From assembly GCF_009914755.1 (NCBI RefSeq), contig NC_060925.1: a stretch of 64,000 nucleotides of DNA; one strand, 5' to 3'. Under the pieces are notes generated by a model. It was given only the letters and a program-made list of their open reading frames with translations, was not told the origin of the DNA and made no database searches. Numbering within the stretch: position 1 is the first letter of the stretch; every line of letters starts with the position of its first letter. Shown here in pieces: positions 1 to 64,000 of the stretch. The translations under genes were made by a program, and so were the position numbers. This stretch comes from the human T2T-CHM13v2.0 reference genome, Homo sapiens.

Positions 1-39
1 TCTTCTCTCAGTACCTTCTCCTTTTCAGGATCCTTTCCC

Positions 40-3000
40 CATCAACCTTTTAAAGTTGTAATGTTCCACCTACCAATTATAATCCCCAGGGAAACTATAA
101 AGAAAATAGCTAAAGAATGTAGTAAAAGAAATAAGTGGCAGGGCGCGGCGGCTCCCTCCTGTAATCCTAGCACTTTGGGAGGCCTAGGCGGGTGGATCAC
201 CTGAGATCGGGAGTTCGAGACCAGCATGACCAACATGGAGAAACCCCGTCTCTACTAAAAATACAAAATTAGCCGGGCGTGGTGATGGGTGCCTGTAATC
301 CCAGCTACTCAGGAAGCTGATGCAGGAGAATCGCTTGAACCTGGGAGGTGGAGGTTGTGGTGAGCCTAGATCAGCCTGGGCAACAAGAGTGAAACTCTGT
401 CTCAAAAAAATGAGATAGAGGAACAAAAAGATATAAGACATGTAGAAAAGAATAAAATGGCATAGGCAAGTCCTACCTTATCTGTAGTTTTATTAAATAT
501 AAAAAGATTAAACACCCTAATTCAAGGGAAAAAATTGGTGGGATAGATTAAAAAAACATGATATAACCAGCTGTCTGTAAGAGGCATGTTTTTGATTCAC
601 AGACAAAAATAGGCTGAAAGGAAAAGAATGAGCAAAGCTATACCATGCAAACTAATCTCTCAAAAGAAAGCTGAAGGGTCTACATTAGTTTCAGACAAAA
701 CAGACTTTATGGCAAAAATTGCTACTAGAGACAAAGATATTTTATAATGATAAAAGGGTTAATCCATCAAGAAAATAGAACAATTATAAATGCATGTGCA
801 CCTAACAACAGAGCCCAGAATCACAAAATAATATAACTGAAAGGGGAAAGAGACAATTTAACAGTAATTGTAGAATTCGATACCCCATTTTCTATAATGC
901 ATAGAACAACCAGAAAGAAGATCAAGAAAGAAATAGAAGACTTGAAAACATTGTGAAACAACTAGATCTAAAAGATACCTATAGAACATTCCATCCCAAA
1001 TCAGCAGAAAAGTCAATATCTCAAGGGCACATGGAATATTCTCCAGGCCACAAAGCAAGTCTTAATAAATTTAAAACGTTTTAAATCTTATAAAATGTAT
1101 TCTCTGTCTACAATTGAAATAAATAAACAGAAGGAAATTTGGGAAACTCACAAATTAATGAGAATTAAACAACATACTCTTAAATAGCCAATAGTTTAAA
1201 GACCTAATCACAAAGGGAATTAGAAAATACTTTGAATTGGACGGAAATGAAAACACAACATACCAGAACTTATAAGATGCAGCTAATGCAGTGTTTAGAG
1301 GGAATTTTCAGCTGTGAATGCCTATACTAAATAATAATAAGATCTAAAATCAATAACTTAAACCTCACCTGGAGAAGCTAGAAAAAGGAAAGCAAATAAA
1401 ACCCCAGGCCAGGAGAAGGAAGAAAATAATAAAGGGTAGAGCAGAAATAAATGAAATATGAAATAAAAAAATTTAGAAAATCAATGAGACTCAAAGTTTC
1501 TTCTTTGAAAATATCAACAATATTGACAAACTTTAAGCTAGACTGAGAAAAAATAGAGAAGACTCAAATTACTGAAATTTGGAATTAAAGAGAAAACATT
1601 GCTACTGGTCTTACAGGAATAAAAAAGATTCTAGGACAATATTGTGAAAAATTTATGCCAACAAATTCAATTGCCTAGATGAAATGGAAAAGTTCCTGGA
1701 AACACACAAACTACTGAAACTGGCTAAAGAAGAAATAAAACATCTCGGTAGATATATAACAAGTCAAGAGATTGAACTAGTAATAAAAACCTTCCTACAA
1801 AGAAAATGCCAGGCCCAGATAAGTTACTCATGAATTCTACCAAATGTTTAAAGAATAATTAATATCAGTTCTTCACAAACTGTTCCAAAATAAAAACATG
1901 AGGACACACTTTCGAATTTGTTCTATGAGACTGGTATCACTATAATACCAAAACATAACAAAGACTTCACAGACACACACAAGAAAACCACAGGCCAATG
2001 TCCCTTATAAGTATATAATAGATACAAAAATTCTCAAGAAAATACTAGCAAAGTGAATCTAGTAACATATACAGAGGGGTTATATACTATGATCAACTGG
2101 GATTTATCCCATGAAGGCTGGGTTGTTTCAATACATGACAATTCATCCAGGTAATAAAGGACAAAATCACACAATCATCTCAATAGTTGCAGAAAAATCC
2201 CATGATTATCTCAATAGTTGCAGAAAAAGCATTTGACAAAATCTAATACCAAAAGTACAAGCAACTAACATAAAATAAATTGAACTTCATCAAAATAAAA
2301 AACTTTAGTGCTTTAAACGAAACTACTAAGAAAGCAAAAAAGCAACCCACAGAATGAAAAATGTTTGCAAATAGTGTATTTGATAAAGGTATGATGAGAA
2401 TATGGAGAGAATATAAAGAACTTACAGTGCAGCAAAAAAAAAAACCCAATTAATAATGGGCAAATAATTCAATATGTATTTCTCCAAGGAAGATATACAA
2501 GCAGTGAACACATGAAAAGACACTCAACATCATTAGTCATTAGGGAAATGTAAATTTCTACAATGAGATACCACTTTACACCCACCACTATGGCAATTAT
2601 AAAAAACGCAGGGCAATAAGAAAAGTTGGTGAGTATGTAGAGAAATTGAAACCTTTGTTCATTGCTGGTGGTGCAAAATGGTGCAACTGCTTTGGAAACA
2701 TTGTTAGCTGCTATATGACCCACCAGTTCCACTCCTTGGTAAGTTTCCAAGAGAAAGAAAAACATATCTCGACATAAAAAACCTTGTGCATGAATGTTCA
2801 TGGGAGCATTATTCAGAATAGCCAAAAAGTGGAAACAACTCATATGACCATCAATTGTTGAGTGGCTAGACAAAATGTGGAATATCTGTGTAATAGAATA
2901 CTAACCAGCCATAAAAAGGAATGAAGTACATGTTGCAATATGGATGAACATTGGAAACACTACATGAAGTGAAAAGCACCAGACACAACTGACCACATAA

Positions 3001-3262
3001 TGTATGATTCCATTTATATGAAATGTCCAGAATGGGAAAATCCATAGAGATATAAAGTAGATGTGTGATTTTCAGGGGTTGGAGGAAGGGAATACTGGGA
3101 ATGACTGCTAATAGGTAAGAGGTTTCTTTTTGGAGTGGAAAAATGTTTTGGAATTAGGTCTTAGTGATTGTTGTACAACCTCATGAGTATACTAAAACCA
3201 CCAAATTGTATACCTTTAAAAGATGTATTTTATGGTATATAAATTATACCTCAATTTTAAAA
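40..3262 (+). mobile_element. Old L1 (L1MB-like): decayed ORF2 endonuclease and RT start, large internal deletion near 2245, then 3' end
   Basis: A-rich; GCAGAAAAAGCATTTGACAAAAT (AEKAFDKI); L1M-type 3' UTR ending ...AAATTATACCTCAATTTTAAAA. Confidence 0.85.
137..410 (+). mobile_element. Alu (AluSp-like) with a ~15 bp internal deletion in the right arm, inserted in L1
   Basis: Alu dimer with ACCAACATGGAGAAACCCC diagnostic; A tail; GCGCCACTGCACTCC missing. Confidence 0.9.
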
Positions 3263-3796
3263 GATTCTTATTTCAAAAGTCAGGGCTTGGGAGAAATTGT
3301 AGTCATTCTTGACTTTTACCATTCCACAACCAATCCATCAGGAAATCCTGCCAGCTATGCTTAGAAATATATCCAGAAACAGATCACTTTCACCAACTCC
3401 ATTGCTACATCCCCTGGTTTAAGCAACCATAATTTCTTCCTCAATTATTGTACTAGCCTCCTCACTGGACATTCTGCTTCCATACTTGCCTCCTACTCTA
3501 TTCTTAACACAGCAGCTGCAGTGATGATGCCATTCTTCCATGCAAAAATCTCTAATGTCATTCCACTTCACTGACAGTAAAAACCAAAGTTGCTATTATG
3601 GTCCATAGGCTCTAGAGCTATACAGTCCAACATAGTAGCCATTAGTCACATGTGGTTATTGAGGCATTGAAATGGAACCTCAGCAAATAAGGAATTTTGA
3701 AAGTGTATTTGGAAGAACTCATGTGTGTGTGAATCTACTTTTCCAAGTGCGAATTTTACTTAGTTTTTGATTTAGAAAGCTAAATACAGGTTGCAA

Positions 3797-4218
3797 TTGT
3801 TTACTAGGGATGCCATACAAAGTACCACAGACTGGCCAGCTTAAACAGAAATCCATTTTCTCATGATTCTAGAGGGTGAAAGTCTCAGATGAGGGTGTCA
3901 CTGCGTTGATATCTTCTGAGGTCTCTTTCTTTGGCTTGCAGATGGCTATCTTCTGCTGTCTTACACTGTCTTCCTTCTGTGTGTGTCTGTGCCCTGATCT
4001 CTCTTCTTATAAGGACGCCAGTCATTATAAGGACGCCAGTCATTTGGATTCTTCTTATAAGGACACCAGTCATTTGGATTAGGGTTTACCTATATGACCT
4101 CATTTTACCATATTCACCTTTTTAAGGGCCTTCTCTCCAAATATAATCACATTCTGAGGTCCTTGGAGTTAGAATTTCAACATATGAATTTTGAGGAAAT
4201 GAAATTTAGCCCATAATA
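3797..4218 (-). mobile_element. MLT1-family MaLR LTR
   Basis: GCCATACAAAGTACCACAGACTGG, CTTATAAGGACACCAGTCATTTGGATTAGGG, TTCAACATATGAATTTTG. Confidence 0.8.
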
Positions 4219-4346
4219 TGGGTTAAATATGTTTAATGAAAATTTAGCATCCAAATTGACATGGGCTGCAATCATAAATTATAAACCAGAATTTGAAGAT
4301 ATAGCGATGAGAAAAAGAATCTAAAATACCCCCCCACCCCACCCAC

Positions 4347-4458
4347 TTTTTGAGACGGGTATAGATCTTGCCATGTTGCCCAGGCTGGCCTCAAACTCCC
4401 GGGCTCAAGTGATTCTCCCGCCTTAGCCTCCCAGGTAGCTGGGACTACAGGTGCATGT
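4347..4458 (-). mobile_element. FLAM/Alu monomer
   Basis: TTGCCCAGGCTGGCCTCAAACTCCCGGGCTCAAG after a short T run. Confidence 0.75.
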
Positions 4459-4854
4459 AAAAAATCTTTTTGATAAAATTCTTTTATATTGATTACATGT
4501 TGAAAAAATAGTATTTTGGATATATTGACTAAATATATTATTAAATCTACTTTACCTGTTTCTTTTTTAAGTGTGGCTACTAGAAAGTTTAGAATCCTAT
4601 CTGTGGCTCACATTCTATTTCTATTGGCCAGCACTACTCTACAATGTAGCCTCACATTTTACCCAGCTAATCACATTTCCTGCTGCTCTATTCCAGTCTC
4701 TCTGTACCAGCTTCACTGGTGCGCCTAGAACTCTGAGGTCTTTGCACTTGCTGTTCTTTCTGTCTGGAACACTTCAGCTCCAGATGTCCCCGTGACTTGC
4801 TCCCCGCCTTCTTGGGACGTTATTCAAACATTGTGACACCTCTGATTGACTTTC

Positions 4855-4936
4855 ACACATATGTATATATATATGCATATATTTATACACACACATATGT
4901 ATATGTATATACACACACACACACATATATATATAT
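4855..4936. repeat. (TA)n/(CA)n compound microsatellite
   Basis: Seen directly. Confidence 0.9.
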
Positions 4937-5289
4937 TTACTGAAGCATAGTGAGGTCATAGGGAAGTGGAAAAGGGAAGGGGAGAAAGTCAGTTGGAGGT
5001 GTCACAACTGTGGGAGACCCTCTGAGAAACTAGGTAGAGCACATCTCAGAACTGTCTTGCTCAGGAGCAAGGAAGCTGGGGTATATCCATCACCTGCTTT
5101 CTCGAATTATTTGAGAATCACTCCTAGGGACAGTCATTCCATAACGTTTCCATAGAAAAACATTGAAGCTTGAGGTGAAATTCCATTGGCATAAATGAGA
5201 ACTACCCACAAAAGCTACAGGTGACCTGGGGTAGAGCTAACAGTCTCTGCTCTACTCCTTTGCCCCCAACACTCCCCATCCTCTGAGAC

Positions 5290-5658
5290 CAACCGAACTG
5301 TGTCCTCCAAAATTCACATGTTGAAATCCTAACTCCCAATGTGACTGTACTTGGAGACAAGATCTTTAAGGAGATCATTAAGGTTAAATGAAGTCCTAAG
5401 GTTGGAGCCCTGATCCAGTAGGATTCATGTCCTTATAAGAAGATACACCAGAACACTCGCTCTGTCCACCTGCACAGAGAAAGGCCACGTGAGCACACAG
5501 CAAGAAGGCAGTCGTCTGCAAGCCAGGAAGAGAGAAACAGAATTTGCTGGTACCTTCATCTTGTGCTTCCAGTCTCCAGAACAGTGAGAGAATACATTTC
5601 TGTTGCTTAAGCCACTGCTGTTTACGGTATTTTTTATGGCAGCTCTAGCAGACTAATC
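5290..5658 (+). mobile_element. MLT1A/B-like MaLR LTR
   Basis: TGTGTCCTCCAAAATTCACATGTTGAAATCCTAA ... TATGGCAGCTCTAGCAGACTAAT. Confidence 0.8.
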
Positions 5659-5920
5659 CGCTCTCTGTGTTTATTTATTTACCTTCTGAGGTTTACCACC
5701 ATCTCACATAGTATTTATTGTACTAGTTTATTTCATTTGTTTGTTTTCTTCATCCACTATTGTATAGAGTCTGTGAGGACAGATATTTTTGTCTCTTTTG
5801 TCGTCTGCTATTTCACCAGTGCATAGAAGAATGCCTGGAGTGTATTTGTTGAATGAACAAATGAATTCATGCCTGTAGCTTCCATTGTGGTCAGTATCTT
5901 ATTGATGTTATGAAATATTA

Positions 5921-6087
5921 AGGACCACCTACATAATTTGTGGGGGCCCGGTGCAAAATAAAAATGTGGGAGTTTCTTGATCAAAAACTTCAAGTGCTGA
6001 CAACAAAGTGTTAAATCACACATGGGACATTTCTAGCATAAGGCCCTCTGTGACTGTGCAGGTCACAAGCCCATGAAGTTGGCCATG
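5921..6087. mobile_element. MER91-like hAT element
   Basis: CTACATAATTTGTGGGGGCCCGGTGCAAAATAAAAATGTGGG. Confidence 0.5.
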
Positions 6088-6479
6088 TATGTGATCCCCA
6101 GGTATCTCTGGCTTGGGCCACTCCTTTGAATTTTAGTCCTACACATGCAGCTGCCAGTCTCTTTTGCCTGGATATCTGAAGGCATCTCTAGCTGATGCTC
6201 CAAATGGAGTTCCTGTTTTTGGCTCTCACCCAGTGTCTCTTCCTTAGCTGGGCAGCCACCACCTACCCAGTCAGGCTGTCCAGAGTTCTATACACCATCA
6301 TTATAACTTCCTCATCCACATGTTTGGTTCTGTCCATTTAATTCCTAAATATCTCTTGAGGATATATATTTTCCCAGCTCTACTAAAACCACCTGAGTTC
6401 AACTTATCCTAATTTCTCATCTGAACCATTCCTGATTTCCCCCCAAATCTTGTGTACCCCTTCACCATTTACACAATAG

Positions 6480-6857
<378 letters not shown>

Positions 6858-8841
6858 CCACCACTCTTATAATCGATGAAGATTCAAGCATGGCTTGCAG
6901 GGCCCTGTCTGATTAGGTCCTGCCGTCCTTCCCAGCTGCACCTGTGTTACCCATCCCCACCCATCTGTGCTTCAGCCACTCTGGTTCTTCATCATGGCCT
7001 GCTCCTCACCTTCACTTGGAAAGGCAGTTATTCTTTATACCATTTTACAGATAAGGACACTGAGCTTCAAAGTGACAAAAGGACTTACCCCAGGGCACAC
7101 AACCAGTAAGAGGCAGAGTGTGTTCTGGAATCTTTATTGAATGAATGAATGCTTGCATGCATGAATGAACAAGTGAATGGTACAGTAAACAAAGGCCCTA
7201 GGTCAGGAGTACTTAGGTGGCTCAGTGGAGATGCATTGAAGGACATGGTCACCTGTTAGGACCTGCCAGGGCTCTCTTCGGCAGTGTGTGCCTTACTATG
7301 TGTGAGGAGGTGCTGTCTTGCTTTCAGTGTGTAAATATCATGCCTTGATGGAGAAACTGCAGCAGAGAGGCCCCGCTGCCCCAGCACATCTGTCACAGCC
7401 CACACAACACCTCCAGAGTGAGAGCAACAAATTCAACGAACTGCCAAGTTGTCTGTACCACCTGGGTGCAAGCAGGAGTGAGTGTGAATGTGATAGTTTC
7501 TGTTCCTTTTCTTTTTATAGGTTGGGAGCTGGGAGAGGTGAATGATTTTCAAGGTGGCTATGAGCCTTTTGCTCTTTTATATTGCCAGGCAGAATCAGGG
7601 CTAGGATGTGACAGGCTGTTCCCCCAATCCCAGGCCGCCGGGATGAGGCTGGGGGACAGAGAGTTCCCAGCTCCTAGCTCACAGTCAGTGGGGTGGAGTG
7701 GGGGACCTTCTCTGATAGCCCACACTTCTGTCAGTGGGAAGTTTTGGATTTGTTCTAAGGGGCAGAAGCAGATATTCCTTCCTATGTGGGGCTATTGTGC
7801 AAAGTTTGGGGGCAAAGCCGGGTGGAGAAATGTGGGTATTTAGAATAATGGCTGCCTTTTCAAATGAAAACTCTTTAAACATTTGTTTCATATCTATGTA
7901 GAACTGGGGCTAAGACTGTAGTTACAAGGGGGATATGAGGAAGGTGCTGATGGCAGTGCTCTGCCTCTCTGTCCCTTGGGTCCCAGGCAGCCCACTCAAC
8001 ACAACAGAAATCCACAATCCTTAGGAGCTACTCAAAAGCCCCCTCCTAGAAGTTATCATCTATACTAGTAAAGCATGCCCTTTGCTGGGCTAACTCGAGA
8101 ACCCAGCAGGCCTCTCAACTAGTGTCGTGGTCTCCTGGGAAGAGTTTTGAAAAATACAAGGGCTCATAGTGAGGTGCCCTCAACCCACACATCTGAAGGA
8201 TTGCCATTAACTACCTGTTTGTAATGGCTGCTGAGGGCCTGGGGCAGCACAGGTGGTGGAGGAATGGACCGGAACCTGACTACTGTCCTTAGAGAGCTTG
8301 TGGCTCTGAAACATACCGGGCTGGCTTTTGCACACAGCCTGGTCTTCTTCACCATTCTTCCCCAGCAGAGTCGTCGTGGGGCTGGCCTCAGATGTGGAGG
8401 TTTTGTCCCACTCCTGCGTCCTCTGTTCCCTTCGGCTCCAACCCCACCCTTGTCCCCTTTCTGCTCTCAGGTGTCTATCAGCTGACCCTTGATAGCAGGT
8501 TGATGCTCTTATTTTGCCCAGAGCATTTCTTTAAGGCAATAAGTTGTTTTGGAGAACCAGGTGAGTGAAATTTCAGGCCATAACACTGTTATGAAGATAA
8601 TAAGGCTGCTTTTCAACACCTTTTAACTTCTACCAAGTTAACACATTCTCAAGTTGTAAGAACATCTGCTGTAAAGCATTTTTCTGCCCATTTTATAGTT
8701 TGCCCTTCACAATAGTCTGTGAAGTAGGAAGGACATTATTCTTAATCCCATTTTACAGATATACGGACACTAAGCTCCTGAGTGACAGAAGGACTTATCC
8801 TAGGGCACACTACCAGTAAGAGGCAGAAAGAGGTTGACTAC

Positions 8842-9213
8842 TGATATGGTGTGACTCTGTATCTGCACCCAAATCTTACCTTGAATTGTAATCCTCATCA
8901 TCCCCACGTGTAAAGGGCAGAACCAGGTGGAGGTAATTGGATCACGGGGGAGTCTCCCTCATGCTGTTTTTGTGATAGTGAGTGAGTTCTCACAAGATCG
9001 GATGGTTTTATGTCTAGCATTTCCTTTGCTTTCACTCACTCTGTCCTTCCGCCCTGTGAAGAAGGTGCTTGCTTCTCCTTTGCCTTCCATCATGATCGTA
9101 AGTTTCCTGAGGCCTCCCTAGCAATGCGGAACTGAGTCAATTAAACCTGTTTCCTTTATAAATTACCCAGTCTCAGGTATTTCCTCATAGCAGTGTGAGA
9201 ACAAACTTATGCA
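8842..9213 (+). mobile_element. THE1/MST MaLR solo LTR inserted at a MIR
   Basis: TG...CA termini; 5 bp TSD ACTAC/ACTAT; CAATTAAACCTGTTTCCTTTATAAATTACCCAGTCTCAGG. Confidence 0.88.
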
Positions 9214-10928
9214 ACTATATAGGTCTTTTGATGTCAAATACAATGTTCTTTCCTCTGCTCCTCAGATAATCTTAATATTTGCTCTTCTTGAATATTTTAT
9301 GGATCTGTCCTAAATTTTACAGTACTAAAAGCTGTTAATTGAGTTTCTTTCATAGACGGAAGATACGGTTGATTCAATTCAGTTTACATCAATTCTATAC
9401 TGAGTCCAAAGAGAGTTCTGGGCTAAATACTGGAAATAGAAATGGAAAGCCAAGGCTCTTCCCTTAAAGAGTTCACAGATGATGGGAATTCTCTTCTCAC
9501 CGGTGCTTTCCCAATTGCTTCCCAATCCTCTCCAGCCCTTTGGAAAGAAAATAAACCCTTTACTCCGCCAAGCTGGAGGTCTTTCCTCCTCAGGGTGTTT
9601 TTGTCTTGGAAGAGAAATAAATGGTTCTGCAAATCTGGTAGTGGGTTGCAGCCAGGCTCTAATAGGAGAGACCTGTTTGGGGATGCTTCACTGGCTCTCG
9701 ATCTGAAAGAAGACCCTGTGATAAACAGGATCATGACGGAGAGCAGCATACCTCCTTTAGCACCAAGAGGTGAACTTCGAATTGTCCTTCTTTGCTGTGA
9801 GCTCTGTGGTAAGGTCCACCCTTGCAGGAAGGGACTTTATCAGCGTTTCTTGAGAGACTGAACTGATCTGTCTGTCTGGCCAAGAGAAGTAGACGTGAGG
9901 ACCATTGATGCCAGTCACATTCACATGTTGACCCGATCCCAGGTGACCTTCACAACTAACATGCCATTACAGAGACCTACTGTGGTGACTACATTTGTTT
10001 AAAACAAAACTGGACCATGTAGCCCAACAGTCATGGCCAGGACAATTGGAAAGAAAAATCAGCATTGAAACATCTCTGAAAAAGCTAGAGGTGAACATCT
10101 GCCCCCACCCTCCCCTGCCCCTAGTCTCTTCCTTTCTGTGTACTGGATTTCTTATCTGGGAGGATGAATTGGGTAAAGAGGTTTAGCTGAGGGTGTTTTC
10201 CTCTGCCACAAGCTGAGACTACAGCTGGTTAGCCCTTTGCTTTCCCTAACATCATGGAACACTCCCTTAGGCATGCGACTTAGATATTCACATTCTCCTG
10301 GGGAGCTTGGGTGGTGATACTGCCCTTCCTTGCTCTGTTGACTGCAATCCTGGACCTGAATATCATTCTTAGGTAGAATTGTGGCACAAAATCTTCTCTT
10401 CCTTCTATCTTTAGTGCCTAATTACCCTGTATTTCTTTCTTCTTAAGAAACCTTTAGGACATATGAGATTGTGAGGTATTTGGGGATCTTAAACAATCGA
10501 TACCATTTATTATTGTCCATCAGGTGAAGCAAGAGAGCCAAAGGTCTAATTTACAAGTGACTCTTGGTTTGAAATCTAAATGATTCCTAGGGAGCCATGA
10601 CAAACTGAACCATTGTAAGACAAACTCTCATTTTCTGTAAGTGTCATTTTATCAATTCCACTTTCTACCTTGGAATCTAATCTCATACCACAAAAATACC
10701 CAGAGTAATTCCGACAAAATGAAACTAAAATAAAACACAGATATAAGCTTTTCAAACATTTATAAACTATATAAAGACAAATTCAATAGAAAAGCTATAA
10801 CAATGTTCCATTTGGGCGATCCTTTTGTCTTTTGGGCTGAAATGAACCAGCCTGAAGCTTTTTGAAATTTGCTTCCATGAAGTCTGGATTGAAGTTATCT
10901 CTTCTTTCTGTGATAAATCTCCCTGTAA

Positions 10929-11123
10929 CAGTGGCTCTCAACTGAGGGTGATTTTTTTTCCCCCAGAGGACATTTGGCAATGTCTGGAGACATTTTTGGT
11001 TGTTACAACATGGTGGGAGGCGGGGGTCCTACTGGAATTTAGTGGGTAAAAGCACAGGGCAGGTCCCTAAAACAAAGAATTATCTGACCAAAATGTCAAT
11101 AGTACTGCTGTATTGAAACACTG
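10929..11123 (+). mobile_element. MER20 (hAT-Charlie)
   Basis: CAGTGGCTCTCAAC ... GGACATTTGGCAATGTCTGGAGACATTTTTGGTTG ... TTGAAACACTG. Confidence 0.85.
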
Positions 11124-12236
11124 CTTTGTAGCGTGGACATTTCAAACCGAGTTAACATTAGGTCATTTCGTTGAAAGATAAAACCAGATTTATGTGAATA
11201 TGTCTCAATTTCTTTAAATGGTACTGGTTGGGGGTTGGGGAGGATAGGAGGGCAGGCCGTTCCACATTGACTTCTTTAATCATCTCTTGCTTTTCCAAGT
11301 CAATAAATCAACTGGGTTACCTTTAATTGCAACCCAGGTTGTTATTGTTGTTGCCAATCGTTTCAGTGTAGCTTTGGTTGTAAATACAAGCTTTGGTTAT
11401 TACTTTGTGGTTTTTATTTGTGGGGGGAGAAATCATAAACAGTGAGTGGGCTCACAAATCAAGCCAGGTATTACCGGCATGCAGGCATAATATATGCGTT
11501 CCTCAGTTTTCATTGTTTATCTTGGATCTTTAAATTTCCTGTACAGCTAGCATACTGAATTTTCATAATTGCTACTGCATTTCTTATAATTTACACATAT
11601 TTGCCAGAAACCTCTGAAGAGCTTGTTGTTTGTCATGAAGAGCACAGCTGTGAATGAATGCCTAGCAGTGATCTCTGATGATAGCAATTTTTATTTAAAG
11701 CATTAAAGGGCATCAACATCTAAAAGTTGATCCATACCTTCCACTGGCCCCTGGCCCCTGCCCCCGGGGAAAATTCTACAGTAATCAGTTTCTTTTTAGA
11801 AGGTTCTGTCAACTTTTTGGATTCAAGAGCCTCCTTAATTGCCACTTTTCTTAGTGTTAGAAGTGTTTGAAATGTGTCTGAGTTTTAAAAAAATATTGTC
11901 AGTGTTGAAATGACAACGCTCATCTAATTAACTGAGTTTTTTCACTGTATATCTCTTTCCATTTTCTCATGAACACATAAACATAAGTTTGGAAATTTTA
12001 CTTTATTCTATTTTAAAAACTTTGAAGCAAGGAGCCTTACATATGTGTGAAATATCTGAATAAGAGAGTAGGGAGTTTGGTAAAAACTGGTGGAAAAGGA
12101 AAGAGTCAAAAAGAGAATAAATGTCTGGCCGTCGGGCCATGGATTGCTGAATCTCTTTCTAGAGAATGACTTCCCCACCAGCAGGAACGTCTCTGGGAAA
12201 GGAACCACATCTGGTTTGTTTACTGCCTTGCAACTG

Positions 12237-12655
12237 TGTGATGGTTTATTTTATGTGTCAACTTGACTGCACCACAGGGTGCCCCGATTAAACATTATTT
12301 CTGGGTGTGTCTGCAAAGGTGTTTTTGGATGAGATTGGCATTTGAATTGGAGCACTGAGTAAAGTAGATTGCTCTGCCTAATGTGAGTGGGCATCGTCCA
12401 ATCCATTGAGGACCTGAATAGAACAAAAAGGCTGAGGATAGAGGAATTTGCCTTTTGTTTTCTTTCTGCCCACCTATTAAGCTGAAATGTTGTCCTTCTT
12501 TAATGATTTGAGTGGGATTTACAACAGTGGCTTTTCTAATTCTCAGGCCTTTGGAATTGGACTGAATTGTACGACCAGGTGTCTTGAGTCTGTGGCTTGC
12601 AGACAGCAGACTGTGGGACTTCTTAGTCTCCATAATCACATAAGTCATTTCCTCA

Positions 12656-12724
<69 letters not shown>

Positions 12725-12780
12725 AACATAATGTAAATCCCCTATTGGTTCTGTTTCTCTGGAGAATCCTGACTGATACA
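12237..12780 (+). mobile_element. MLT2 (ERVL) LTR with internal (TC)n(CA)n at 12660-12722
   Basis: TGTGATGGTTTATTTTATGTGTCAACTTGAC ... CTGGAGAATCCTGACTGATACA. Confidence 0.85.
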
Positions 12781-14861
12781 TACTGGTATTAAAGTTTAAA
12801 TAAAAGAATTTTTTTTAACTGTGAAAAAGAGAGAGACAGAGAGAGACCAAATCTCTTCTGGGAGAAGCAGAGGGTGTGCAGGCCTTTCATCTTTTTGTAT
12901 ATCCAGAATCAGTATTGGATCTGGTATATAGTAGGTAACTATTGAATGTGGATGGTGAGATGAGTGAAGAGGAACAAGAGACTCGTTTATGTGTAGCTTT
13001 ACAAGTCCAACGCATACTCTTTTTATAATTATTTGAAAGACTGGGCAATGGGGAATATTGTACATGTCACATGAGTGGAAAGATACAGGCCCAGAGGGCC
13101 CTAATTTGTGGTGATGTCTTATTGCTGACTGGCAAAGGGGTCACTGCTAAAGCACACATCCCCAGGGACACTGGGGGTATTACGGGCAAGAAGATGCTAC
13201 TGGGTAATTGCACTGATTACTAATGTTGCTAACATTTCTCTTGCTTAATAATCCACTTTTAATATTACCCCTGGCAGTTCTTCGTTCCCATAACACAACA
13301 ATAATTAAATTTGTGTTCAGTTGGTTGTAAATGCACCCAGAGGTCTTAAGCAATGGGTGAATTATACCCATTTAAGTTAGAACATAATGCTAGCATTCAG
13401 CAACCTCAGGAATAAATACTAATTACTAAAGTTCCTTTAAGTTTCACTGTATCACATTAGTTTCCATTTTCATTTTCAAGACAACGTACAGGACAAATGA
13501 CAGGTTTTTATCTCAATATTACAGCAGTCACTCCTCCAGTCCCATAATCCTGAGCTATAGGTTTCCAGAATGGCTTATTTAAAACAGGACCAGGAAATGT
13601 GGCTGTTTTTAAAGGGCCACCTTGGTCTGACATTCCAGAATTTTTTTTTTTTTTTTAGGAAATGAGGAGAAAAAGAGGAAATGCGGCACAGGGCAAGGGC
13701 TAGGAAAGGTGCTTTGCCTGCTCTGTTTGCGAGGGTGCCTTCTATGGTAGATGGCCATGTGGCTGGAGTTTTGTCCCTGTTTTACACATGGCCCCAGGGG
13801 TGTGAAGAAGCCTGCTGGTGTCAAGCCTTTTTAAAAATTTATTTCCAGGGTTGGGATTCTGTTCCTTCTTTAAAGCACTCATTATTTCTCCCTTTTAACA
13901 TGGAAGATGGAGAAAGGTCTCTCCTTTGTGGTCTTGGGTCTTCACAATGCCCAGTCTGTTCCTGGCTCTGTTATTGAACTTCAAGCAAACATGAGTACTA
14001 AACCACACCTGGCCCCGTTCCAGCAGGCTCTGCCGTTTCGTGCCCCCGACCCTGGTTCATGAGGCTCCCTCCCACCTCTTTTTTTTCCCTTGGATAATTT
14101 CTGTTGTCATACGACCTCCCCCAGACAGGCTCCTAATATCCCCCTGCCCACTCCAGCATGGGAGAGCATGTCTGGGTTTGCGGTGCTTACCCTGCACCGT
14201 TACTCAGTTATCTCTGCACTTCCTGACTGCCTGTGCTCCTGGAACTGGACTGGAAGAAGCTCCCATCACGACTCTCTTTTGGGGGCTGTTCCCTGACTGG
14301 GGTCTTACTTAATGTAACCCAGTGGTGAGAGTTGTTCTTATATTATGCACTGGGTCCATTTTTAAGGGACAGAAAGGGAAAAGGTTTTTCCAAGTGACCA
14401 AGGCTGAGAGGCAGTGGCTAATGGTGCATTAGCTGGAGCTGCTCCCAGGCAGAGCAACAGAACCTGGCAGTGGAGGAGCTGACGGAGTGGAGGGCAGGCT
14501 GGCTCAGCACGCCGGGCCTGTCAAATGTTCTCTGGCAGTACCCACAGATGGCACTAGAGCCTTGGGGATCAGACCACCCCTGGGCACTTCAGGGTTGAGG
14601 GAGCCAGGAGACGAGACTGGAAGGAGGTAGGCAGTGAGTCACCGTCTCTGTGGCTGATCAAAGACTCAAAACTGTACAAAAGGCCTGTCTGGTAATGCTA
14701 GGGCAGCAGAGACCACCACCCGTTGGTGACCTTTTCTGATGGTAAAAGCAAAGGGTGAGATGAAATTGGTGTTTTTACCTGAAAAGGCTGTTAAAGGTTA
14801 AAATGACAAAATAAAATTCAGAGGGTTTGGAGGATTTGGTGTTTACGATTCCTCAAAGTGG

Positions 14862-15020
14862 GTGGAAGGTAGGGAAGAAAGAGAAAGGAAGAGAGAGAGA
14901 AAGATGCAAAGAGAGAGAGAAAGATGCAAAGAGAAGAGAGAAGCAGGAGAGTAGAAGAGAGGAGAGAAGCAGGAGAGTAGAAAAGAGGAGAGAAGAAGGA
15001 GGGAAGAATGAGGAAGGGGG
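14862..15020. repeat. GA-rich low-complexity tract
   Basis: Seen directly; contains GAGAGAGAAAGATGCAAA twice. Confidence 0.85.
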
Positions 15021-15265
15021 CTGAGATATTTAGGATATAATGAAAGCACAGAAACAGGGCGGACAAGGGGCATAGAAGGGGGAGCAGGGCCATGGGGGAG
15101 AACAGTCCACCCAAAGGGTGATGCGGAGAAGACGGGCTGGCAGAAGCAGGACTGAAATGTTAAGGAGGGGAGGCCCAGAGAAAAGAAGCCAGGCCCATTC
15201 TTAAGACAGGCATGCCCCCCAGTGCCCCTAGGACTCAGAAGACACGCATCTTTCTTTCAGGATCT

Positions 15266-15271
15266 TTTATT
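15266..15271 (-). terminator. TNR: Candidate distal polyadenylation signal AATAAA
   Basis: tttatt on + strand; further copies at 15439-15450 and 16631-16636. Confidence 0.65.
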
Positions 15272-15813
15272 AACGTATAGAAAATGTGTTTAAAAAAGGA
15301 ACTATACAGAGGCTAAAAGCAACCAGGACTAAAAATACTAGTTAACAATGGTTAACAAGCAGAGATTCCAGTCTTTGAGCTACAGTGCCATGAAAGGATC
15401 AGAGAAGTTGGTTTTTCCTCTCCCTTCCTCTGTACATTTTTATTTTTATTTTAGCTAATTAAAGTGTGCATCGTCTGAGGAGTATGTACTCCATTTTCTT
15501 TTTTTTTTCTTCCTTCCAGTCTTTCTTTTAAGTAAGCGCTTTTTCAAGCTCATTGTAGCTACAAAGTCAATAAATTGGTCTTTGTTATTTTTACCTGAAA
15601 AGGCTGTTAAAGGTTAAAATGACAAACTCAAATTCAAAGGGATTGGAGGATTTGGTGTTTATGATTTCTCAGAACAACAATCTAGAGACCACCAGGGTGG
15701 GTTTCAGCTGCTCGGAGCCCCAGTTAATGACCCCCTCAGTGTCACAGTGATTTGCTTAGGGTACTTGGGCATCCCCATGGGCCTGGGGAGTATTCGAGGT
15801 TGGAATCATTAGA

Positions 15814-15867
15814 TGTGTGTGTTTGTGCATGTGCACCTGTGTATGTGTGCATGCATGTGTGTGTGTG

Positions 15868-15901
<34 letters not shown>
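15814..15901. repeat. (TG)n microsatellite; reads (CA)n in TNR mRNA
   Basis: Seen directly. Confidence 0.95.
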
Positions 15902-15905
<4 letters not shown>

Positions 15906-17059
15906 ATTGGAAGGAGGAGCCTGTGTGTTAACCAAAATAGACTCACATAGATTCTAAACCTTGAGTCTGTGGGACCATGGTGTGAGTCTGGGCCTCCGCA
16001 GTTGGTAAAGGAGCACTTAGTTGGCCGACATTTTTGCAGGAATTGAAGTGTCTATTGCATCTAATGCACAGGTGTCACTGCTGCCCAAGCAGCCCCCACA
16101 CTGGAATGGAACCAGTGTTCTGGGGTTCTTTCTTGGGGAGATCTATTCCTTTATATATAAACATCATTCAATTAAAGGGAAGGGGTTTATGTCTGGAGTT
16201 TTGGCCTGGCAGCTAAAAATACCAGGTTGCCAAGTACTGATTTCCTTCTAAATTCCCCAAAGTAGCAGAGAAAGCTGATATTGTAGCCAACTGTCTTCTG
16301 ATGCCTTCCCACCCACTAGGGATGTGGGGCAGGTAAGGAGTGGGGAAAAGAAACCAGGGGGATAAGTAAACTGAATGTATCTCCTGCCTTCTAGCCTCAT
16401 TCCCCAAATATTTCCACTGATGTACTCCCGCAGGGGACTGTGAAGGTGTTTGTACCCCTGGGAGTCTGGAAGGAGGTAGCCTAAATCAGTCTACAACCTG
16501 CTGGAGTTAGCCTCAAAATTTATAGGATATCTGCATTTGTGCTATCCATACTGGTTTGAATACACTAATAATATAATCCTTTCTTCCCAAATTCTGGAGT
16601 AAAATTGATGCTCTGAGAACATGTGCCATGTTTATTCTGTGGCTTCTCCTTCCTCAATCCTGGCTACACTGCCTGCTCCAGCTTGGAAAAAATGACTGGA
16701 TATCCCACTCTTCTAATGTTGGGATGTTCCCAAAAGAGTGGGGTGGGGGGTATTGGGTTTATGTTCTGGTTCTTATCTTCCCCCTCTCATTCTGTTGGGG
16801 ACCCTCTCCCTCGTCTACCAAATTTAAAAAGAAAGAAAAGGAAAGAGATGTCAGAATGTTTCTTATTCCCCATGATGATGAGATTGAGGGTCCCCTGGAG
16901 TACATGGCAAAAATAATGCAAGAATTTCCTTTTCTTAAAAGTCAGAAGAAGTGGCATCAAAGCCCCCTTGTAAGAATATTAGTAAAATCCAAGATGGTGG
17001 TCACTCAGCTAAATAAATATAAAGAGCAGCCTCATGAAGTGGAAAAATCAAGGGCTTCA

Positions 17060-17450
17060 AAATTAGACAAAGGTTCAGATTATGGCTCTATTTAGTAGCT
17101 GTGTGACTTTGAGCATGTTACTTAACCTTCCTGGCCCTCCCTTCCCTCTTCTATAAAATGGTTAAACCTGACTTAAAGTTTATGGTGAGGATTTAGTAAA
17201 GTAATATATGTAAAGCCCTTTGCACAGTATCTGGTAAATAGTGGGTATGCAATAAATGCTATTTATCTTAGTCTTCATTTGTGGAGAATCAAATTAAAAA
17301 GCCTATACCAGACCTGAACTCAGCTCTGTTACTAATTGCCTGTGTGAATGTGAGCAAATTGCCTAAACTTTCTTGCCCTTGGTTTCCTTGAGAGGAAATA
17401 AAATGAGAGGATTATATTAGATGATCTTGAGTCCCATCCAGCTCTGAAAG
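17060..17450 (+). mobile_element. Two MIR fragments
   Basis: GCTGTGTGACTTTGAGCATGTTACTTAACC and similar MIR core. Confidence 0.65.
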
Positions 17451-19868
17451 TGTATTTCCAACATTTGCCTGTTGGAGGCAGTGTTGAGCATATTAGTGCT
17501 CCATGTCAGAATATTAAAGAGCAACACAGGGTCTCCCTAGGGGCTGCTAAACCAGTGATGGGAAGAAAATAACAGTTCATGCATTCTTGTCCTTGTGTTC
17601 ACTTACTGACAGTGCATCTGGACTGAAACCCTTTCTTGTGACCTAGGTGTTCTAGACCTGTTGGGTGTATGGCTTGCTTCTCAGGGAAGATGTTTGCACC
17701 ACCTGACCTGAATCCATGGTGCCAGTGAGTGAGTGCCAGTACCCAGGAGAGCTGGCCTCATAAGGATAATAGAGTTAAATGTTTTTGAACTGGAACTTTA
17801 GCATTAGCCTGGCTTCATGGCCCAGACAATAAGGAGCTGTTTTATGAAGTTATCAGAGGGGGCTGAGTGTGTCTGAGGAACAAGAGCTGTGTTATTTGGA
17901 TGCACTGCAAGAGCCTTATTAAGCTTGAGGAAGGAGAGAGGATTTCCCCTTTGGAGAAAATGCAACACTGTCCAAAGACTGTGAGGTTTGCCAAGGACAT
18001 TTGGACAATGAAGTGCTGCAGGTGCAATGAAGTCATGTTTCAGGCAAAGATTGACCTTAAAAAAATAAACAGAATGCTGGAGATGACAAATCAGGCTTGT
18101 GACTACTGGTGACGCAAAAGTCAGATCCAGGCAGAACTGGTTGAGCAAAGAAAGAAAGTCCTTCTGCTTCTGGTTTTCGGTGCAGTGACAGGCCTTGGTG
18201 CCTTAGTTTCTCCTCAAGTTAAGTGGGTGAATGGCAGAAGCTCTGGTGGGAGGCTGGAGGCCAGAACGTGAGAAGCCAATGCTGCTTCCTCTCCCATGGC
18301 CGCTCCTGCCTTGTCTCTGCCTTTCAGTGTGGTGCCACCGGTAGAAGGCTTGTTTTGAATCTCCAATGATCCATCAGCTTCTTCTTAATTTTATATTTTT
18401 CTTCTTTCCACCTGTTTCTCAAGGCTTGATGAATGTAGAACTGGCATAAACAAATCCAGAGTGGATACAATTAGAAAGAACCAGAGACATTTTTTCAAAT
18501 TGGACCTGAATCTACACCAATACATCATCTTAAAGCATATAGGAGTTACTTTCCCTGCTTGCTTTTGAAAGTTTTCATTTGGTCTGTGAGTTCTCATCTG
18601 GACTGGTAGTGTCCAAATGACCCAGTATTGTTGAAGAAAGCTTTATCACATATGTGTAGGATTGGGTTATGGAAGAAGCAAAGGTTTGAGGAGGCATTCA
18701 GCTAAACATCTTCAGGAATGTGGTCAAAGAGAGGCTACAGGAACAACCCCAGGGGCCAGCCTGTAACTCAGCTTTCTTTAGAGGATAGACCCTCTCTGTC
18801 ATGGTAACCTGGATGAAAGCAGACCATCAGGGAAGTGAGGCAGAGCTGAGTATGCAGCTCCTGGCATCTGGGTGGGAGGCAGACTCCCAGACTTCACACA
18901 TCTGCCCCATTCCTCTGAGGTCCTGAGACTCCTCCTGCAGCCGTGGCAAGTTTGAAGCAAGTGAAAACAAATTATCCCAACTTCTTTGGGATTATTGAAA
19001 CTGAACTGAATTTTGAATCTTTCAGAGGTTTCTTAATAAAAATTTAAGAGTGGACAGTGAGATGCAAGGAAGGTGGAAAGTGTCCCCCAACCCCATGCCC
19101 TACCTCCTTGGAAGAAAAGACATGGAACTAAGAAATCAGATTGACTAGTATTCTGGTGATAAGAAAGCAAGCAGTAGAATACCATATATCCTGGGCATGT
19201 GGCCCCACCTTTCCTGAAATTCTGGGTGGAGGTTACAAAAAAGAAAAAGAAAAAGAAAAAATGTTTTCATGTCCCTAGGGTATTTGCAAATCCAGGTCAC
19301 CAGCTAGTCTATTTCAACACCCATAGCTTGGTGTATCTAGTGTTCTTGCATGTTCTGTCTTTTCTCCAGAGGAGAGGACAAAGAGGAACTCATAAACTCT
19401 TTCCCAACTGATGCTTTTACAAGAGCTATTTGAAAAGATTCCACAATGACTTTTTGTCCCTTAATCTACAGCTCTGCTCTGAGACTGGATTTGAAAAGTA
19501 AAAATGTGATTAGGATTGTTTGGTTTGGCATTGAGGTTATTGGCAACCATGGTTCTTTAGGTCTGGCTTTGAAATATCAGGGTGCTGGTTGGTTCTCAGG
19601 TGGAAGGAAGCGGGGCATTAGGAGTCCTACCACTTTATGAGTGGTAGAGGGGGAAGTTGGTAGGTGAGGGACAGGTGGATTCAAATATTTGTAGATGTTT
19701 GCTTTGCATTTCCTTGCTGCCATATGTTGTTGTTGTTCTTTTACAAATCAATCTCCCATACAAATCAGCTGGCCGGTTTTCCTGAGTCCTGGTTTGGCTC
19801 TCCTGGAAACTTGGAGACGTGGCCTTTCTCAACCCCGCTGACGTTTCACACGGGGTTTCAGGAGGTGA

Positions 19869-19885
19869 CTGCCACCTTGTGGCCA
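19869..19885 (-). promoter_or_regulatory. Candidate CTCF site TGGCCACAAGGTGGCAG
   Basis: Close match to the CTCF core CCAC(C/T)AGGTGGCAG; motif only. Confidence 0.55.
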
Positions 19886-20750
19886 CACTTAGCAAGTCCC
19901 CTTCCACCAGTTCACTGTGGTCTCAAGGCCAACAGTTTTCCACAGACTTGTCATTCTTGCCACCTCTTCTACACCTGACCCCTTCACCTTCCAGAAATAA
20001 CCCTGGTGAATGTGCATCTGATATGTTGGAAATTATCTTTATATGTTGGGGAAATGCAAAAAAGGGAAACTGCCTGGACCTTGGGTCTAGACAGTGAATC
20101 TATTGCAGTCATTGGTGGTGGTTTTGGTTTTGGGTATTAGTACATATCCTGATGTGTCTGTAGTTAAACAGCCTCTGAGAAGGGTCTACCTCGATTCCTT
20201 TTGAGTCCCTTGAGGGAAACTGGTGTGCATAGGGTGGGTGCTTTGAGAGTATTGCTTACTGGATCTACCTTTGGGAAATGCAGTTGTGCTTGGAGGAGCA
20301 GGATAAGCAGGAATCAGCGAGGAAAGTTATGAGCATTGAGTCAAGTTGACCATAGACCTTGGGATGAGAGTGGGGCACAGTGTCTTTTAAACATGGTGAA
20401 AACTCATGAGAAAATCACCCTATTAAATAAAAGGAATCTATAAATCCTTTTATAGAGGGTTGAATAAGCTGATCTTTGAAGTCTCTTTCTTGCTTCAAAA
20501 TAAAGCTATGCAATGCCGCTGGTACTATTTATAAAAATGTTCCATAGTGTAGAATGGTTTCAATAAAAGGAAGATTTTTGTTTCCACTGATGTTTCTTGA
20601 CTTTCACCTGAATTGACAACACATAATCTTTTTCCATTTCAACTTCCTTGATGAAGTGGGCGTGCTGGCACCACCCAGGTACCTGGTCTCTGTTTTTATG
20701 GACAAAAAGAGTTCAGCCTCTCACTCGGCATGATCTTTTCTGCAGTATTT

Positions 20751-20752
<2 letters not shown>

Positions 20753-20789
<37 letters not shown>

Positions 20790-20886
20790 ACTTATGACTC
20801 CTGAATCAATCTCTCTCTTTTCTTTCCCTCCCTCCCTCCCCTTCCTTCTTTCCTTCCTTCCTTCCTTCCTTCTTTCCTTCTTTCCT
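20753..20886. repeat. (TG)n followed by a (TTCC)n tract
   Basis: Seen directly. Confidence 0.92.
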
Positions 20887-22556
20887 CATTAAACAGGGAG
20901 TCTAGTGAATTTTCATTACCTAATTGTGCTGTCCCACCATGCCAATTTCTACTTAGGTTTTCAGATCACAGATTAGCATCATTGACCGTCAAAACTGAAA
21001 GGGAAATTAGAACTCATTCTAGTCTAATCTCTCATCTGACAGATGAAGAAACTGGCCCAGAGAGGTGAAACAACCCAGCCGATGTCATGTCGTAGCTAAG
21101 ATGACAGCTGTTGGCCTGTACCTCGGCCCTCAAGTTTCCCATGCAATGTGCTTCCTACTATTCATTGTTGCCCCGTCTCTAGGTAAGTCTTCTGTAATTT
21201 ACATGCTTGTTGAAAGGATCTGTTTCTGTTTTTTCCTCCTCCCAGTTTGTTGAAGCCCATGGTTAACTGAGAAATGCAAGTGGTGCCTAGGTTTTTCAGG
21301 GTTATGCCTGTCACATCCACACTGCCGCAGTGAACAAAGCCTAGAAGCCTGCGGCAAGGGAAGCGCCTCCATTCAATGGTGGCTGGCTGCATCCCCATGA
21401 GGTCCGAGGCCTGATGGTCAGCCCAAGGGACTTTTCATCTTGGTTCTCAAAGCTTGGTAAGAGTGAGGATATTTCCATTAGAAAATTGCCGACACTAAGG
21501 CTCATCCAGTAACTGGTTGGCAAAGGTACACACTGCTCTGGTCAGACAAACATAGGCACTACAGAAAATGGTGCTGGGCCTTGAGGAATGGGAGAGGAAA
21601 GGGAGAAGACAGCTCAGGGAACTGGGCATGGATTTGGGCAGATGTTGCGGGGATGGTTGCTGATATTGGATTTGGAGGAGAAATTGAAAGGTCACGGCTT
21701 CTAGAGCATCTAGCTCTCTTGGGCTTAAGATCAAATTGTGCTAGTGAAGACAGTGCATCTCATAAAATGGGAAGTAGGCCCACAGTTATCACCTATTCAC
21801 CTTTGGATTTCTGGATGTAATTTCCTTTGGCTATTGTCATTTTTCCTTTGCAAGGCAGAATAATAAAAGAAGATGGAAAGGCTTCTCATGATCTCACCTC
21901 ATTAAGAAGGTCATTCCTGTTTCCCATAGGACCAAAAAAGAAAAAAAAAATCAACCTCTTTCCAGGATTATCAGTCAGGGGTATAGCTCTCTGGGCATAT
22001 ACCTTCTTCTCCTGACTCTTATTAAGCCACCTACACTAAGGAGGGCTTGGGTGAAGATAGATATGAGGCCTTCGGTTTGCAATTCAGAAAAAAAGAATCT
22101 GTGACAAATAGGACCAGAAATGGAGAAAACAGGGCTAGGGAAGATCTGTGTTTCCCATGGAAACTATAATCTCTATGGCAGTGCCCTGATTTTGACTTCT
22201 TCAGTCCTTTCCTCAATGCTTGACCCAAAAGTGCTAAAAACTACAACCATCTCCCCCTCCTACCTTTGCAGAAAGTGACTGTCTGTCTGACCTGAGGGTG
22301 GGGGCAGTGGCTGATGACTCACAGGCACATAGCCACTGTGCCACCCAGGGCCAGGAGCAGGCAATGCCTTGGGAACTAGATTCCAAAATGCTGGTTGGGC
22401 TTTTGAGGCTCTGGGGTCTAAGACAGGATGGGATTAGGCAAAAGACTCCATCAGGGCCAGAAAAGAGCCACTGTTCTTGAAAGGTAACAGGACATGTGGC
22501 TGGTATAATAAGAGTGTCAGAAGATGAGAATCTTTGGCCCATTATAAAGGACTTGG

Positions 22557-22906
22557 GGCTGGATGCAGTGGCTGTAGCCTGTAATCCCAGCATTTTGGGA
22601 GGCTGAGGTGGGAGGATTGTTCAAGGCCAGGAGTTTGTGACCAGCCTGGACAACACAGTGAGACCCCCATCTCTACAAAAAATAAAAGAAAAATCAGCCA
22701 GGTATGGTGGCTCATGCCTGTAGTCCCAGCTACTCAAGAGGCTGAGATGAGAGGATCACTTAAGCTCAGGAAGTCGAGGCTGTAGTGAGCTGAGATTGCA
22801 CCACTGCACTCCAGACTGAGCAAGAGTGAGATACTGTCAAGAAAGAAAGGAGGGAAGGAGGGAAGGCAGGAAAGAAGGAAGGGAGGAAGGAAGGAAGGAA
22901 GGAAAA
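22557..22906 (+). mobile_element. AluJ-like element with (GGAA)n tail, antisense within the TNR 3' UTR
   Basis: Alu dimer; AluJ-type GGAGGATCACTTAAGCTCAGG; tail 22840-22906. Confidence 0.9.
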
Positions 22907-23417
22907 GAACCTGGGTTGTTGGGATGCGGTGTAGTTGATCTGTTTCCTTTTAAGGGGAATTGTTGGCAAAACTCTCTTGCTGAGGCTCTTTTCTCTGGGC
23001 CAGTGTGAGAACCTGGCCATGTCAGGCTGTGACAAAATCACAAATACCTGGAAGGCAGAGGACATCTCAGAAGAAGGGTAGAAAAATGTGTGTGCCTGTC
23101 ACCATAACAATCTGCACCCCACGACTTGGCTTTGAATTGGCCCTTTAAGAAAACTTCCTACTTCTCCTCCTTGGTGGGAAAGGAGGTGAAGGTTGAGGAG
23201 GCCTGGGTAGGAGGGAGAATGGAGACTGAGGGTCAGGCTCCAGGGCAGCAGAAACCAAGAGCAGATGTTAGCCAGCGGATTCCTGCGACATCCCTGCTTC
23301 CTTCACATACTCTTAATATGTTGCAAAACACATTGCTATTACCCTCCCCCCTTGTTTCATATTATAAAATACAAACAAATGACAGAAAATATTGGTTGGC
23401 TTGCAGCCGCCCACTGC

Positions 23418-23561
<144 letters not shown>

Positions 23562-24392
23562 TCAGGTCATCCCCCACCATGGAACGCCCCACTTCAAAAA
23601 AGGGGTAATTATGGGAACAGGGAATCCACAATGTGGGGTTAGCTATTTTCAGCTAACATGAAGCTTCAAGGCCGAGTTCCCAATAAAGTGAAAGGGGCAG
23701 AGTCTCTTTCTAGCTTTCTCCTTAAATGTGCCGGTGGCCTGGGTCTTTCCAGGGAACATGTTGCAGGTCATTCCTTATTGCCAGCTTTGTTTTTGGCTTC
23801 CAGGAGTGGCATGCACCAGTAGATGGTTGTGAAATCCCAACAGGGTGGAAGCATTTGGAAGAGAATAACTGTGTTTGACTGCTCACTCCTAATGGGAGAC
23901 TTAGGCGGTTTCTACCTAGGGTGACAAACCCTTTTGGTTTGCCTAGAACTGAAGGGCTTCCCTGATGTGGGCTGTTTCAGTGTTAACACTTAGAAAGTCT
24001 AGTTGGTCATGGTGGTCTCCCTGTCACCCAGCTTAGCCTATAAACTTGTGGTCTCTGATAGGGAAAGATTGTCCAGTTCACACTGGTATTTTCGATGTCT
24101 ACCTTCCTGGGACCATTTTTAGGGTAAAGTTGAGTCTGTGAAGCTGTCCCCAGGACTGATAAGCTCTCTTCATGGGATCTTCTGGATCCAAGGGCTTCTC
24201 TGGGTAAGTTCTGGCTCCTGGGTCCTTTCCTTTCCTTCCTCTGGCTTCTACTCTGTCCTGATCTTATCCCATTGTCTGCATTATTTTTCTCAAGACTCAA
24301 AATATTTCTTTTTAAAGGGAAATGAAGGACTCACATGTGCTTTTAAAACATAAAGCTAAGGGAGCACGGATTCCACAGCTCTGGCTCATTCA

Positions 24393-24617
<225 letters not shown>

Positions 24618-25290
24618 TCACTGCTTTATCAGGATTTTCTGGACACTTGACCCACTTCCAGCAAACCTGGCTTCCACTTATGGAACCTTTTCATTTCCAC
24701 CCAGTTTCTCAGAGTGGCTGTGCTGAACTCTTACTCCACCTTACCCCTGGGGCCAACCACTTCCATGCTACTCTCTCCAACCCACTTCCTAATCCCTTTG
24801 ACCACCTTTGCTGAGAATTTTCTCCACTTAACCCCATCTCATTGCCCACCCCACCCCCAACCCTCAGCTGTTTCCTCCCAGCCTGTACGTGGACACAGGC
24901 CACTCATGGTTCCTCCTGTCTTCAGAGGAGATGGTGATGAGCCAGGCAGACTTGGGCCATTCTAGGGCACCACCATGCAGCCTCAGCCTGGCTTCTACCT
25001 GGCTTACCAGGCCTGCTCAGATGACACCCAAGAAACTGCATTCTGAACTTGAGGCCACATGGGAAGAGGGGCATCAGCAAATTAGAATTCCCATCCGTAA
25101 GAAACAGGATGATGAAAAAAACATAACCATGTCAAAGGAGAAGTGCTTGGGACATCTGGGCTGTATCTTGGGGAAGAGCGGACTTCAAGAGGGAGACATG
25201 GCCTGTGATCACTGTCACCAAATATTTGATGGGCTATTGAGAAAAAAATTAAATAAATTCTGTGGGGAAGTATGAGGATTAGTAGGTGGA

Positions 25291-26086
25291 GATGAAGACA
25301 TTTATGCAGCCAACAGACACATAAAAAATGCTCATCATCACTGGCCGTCAGAGAAATGCAAATCAAAACCACAATGAGATACCATCTCACACCAGTTAGA
25401 ATGGCGATCATTAAAAAGTCAGGAAACAGCAGGTGCTGGAGAGGATGTGGAGAAATAGAAACACTTTTATACTGTTGGTGGGACTAAAAACTATTTCAAC
25501 CATTGTGGAAGACAGTGTGGCGATTCCTCAAGGATCTAGAACTAGAAATACCATTTGACCCAGCCATCCCATTACTGGGTATATACTCAAAGGATTATCA
25601 GTCATTCCGCTATAGAGACACATGCACACATATGTTTATTGCAGCACTATTCACAATAGCAAAGACTTGGAACCAACCCAAATGTCCATCAATAATAGAC
25701 TGGATAAAGAAAATGTGGCACATCTATACCATGGAATACTATGCAGCCATAAAAAAGAATGAGTTCATGTCCTTTGCAGGGACATGGATGAAGCTGGAAA
25801 CCATCATTCTCAGCAAACTATCTCAAGGACAGAAAACCAAACACAGCATGTTCTCACTCATAGGTGGGAATTAAACAATGAGAACACTTGGACACAGGGT
25901 GGGGAACATCACACACCAGGGCCTGTTGTGGGGTGGGGGTAGGGGGGAGGGATAGCATTAGGAGATATACCTAATGTAAATGACAAGTTAATGGGTGCAG
26001 CACACCAACATGGCACATGTATACATATGTAACAAACCTGCACATTGTGCACATGTACCCTAGAACTTAGAGTGTAATAAAAAAAG
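25291..26086 (+). mobile_element. 5'-truncated L1PA (ORF2 C-terminus and 3' UTR)
   Basis: ORF 25503-25874 is L1 ORF2 C-terminus (WKTVWRFLKDLELEIPFDPAIPLLGIY); G-rich 3' UTR tract; AATAAAA tail. Confidence 0.95.
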
Positions 26087-26641
26087 AGAGGCATATTTAG
26101 GCTAAATATACAAGGATAAATTACCTAAATATTAGAGGTGTTCACAAGTGGAATAGACTGCTTAAAGAGGTGGTGAGATTTTTATTCTGAGGGGCAAACA
26201 GGCTGCGTGTTCTCTTTTGGGGATATTGTGCAGGGGGCTCAGGTAAATTGTGTATTTAAGGTGAGGGATCAGACTGTAATTAAATTATAACAGTTTATAA
26301 AACTTATAGCAGGATCAGGATTTGTGGCTCAGGATGTTGTGAAGGGGGCTCATGCTACTTATTGAATGAAAGAGGTCTTGGGTGCTTTTGAGCTTGTGTT
26401 AAGCGAGGAAAGACCTATTCTGATTCTGTGGCTTCTGAGTCCAGGCTCACAGGGCCACTCAATGCCTCTGATGCCTCCCACCACAACTTAACTCTCAGGA
26501 GGTTGACCTTTATTTTATAGGGAAGGCTGACGCCCTCACTGGGGAGGCCCTAACTCAACATGACATGATCTTCATTCCGTCTTCTTCGTCTTCCCCTTCC
26601 AGTCTCCAGGGACTCAGATTTTTATGCCCATCTAGAGTTAA

Positions 26642-27018
<377 letters not shown>

Positions 27019-27886
27019 CTTTTACTTCTATTTTTTTTTTTTAAGTTTTCACCTCCTCTCACCTTAAGTTACATTTATATCCTTTGTCTTAAAAATTCTT
27101 AGATTAATCCTACTCCTTAATGATTATTTCTTTCACTATCAGTTCCTTGATTATGCGGTCTCCACCCACATCCTATCTTCTCACTCCCTGCGTCTCCCTC
27201 TGTCATCTAGAATTTGTCTTCATTATTCCCCTGGAGCAGTTCTCTCCAGCTTCCACTCTGAGGCTGCCTTCCACTGTCGCAGATTGCTCCCAGTGTTGGT
27301 CTTTACATCCTCCCAAAGCCTGGCTCCCCTTCCCATTTCTGCCTCATATAGCCACCTCATGTGTTTAACACACTAAGTCCTGGTTTCTGTCTCTCAAACC
27401 ACTGTTCAGATTTATAATACCTTTTTCTTAATTTCCAACATTAGTCAAGACTCCTATTGTCTCCTATTAGGTCTGATGCAGCAGCCATCAGCCGCTCTAT
27501 GTTCTTCGCTCGGACTTACTTTATCCTGTTTGTGGCTGTCACAGGAATCTTCCTAAACCCCACTTCTATTTTTCTTCTTGGGACCTACAATGGCCCTCCA
27601 GTGCTACCATGTTAAGACTGAATTCCTCTGCCCCTTGGTTTTCCAGCTTCTGGATCTGGCTCTACCTGCCTCACCAATCTTCTCTATTCCTCCTGAATTT
27701 ACATTTTGCCCTGCTCTGCCAGTCCCTTCACAGCCTCCCCTCCTCCACAGCATCTGCTCCTTCTGTAACTTCCAGGGTTTATTTTCCTTACCATGGGAAT
27801 CCCAGTCGAATGCAGCTGCCTTTATGATGCCGTCCTCCACCACCCAGACTCCTCTTCCACGAACACCCCTTAAACTAGAAATGAGA

Positions 27887-28196
27887 TGCCAGATGCAGTG
27901 GCTCACACCTGTAATCCCAGCACTTTGGCAGGCCGAGGCAGGTGGATCACCACAGGACAGGAGCTCGAGACCAGCCTGGCCAGCATGGCAAAACCCCATC
28001 TCTACTAAAAATACAAAAATTAGCTGGGCATGGTGGCATGTGTCTGTAATCCCAGCTACTCAGGAGGCTGAGGCAGTAGAATCACTTGAACCCAGGAGGC
28101 AGTGGTTGCAGTGAGCCAAGATCACGCCACTGCACACCAGCCTGGGTGAAAGAGTGAGACTCTATCTCAAAAACACAAAAACAAAAACAGAAAAAA
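27887..28196 (+). mobile_element. AluS
   Basis: Full dimer; TSD AAACTAGAA(A/G)TGAG at 27872-27885 and 28194-28207. Confidence 0.93.
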
Positions 28197-30120
28197 CTAG
28201 AAGTGAGTACCATTGATTGTGTGATGAGTTACTTCCTGTTTCTTTTTAAAACTAGACGTTTAGTTTTTGTAAAGGCCATGTTTTATGCTTCTTTTGAGTC
28301 CCCACAACTTGCACAATAAACTTTTAGGAGCTGCTCAACAACCTCTGATTGATAACTTAATTTGTAATTTTCAGTTCTGATCCAAGTAGCATCCTAGAGA
28401 TTTGAATGTTTGCAGCCTTGGGAAATGGGGAGCAGGAGAAAAGGCTGAACTTGGATCGGAGGCCCTGGAGATGGGTTGATTCAGAAGGCCACTACTAAAG
28501 ATAAGGTCCAGGAGAACTGGGCAATATTAAATGCCAGAAGAGAGGGGATGGGCTCTTCCTCTCCAGAAACCTTCTGATCTAGAAAGAACAACCATTGTGT
28601 GGTGTTGCCTAGAGGGGATGGCAGCCTAACGGAAGCCTAGCTTTTCATCTTTTGAAGAAGATGAACTGAATATTCGAGGTGAGAGATAAGACCCTAATTA
28701 GCTGATGATGAACAGCCAAACTGTTGGCAGGATCTGCCTCTGAGACATGAGAATAGCGCACAGTCCAACTGTTCTGGCCTCCATAGGCCCAGAAGCAAGA
28801 CAGAGCTGGAACAGAGGGAGCAAGGGCCAGGCCCAAGCAAGGCAGATGAAAGCACAGGCGGATGAAGAGGAGGGAGGGAGGGGGTGCTGTAGGGAAGTTG
28901 GAGGGCTGGCTTCTTTTCCTGTAGGAGAAATCAGAATGGCTTTTCTACAGGCACAATTCTAATCTTAGAAGTGAATAGCGTCAGGTGATTTTTTAAATGA
29001 TTTAGTCCGGCATCTTGTTTAATATGCTCCATTTCAATGGCTATTTTATGCCCAAAGTGTGGCAAATTGGGCCTTTTGTTGGGGGCACTTCAGGCTGATC
29101 TCATTGCTGTTGGAAATGATCTCAGATGTGAGCATAATAAAGGAAAGCATGTCTTCTCTTTGGAGTATCTGGCTAAGAAGAGAAATAATTGAACAGATGC
29201 AGTAACTGGAAGGACAACACCTTAATGCTCTTCTTAATTTCAAGAGTCATAAAAATGTTGTTAAAATTATACACCAGCATTTAACCCTAGAATTGGTGTT
29301 AATGAAAGGGCCAATAATGCCAAGTATCAAACATTAGAATATTTGAAAAAGCAGGTTTTGTGAAATGTGTTATAATAGAACATGGGAAACAGATTGGCAA
29401 AGCCCAAGAAGCAGACTGGGTGTTATGTTCTGAAAAAACTACTAATGCAACCAAGCTTGATGGGATGGTTGTTCTGCTTGGTAGAAATGCTGTAAAAATC
29501 TACACAGAAAACCTGACTGTCTATGTGGTTCTTGCGGAGGAATGAAAAGAAACATGGCAAATGAGGAACAGGTAAGTGGCATTGTTTGCTCCTTGACTAG
29601 GTGTTAGCATGACTGCTGATGGACAGGGTGGGGTGTTAGGGGCATCTCAGAGAGGGGTGACATCTGTATGATTTGCACTAACTCAAAGATGGTTTTCCTG
29701 GATGTCATTGCATGGGAGATTTCTACCCAGACAGTAGATGATTCTGCTCTCACTGCATAAGAGCCCATAGTGACTAATCTAGACAAAGAAAACAATCCTT
29801 CTTCATCTTCACATTGCATCTTTTTTAAACCTTAAAAGTACAATCACTCCACTGATTTTTTTCTGACTACTCAGTGAAGTAGGGCAGGCATCCTTATTAT
29901 GATTTTCCAGATGATGAAACTGAAGTCCTGCAAAGTTGCTTTTAGGTGACTGGTCAGGGAGAGCTGGGACCAGTGCCAGTGGTTCCCAGTGGCATGGCCC
30001 TTCTTCTCCCTGGCCAGCAGCGAATGCTGGAACTCTGTGGGTGCTGCTGCTTCCTGAGGCAGCTTACGCCTAGAATCTGGGGGCTCTTGTCCCATGCCCA
30101 CTGTCCTTGGGGTCTGCTCA

Positions 30121-30384
<264 letters not shown>

Positions 30385-31021
30385 TTACAGGGAAGAGGAG
30401 GGGACTCCAGATTGCTTTTGCTCTTGGTGCTTCACAGGTTGTTATCAAATGGACCCTGCCAGACTGAATTTCTTCCTGCAAAGAGGACAGTCCAGGTCTG
30501 CTGATGGGTTTCCAACACAGGAAACTCAGGGGTTCTAATACCTCCTCTTGACCCAGTAACTGACAAGCCCTGAGCCTCAGGATTCCTGGCCCTGTCCCCT
30601 CTCACCTCCTCTGCCAAACCATGGTACTAGAAGAAAATTACAAGAGGTATTACATGGATGTGAGCCCTTGGGCATGAGTGATCGAAAGCAAGAGGTGAAA
30701 ACATTGATTAGAGGAGTTCAGAGCATCTGGAACATCTTAACATCTCCTAGTAGCATGTAGGAAGGGCTCTGTCGAACTTTCCTTACACTGCCTCTCCTGC
30801 CTTCAGCCTAGGCTTCCTGGGGCTCCATAGCCAGGTCATAGAATATTATTCTCTGCCTCCTGACTCCAGTCCCTTTCTCTCTAATCTGCCTGCTACATTT
30901 GCACTGCTACCTTTCCACTGGCCTTTTCAGCCAGTTACCCTCATTCATCTGCTTCTTCCTTTGCCTCTAAACTTCCCAGGCCTTGGTCTAATATATTCTT
31001 TTAAGGTGCAAACCTTTGTAA

Positions 31022-31625
<604 letters not shown>

Positions 31626-32084
31626 GATATTTTCTTATATACATTTTCTTGCCTGCTTGTCATGATTAGCCATGCCCTGGGACTCTCCAATTTTGATCTA
31701 CCTGCCCAAACTTTGAACCATTCATCTTGTGTTGCTGGTAATTTCTCTGAGTCCTAATTTTTATCTGCTTACTGAACTAGAGTCCCCTTGCTTTGCTGTG
31801 ACATCTGATCTCTACTTGAGTATGCCGTGATTTAGAATCAAACAATTGCAGAGACTGAAGGGAATTTAGTGGTTACTCAGGCCAGTGTCTGTTTTGCGGA
31901 AGAGGAAGCTAAAGTCCAAGAGAGGTGAAATGATTGGCTGAAGGTCATCCAGATCTTTTGGCTTTCCTGTCCCATTTGAGACTTAGAGCTTTACCTTGAT
32001 TATAAGTCAAAGGCTGTTTGACTGCTGTTTGCTGTTGACTGAGTTGCTGACCCACAACTCACCCTAGACTTGTGCTTGTGCAGA

Positions 32085-32535
32085 TGTAGTAGATGCTGAT
32101 GTTGTTCTGCTGGGATGTCTTTAATTGGCAGATAGATCCATCCCCCAGGCTGCTACAAGTGTTGGCTGTTAGCAACTTGCAGCTGCCTTCTTCTTGGAAA
32201 ATTGCCCTTGAGCAAATGGGAGTCACTTCATCCTGGAAGCTAAGCTCTCTCCCACCATGCCTTGGAGCAGACCTCCATCAGTGACTGATGTGGAGGGGTT
32301 CAAAAGCTTGGCCTCCTTGCCTAAGTGGTGACCAGCTCTGAGGAGCAATTCATGCTCCCAAGCTTCCTTAGGGATCACACTGAAGTGAGTCTCCAGCCAA
32401 AACCACATTTTTGCAGTTTTCTCTGCCCTATTTTTGTTCCCCCATTCCCTTCTCCCCAGTGAAGTCCCCCAGTAAGTCACTTGAACAAGAATCCCTGTTT
32501 TGATCTCTGCTTCTAGAGAACCCCATATAGTACAT
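32085..32535 (+). mobile_element. LTR16-like ERVL LTR
   Basis: TGTAGTAGATGCTG start; CTCTGCTTCTAGAGAACCC end. Confidence 0.6.
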
Positions 32536-33629
32536 AAACTATGGGTCACAGTGTTATCCCCAACTTGAGTATTGCTTCCAAACTACACCACACCAGGCCT
32601 AGCATCTTCAAGAGCCCTCCCTGTCTCCCTCTTACCTACATCATCAAGTAAAGACTTCTCTTTCTGATTTTTAAGTTCCCTACTGTGCCTCTATTCAACC
32701 CACTCACCTCATTGTTTTCTTTCCCTCACTGGGATTGGGTTTCCTCCCTGGCCTAAGTTTGCAGTTGTCAGGAGAATTCCTGCCTTCCCTCCTTTTCATC
32801 CCTTTCCTTCCTCCATTCTTCTGACTGACTCATCCCTCAATGCCTTCTCCAGGAAGCTGGTCTCTTCCTTCTTTGAATATCTGTGGCCTTCTTTTCAGTG
32901 ACTCTTAGGTTAGAACAGTGTTACCCAGTGTGGATGGCATCTCTGATGACATGAGATATATAAGGCACTAAATAACCTTGAATAATAGGAAGAAAGGTAT
33001 TTCCAAATTTAATCTCAGTCTTTTGTAATAGAAGAAGGAGATACCTTAACCCTGATCCTAACCTTCACTCACAGTCTCAGTTTTGTTCTAGTGTTTTAGT
33101 GGTTTGTTTAGCATGAAAAGCATGAAACACTTCCTAATCTCCATTTTTAATACCACCACCACTGCCAGCAACAACAGGCTTGGAGTCCCTGTATTTAACT
33201 CTCATTTAGTACTATTAATATAGTTTCTTTTAATTGCATTTATTTTTGAGGTTTTCTTTTTTATTTATGGCACATGATAACTAGCTTTCTATTTTTGGCA
33301 ATGCTATAACATTTCTTTTAAAAATAGATTTAATTAAAGAGTAATTATAGAAATTTTAAGTGCATGATAGTTTATGTATTTCAGAAAATATGACACAAAT
33401 TGTGAAAATGGTATACAGCAGCTCAGCTTTGGGAAACGTGAGTCCTGTCTGCTTATGGATGTATCGATTCATGGGTATTACACTTGTCTCCCAAGTTGCT
33501 TGCTGATGCTTTCAAGGTAAGAATATTTTTCAATTTGTTTGACTTTTATGTCAATGTTTTTGTATGGCATTTACCTTACATTTTTATTGTCTATATCAGC
33601 AAACACAAATCTGTGGATTTAATATGCAT

Positions 33630-35070
33630 TCCATTAATTCTTATCATTGATTGATTTATTGATTATCTACATTTTAGGTACCTACTATCTCTCAGGCACT
33701 GTCATAGGTACATAGGTAATGGGGTTAGAAGATAAATATGAGGTGGTCCCAGCCCTCAATGAAGCTCACATAGCAGAGACAGACAGGAAGTAAAATGGAC
33801 ACTATGATCTGTGCCACAAAAGAAGGAGTGGCCACTTCTCCCACAGGCAATAGGGGAGAAAACTGGTGAGGACTGGCTCTGTGGAGGAGAAGGTGCTTAG
33901 CTGTGTCTCTGAATATACACAGATGGCACTCACCACACAAGGAATGTGGGGAAAGGAGGACAGTTGGCTAGGAGTGCTCCTGGCAGAGGAAGCATCGGGG
34001 GTTTTGCATGTGTGGAGTTTGGTGTTGGAGAGGAGTCGGGGGAAGAGCAGGTGAGGTACTTAGGGTGTAGAGGAGTCTTCAGAGGCTGGTGAGAGAGGGC
34101 CTGTACTTTGGCTAAGGCATTGGGCCTTCTCCTGGTGGTAATGTGGAGTCATTGAAAAGTTTTACAAAGGGGATTAGCCATCGCCCATATTTGGGGTATG
34201 AGGAAGATCATTATAGTGGTCATGAACCAACCTTTGCAAAGATCATGACAGTGAGAGAAATCTAACATGGCTGATTCCTTGCTTCTGGCCTCACTGGCTG
34301 GCTGCCCTCCTCACTCATTTCTGGGCATAGGCCAAGCTAACCATGGGAGGAATTTAGTTTATAGTTTAATTTTAAAGCAAGGATGATAATAGTCCTCCCT
34401 GAAACTGCTCCCCTCCTTTTTCAGGGACTGAAACTACCTTTGCAAGACTAACGAAAGGCCAAGAGATTAGGATTACGGAGGGATTTGAGTTCTGCTAAAA
34501 TGTAGGCATAGTTTCTATAATTCCTTACTGCTCAGGGTCATGTGGCCAGAGATTTGTGACTTTCCTAGTTGCTCCTATAGATAACAGCACTATTGCAGAT
34601 TGGTCTTTTGAGATGTTTTTCAGACTTTTGCATTCAGGCAACGAAGTGACCCCACCTGGACCAGTGACACATGACTCAACTGGGCCTGCAGCCCCCACCC
34701 AGATGCAGACTCAGGGCACGAGGACCATTTTCCACACTCCTATGATTTTATCCCCAACCAATTGGCAGCACCCATTCCCTAGCCCCCTGCCCACCAAATT
34801 ATCCATAAAAACCCTAGCTTCTGAGTTTTTGGAGAGATTGATTTGAGTAATAACTCCAGTCCTTCCACTTGGTGGCCTTGTGTTAATTAAACTCTTTCTT
34901 TATTGCAATAATGCTGTCTCAGAGAATTGGGTTTATCTGTGCAAAAGACAAGAAGAACCTGTTGGGTGATTATAGCCATGTGGACAATGGGGTGGTCCTA
35001 GAGGCAGAGAGGCCGGTAAGAAGCTTGTTATCTAGGCACCCAGGAGAAGAAGATGAGATGAGATAGTGGC
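33630..35070 (-). mobile_element. L2 fragment interrupted by an LTR8-like element
   Basis: CATTGATTGATTTATTGA...CAGGCACTGTCATAGG end motif with purine-rich body. Confidence 0.6.
34223..34974 (+). mobile_element. LTR8-family ERV1 solo LTR
   Basis: TGAACCAACCTTTGCAAAGATCATGACAGTGAGAGAAATCT ... GAAGAACCTGTTGGGTGATTATA; TSD GTCA/GCCA. Confidence 0.82.
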
Positions 35071-35663
35071 AGGGAAGACAGAGAGGAGACCACAAATATG
35101 GAACTTGATAATCTTTTCCTCTACCTCCCTTTATCCATCACTATGAAAATCTAACTAAGAGGGGGACACAGGTCATAATAAATGGACCACTTTCCAGAAC
35201 TTGGCACCACCACCATCTGCCTGGCTTGGATGTGTGTTTACCATCTCACGCCAGTTTGGTTCTCGATCTATATTTCCTGCCGGTGTCAGACTTCTAGGAA
35301 ATTGCCAGTCACCTCTAATGCCACTTTCATTTTTTCCCTTTTCTTTCCCAGGTCAGGTAATAACATTCTCCAAGGAACTAAGCGGAGTGGCTGTCCTCAT
35401 TTCTCCCCTGACCTGCAGGCTGGCTGGCTGGTTGCCTTGCTTCTGGGAGATGGCCAGGCAGCCTGTTGCTCCCTGTGCCCCTCACCGACCAGGCAGCTCA
35501 CTCCCTTTGTGGCAGCCTCATGTCAAAACCCATCAGAATAAGAGACTATTAATGAGGATGGGAAGAGACAGAGAAAAGAGGGAAACACCACAGTAAGATA
35601 AAAACAGATCAATAGTGAAGCTAAACAGAGCAAGAGGTTCTGAAAGCAATTCAGGAGCTGTTA

Positions 35664-35870
<207 letters not shown>

Positions 35871-36946
35871 CTATGAAGGAAATAAAAAAACAAAAAACAA
35901 ACAAACAAAAAAACAAAACCCAAAGAGATGCTAAGGAAAATAAACTGTGATAAGTAAAATTGATATAACTGGGTTTTATATCTGCAATGACAAAGATGTC
36001 CAAAGAAGGAACATTTCAGAGCAGAGCTCAGTATTTACACAGCAGTTTTTGTAGGAGACACTCAGAGCATTTCTCTTGAAGTGTAGAGGCCCCTGATGAA
36101 TAGGCTCCAGTGTGATGTTGACACTAATTTGCACCCCTGCAATGTAGAAAGGACTCAGGATACATATCAAGCCCTAAACATCAGGGGAAATAGGCTTGGC
36201 TCTCAAACGAATCTTTTGCACTACAGAGTGCAGTAGAAAGCATTTCTCACCAAAAGAACAGGACCAACTTCAAATCAGCTAGTAACTGTCATCGTCCTAT
36301 TGCAGGCAAAGCAATATTGCATATCATTCACTTTCTGAGCTGTTTAAGTGCTTATTTTATTTAGCCTCCAATATATCAGCCTTGGCTTCAATTTCCAGTT
36401 ATGCTTTAAGAAGGAGGCACACATATGTCAGAAACATAAAAGAAAATGTCTCCCAAGAGTAGCTGTTATGAGCACATCACCATTCAAAACCTACCCATTT
36501 TGCACCAGGAAACATCCAGCACTGTTAGCAGAGCGAGAGAGGGCATCCAAAGAAGGGCGGAGGGGCTGGTTTTCCATCCTAAAGCGATCCAGCTAATGTT
36601 GGGCTGCTTTAGGGCCAAGTGGTGGGAACTCCCGGCTGCTCCGACCGGCTTGCATTAAGGAGGCTGCCCTTATTTTCCCTCACTCTGTATTGCCCTATCA
36701 GGCATGGGAGGAGGGTGGTGACAGGAAACAGTGTCTCTCTTTTCCTGACCACTGGTGCTCCCTGAAGGCTGTGTCAGCTCTGGGGAAGAACCAGGGAGAC
36801 CCCAGGAAGAATGGGGAAGGGGAGCCAGCTATCCATGTTTGGGGCCTCATCTGCTTTCCCAACTGCAATCCTCAATTGGAGGCTTCTGATCATCTCTCTG
36901 TGGTGGTGATCACCTCCTCATAGAGAAATAGTTTTCCTCAACTGCC

Positions 36947-37271
<325 letters not shown>

Positions 37272-37350
37272 TAGAGATGCATTTCTCAGCAGGCAAGATC
37301 CTTGGGCCCAACAGAGCCGCGACTGCCTTTCCCCAGCACTCTCCTGCTTA

Positions 37351-37863
<513 letters not shown>

Positions 37864-40617
37864 TCAACGGAGCTCAAGGTGTGGGTGTGGGGACTTGGCA
37901 TCATCTTGGATTTCCCTTCCACAACTGTTGTTAGACTTATCAGACAACATACAATTTCATGGGATCTGAGAACTAAAGGTCTGTGTTCATGGTCTAGCTC
38001 CACCAGTTACCTATTTATTTGACTTTAAGTAAATCAGTTGGGCGTCAGTTTTCTTATCAGTAAAATGGGGATAATAAAAGTCTCCCCCTTGAAGGGCAAA
38101 GATGTGTTAATGCAGGTAGTGATTGGTTACTCAGGCAATGATTACAGATGCATGGGCCAAAATAAATCACTGCAGACTCCACCTTTCAAAAGAATGAGAG
38201 GCATCTGAGCAAAGCTTTCTGTCATCTTTACAGTAGCCATTAAGGAATGCCCAAACAAGCTCGGCATTAGCAAGAAGATGAATTATCTATTCCTTGTACA
38301 AAATACATCCTGATTGGACTAAACAATCAAGTAGCCATGTTTTACAGTTCAGTTTAAGTTTAAGGAGAGGGCAGGGGAAGTAAATTGCAGCTCATCTTTC
38401 AGAGACAACAGCCCAATTTGTAGAACAATATCTAATTAGCTGAAAGAGGAGCTTAAATCCTGTGTCTTGAAGAGCTTAGCTTCAGGGCAAATTTTAATGC
38501 TGAGCAGGCAAGCCAAGAAGCAGAAAGCCCACCGGAGGAGCTTTTCTGAACTGCAGGAGCTGCTAGAGCAAGCTAAAGGCAGAGCTTGCTGTGTGGGAAA
38601 GGGTGGTTTGGGTGCTCTGTAAATAGTATGATCTTCTGGGTTGATGAAGAGCATGCTGCGATTGATCTAGTTCTGCATCCTTGAACTGTTGCAGTCAGGA
38701 AGAGAGGCTGGGGAGGGACCGCACGTGTCAGTTACTGCAGTATACCCTAGTGGCAGAACCGGTGCACTACAGGTGTGACACAGGGCCCGCTGGTGGGTCA
38801 GAGTAAGTGACAGCACCTACCCAAGGATGGCAACATAGCAACCTCACCGAAAACCCTGAGCACCTAAGACCCCATCATAGATCACCAGTGAAGCCTCCTG
38901 TGTCAGGAAGAGGTGGTTAGAGTCGGTTTATGGAAGGCCCCCCTGGAGATGTGTTAACTGCCCCCGCACCAGGACTGCCCTTCAACTTGCTGCCACACAC
39001 CCGTCGAGGGCGCACTGGCCTAACGTAGTTTAGAACAAAGGCATTGCCTACTGCAGGCATGGTTATACCAGGGAATGACAATAAATTTCTATAGAACCTA
39101 TCCTTTACCAAGTGTTTTTATTTCCATTTAATTCTTGCAAGAAACTTGAGAGGACAGCAGATTGGTATAGATATACTTATTTTACAGAGAAGGAAACTGC
39201 ACTCAGAAAGATTACATGACTCAGATTGCTGGAACTCATATTTTCAGATGGCTTAAGTGCTGTTTGCACTCTACTAAAGCAGGAAATATAATGCATGATT
39301 GAATTTACTGAAGATAGAAATCTATGCATACAGCAAAGGATTAATTAATACCTGCATTTATCTTACAAGCAAAAAAACCCCAAAGATTAAAGATCTCAAA
39401 AATTTCTATGTTCAAATCAAATATCCATACCCTCTCAAACTGATTTCCTTAATAGCTGCAGAAAAGCTAACTGTCATCTGCAGAGTGTCCTAGAACTCTT
39501 CATAGTTCCTGATCCCACCTACCCCTAGAGGCTACAGTTACATTTCAGGAGACAGGTGTGAGCTGTCTCTGTCTCCTTCCCTGCTGATTTGGGAGCACTG
39601 CTATTATCTCCTCATTCTTGACCTGGCCTCTGGAACAACCAGCCTGTCTGCTTTTCTTTCTCCCCTTTCATCTCACTGTTTGAGTTTCTCATTTTAGAAG
39701 ATCAGCAATTAGTGCCCTTGGTCTTTAGCTTACTCCTAAGGTATGCACTAATAGCCCCTTTTCCTGAAGAAAGGTTTCTTCATGCAATAAACTCAGCTTC
39801 TTGAAGGAGCCAGAACCCCAAATTTCTTTCCAATATCCAATGTATCCCCAACAAAACATCTCCCCACAAATCTCAAAATGACAGTCTCATACAAATACAC
39901 ATATAAATCTAAACATCAGAATGGGGAAACAAACGATCTCATGCAGGCTTCTTCATATTGATAATGTAGATTGATTTAATATTTATATTACAGATACTTT
40001 TTAAAGGCTCAAACATATTAGTTGCTTTAAAGCTAGACCTACAGACAAATACAGTAAACTGAGATGACTTAGACAAGGGGAGTTTTGAATACCTGAATGG
40101 CTATCATATAAAATAGTGATTCATTTTTTAAAGTTAGAAAAATAAGAATAAAATTATCTTAAGAAAAAAGTGTTTTCTAAGGGGTGCCAAACACTGGATG
40201 GGATAAACGTCCCAGATTACACCCTGGGAGAGGAAGGACCATGCTTTCTTCCTTCCAGGCCGGCAATGAGCTGGTTGGTGGGGTGGCGGGGGGCGGGTAC
40301 TCCCCAGATGTGCATGAGGCAATGATGCATCGTTGCTGGGTGCGCTTGCCTTCCCTTTGACAAATTGCAAGGCCATTTGGTTGTTTATAGATTCCATTTG
40401 CTGTGATTTAGTCTGTGGCATTAATGTAAAGACAACAAGCATTTTGCTCACACAGACTATCAAGAGCAGCAACCTGGGATTTTCACATCTTCGGAACTTG
40501 GAGAAGACCTCACATTTACAGCAAAACCATTCCTTTTCAACCTGCTTCAGCCTGCAACTCTAGTCCTTGTCCAAAATATTATTCCTTTTTTTGCAGACAA
40601 GAGAAGGCAGAGGCTCA

Positions 40618-40755
40618 CTAATGGTTCTCAGACTGGGACCTTATTAAAATTCAGATTCCTGGTTTCCATAGCAGATTCACTGAATCAGAATATCAGGGGA
40701 TGGCGCAGGGAATCAGTGTTTTACTGAAGCTTCTCAGACAAGTCTGAAGACCAGC
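40618..40755. mobile_element. MER5-like hAT element
   Basis: TGGTTCTCA...CAGATTCCTGG...ACTGAATCAGAAT. Confidence 0.6.
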
Positions 40756-42084
40756 TAGATTTGAACCTTCTCTTTGTCTGGCACATTTTCCTCTTCTCTA
40801 GAGGCCAAGAAGTGGAATTGGTAAACTAAGCAATGCCTCAGAGGAGCCCTGTGGTCTGTGTTCTCTGCCCAGATCCTTGTGGCTGTGTGGATGAATACTG
40901 TAGATTGAATGTCTGTCTCTCTCTCCCACTTGCCCCCTTTCCTCCTCTTTCCCTCTCCCCCTCTTTCCCTTTCCCAGTAGGTATGTCTTGAGTGGGCTGG
41001 TTCCAAGAATTGGATTGAGTGCGATAGGAAGGAGAGGGGATAAGAGATTGCATTTAGCCTGGAGTCTAAGCTTTGTGTCCTAGTATTTATTGTTTTGTTC
41101 TGCTTTGGGGGTTATTGGACTTTGCTTAGCTAATAATAAAGAACACACTGGTTCCTGTTCTGCTGTATTCAATGTGAACGTACTGGGGCTTTATACATTT
41201 TAGGAGACTGTCAGGGCAAATTTCAGGCCCTCCTAGCTCTCTGGATGTCACACCATTTAATATTATCAGAAACTCGCCTCTGACCCCAACATATATCAGC
41301 TCAGTAATTTTTCCCAAAGCAAAATCTTAAGACCAAGAGCAAAACTGGAAGGTTTTTCTTCCTTTTGGTGCAATAACTGGAGCCTAGACCGATGGAGAAT
41401 CTTTTAATTTTTATTTTTTTTAGCACAGGCTGTGGTGATTACTAAGTTAAGAGAAAAGCCACAACAAGTGCTTGGTACACTGAAATGTCTCATAGTTAAG
41501 TGTTTCTAGATGTAATTGTGAGATCAACGGGACCATGGCGTTCACCAGAAGAATTGCTCTGAAATTGGTTTGTTTTGGGAAGTGGAGGCTGAATGCTGAG
41601 TGGAGTGGAGCAAGCTACATGACACGCAGTGCAGTCAGGGGACCACCACTGCTGGGACAGACTTTCTCTGTCCTGGCCCTGCTCTTTACTTGTTTTGGAT
41701 TCTTGGGTGTTCCTTTAAAATGATCAGCTTTAATGGCCCTGGCAAGTGTCTGTCCACTTTTCTGGCCTCAGCATCAGGACTGAAGCCACAATGTCAGCAT
41801 TTGTCTCTGAAAACAGCCTCAGCAGGTTTCTCTGTAAGCGCAGAACACAGTGTTGCGCCATAGAAGTGCAGGCGGCCACCTCTGGTTATCAACACTTAGA
41901 TTTGCTTTTTCCCAGAAGCTTGTTTGTGGTTGACTCTCCCTTGTTAGAATCAATGGCGCACATCTGCAGAGTAGCTGGCTAGACTGTCAGGGGCAGCCTA
42001 AGTCTGCCAACAGGGCAAGGTTACCTGCTCAGCCCACATGGGGTGAGCCACTTGGCTTTCTCACAGCGTCTTCCAGTATATTTA

Positions 42085-43780
42085 CCTGTTTATACTCTTA
42101 CTAATTCAACAAATATATAACAGAGTGTCTGTTGGGTTCTAAATACTGGGCTAAAAGATGGGAATATAAAGAAGGAAAAGACACAGTCACAACCTTTCAG
42201 GCTGCTCATGCTGTGGTGGGAGAAACAAATATAACCTTGAGCTCTAAGTGCTCTGGGAAAGAGATAAACATTGTGGGCTGGCAAAACCTGGATGTGGGCG
42301 TGCAATGATGCCTGGCTGGCAAGGACAGGGTGAGAAGTGGGGGCCCGGGATAGGGCAAAGGGTGACAACTGCTAATCAGAAAGTTACTTTAGGAACTGAC
42401 CTGGATGCTGGCCACAAATTGGTGGAGAAGGGTGTTCCAGACCTGTGCAAAAGTACGGCCCCTTTGAGAAGTTGAAGGTTTAGCAGGAGACAGAGCAAGA
42501 ATTGGGTGGGATGGAGGAGAGAGAGTGCTGGGGATGTAAGCAGGGATGGGATCATGTCATTTATGGAGGCAATTGGAGGAAGAGTCTTTTGGTGGACTTT
42601 AAGCTCAACTTGTTAGAAAGACCATTCTCAGTGCAATGTGGAGAATGAATTAGATGGGGGTGAGCCTGGAGGCAGGACTCCATTCAGGATGTAGTGGTGG
42701 GAACCCAGGAGGAGAGTGACAATAGCCTTTAAGGAGGTAATAGAGTGAGTGGAGAATTAACTGAACAAGACAGCTTTGATGTGTTCACCCTCAACAGAGT
42801 TCCGGAAGAAGGTCATCAGGCTCTGCAGACCACCTGCCTTCTGCCCAAGGGCAAGTGCAACAGACATCTAAGACATCTAAATCCTCCCTTCACAGGTCAG
42901 CTAAAGGCATCCTAGTACTAGAGGAATGTTCTGACATCATTTCTCTTATTATTCCTTTGATCCACTTATATCAGAAGACCCAATTTCATGGCAGATTAGA
43001 TTGATCACAGACTGGCAGTTGCCAGCCTGGCCCCTGTCTGTGGCTCTTGATTCAACATGGCAAGGGAGGGCTGGGTCCTGATGACACTTCCTACTGGTCT
43101 CCCTGCTGCCATTCTGGTCCCACCTGCATTCATTCTCCACACTTTAGCCAGAGTGACCTTTTTATAGTGTGAATGTGATCTGATTTCATCCTATCTTTTA
43201 CTTGCCCAAAACCCTTCAATGGCTTCTTTATTGCAATTAGAATAAAATCCAGAATCCCTACCATGGCCTACAAAGCCCTGTACGCTCCGTCTCTGTCCTG
43301 CACTCCTCCCCACTTTCACTATTCTTCAGCCTCATTAGCTTTCTTGTAACAGATGGAAAAGGCCAAACTTACTCCTCCCTCAGGGTGTAGTAATTACTCG
43401 TCCCTAGGCCTGGAATGCTCTTCTTTGTGGATTCACTCTCATTATTCAAGTCTTGGCTCACAGGTCTCAGGTAAAGAGACACCTGTTCTGACGACCCTAG
43501 TTGAGACCAGGGTCTGGGATCGGTGGAGGAAGTGGCAAGTGATAATCAAGAAAGACTTCCTACTATAGGTGCTGTCCTAGAAGTCAGCTCTTTACACTGT
43601 CCCTATTCCATTACTCTGTTTATTTATTTACTTAGCTTTTGGTCAATTCCCACTGCCTCATCCCCTTGAATGTAAGTTCCATGACAGTATAATCATCTGG
43701 CTCTTACCTTATTCATCACTCAGCACTTAGAACAGTGTCTGACCCAAAGTAGGTGCTCAATCAGTATTTGTTAAATGTAT
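42085..43780. mobile_element. Two L2 fragments in opposite orientation (~42085-42760 minus, ~43060-43780 plus)
   Basis: L2 3' end motifs TTCAACAAATAT and TAGGTGCTCAATCAGTATTTGTTAAATG. Confidence 0.6.
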
Positions 43781-43957
43781 GATGCCATGTGAGCACTATA
43801 TCCTATCCCTCCCCTATGGTTATGAAAAGGAAAATTAAAATTAGATTTTCTGAAAACATTTGGGACAACACAATTTAAAATAGGCCAGAGCAAGTTCTGT
43901 ATATAGTAATATGTAAGGTCCTGCTGTAACATTCACAATGTCACCTTCAACCCATGG

Positions 43958-44552
43958 TGTTACTGGAAGGCAGGCCTCGAGTACAAGATGTCCAGGTTTT
44001 TGGCGTTTTTGAACAACGAATTGGACAAAATGCACAAACAAAGTAACACAGGAATGAAACGCAGGAATGAAGCAGAGAAAGCAGGGATTTATTAAAGCAA
44101 GAAAGCACTCCACAAGGTGAGAGTGCACCTGGGCAAGTGGCTCAAGGGCCTGCTTACAAAGTTTCCTGGGTTTTAAGTACTCCTTTTGAGATCTCTATCG
44201 GCTACCCCTTATCTGAATGAAGGCTTTGGTTTGTGGCTAACAAAAGGCTGGGGTGAATTGAATGCAGACGAAGGGATGGCCGGTGCTTAGGGTGGCCAAT
44301 CCAGGACACTTTCCCTTTCCATCTGAGATGTGGTGGATGGCGGGGAGTTGTAGGGAGAGCAGGCTTTGAACCTTTGTTACTAGGCATGGGGAGATGGGGT
44401 TTTTTCTTTTGGTTTAACTTTAGGAAGTTGACACTAATTGGCCTTAGGGTTCCTGCCTTCATACCCAGGTATTTTCCTTTTGATCCAGCTTTGGGAAGTC
44501 AGCACGAATTGGTCTTAGATTCCCTGCCTCCAGACCCTATTCTCCTGCCTCA
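43958..44552 (-). mobile_element. MER51-like ERV1 solo LTR
   Basis: Minus strand starts TGAGGCAGGAGAATAGGGTCTGGAGGCAGGGAA; TG...CA ends; TSD ATGG/ATAG. Confidence 0.82.
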
Positions 44553-44912
44553 ATAGTAGGTTGTATTATTGCTTGGCAAGATTCACTGCCTCCCTGTGGG
44601 GGATCACATGTCCCTGTCCTATTGAATAGTACAAACAATTCTATGGAAATCAATTCAGTAACTTAGATGACATGGACCAATTTCTTGAAAATCACCACAT
44701 CCCCAAAGTTGTGCAAGATAAAATGAAAAGATAACCTGAATAGGATGAAACTATTTTTAAAAATTGAATTTGTGCTTAAAATCTCTAGAAAAAGAATTTC
44801 CAGGCCTAGGTATCTTCACTGTGAATTCTACCAAGAATTTAAAGAATAAAAATCATCAATTTTATATACTCTTTTCCAGGAAATAGAACAAGAGGGAACA
44901 TTGCGCAACTCA

Positions 44913-45207
<295 letters not shown>

Positions 45208-47454
45208 ACCCCCACAAAACCAAACAGCACCAAAAAAAGAGAGAGGAAGGCTTGGAAGAAAGTTTTGAAAAAGTCTGTTTTGCTTGTCTTTCATATTGCC
45301 ATGGAGTAATCACTGCCAATCCTTCACATGTCTGTGGCCTTTTTCTAATACCTGCATTACCAAGCAGAGGAGCCGATAACCCCAAAGGGACACGAGCTCA
45401 CAGGCCAGAATATCCATTCACTGAAGAGTAAGACTACTGTGAAAGAAAGACCACAACCATTATGAGATTGATCATCTGGTACAGAATTATTAGAACAGAA
45501 TTTAAATTAAGCACAATAACTTTATTTAAGGAGGTAAGTAAATTAACAATATAAAAAAGGATTTTTTAAAAATCAAATAAATAAAAATTAATATATTAAC
45601 AGTTTAAAGTAAGAATACAGCAGATAGGGTGAATAAGGGATTTAAATAAGCTAAAGAGTAAGCAAGTGAGTTGGAAGTTCTGATTAAAGAACTCTTTGAG
45701 AACATAAAAAGTAAGAATAAAGAGGAAGAAAACATTTAAAAAGCTAAGGTATTTGGAGGATAGACTATGTATTTCAACATCTAGCTAACAAAAGTCCTGA
45801 AAAGAAAAATAAAAGAGGAGAAAGTGCTTAAATAAAAATAAAGATAAATGTCTCAGAATTAAAGATAAAACAGATCAGATTTAAAGAGTGTATAGAGTGT
45901 GAAACTGGAGATAAAAACATAAATGAACTTCAAGACATATAATGAAGTGTAAGAGTTGCAAAAATAAAAGAAATATTGTTTTTAAAGCTTCTAGAAAGAA
46001 AAAGCAGATCACCTACAAAAGAACAGGAACCGGATTAACATTCGACTTCTCAATGGCAACACTGCATTTGAGAAGATAATGGAATAGTATTTTTAAATAT
46101 GATGGGAACAAATATTTTTAGGTAGTATTTGATATCTGATTAAATTACAATTTCAATGTATGAAAAAAACCACAAAAGTTCCTTGGGCATATGAAATTAC
46201 GGAAGGTTTGCCTTACAAAATCCATTACTGAAAATTTAGAGAACACAAATAAGAGTGACAAGTTCTAGAGATGTGAAAAGTAAGAATGATTAACTACTTG
46301 GAAAAACTTTATTTATATTGTCTTAAATAAAAGGCTATAATTAACAGAGAGAAAAGAGAAAGCCTATCCATAAGAATCCAGAGCCAAAACCTAGACAGAG
46401 CTTGTTTGTGGGGAGGTGAAGCGGGTAGAGAGGAAAGAGTCTAGAGGGATTTGAGAGGGTGCTCAAGTACTTGGATTGTTACACAAAGATGCCATATTGA
46501 CACATTTAAGAAAGGAGGAGGGATAAATAAACAGGACTATGTATCTGAAATCTAAAGTCTGGTTCTTTGAAAATATTAATAAAAGAAATATATCACTAGG
46601 AAGACTGAGAAGTAAAGACAGAATATGAAAAAAAATAAAATGAAAAAGGGAAAATAGCTACAGATGCAGTAGAGATAATAAAACAATGAAAAGTCTTTTG
46701 AAGAATTTTATGCTACTAAATTCTGGAAATCAGATGAAATGAATATATTTCCAAAAATTTATAAAGGGTCAAAACTGGTACAAGAAGAAAGCAAGAGCAT
46801 GGATGGATAATTATTTTAAAAAACTTAGACGTGGTAGTCAAATGTTTCCTATTCCAAAAACAAAGAAACGAAAAGACACAAACAAAACAATAACAATGTG
46901 CCCAGGTGGTTTTAGTGAGGAGTTCTGTCCTGAACAAGTTATTCCACAAAAGAAAAAAAAAAAAAAAGAAGCAAAAAAGAAAAAAGAGTGAAAGATGAAG
47001 CTGTCTAGCTTTTTTTGTTTCTTTTTAGAGTGAGATTAGTGAACATGGATTTCAAAACCCAATAAAGAGGTATACACAAGAAAAAAATATACAGGTCAGT
47101 TTCATTTATGACTGTAGATGTGAAAAGTCTAAACGGATAGTAGCTAACCATATATAACAGTGCATTAACAAATCATATTCAGGAGAGATTTCTCTAAGGA
47201 TTGTAATTAATATATCGAGAAAGAAGCTATTAATATAACTCACCTCATTAGTATACTAACTGATAAAAGTCATATAATAAATTAAATAGGTATTATAAAA
47301 ACCATTTGATAAAGTTTAACAACAAAGCTTATTACAAAAACTCTTAACTTAGAAGAAAATTCTATACCTTGATAAATGTTTTAAACCTCAAATCTAAACA
47401 AACACTATTTGTGTTTATTCAAGATTAGCCAATTATATATTTTCTTTATTTTAG

Positions 47455-47785
<331 letters not shown>

Positions 47786-50700
47786 TAAATAGTTTTTTTT
47801 TTAATTTAAATTTACATTTTAATTTTTATCTAAAGGAAGTTTAAAAAGGAAGATTTAGCAAAGATTATGCAACATGATAATGCTTTAGTTGCATTCCTTT
47901 TGCGAATGCAACTAAAGTCAATGTACCTAATATTACTGTCACTATTTATCATAGTTCAGGAGGTCCTAGGTAATGTGATAAGAAAAGAAAAATAAATAAG
48001 AGGTATAAGAATTAGAAGTATAGAAATAAAATTGCCATTATTTGTAGATGACATAAAACATTTACCTAAAAATATTAACAGAAACAATAGATACTTAGAA
48101 TCAATAAGAGAGTTCAGCAGGATTGCTAGATACTGGATTGATATAAAAAATTAATGGTATTTTTCTACATTGGTAATAACCAACTAGAAAATATATATTT
48201 TTAAGTTAGACAAAAATTATCAGCAATACAAAATGAAATGTTCAGAAATTAGCCAAGAACATATAGAATGTTTGTTATGAATATAAAGGAAAAACTTACA
48301 ACTCTATTAAAAAATAAGGATGATTTGAACAAAGGAAGATGCATTATAGCCCTTCAGAAGGGATGACTGTAGTATTACAAAGATGTCAGTTCTCCCCAAA
48401 TTAATTTATAAATTCATTGTCATTTCAATCTAAATTCAAGTTAAAATTTTTGAGGGGGGGACTTGATAAACTTGATAAACTAAACTTGTTAAACTAAGAT
48501 GCCTTTGGAAAAATAAAGGTCACCAATTAGGTAAGTCAACCTCGAAATGAAAACTAAGGAAAACTGTTTTACCATATATTAATGTATTAAGTTATAGCTA
48601 TAAAAGCACAATGTGGTATTTATGGAATACCATATGGAAAAACAGACCTGAGAGTAGAATAGGGAGTTCAGAGGTCAAACAGAGATCCATGTACTTATGG
48701 GAACTTAATATACAATGAGGCACCACAAACCAATACAGAACAGATGGATTATTTAATAAATGATGTTAGGAGAACTGGTTCACTATAGAAAGAAAAATGA
48801 AACTGTATCCTCAACTAATACCAATATAAAATAGGCTAAATATAGAGAAATAAATCTAGAAAGTTAATAGCGGAACATATTGAAGAAAACCTTTTGGCTG
48901 AAAAGCAAAGAAAGACTTCTTAAGAAAGGTTTCAAAAGCTCAAATAATAATAGCTAATATTTAGTACAGGAACCCGGTGGAAAATTGACAAACTATATGA
49001 GCAGGAAATTTAGAGGAAAATAACACTCAAAGGACTAAAAAACATATGAAGAGATGTTTAAACTCAAACTAATGATTAAAGACATTCAACTAGAAAAATG
49101 AGATATAAATTATCTCTATGAGATTATCAAAAATGACAAAGCCAGGCCATGTCAAGGCATTTGGAATGATGCATGTCGTTAGGAAATAGGAGCTTCTGTG
49201 CACTGTTGGAGGGAGTGTAGACTAGTACAGCCATGTGGGAGGGCAGTACATGGTTAAACTATGTAAACACATCCCCTATGACCCAGCAATTCCTCTTCTG
49301 GGCATATATTCCAGAAGGCATTACCTTAGTGATCCATAAGTGGACATGTACAAAGTATTTACTGCAGCACCATTTGTGGTGGTGGGAGGTTGGAGACAAT
49401 CTGATGTCCATTTTTGGGAGAATGGAGAGGTAAAATAAGATGGGTGCCCACCATGCAGTATTTTGCAACAATTAGAAGCAAAAGACTATATAGATGCATG
49501 ACAACACGGATGGGTCTGAAAAACAGTGCTGAGCAAAAACTATGAGAATAGGGAATGAATTATGTAACCCAATACCGCTTACATATATTTAAAATATTTA
49601 TACTCAAAGTAATTTTACAAGAACACATTTTTCAAAAATACATACAAACAAAAGGACACAAATTTAATGTATCAAATGCCTGCCTATGGAAGGTGGAAGA
49701 AGAGAAGAGGGTAAAAGGAAATAAATGAGTAAAAACAGACTGGGACCTTGCTGGAGATTGACATGGGTGGTATGTGAAAAACTGTGCAGTGTGATTAATT
49801 GAAACCTCTGATCTGACACCTATCCTTCTATTAATTTTGGACATGCATGGAAATGGTTTGTTCAAATGGGATAATTAGTGCCCTACCTCCTTCTCCACAG
49901 CCAGGTCCCAAAGAAAGAAGGTAGACTTCTCCTTTTAGGGGTTTGTTTGTCTTATAATAAAGCAAGAACTCAAGCTGTTTCTAAATAGTGGAGCAGAGAG
50001 AAGCCCTATCACCTCTGCACTTTGGTGAAAAGGATTTGTGGCATATCTGAGGATAGATAGCCGTGGATAGTGATCATGAGGCTTTCCTTTCTAACTAGAA
50101 TATCTATCTGATAAGTATGTGAATTTCCATGATCTGCCATCTATTGTTCCAGAGTGTGGTGTTTGCCAATCTTCATTAATTTTCACAACCTCAAAAGCTG
50201 AAGCTTGTGTTAGAGTAGACTCCAAAGTTTTCTTAAAAAGCCCCACAGAACAGCTCAGCCTGGATGTGGAAGGGCAGGGACAGGAGCAAAGGTAATAAAA
50301 GAAAACTTCTTATTATCCATCTCTGGGTACCTCTGCAAATGATTGTCTTTACTTAACCTCAAGGTCAAGACAACCTATTTTATAGTGCTCACTGTCTCTT
50401 AGGACAAGCTTTAGTGAGAACCTTGTTTGCTTTTTATAGTATTAAAAGAGACAATGAAACTGCCTCTCAGACAATCATTTCACCAAGTCCTGGCTGCTCT
50501 GTGGGGAATATTTGTTTCCTCATTTATATTCATATCTCTAAAAGACAAGTAGACCTTGGATGAAATTTCAGGCGACAGTAAATTATAAATAATGTATCCA
50601 TATTTTTTCTCTTCCATACTACTTGTACTTAATTCCCTCCAGAGTCTTGTGCAAACACCAGAGACAAGAGGACAGGAAGCTATTAACATGAAGGAAAGAA

Positions 50701-53229
50701 TGAAATGGACTTATGTTATGTGGCAGAAACACAACAAGGGAAGACATCTTGATCAAAGGAGGTTTTTGAGGGTTTGTGAGTGCCAGTTCTTTTCTTTTCT
50801 TCTCTTTTTTAGTTTTATTATTACTTTTTGACATCTTAACTCTTTTCCAGGCCATCAGGTAGGCATCTTGCTTACAATGAACCTCTTATGGTCCACTTGG
50901 GACAAGGTGAGGGTTTATCCGTGGATAAAGGCAACTTTGGGCCAAACTTTAAGCTCTCTTGTTCCATCAGAGAAGGCATAGAAAACACTCAGAATGATGA
51001 GCTGAGATCAACCCATCCTAAGAGTAGGATACTGCTAAGTGGGAAAGTCAGGTACTGTCAATGAAGTTGGAAAGGATGCTAATTGCTAAAAAGAAATTAG
51101 CCTCTAAATCCATTAGCCCTGGCTTGCGATCACCTGGGAGGCTTCCAGTGTTTCTCAGACTTCTTGCTCAGCAAGAGTAATTCATGTCTGTGGGGTCCTG
51201 ACTGGCAGCACTCCAGTCTTGCATATAAGTGAAGATACACTGCTCTTCAATTTTGCTTTTCCTTATTGGTAATGTCCCCAATCCCACCTCACCAAGTTTG
51301 TAAGCTGATACCCTTGTATTCTTTTCCTCCTTAATAAAATTTGCTCTTGGGCAGGGGTAGAAAACTTTGGGGTAGAGAGGTGGCACAGGCAACGAGAGCT
51401 CATTAATATTACCATGCAAATGACTATGTAGCCTAGTGGAATTTATTCAGGGAAATTTGCATTGAGGTGGCTGACAGAGCCTGAAATTAGAGGGAATTTG
51501 GGCATCACATCATACTCTTGAAGGTTATACCTCTTTGCCTGTCTTATCCCTACAAGGGGTATTAAAAATCGCCTTAGGCTTTATTTTATCAGAGACCCCT
51601 CTTCTGTGCTCTGCAGCTGAGATTTGACTATTCAATTTAACCAGTGTCTATTATGTCTGGTATGTGCCAGGCTTTGTGCAAGATACTTTCACATGCATTA
51701 TTTCTGCCCAAGAATCTTTCATTCTGCAACCAGTCATTTCAGTGGGTTCTGATAAATCTCCAAGACAAAGCCAGCAGAGTTTGGTATACATGAGTGACTT
51801 ACATTTAAATTTGAGCTTTCCAGTAAAACTGCGAAAGCTTCCAAACACAGACATATCTTTACCATGTACCACAGAAGTAATAATACAAACTCTACATGGA
51901 ACACCTCAGTCAGTAGCTACACTCACCGCATGGGAAATTGGGCTCTTCTGTTTTCCCCTTTCTGAGCTGGTATTGGTCATGCCCCAAGAGCCTGGTGTCA
52001 ACTGGAGTCTTGTAAACACAAACAAACAACCTAAATACATCCTGATAGTCCCCTGCACTGTCCACCAAATGAAGCCATTATTCTGCCTCCTCTCCAGATT
52101 TCCATGTGTGTTGTTAATCTTCTGCTTATTTGATCCTACTGAGGCCCCAGGTGGATTTGGGATCCCAGATCCAAAAAACTGTACACTGCTTGGCGCAGCT
52201 GCATCTAAGAGAGGGCAGTGAGGGGCACAGAAGCTGGTTTGCTTTTACAGCCCAGGTGGGTCTGGAGTGAGGCACAGCTGTAAGATGCCACAGAGACTTG
52301 AGGCACATTGTCATACTGCTCACAACTGCTAGCTGTGGCATCATCAGTGTGGGAATTAAAAGCCCATACTACACTGAGCAAACATTGAAACCCATGCATT
52401 TTGGGGATAAAATGATTAATTTAGACCTAATAAATATGCAAATTGGGAGCTCAGTTTAAGTGTCTGTCATCTGTGTCCTTTTTATAGAAAAGAAATTCTT
52501 AATTCAATGGAAAGCTCCAACCCGTGGGTCTTTAAGTGGTAGCGTGGAAAAGAGGACCATGGAGCCCTCTTTAATTAACCTGCGAATGTGCAGGGAAGGG
52601 CTTAACAAGAAGAGGGTAGCACCTTAGTTCTGAGATCAGACACCTTTGCAAGAGCATGGAGGGGGAGCATAATTGACTCCAGCCCCATAAAAGAGATCAA
52701 GTGTCTTCTAAGTTCCACTTGGTAAAGATACATCTTGGATTCATGTCTGTTTGTGTACCCAAGGTTTATTTTTATTTTTTAATTAAAACACTTGTTTCTC
52801 TGATTAATGTGCTCATTTAAGATACTTTGTGATGTATTGAAAAGTGTAAAAAAAGAAGGGAGAAGAGGACTCGTTCACAATCTCCGCACTCTATAGAACC
52901 ACTGGGGATATTTTGTCATATCTGATCAGTGTCTTGCTTTGTCATTTAGAACGAGTGCAGTGGGGGAGACACCTGGTGGGGCTGGGGGACTTTCTCTCAC
53001 CTCTCTGGGGATGGAGGAAGAGGCTCTGAGGCATGGACGGGAATCCAGTCATTCTGGTGCTCTGACATGGCAGGCAGGATGTGGCTGAGTATATGGGACA
53101 TGCTCAGGTTTGCCTCACATGTATGCACCCACACCCCCATAATGTGGGCCAGGGAGAGAATTCAAAGTCGGGGCTGGGCAGCCTTACATTATGGACTGTA
53201 GAGAGGCACAGTGGGAGGTGGTAGAGAGA

Positions 53230-53760
53230 AACATTAGTAACACAGACCCCAGAGCTGAAACATCTGGCGTCAAATTCCAGCTCCCTTACTTAAGAGCTAT
53301 GGGATCTCGGGTGAGTTACCTCACCTCTCTGTGGCCCAATTTCCTCATTTGTAAAAAATAGAGATGATAGTGCATACCACATAGGCTGTTGTGAGGATTA
53401 CATTAGGTAATACATGTAATGCAGTTAAACAGTACTTGGCAAGTAACTCTCAAAAGTCAGATATTAGGTTATTTCCTGTTATAGAGATTAGGAATTTTTT
53501 TTATCCTTTAGCAGCGTTTTTCAAGTATCTTCTGCTGACTTAAGGAGGGAAGGCAGCCGGAACAGCTGCATTTAGAAGTAGAAGACCTGGGTTCAAGGTC
53601 TGACTCAGCTATTTACTAGCCATATAAGTCTTTGGTTTCTGTGCCCCTTGGTTTCATCACCTGTGGAATGGGGATCATAGGCCTTCCTGACCAGTTGTTA
53701 TATAAGAACTGAGTGAGATCATAGGAATGCAAAAGTCCTTTGTGTATGGAAAAGAGCTGC
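53230..53760 (+). mobile_element. Two MIR copies
   Basis: CCTCTCTGTGGCCCAATTTCCTCATTTGTAAAA and GACCTGGGTTCAAGGTCTGACTC. Confidence 0.7.
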
Positions 53761-53897
53761 AGGTTTAATGTTGAGGGTTTACTACTGCTGCTTTTACTAA
53801 GTGAGTCTCTGATTACAGGTAGCAGAGGAAGGAGGAAGAGAAAGATAAACTTTGCTGGAAAACCACTTGCAGAAAACCTGAACTGGAAGGAACCTGA

Positions 53898-54210
53898 TTT
53901 TTTAAATTTTTATTTATTTTTTTTTTTTTGAGACGGAGTCTCACTTTTTCACCCAGGCTGGAGTACAGTGGCACGATCTCAGCTCACTGCAACCTCTGCT
54001 TCCTAGGTTCAAGTGATTCTCTTGCCTCAGCCTCCTGAGTAGCTGGGATTACAGGCACACACCACCATGCCCAACTAATTTTTGTATTTTCAGTAGAGAC
54101 AGGGTTTTATCATGTTGGACAGGCTGGTCTCAAACTCCTGACCTCAGGTAATCTGCCCATCTAGGCCCCCGAAGTGCTGGGATTATAGGTGTGAGTCACC
54201 GCACCCAGCC
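53898..54210 (-). mobile_element. AluSx-like
   Basis: Reverse dimer; GAACCTGAT TSD. Confidence 0.92.
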
Positions 54211-54436
54211 AGAACCTGATGTCTTTACTTGGTGCATTTAATTGGTCCGGGTGGATCAGGGAGTTGTACTGCTGGTTCCTGCGGTTACCTTGTTAGTGAG
54301 AGGTTTCCTGGTAGGGGCTTGGACAGGGGAAAAGAAGGAGGAGGCAACTGAGCTTTTTTGATAAACTGCTCCCAGGGCAAGTCTCAGCAGAGGCTGCTGA
54401 TGAGCCAAACATCAGGAAGTGGAGAAGAAGGCATCA

Positions 54437-54733
<297 letters not shown>

Positions 54734-55335
54734 TTACTGCACCAATAAGCAGAGAGGAGAGCTCCCATGTGAGATTTAGGCCAGCTCCTATCTCAGGAAT
54801 GCACATTGGGATAAATTTAGGTACCTGCATTATTGAATCTAGAAGTCTTCAGATTGCACTGTACTTGCTTGAGAGCAGAGAAAGAGCTGAGGAAGTGGGA
54901 TCTAAGGCCTCCTTACTTCTATCAAGCAGACTAACTCTGCTGAAATGTATTCTGTGCTTTTGGTTTCTGCATATGATTTCCCTTTAAAAAGAGGTTGCTT
55001 CACTAACAAAAACTTGAAAATCAGTGTTCTGGATGAACTGTTTCAACTGATGAAATAAAACAAAAATTTGTTGTTTCTTTACTGTAGGCTACACAGATAT
55101 CACCTTTATAATGCTTATCAAGAGGCATAAAAGCCTATTGAATTTGGTATCCAGCTCATGTTTGCTCAGCCCTGTTGTTGAAAAACTATTCCAATATCAT
55201 GTACTTGGGAGTTTCCAATGTGCTTTGTGTCATTGTATTGGAAGCACCAGCACAACCCAGTGAAGTTGCAGGGGTAGAGACCTTCATTAGCTAGAGAAGA
55301 AAGCAAGCCTTGAGGAGGTTTAGTCCTTTGCCTCA

Positions 55336-55758
<423 letters not shown>

Positions 55759-56308
55759 TCAGGTATGGGTATCTGTTGCCCACCTCTTTGGTCTCAGGAT
55801 TGCTCACATGCTGACCCCTGCTCTGGCTTGGAAAGGAGCATAAAGGGTGCTCCTGGGTCAGATGATAATCATTCAGTGCCACGATCATTCTTGCAGCTAC
55901 TTCCCCTTCCCTTACAGGGCCTCTAGGCTTGGGTGTGACATCTTCCACACTGACCTTCTATGCCTGAGATCTGGACCCTGATAAACTCTCATGTCTGCTT
56001 GTTCACTCGTGAACTTACGTTTCCACATATTACCTATGTCTACTTTCTCCTATTCATCACTCTACTCAGCAGCTCTTTCCTAGATATCTAGCCTTTTAAT
56101 ATCCATCAGACTTTTCTGGGGCAGATGCATTCCGAGTACAGACCTCTCTTGACCTGGTTCTTCTGCTGTCACCCAGGGTGAGAGCAGAAAACAGACATGT
56201 CTCTGCTGGCCAAAAGTTGCAGCTTAGTTTCACTGAATTTGGGCTGTAGTCAGTCCAAATAAGAACAGCTCATAGCTGCCCTGTCCAAAGCCTGTAAGTG
56301 ATAATCTA

Positions 56309-56563
<255 letters not shown>

Positions 56564-56609
56564 CTACTCAGTTTAGGAAAGATCTACCAAATCCAAAGGT
56601 ATTTCACAT

Positions 56610-57410
56610 GGATTTACTACTAGAGAATTTTGGAAAAAAATCTTTCATAGGTTATCTAGCTTAGTATCTTACTCTTTGCAAGGATTCCCCTCTCATCTCA
56701 TATCATAATTGAAAAAAAGTGTTCTTTATGTGCAGGTCAAATTGTCTTCTCTATAACTTCTATTCGTGTCTCTGGAGTTATTAAGGATAAATCTAGTCTT
56801 TTGTGTACATGACCCCTTCCTCTCCACCACCCTTCCTAATCAAGTTCTCTCTCCACTAGACTGAGAAAATTCAGCCCCCACTTCCCATCACATTTATGTG
56901 ACAATTTTAAAACCTTCACAGTCCTATCTACTTTTCTCTGAACACGTAACAGTTTATCAATGTCCCTGCTAAAGTCCAAAACTCAGAGAACTGAGAATAA
57001 TGGAGAGGTACTGACCAATGAAATAAACAGGGTCAGTCTGTGCTTGTGCCACTTATATTAATTAGTAAGGTTTTGGGAATGCCATGTGATATTGTTATCA
57101 CATGCCAAGATTATTGCTAATCAAAGATCTTCTTTGTAACCACTCCCCCTACCTCTCAATCCAATTTTGTTAGTTGATTTTTTATACCCATGGACAGAGC
57201 TTTGCATTTATTTCTATTGCATTTTGCCTCGTTGATTGAGTTTTGGGCCACTGTTTCAGTTGATTAAAATATTTTTGAACTTGGATTCTATTGATCACAA
57301 TTTTGTTTTATACACAAATTTGGTAAGCATGTCTTCTCTGAATTCATTCAAGCTGTTGATAAAACTGTTCATTAGTTCAGGGCCAACTCCTCTGTTGGGC
57401 AATTAGAATA
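56610..57410 (-). mobile_element. L3/CR1-like ancient LINE fragment
   Basis: CTTTGCATTTATTTCTATTGCATTTT and CACAAATTTGGTAAGCATG-type motifs. Confidence 0.5.
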
Positions 57411-59088
57411 CTTGGAAATTATTTAATATTTAACAGTTTACTAGGCACATTTTCAGAATAGGTAGGGCTTTGAGATTTCAAGTTTCTTGTGGTCTAAAGG
57501 CATACAAACAAGTTAAAATTCAAACTAATGCTTAAGCTTTGGAAGAGCATGTATAAGGATATCATCTTTTTAATGTCCCCCTTTGCACATCATGCCATTG
57601 ATTAATGCTCCAGCCATACCAAACTATGGTAGTTCTTCAGACTTCTTACACTCTCACATCTCTGCAAATGCCCACAGTCTGCTCTTTTTCTTGAAATTCC
57701 CTTTCTTCTCCTTTTCTTCTTTCACTTTATCTAAGACTTTTCTTCTTTCTTTCCCTCCACACCTTGACCCTATTCATAGTAGCCCACTGGACATGGCCCA
57801 TGGTGTTCTGTGCATGTCTATAGCATACACTGCTCACATCAAGTTGTAACTATTTACTTCTCTGCAACATCATTAGAAGTGAGTTCCATAAAGATGAGAG
57901 CTCAATTTTTGTTTCTGAATCCTTATAGCCTTATAGAGTGTGTGGCACATGGGAGGGCATCAAAAGTATTTGTGGAATGAATGGAAGTTCATTGCTCTGT
58001 TAGAGCTGTGTGTTTAGTGTCTGTGAGCAGATGTGTCTGACTGCCTTCAGGGAAGCTTTGACAGAAGAGATAGGGTTGAAACCACGACTTGAAGGATGGG
58101 TTTTCTAGGCAGGCAAATGGGGGAGTTTCCTGGTGAAAGAAATAGCATGTGCAAATGCATGGAGGCTTGAGAAAGCATGGTGATAATTAAAAAATGCGGG
58201 ATCATGTTATGAAAGGAGGGGTGACAGGAATTGAGATGGATTGTGCATGCTCACAGAGGGGTTAGGACATACCCATAGTAATGCTATCCCTTCTTCATGG
58301 AGGGTCATTCATTCAGCTACAGTCCCAGCTACCTCCAAATATGACCTTTCATGTATTTTTCCATGTTAACTAAGGACTAAGTGATAAGTGGGGTTTTCTG
58401 ATGCCTTGCTGAAATACAAATGTACTAGCAGGTTTGCCAATGAAAACAAAGACATAAAGTAGTTTCGATAAAACTTATTCTTGGTGAATCTGTGCTGCTA
58501 TATGGTAATCACTAATTCCTTTTCCAAGTTGTTTAATTGTCTGTTTTAGTTTTTACCTTCCTAAGCTTTGACAATAAGTTTACTTCTTTGCAGCTCACAG
58601 AATTAGCTTTCTCTGTCATTTTTGAAAACCAAGACATCTGCCTGCCTTCTGTCTTCTGGTATCTTTGTTCTCTGGATTCCTGAATATAACCCAAAACAAT
58701 TCTGTGATCACATGTTTGATGAAGGCAGGGAAATAACTTCCCTAAGCCTAGAGACTTGGAGGACTCAACTCTATTTTGCTTTGGGCTTCTCTGTTCTGTT
58801 CAACTTCAAATGGTGTAAGGTGAACAAGCATGATACAGAAGACAGTGAACTTCAAGATTTCGTGTTAGTTAAACCTGTTGGGCTGGATATGAATAGAGAA
58901 GACAAAAACACGGAAGAGTTTAGCAGTCCTGAATCTTTTGTCACCTGTTAGCCTGTACTCTCTGTTTCAAACTTGGTCCTATATCTTCAGTGTTTTTCTT
59001 GCTCTGCGAATATTTAGAAAAGCCTGCTTTCTTGTTTGTAGCATTTTGGGGGCAAGTCTTAGCTCTGTTCTGAGTTTCATCTTCCTAG

Positions 59089-59559
<471 letters not shown>

Positions 59560-59611
59560 TAGGAACTTTTCTAATCTGTCCTTCAGATTGAAAAAATGTT
59601 TTGTTTATTCA

Positions 59612-59824
<213 letters not shown>

Positions 59825-61135
59825 TTACAGATAAGAGGAGCTGCAGGATAGAAATGCAGGGAATGATCTCAGAAGTTCCACTCATGGTGCAAGACTGCTG
59901 CTGCACTCTACAAAACAAAGAAGTGAGCAGAAACCTCTTCCCTTTCTCCTCTTCTGGTTCCATCAGCCTCTTCCATTTCTCCCTGCCTCCCTTCTCTCAA
60001 GTATCCAGTTCTCCCCCTGTCGCCCCCAGCTCTTCCTTTTAATTAATTCAATAACTTCTTATGTGCAGAATACTGTGCCAGATACTAAAGAGGATTTCAA
60101 GATATGGCTGGAATGAATTTTCAACATTTAAATCTAGATGGAGCAACCAAGAACCCACAGAAATTGTTATAATTTTTTAGTTAATGAGATAATCATACTT
60201 CCCAGGCTATTTGCACTTTTATAAATGTAAGGGTGTGCCTCATGGAAAGATCTCTGTTGAAGAGCTTCAGGAAGTGTGGTGGCAACTCCATAGGGGCAGG
60301 AGTATCCCCAGGACAGAGAACATAGAAGATCCACCCATGGAATGACTGCGTGGGCTCAGTCAGGTTGCCTCAAAAGTCATATCTGATTATTGGATGATTG
60401 CTTCACTGCTCACAAGTCTCACTCAGGACTGAGTCCTTGGTATTCTTTTTGTTGCATTAAGAGTCAAGAGGATTCTTCCAGGCTTAGGTAGGTCAAAAGG
60501 GCCTGTTAGAGGAAAAGATTGTGCTTGTCATAGGATCATCTTCCTAGTCTTACTTGCCCATGCTCTAAGTCTTTGCTTTATTACTGTGCTTCTCTTCCAT
60601 CAGGTTATAATTTATCACAAGTGGATGTTATTACAACAGTTTAGTTTTCAGCTCAACCCAAGTGTCATAAAATTTACTTTTGAGAACCAAGATCTGCTGT
60701 GGATCTTGCCCTATTCTCTAATTGAAAGTATTTTTTTCACTTGCCTATGTCCTTTATCACAAAGAAACAACCTGCACAATATTTTCATGTCAAAATTGGA
60801 ATTGTATCCATAATCTGCATGTTCAAAGAGTTCTTCAAATGCAGCCCTTAGACTACACTTGGCTTGATCTATCTGAGACATGCATGATACCACGAGACAA
60901 ACATGACACCCTGAAGGAGCACTCACTTCCAAAAGTTGTAAGATCATAGACCTCAACGTAAAACCACAACAAACATACAACAGCAAAATAAGACATTCTG
61001 GGGCAATCTAGTTATTGGAAGTTGCTAAAATAGCTCTGCCTAGACTTAAAGGAGGGCAGTTTGGATGGGCATACCATTTGGGTTGGTGTACCAAATATCT
61101 GCTTTAGAGATACTAGCTGCTCATGACCCAAGGAT

Positions 61136-61299
61136 TTTTTTTTCTTTTGAGAGACAAGGTCTTGCTCTGTCACTCAGGCTGGCATGCAGTGGCATGATCA
61201 TGGCTCACTGTAGCCTTGGACTCCTGGATTCAAGCGATCCTTCTGCCTCAGCCTCCCTGGTAGCTGAGACTACAGGTGCATGCATCCATGCCTGGCTAA
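61136..61299 (-). mobile_element. Alu right-arm monomer (FRAM or AluJ fragment)
   Basis: Single arm with T tail. Confidence 0.8.
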
Positions 61300-62017
61300 A
61301 GAAATGAGTTTTTGATTGAAGTTGCTGGTCTCTTTTATCTTGGGGATAGGAGGCTCTTGAAATACATTTTATTGTCCTCAATGGGAAAAAGGCTAATTTC
61401 TTTAATATGAATTTCTTGGTTCAAGAAGGTGGGATAGAGGCTTCTTTTGGTGTATTGGACCTCACTTCTGGCCAACACTTGTTGATATTTTAATGGTCAC
61501 AGGTAATTTAATAGATAGGGCAAAACTGAATGGCTGTGTTATCTGTTGTCATAAGCCTGGAAGGAGACTAGGGAGGATCAGAATATCCTGCGCTGTCTTT
61601 AGAAGAATAATTTTTGTGTTTGTGAAGGAATATTTCTTGGCCCATTGCCTTAGAGATGCTGTTTCTGAGCTTCCGAGAACATCTACGAAAGCAGTAAGGA
61701 ATTCTAAAGTATATTTCCCTCATTTGGGAAATACCATTCTCCAGTGAAATTAAGCAACTGTAGAAAATCCAGGTGTTCTCCTAATGAGGCAAGCTGGATG
61801 TTTTCCCACGTGCTGTGGGAATGATGGCTTAACTAGGAGGTTTGGTCTAGGGTATGGGAATAGAACACTTTGGCTGTGCCTGCTAGTGAGTTCTGCAGCG
61901 AATCTTTGCATGTTCTGCCTGGTGTACTTGCTGAGGGGCCAGAGACGGAGGAGCAGTGGTGCTAGCAAAGGAGCCTTCTCTTCAGCCCCATTGCGTGGGC
62001 TTGTTTTCAAGAGGGAG

Positions 62018-62274
62018 GCCATGGGATTTGGACTACCTTTCCTCACTTTCCCATATTGCAAGCCAGTCTCTCCCTTGCACCTCCCTTCCTCTGGTCATTA
62101 TGTAGGAGCTGATGGAGGATGCAGAAGACATCTGGATCTGACTAGGGGGCCTGTCAGAGACATGAGCTACACGGTGCCCCTGCAGGCAGCCCAGGATGCA
62201 CACGGAGCCACATCACCTTCACTGCTTTGGTCCCGGGTGAGGGAGTTATGGCCACTTTGGTGCCTTCTTTCTCC
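62018..62274 (+). pseudogene. Inverted, degenerate duplicate of the TNR exon at 54457-54589 with both intronic flanks (pseudoexon 62106-62236)
   Basis: Hand alignment to reverse complement of 54421-54678 gives ~80% identity; keeps AG (62104-62105) and GTGAG (62237-62241); reads ELMEDAEDIWI* (CGA>TGA at 62139-62141), then a frameshifted YTVPLQAAQD. Confidence 0.93.
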
Positions 62275-62733
62275 CTGGAGCACAAAGCAAGAGCAAAGGC
62301 AGCTTCTTGGTGGTTTCTGGCTATATCTGATGATGAATTTCATGACCCCATTCCATTACTGGAATAACAACCCTTTTCTTCTCGAGGTGAAATTTTCTCA
62401 TCTGAGTCTTTTACAAAATCAGATGAATGATTCAGATATCTGTTTTAGAATTCACTTCCATTATATGTCTGAAAGGGCACTGTTTATGTTGGAAGTTCCA
62501 TGAAAATTCCTAACCTAAACCAGCAAGACTTCTAGAGGGTGACTCTCTAAACGTTTAGTATTAGGGAGGAATATTGGGGGAGAGAAATTGCAAATTGCCC
62601 TGCAAGACACAGTGAGTTGGAGGAGCACCCCGAAATGGAGCCTTAGCCTCCAGAACCTTTCTACAAGCCCGAACAACTTCACCCAGATCTTCAGCCAGGG
62701 TTCTGACTTGACACAGCAGGGAGACATTCCCAC

Positions 62734-62880
62734 CTGTGTGCACAAGAGTACAGATGCGCTCGCTTTCCTCCCTGCCCCGCACGCTGTTGAGGCTGATTTC
62801 GTATTCGGTAGCTGGGTTCAGTCTGGTGATGGTGAATTCTGTCACAGTGTTGGGCACCACTGAGCTGTCTAGTCGTCCCA
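62734..62880 (-). CDS. TNR: TNR exon (~14), second half of FNIII repeat: [49 protein letters not shown]
   Basis: 147 nt, AG/GT flanks, frame continuous with neighbours, FNIII L-x-P-x-T-x-Y motif. Confidence 0.96.
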
Positions 62881-63764
62881 CTGGAGAAGAGAAGAATCTA
62901 CAGTTAAAATTCAGCAGCCCTTTCATCCAAGCAGCCCATGGTACAGTCTATGTCAATAAAGCACAGATGGGTGTGGGACTCCGCACTCAGTGGGGAGGGA
63001 TGATACATGGTTCATGGGCTGGGAATGTTGGAGTGTGAAGAGGCTTTGCACACTGGTCTCACTCCTTCATTTTATGGGCTCCTTGGAGCAAAGAAAAATG
63101 ACCTACCTATTAAGTGGTTTTCTAACAAGCTGGTCTTCTCTAAGACAATGACATTAAGGCAGTGTAGAGGGCACCGATGCAAGGAGCAGTCCCCACAGTC
63201 CAGAGACAGTGTAGTCTGGAATGCTGTCCTGTGTCCTCACTGGAAGTGAGTGTGCCCTCCACTTCCTTAAAAATGCCACATGTACCAGCAAGAACTGGCA
63301 GGATGCAGGTGAGGTCTGGGCCAGTTTCCTCTGACTCATAACTTGTCTGGAGTGGCTGAAATGGGACCACATCACTGTGCTTCCCTCCAAGGCTCCATCT
63401 GGCTTTGCTGGGTCTTTAGCCATCCCTCTGGATCCTAGTCTTGAACTTCATTCTTGTAGGAATATTCATGTGACCCAAGCTCTTGGCAGATTCTTTTGGG
63501 GCTCTTTTTTTCTCAAGACACTGCCTAGATAATGGTGATCAGTTACCTCTGCTAGTGAAGGGCCTGCTCTCTGGGTGAATGTAATCAAGCCTTTCTCAAG
63601 AGGCATTGGTGAGTGTGGGGTTTCTTGGCTGCTCACCAGCCCACTCTCATTCTGATGCAGCATGCCACAGAGAAGAGGAAAAACGCAGGCAGGAGTGGAT
63701 GTTCTGCGGGATATGCTAGTTCTCCCATAATCTTCACCCAAATCCTAGTATCTTTGAGAAATCA

Positions 63765-63998
<234 letters not shown>

Positions 63999-64000
63999 AA

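What the first reader, a model, noticed from the sequence alone, without database searches (positions are those of the whole stretch)
62018..62274. TNR intron carries an inverted copy of one of its own downstream exons, including both splice sites
Seen: 62018-62274 (+) aligns to the reverse complement of 54421-54678. It covers the ~89 nt acceptor flank with its polypyrimidine tract, the whole 133 nt exon and ~36 nt of donor flank. Hand counts: ~84% upstream flank, ~77% exon, ~89% downstream flank. It does not resemble any interspersed repeat I recognise. Because it lies inside the gene in opposite orientation, the pre-mRNA contains the antisense first and the real exon ~7.3 kb later. Inference: a ~255 bp intramolecular duplex could form co-transcriptionally and mask the branch point region, acceptor and donor. 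Several differences (real G vs copy A, real T vs copy C) become G:U pairs. The flanks, expected to drift in both copies, match at least as well as the exon, which hints at selection on pairing, although the counts are small.
Basis: partly seen in the sequence, partly recalled or inferred. Interest (0 to 1): 0.9.

Follow-up and report, generated by a model that had tools for sequence, protein, structure and literature searches.

The report
Dead inverted exon copy in TNR intron
An intron of the human tenascin-R gene holds a decayed, back-to-front copy of one of the gene's own later exons; it could pair with that exon in the RNA, but the sequence shows no sign that such pairing has been kept by selection.

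Summary
Window 62019-62274 (+) is the reverse complement of 54677-54421: 81.9% identity over 259 columns, E 3e-60. These are the only two copies in the T2T genome. The copy covers 88 nt of acceptor flank, the whole 133-nt exon and 36 nt of donor flank. That exon encodes the second half of the last FN3 domain of TNR.

The copy is a dead pseudo-exon, with one in-frame stop and two 1-nt deletions.

In silico the two arms form a 224-bp duplex of -393.9 kcal/mol on the TNR transcript. The hints of selection for pairing do not hold:
- Of 29 transitions, 12 give G:U on the TNR strand and 17 give A·C (p = 0.46).
- The opposite strand pairs better (-419.3 kcal/mol).
- The better match of the flanks disappears once CpG-decay columns are set aside (p = 0.27).

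Both RefSeq mRNAs include the exon. The arms lie 7.3 kb and four introns apart.

Most likely this is a neutrally decaying relic of a small inverted DNA duplication, physically like an inverted Alu pair. Cross-species and RNA data could not be reached.

The parts
62019..62105 (+). Copy of the 88-nt acceptor flank of the real exon (polypyrimidine tract, AG kept). It reads antisense in the TNR pre-mRNA.
   Evidence: Alignment: 75 of 87 ungapped columns identical, 1 gap column.
62106..62236 (+). Pseudo-exon: 131-nt decayed copy of the 133-nt exon, with an in-frame TGA and two 1-nt deletions.
   Evidence: 103 of 131 identical, 2 gap columns; the reading passes through all three frames, with a stop in frame 1. 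No Pfam match.
62237..62274 (+). Copy of the 36-nt donor flank (GTGAGGGAG kept).
   Evidence: 34 of 36 ungapped columns identical, 2 gap columns.
54421..54677 (-). Source arm: the real TNR exon 54457-54589 with 88 nt of upstream and 36 nt of downstream intron. The exon is phase 0 and encodes [10 protein letters not shown]...TAFTT, the second half of the last FN3 domain.
   Evidence: RefSeq annotation. (translation and phase); fn3 profile 49-82 at E 0.076, with the preceding exon matching fn3 1-41 at E 9e-9 and the following exon starting Fibrinogen_C.
55567..59802 (-). The three exons (59683-59802, 56383-56526, 55567-55697; 395 nt together) and their introns that would sit in the loop if the arms paired.
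   Evidence: Annotation; skipping these 395 nt shifts the frame; skipping them plus the 133-nt exon (528 nt) stays in frame and removes 176 aa.

Best explanation
A stretch of about 257 bp of TNR genomic DNA (exon plus both intron flanks) was copied once, in inverted orientation, into an intron 7.3 kb upstream. This was a DNA-level event: a templated insertion or template switch during replication or break repair, not retroposition and not a mobile element. The copy never had a coding role and has decayed freely since then, for tens of millions of years.

In the pre-mRNA the pair is physically equivalent to an inverted Alu pair, a long imperfect duplex of roughly 82% Watson-Crick matches. I infer that it forms in only a minority of transcripts. 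The arms are 7.3 kb apart and separated by three exons, and the intron that carries the antisense arm can be removed before the real exon is transcribed. Where it does form, the expected by-products are promiscuous A-to-I editing of both arms, some back-splicing of the three looped exons, and some skipping. I take these as tolerated noise, not a selected regulatory device.

Shown here: the duplication, its uniqueness, its decay, the lack of strand-specific wobble bias, and the in-silico stability. Inferred: the mechanism of origin, the age, the low occupancy of the duplex, and the neutrality.
For: - Only two copies in the genome, with sharp ends, and single-copy sequence on both sides of the copy.
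- The copy carries intron flanks, so it derives from unspliced genomic sequence.
- It is a dead pseudo-exon: a stop and two frameshifts. Exon differences fall 7/11/10 on codon positions 1/2/3.
- There is no bias toward pairing on the TNR strand: 12 G:U against 17 A·C transitions, p = 0.46. The duplex is weaker on the TNR strand (-393.9 kcal/mol) than on the other strand (-419.3 kcal/mol).
- The flank-versus-exon contrast is not significant once CpG-candidate columns are removed (p = 0.27).
- Both RefSeq mRNAs contain all eleven window exons, so the target exon is annotated as constitutive.
- Skipping the 133-nt exon alone gives a stop after 14 codons.
- Passages read in Athanasiadis 2004 (PMC526178): editing of inverted Alu pairs peaks at 300-400 nt spacing and subsides with distance.
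- Passages read in Lev-Maor 2008 (PMC2533698): for 880 of 953 edited intronic Alus the nearest inverted partner lies in the same intron, at 682 bp on average.
- Passages read in Osia 2021 (PMC8421209): inverted templated insertions exist as germline variants in humans.
- Literature searches for a TNR circRNA or TNR editing found nothing relevant.
Against: - The duplex is thermodynamically very strong and has no rival partner within 11 kb. All four inverted repeats of 30 nt or more in 53000-64000 belong to this pair, and the best rival tile reaches only -149.1 kcal/mol. Appreciable pairing therefore cannot be excluded.
- If the real flanks drift neutrally, the flank divergence (14/123) implies about 6% per lineage. 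The non-CpG exon divergence (19/115), which should arise mostly in the copy, is then higher than expected. The other is constraint on the real exon's flanks only, plus sampling noise. The counts are too small to decide.
- AG and GT are both kept in the copy.
- No cross-species alignment, RNA-seq, editing table or proximity-ligation data could be consulted. Supplementary tables were closed, including the PCCR catalogue of Kalmykova 2021 and any circRNA or editing lists.
Confidence: 0.6

Rival explanations
1. The duplex forms in a sizeable fraction of TNR pre-mRNAs and has measurable molecular effects, without having been selected for them. The effects would be ADAR hyper-editing of the exon and the intronic arm, a 395-nt three-exon circRNA (back-splice from the donor at 55567 to the acceptor at 59802), out-of-frame skipping products removed by NMD, or an in-frame 528-nt skip.
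For: - Duplex of 224 bp, -393.9 kcal/mol, about 30 sd beyond shuffles, and no competing partner nearby.
- The longest uninterrupted helix is 24 bp including G:U.
- Complementary sequences, including inserted non-repetitive ones, drive back-splicing in a reporter (figure legend read in PMC5052039).
- Exons looped out by stable structures show lower inclusion (passage in PMC10691357).
- The four-exon skip is in frame.
Against: - One arm is itself an exon with its splice sites, not a flanking intron.
- The spacing of 7.3 kb across four introns is far beyond the spacings at which inverted Alus are mostly edited.
- No TNR circRNA or TNR editing report was found in the searchable library.
- RefSeq lists no skipping isoform.
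Confidence: 0.25
2. One reading: the antisense copy is a selected, built-in antisense regulator that masks the branch point, acceptor and donor of the 133-nt exon. It would tune TNR output through NMD, or produce an isoform lacking the last two FN3 domains.
For: - The flanks match better than the exon (raw Fisher p = 0.042).
- The splice-site cores lie inside helices. GTGAGGGAG is fully paired and the AG is paired.
- The duplex is strong.
Against: - No wobble bias on the TNR strand (12 against 17), and the other strand pairs better.
- The flank-versus-exon contrast vanishes after the CpG correction (p = 0.27).
- Five gap openings disturb the helix.
- The exon is annotated as constitutive in both mRNAs.
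- Skipping it alone is out of frame.
Confidence: 0.07
3. The copy is used as an exon of an unannotated plus-strand (antisense to TNR) non-coding transcript, which would explain the retained AG and GT and the well-kept flanks.
For: On the plus strand the copy keeps a polypyrimidine tract, AG and GTGAGG.
Against: - No plus-strand gene or transcript is annotated over 35573-64000. The lncRNA LOC105371623 ends at 35572.
- Keeping four bases at about 15% divergence is expected by chance roughly half the time (my arithmetic, no call).
- No Rfam family in 53000-64000.
Confidence: 0.03
4. The match is a chance similarity, an interspersed repeat, paralogy among FN3 exons, or an assembly artefact.
For: None found.
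Against: - E 3e-60.
- Two copies only in the genome.
- The match extends into intron on both sides, and no other FN3 exon of TNR or any other gene is hit.
- 18% divergence is not what a duplicated-assembly error looks like.
Confidence: 0.01

Closest known systems
Inverted Alu pairs (IRAlus) in pre-mRNA
   Same: Two arms of about 260-300 nt, roughly 80-85% complementary, in one transcript. They are capable of a long imperfect duplex, which is the known substrate for promiscuous ADAR editing and a known influence on splicing of nearby exons (passages in PMC526178, and PMC2533698).
   Different: It is not a transposon: there are only two copies in the genome. One arm is a constitutive coding exon with its splice sites. 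The spacing of 7.3 kb across four introns is much larger than the typical effective spacing (682 bp on average within an intron).
Intronic complementary sequences that promote back-splicing (circRNA biogenesis), including non-repetitive ones; the mouse Sry inverted repeats are the classic case (Sry recalled, no call)
   Same: Reverse-complementary arms bracket a set of internal exons, here three exons of 395 nt in total. Engineered non-repetitive complementary sequences suffice in a reporter (figure legend in PMC5052039).
   Different: The downstream arm is not in the intron just after the last looped exon. It starts 889 nt further on and includes the next exon. No TNR circRNA was found in print.
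Editing-site complementary sequences (ECS) of ADAR recoding targets such as GRIA2 Q/R (recalled); a distant intronic element for Gabra-3 appears only in the search listing (PMC3479170)
   Same: An intronic sequence complementary to a coding exon of a brain-expressed gene.
   Different: Known ECS are short, close to the exon (usually in the adjacent intron), conserved, and direct site-selective editing. Here the complement is the whole exon, is 7.3 kb upstream, and no editing is known.
Conserved long-range pre-mRNA structures (PCCRs, ATE1, Dscam docking/selector sites)
   Same: Long-range intramolecular complementarity within the 10-kb range used for PCCRs, overlapping splice sites (passages in PMC8052449).
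   Different: Those structures are short (tens of nt, -15 to -35 kcal/mol) and are defined by conservation and covariation. This one is 257 nt and owes its complementarity to recent common descent. TNR is not mentioned in that paper's main text. Its method excludes exons apart from 10 nt at their edges.
Inverted templated insertions from template switching (MMBIR/FoSTeS)
   Same: An inverted copy of a nearby template inserted without hallmarks of retroposition. Such events exist as germline variants shared among people (PMC8421209).
   Different: The events catalogued there are short and templated within 100 bp. This one is 257 bp and 7.3 kb from its template. Junction microhomology cannot be read without the empty site of an outgroup.
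Plant miRNA genes born by inverted duplication of target-gene segments (Allen et al. 2004; recalled, no call)
   Same: An inverted duplicate of part of a gene creates RNA complementary to that gene.
   Different: There the two arms are adjacent and form a hairpin that is diced into small RNAs acting in trans. Here a single antisense arm sits in an intron of the target gene itself.

Membership tests
Interspersed repeat / transposable element | Many dispersed copies in the genome | tested here: not met
   Only the two arms are found at E <= 10 with either arm as query. The flanks are single-copy. Caveat: the tool skips very common words and closed regions.
Processed (retroposed) pseudogene fragment | Lacks introns; derived from spliced mRNA | tested here: not met
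   The copy carries 88 nt and 36 nt of the flanking introns, collinear with the exon.
Duplicated exon for alternative or mutually exclusive splicing | Same orientation as the gene and an intact reading frame | tested here: not met
   The copy is inverted. It has a TGA stop and two 1-nt deletions.
Small inverted templated insertion (template switching, MMBIR-type) | Inverted copy of a nearby template on the same chromosome | tested here: met
   Inverted, 7341 nt between the arms, inside the same gene.
Small inverted templated insertion (template switching, MMBIR-type) | Microhomology at both junctions | not testable with these tools
   This needs the pre-insertion (empty) site from a species lacking the copy. 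No vertebrate genome other than this reference is reachable.
Complementary-sequence pair driving exon circularisation | Reverse-complementary arms in the same pre-mRNA bracketing the circularised exons | tested here: met
   The arms at 62019-62274 and 54421-54677 bracket three exons (annotation).
Complementary-sequence pair driving exon circularisation | Both arms lie in the introns immediately flanking the circularised exons | tested here: not met
   The upstream arm is in the flanking intron. The downstream arm spans the next exon and both its splice sites.
Complementary-sequence pair driving exon circularisation | An observed back-splice junction | not testable with these tools
   No RNA data are available. 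Literature searches found no TNR circRNA; the 'circTNR' hits seen in passages and abstracts were circTNRC18 or circTNRC6B, and the other listed hits were not opened.
ADAR editing-site complementary sequence | Intronic sequence complementary to the edited exon | tested here: met
ADAR editing-site complementary sequence | Documented A-to-I editing in the exon | not testable with these tools
   There is no editing database here. The searches 'tenascin-R' + 'A-to-I' (1 unrelated paper) and 'TNR' + 'recoding' + 'ADAR' (0 papers) were blank. Supplementary tables are closed.
Selected long-range RNA structure (PCCR-type) | Substitutions biased to keep pairing on the transcribed strand (G:U rather than A·C; compensatory changes) | tested here: not met
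   12 G:U against 17 A·C among 29 transitions, p = 0.46. The duplex is -393.9 kcal/mol on the TNR strand and -419.3 kcal/mol on the other. True covariation needs orthologues and was not testable.
Selected long-range RNA structure (PCCR-type) | Conservation of both arms across species | not testable with these tools
   No other vertebrate genomes are reachable. Orthologous proteins could not be reached either: the longest exon-coded stretch is 166 aa, and the length rule of the word search excludes the 1358-aa protein.

The most novel reading that the evidence does not exclude
The inverted pseudo-exon is a lineage-specific, built-in antisense element. In TNR-expressing brain cells it pairs with the last FN3 half-exon. 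By masking that exon's branch point, acceptor and donor while looping out the three preceding exons, it switches a fraction of transcripts to one of three outcomes: an in-frame isoform lacking the last two FN3 domains (528 nt, 176 aa), NMD substrates, or a 395-nt circRNA. If so, an exon-derived antisense copy, rather than a transposon or a short conserved box, would serve as a splicing or dosage regulator of its parent exon.
Probability: 0.07. Interest if true: 0.7.

Novelty: new member of a known kind. Interest (0 to 1): 0.3.

Why it matters
If the pair is inert, it is one more small inverted duplication. It is useful mainly as a clean, non-repeat example of how template-switch events seed long intramolecular complements inside genes.

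If the duplex forms, it would be a natural test case for three questions. How far apart can two arms of about 260 nt lie and still pair? Can a constitutive coding exon become an ADAR or back-splicing substrate through a copy of itself? Can a gene acquire a self-targeting antisense element in one mutational step?

TNR is a brain extracellular-matrix gene, so a lineage-specific isoform or dosage effect would be of interest. Nothing found here shows one.

Tried and rejected
- **Chance, repeat or paralogy.** Rejected. In one search, a self-comparison of the window after N-masking the 21 listed repeats, this pair is the strongest of 4 hits.
- **Known RNA family.** None in 53000-64000 on either strand at gathering score.
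- **Coding potential of the copy.** Rejected (no Pfam hit).
- **Polarising the differences with orthologues.**
  - The PDB search with the 44-aa exon gave only fibronectin at E 0.077 and an unrelated chain. No tenascin-R chain matched.
  - I did not run the search for homologous proteins. Its length rule (0.55-1.75 times the query) cannot reach the 1358-aa protein from any single exon; the longest coding exon is 499 nt. Joined sequences may not be typed, and reading through stops by reference is barred.
  - Dating therefore rests on divergence alone. The Jukes-Cantor distances are my own arithmetic: 0.124 for the flanks and 0.187 for the non-CpG exon columns and for all columns.
  - Per lineage this is about 0.06 if both arms drift, and up to 0.12-0.19 if the real arm is frozen. 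With recalled human-lineage neutral rates that is very roughly 40 to 130 million years.
- **Flanks kept better than the exon.** Examined and found explicable by CpG decay. A residual excess of exon divergence remains unexplained, but it is within sampling error.
- **Literature.**
  - No TNR circRNA or editing report. The search for inverted exon duplication and splicing gave clinical and SMA papers only (listing).
  - Papers and what I saw of them: PMC8052449 (passages), PMC10691357 (passages), PMC5052039 (one figure legend), PMC8421209 (abstract and passages), PMC526178 (passages), PMC2533698 (passages), PMC12830984 (one passage). All others were seen as search listings only.
- **Recalled, from no call.** Neutral rates, Pol II speed, the NMD rule, Sry, GRIA2, Allen 2004, and the label 'Alu' for the three masked repeats.

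Full report
**Observation**

- An ungapped repeat scan of 53000-64000 returns four inverted blocks, all collinear between 54448-54677 and 62019-62245 and 77-93% complementary. It returns no other inverted repeat of 30 nt or more.
- Gapped blastn joins them into one alignment, 62019-62274 (+) against 54677-54421: 81.85% over 259 columns, 42 mismatches, 5 gap openings, E 3e-60. This is the only non-self hit of 61500-62800 in the window.
- Across the whole T2T reference, each arm finds only itself and the other arm. The 418 and 459 bases on either side of the copy are single-copy.
- After N-masking the 21 listed repeats, the pair is the strongest of four self-similarities in the 64-kb window.
- The copy is absent from the masked-repeat table. 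That table covers only 5,680 of 64,000 bases, so the two-copy result is the real argument that this is not an interspersed repeat.
- By part, leaving out gap columns: acceptor flank 75/87, exon 103/131, donor flank 34/36.

**What the two arms are**

TNR runs on the minus strand.
- The real exon 54457-54589 is 133 nt, phase 0, and encodes [44 protein letters not shown].
- The preceding exon matches Pfam fn3 positions 1-41 (E 9e-9). This exon matches fn3 positions 49-82 (E 0.076, below the cut-off on its own but in register). The next exon starts Fibrinogen_C at position 2. The exon is therefore the second half of the last FN3 domain before the fibrinogen globe.
- The copy lies in the 2.9-kb intron between exons 62734-62880 and 59683-59802, in the opposite orientation.
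- The exon part of the copy is 131 nt. It matches no Pfam family.
- AG and GTGAGGGAG are kept.
- No plus-strand transcript is annotated over the copy. No Rfam family is found in 53000-64000.

**Can it pair?**

In silico, yes.
- On the TNR strand the two 257-nt arms cofold into 224 intermolecular pairs at -393.9 kcal/mol, against -82.2 and -77.4 kcal/mol for the arms folded alone.
- One hundred dinucleotide shuffles of the exon arm give a mean of -139.2 (sd 8.3, minimum -163.6). The best of 75 other 257-nt tiles of the same strand between 53000 and 64000 gives -149.1.
- The longest uninterrupted helix is 16 bp with Watson-Crick pairs only, or 24 bp with G:U allowed.
- The duplex would cover the branch-point region, the AG and the GT of the 133-nt exon, and would loop out three exons.

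**Is there a sign of selection for pairing?**

1. **Wobble pairs.**
   - Of 42 substitutions, 29 are transitions. Twelve become G:U on the TNR transcript and 17 become A·C (binomial p = 0.46).
   - Consistently, the opposite strand, which is not the TNR transcript, gives the more stable duplex at -419.3 kcal/mol.
   - Selection on the TNR pre-mRNA predicts the reverse.
2. **Flanks better kept than the exon.**
   - The raw counts are 28/131 against 14/123, Fisher p = 0.042.
   - Seven dinucleotide columns in the exon show the CG/TG/CA pattern expected when an ancestral CpG decays independently in the two copies. The flanks show none.
   - Setting aside the 16 exon columns concerned leaves 19/115 against 14/123, p = 0.27.

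Exon differences fall 7, 11 and 10 on codon positions 1, 2 and 3, and there are 5 gap openings per 42 substitutions. This is the picture of unconstrained decay.

One residue remains. If the real exon is conserved, most of the 16.5% non-CpG exon divergence arose in the copy alone, whereas the 11.4% flank divergence is shared by two lineages. This fits best if the real exon's own flanks are constrained, which is ordinary for splice-site neighbourhoods, or if it is sampling noise. It could also reflect constraint on both arms. The counts cannot separate these.

**Consequences if it paired**

- Both RefSeq mRNAs contain all eleven exons of the window. They differ only in one exon outside it.
- Skipping the 133-nt exon alone gives a stop 14 codons later.
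- Skipping the three looped exons (395 nt) shifts the frame.
- Skipping all four exons (528 nt) stays in frame and removes 176 residues, that is the last two FN3 domains.
- A back-splice of the looped exons would give a 395-nt circle.

None of these products is annotated. I found no paper reporting a TNR circRNA or TNR editing:
- 'tenascin-R' + 'circRNA': 4 papers, seen as listing only; by title and abstract start none is about a TNR circle.
- 'circTNR': 19 papers. The abstract of the top hit concerns circTNRC18, and the one paper I opened names circTNRC6B. The other listed hits were not opened.
- 'tenascin-R' + 'A-to-I': 1 unrelated paper.
- 'TNR' + 'recoding' + 'ADAR': 0 papers.

Supplementary tables were closed and may hold entries I could not see.

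**How likely is pairing in vivo?**

The closest physical analogue is an inverted Alu pair.
- In the passages I read, editing of Alu pairs peaks at 300-400 nt spacing and subsides with distance (PMC526178).
- For 880 of 953 edited intronic Alus the nearest inverted partner is in the same intron, at 682 bp on average. Cross-intron cases average 1,993 bp (PMC2533698).
- Here the arms are 7.3 kb apart and separated by three exons. The intron holding the antisense arm can be spliced out while the polymerase covers the remaining 7.4 kb. This timing argument rests on recalled elongation and splicing rates, not on a call.
- I therefore infer low occupancy. The absence of any rival partner within 11 kb argues the other way.

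**Origin and age**

- The copy carries intron on both sides of the exon, stands alone between single-copy sequence, is inverted, and lies 7.3 kb from its source.
- This points to a DNA-level templated insertion or template switch. Inverted templated insertions are documented as germline variants in people, though those catalogued are short and templated within 100 bp (PMC8421209).
- Junction microhomology cannot be read without an empty site from another species.
- The Jukes-Cantor distances (my arithmetic from the counts) are 0.124 for the flanks and 0.187 for the non-CpG exon columns. With recalled neutral rates, the event falls very roughly 40 to 130 million years ago. I could not narrow this, because no other vertebrate genome or full-length orthologue was reachable (see Tried and rejected).

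**Comparison with known systems, and verdict**

- It works like an inverted-repeat pair of the Alu type, and like the complementary sequences that promote back-splicing. Geometrically it resembles an editing-site complementary sequence.
- It is not a member of the transposon, retro-pseudogene or duplicated-alternative-exon classes, because defining features were tested and not met.
- It fails the one test of selected pairing that a single genome allows.
- I file it as a new member of a known kind: a small inverted intragenic duplication that creates a long intramolecular complement. The unusual detail is that one arm is a constitutive coding exon with both splice sites.
- Confidence in each reading:

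| Reading | Confidence |
|---|---|
| Neutrally decaying relic, with at most occasional, unselected pairing | 0.6 |
| Appreciable but unselected molecular effects | 0.25 |
| Selected self-antisense regulator | 0.07 |

- Interest is modest (0.3). The feature is real, rare in this window and cheap to test, but nothing found here lifts it above an inert relic.

Noticed in passing
window 15582-15671 and 14766-14855: A 90-bp direct duplication, 91% identical and 816 bp apart. One copy lies at the very end of the TNR 3' UTR exon and the other just beyond the gene. These are the only two copies in the genome.
   Followed up: partly
window 8727-8827 and 7018-7117: A direct repeat of about 100 bp at 84% identity, outside the listed masked repeats. 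Not identified.
   Followed up: no
window 5303-5443 and 4050-4197: An inverted repeat of about 150 bp at 72% identity, outside the listed masked repeats. Possibly an old unmasked interspersed repeat.
   Followed up: no
window 53890-54217, 59194-59517, 61126-61286: Three masked repeats that look like Alu elements (label recalled). All are in the same orientation as each other (direct families D1-D3). They therefore offer no inverted Alu partner to one another within the 11 kb that holds the exon/pseudo-exon pair.
   Followed up: partly
window exons 59683-59802, 56383-56526, 55567-55697, 54457-54589: Together these four exons are 528 nt and encode exactly the last two FN3 domains. Skipping all four keeps the frame (176 aa fewer), whereas skipping the 133-nt exon alone or the first three alone does not.
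   Followed up: yes
whole window: The masked-repeat table lists only 21 stretches totalling 5,680 of 64,000 bases. That is far less than usual for human sequence, so absence from this table is weak evidence that a stretch is not repeat-derived.
   Followed up: no
window 38596-38890: RefSeq lists a 'silencer' functional element (HepG2 tiled region, Ctcf state) in the 16.7-kb intron just downstream of the real exon.
   Followed up: no
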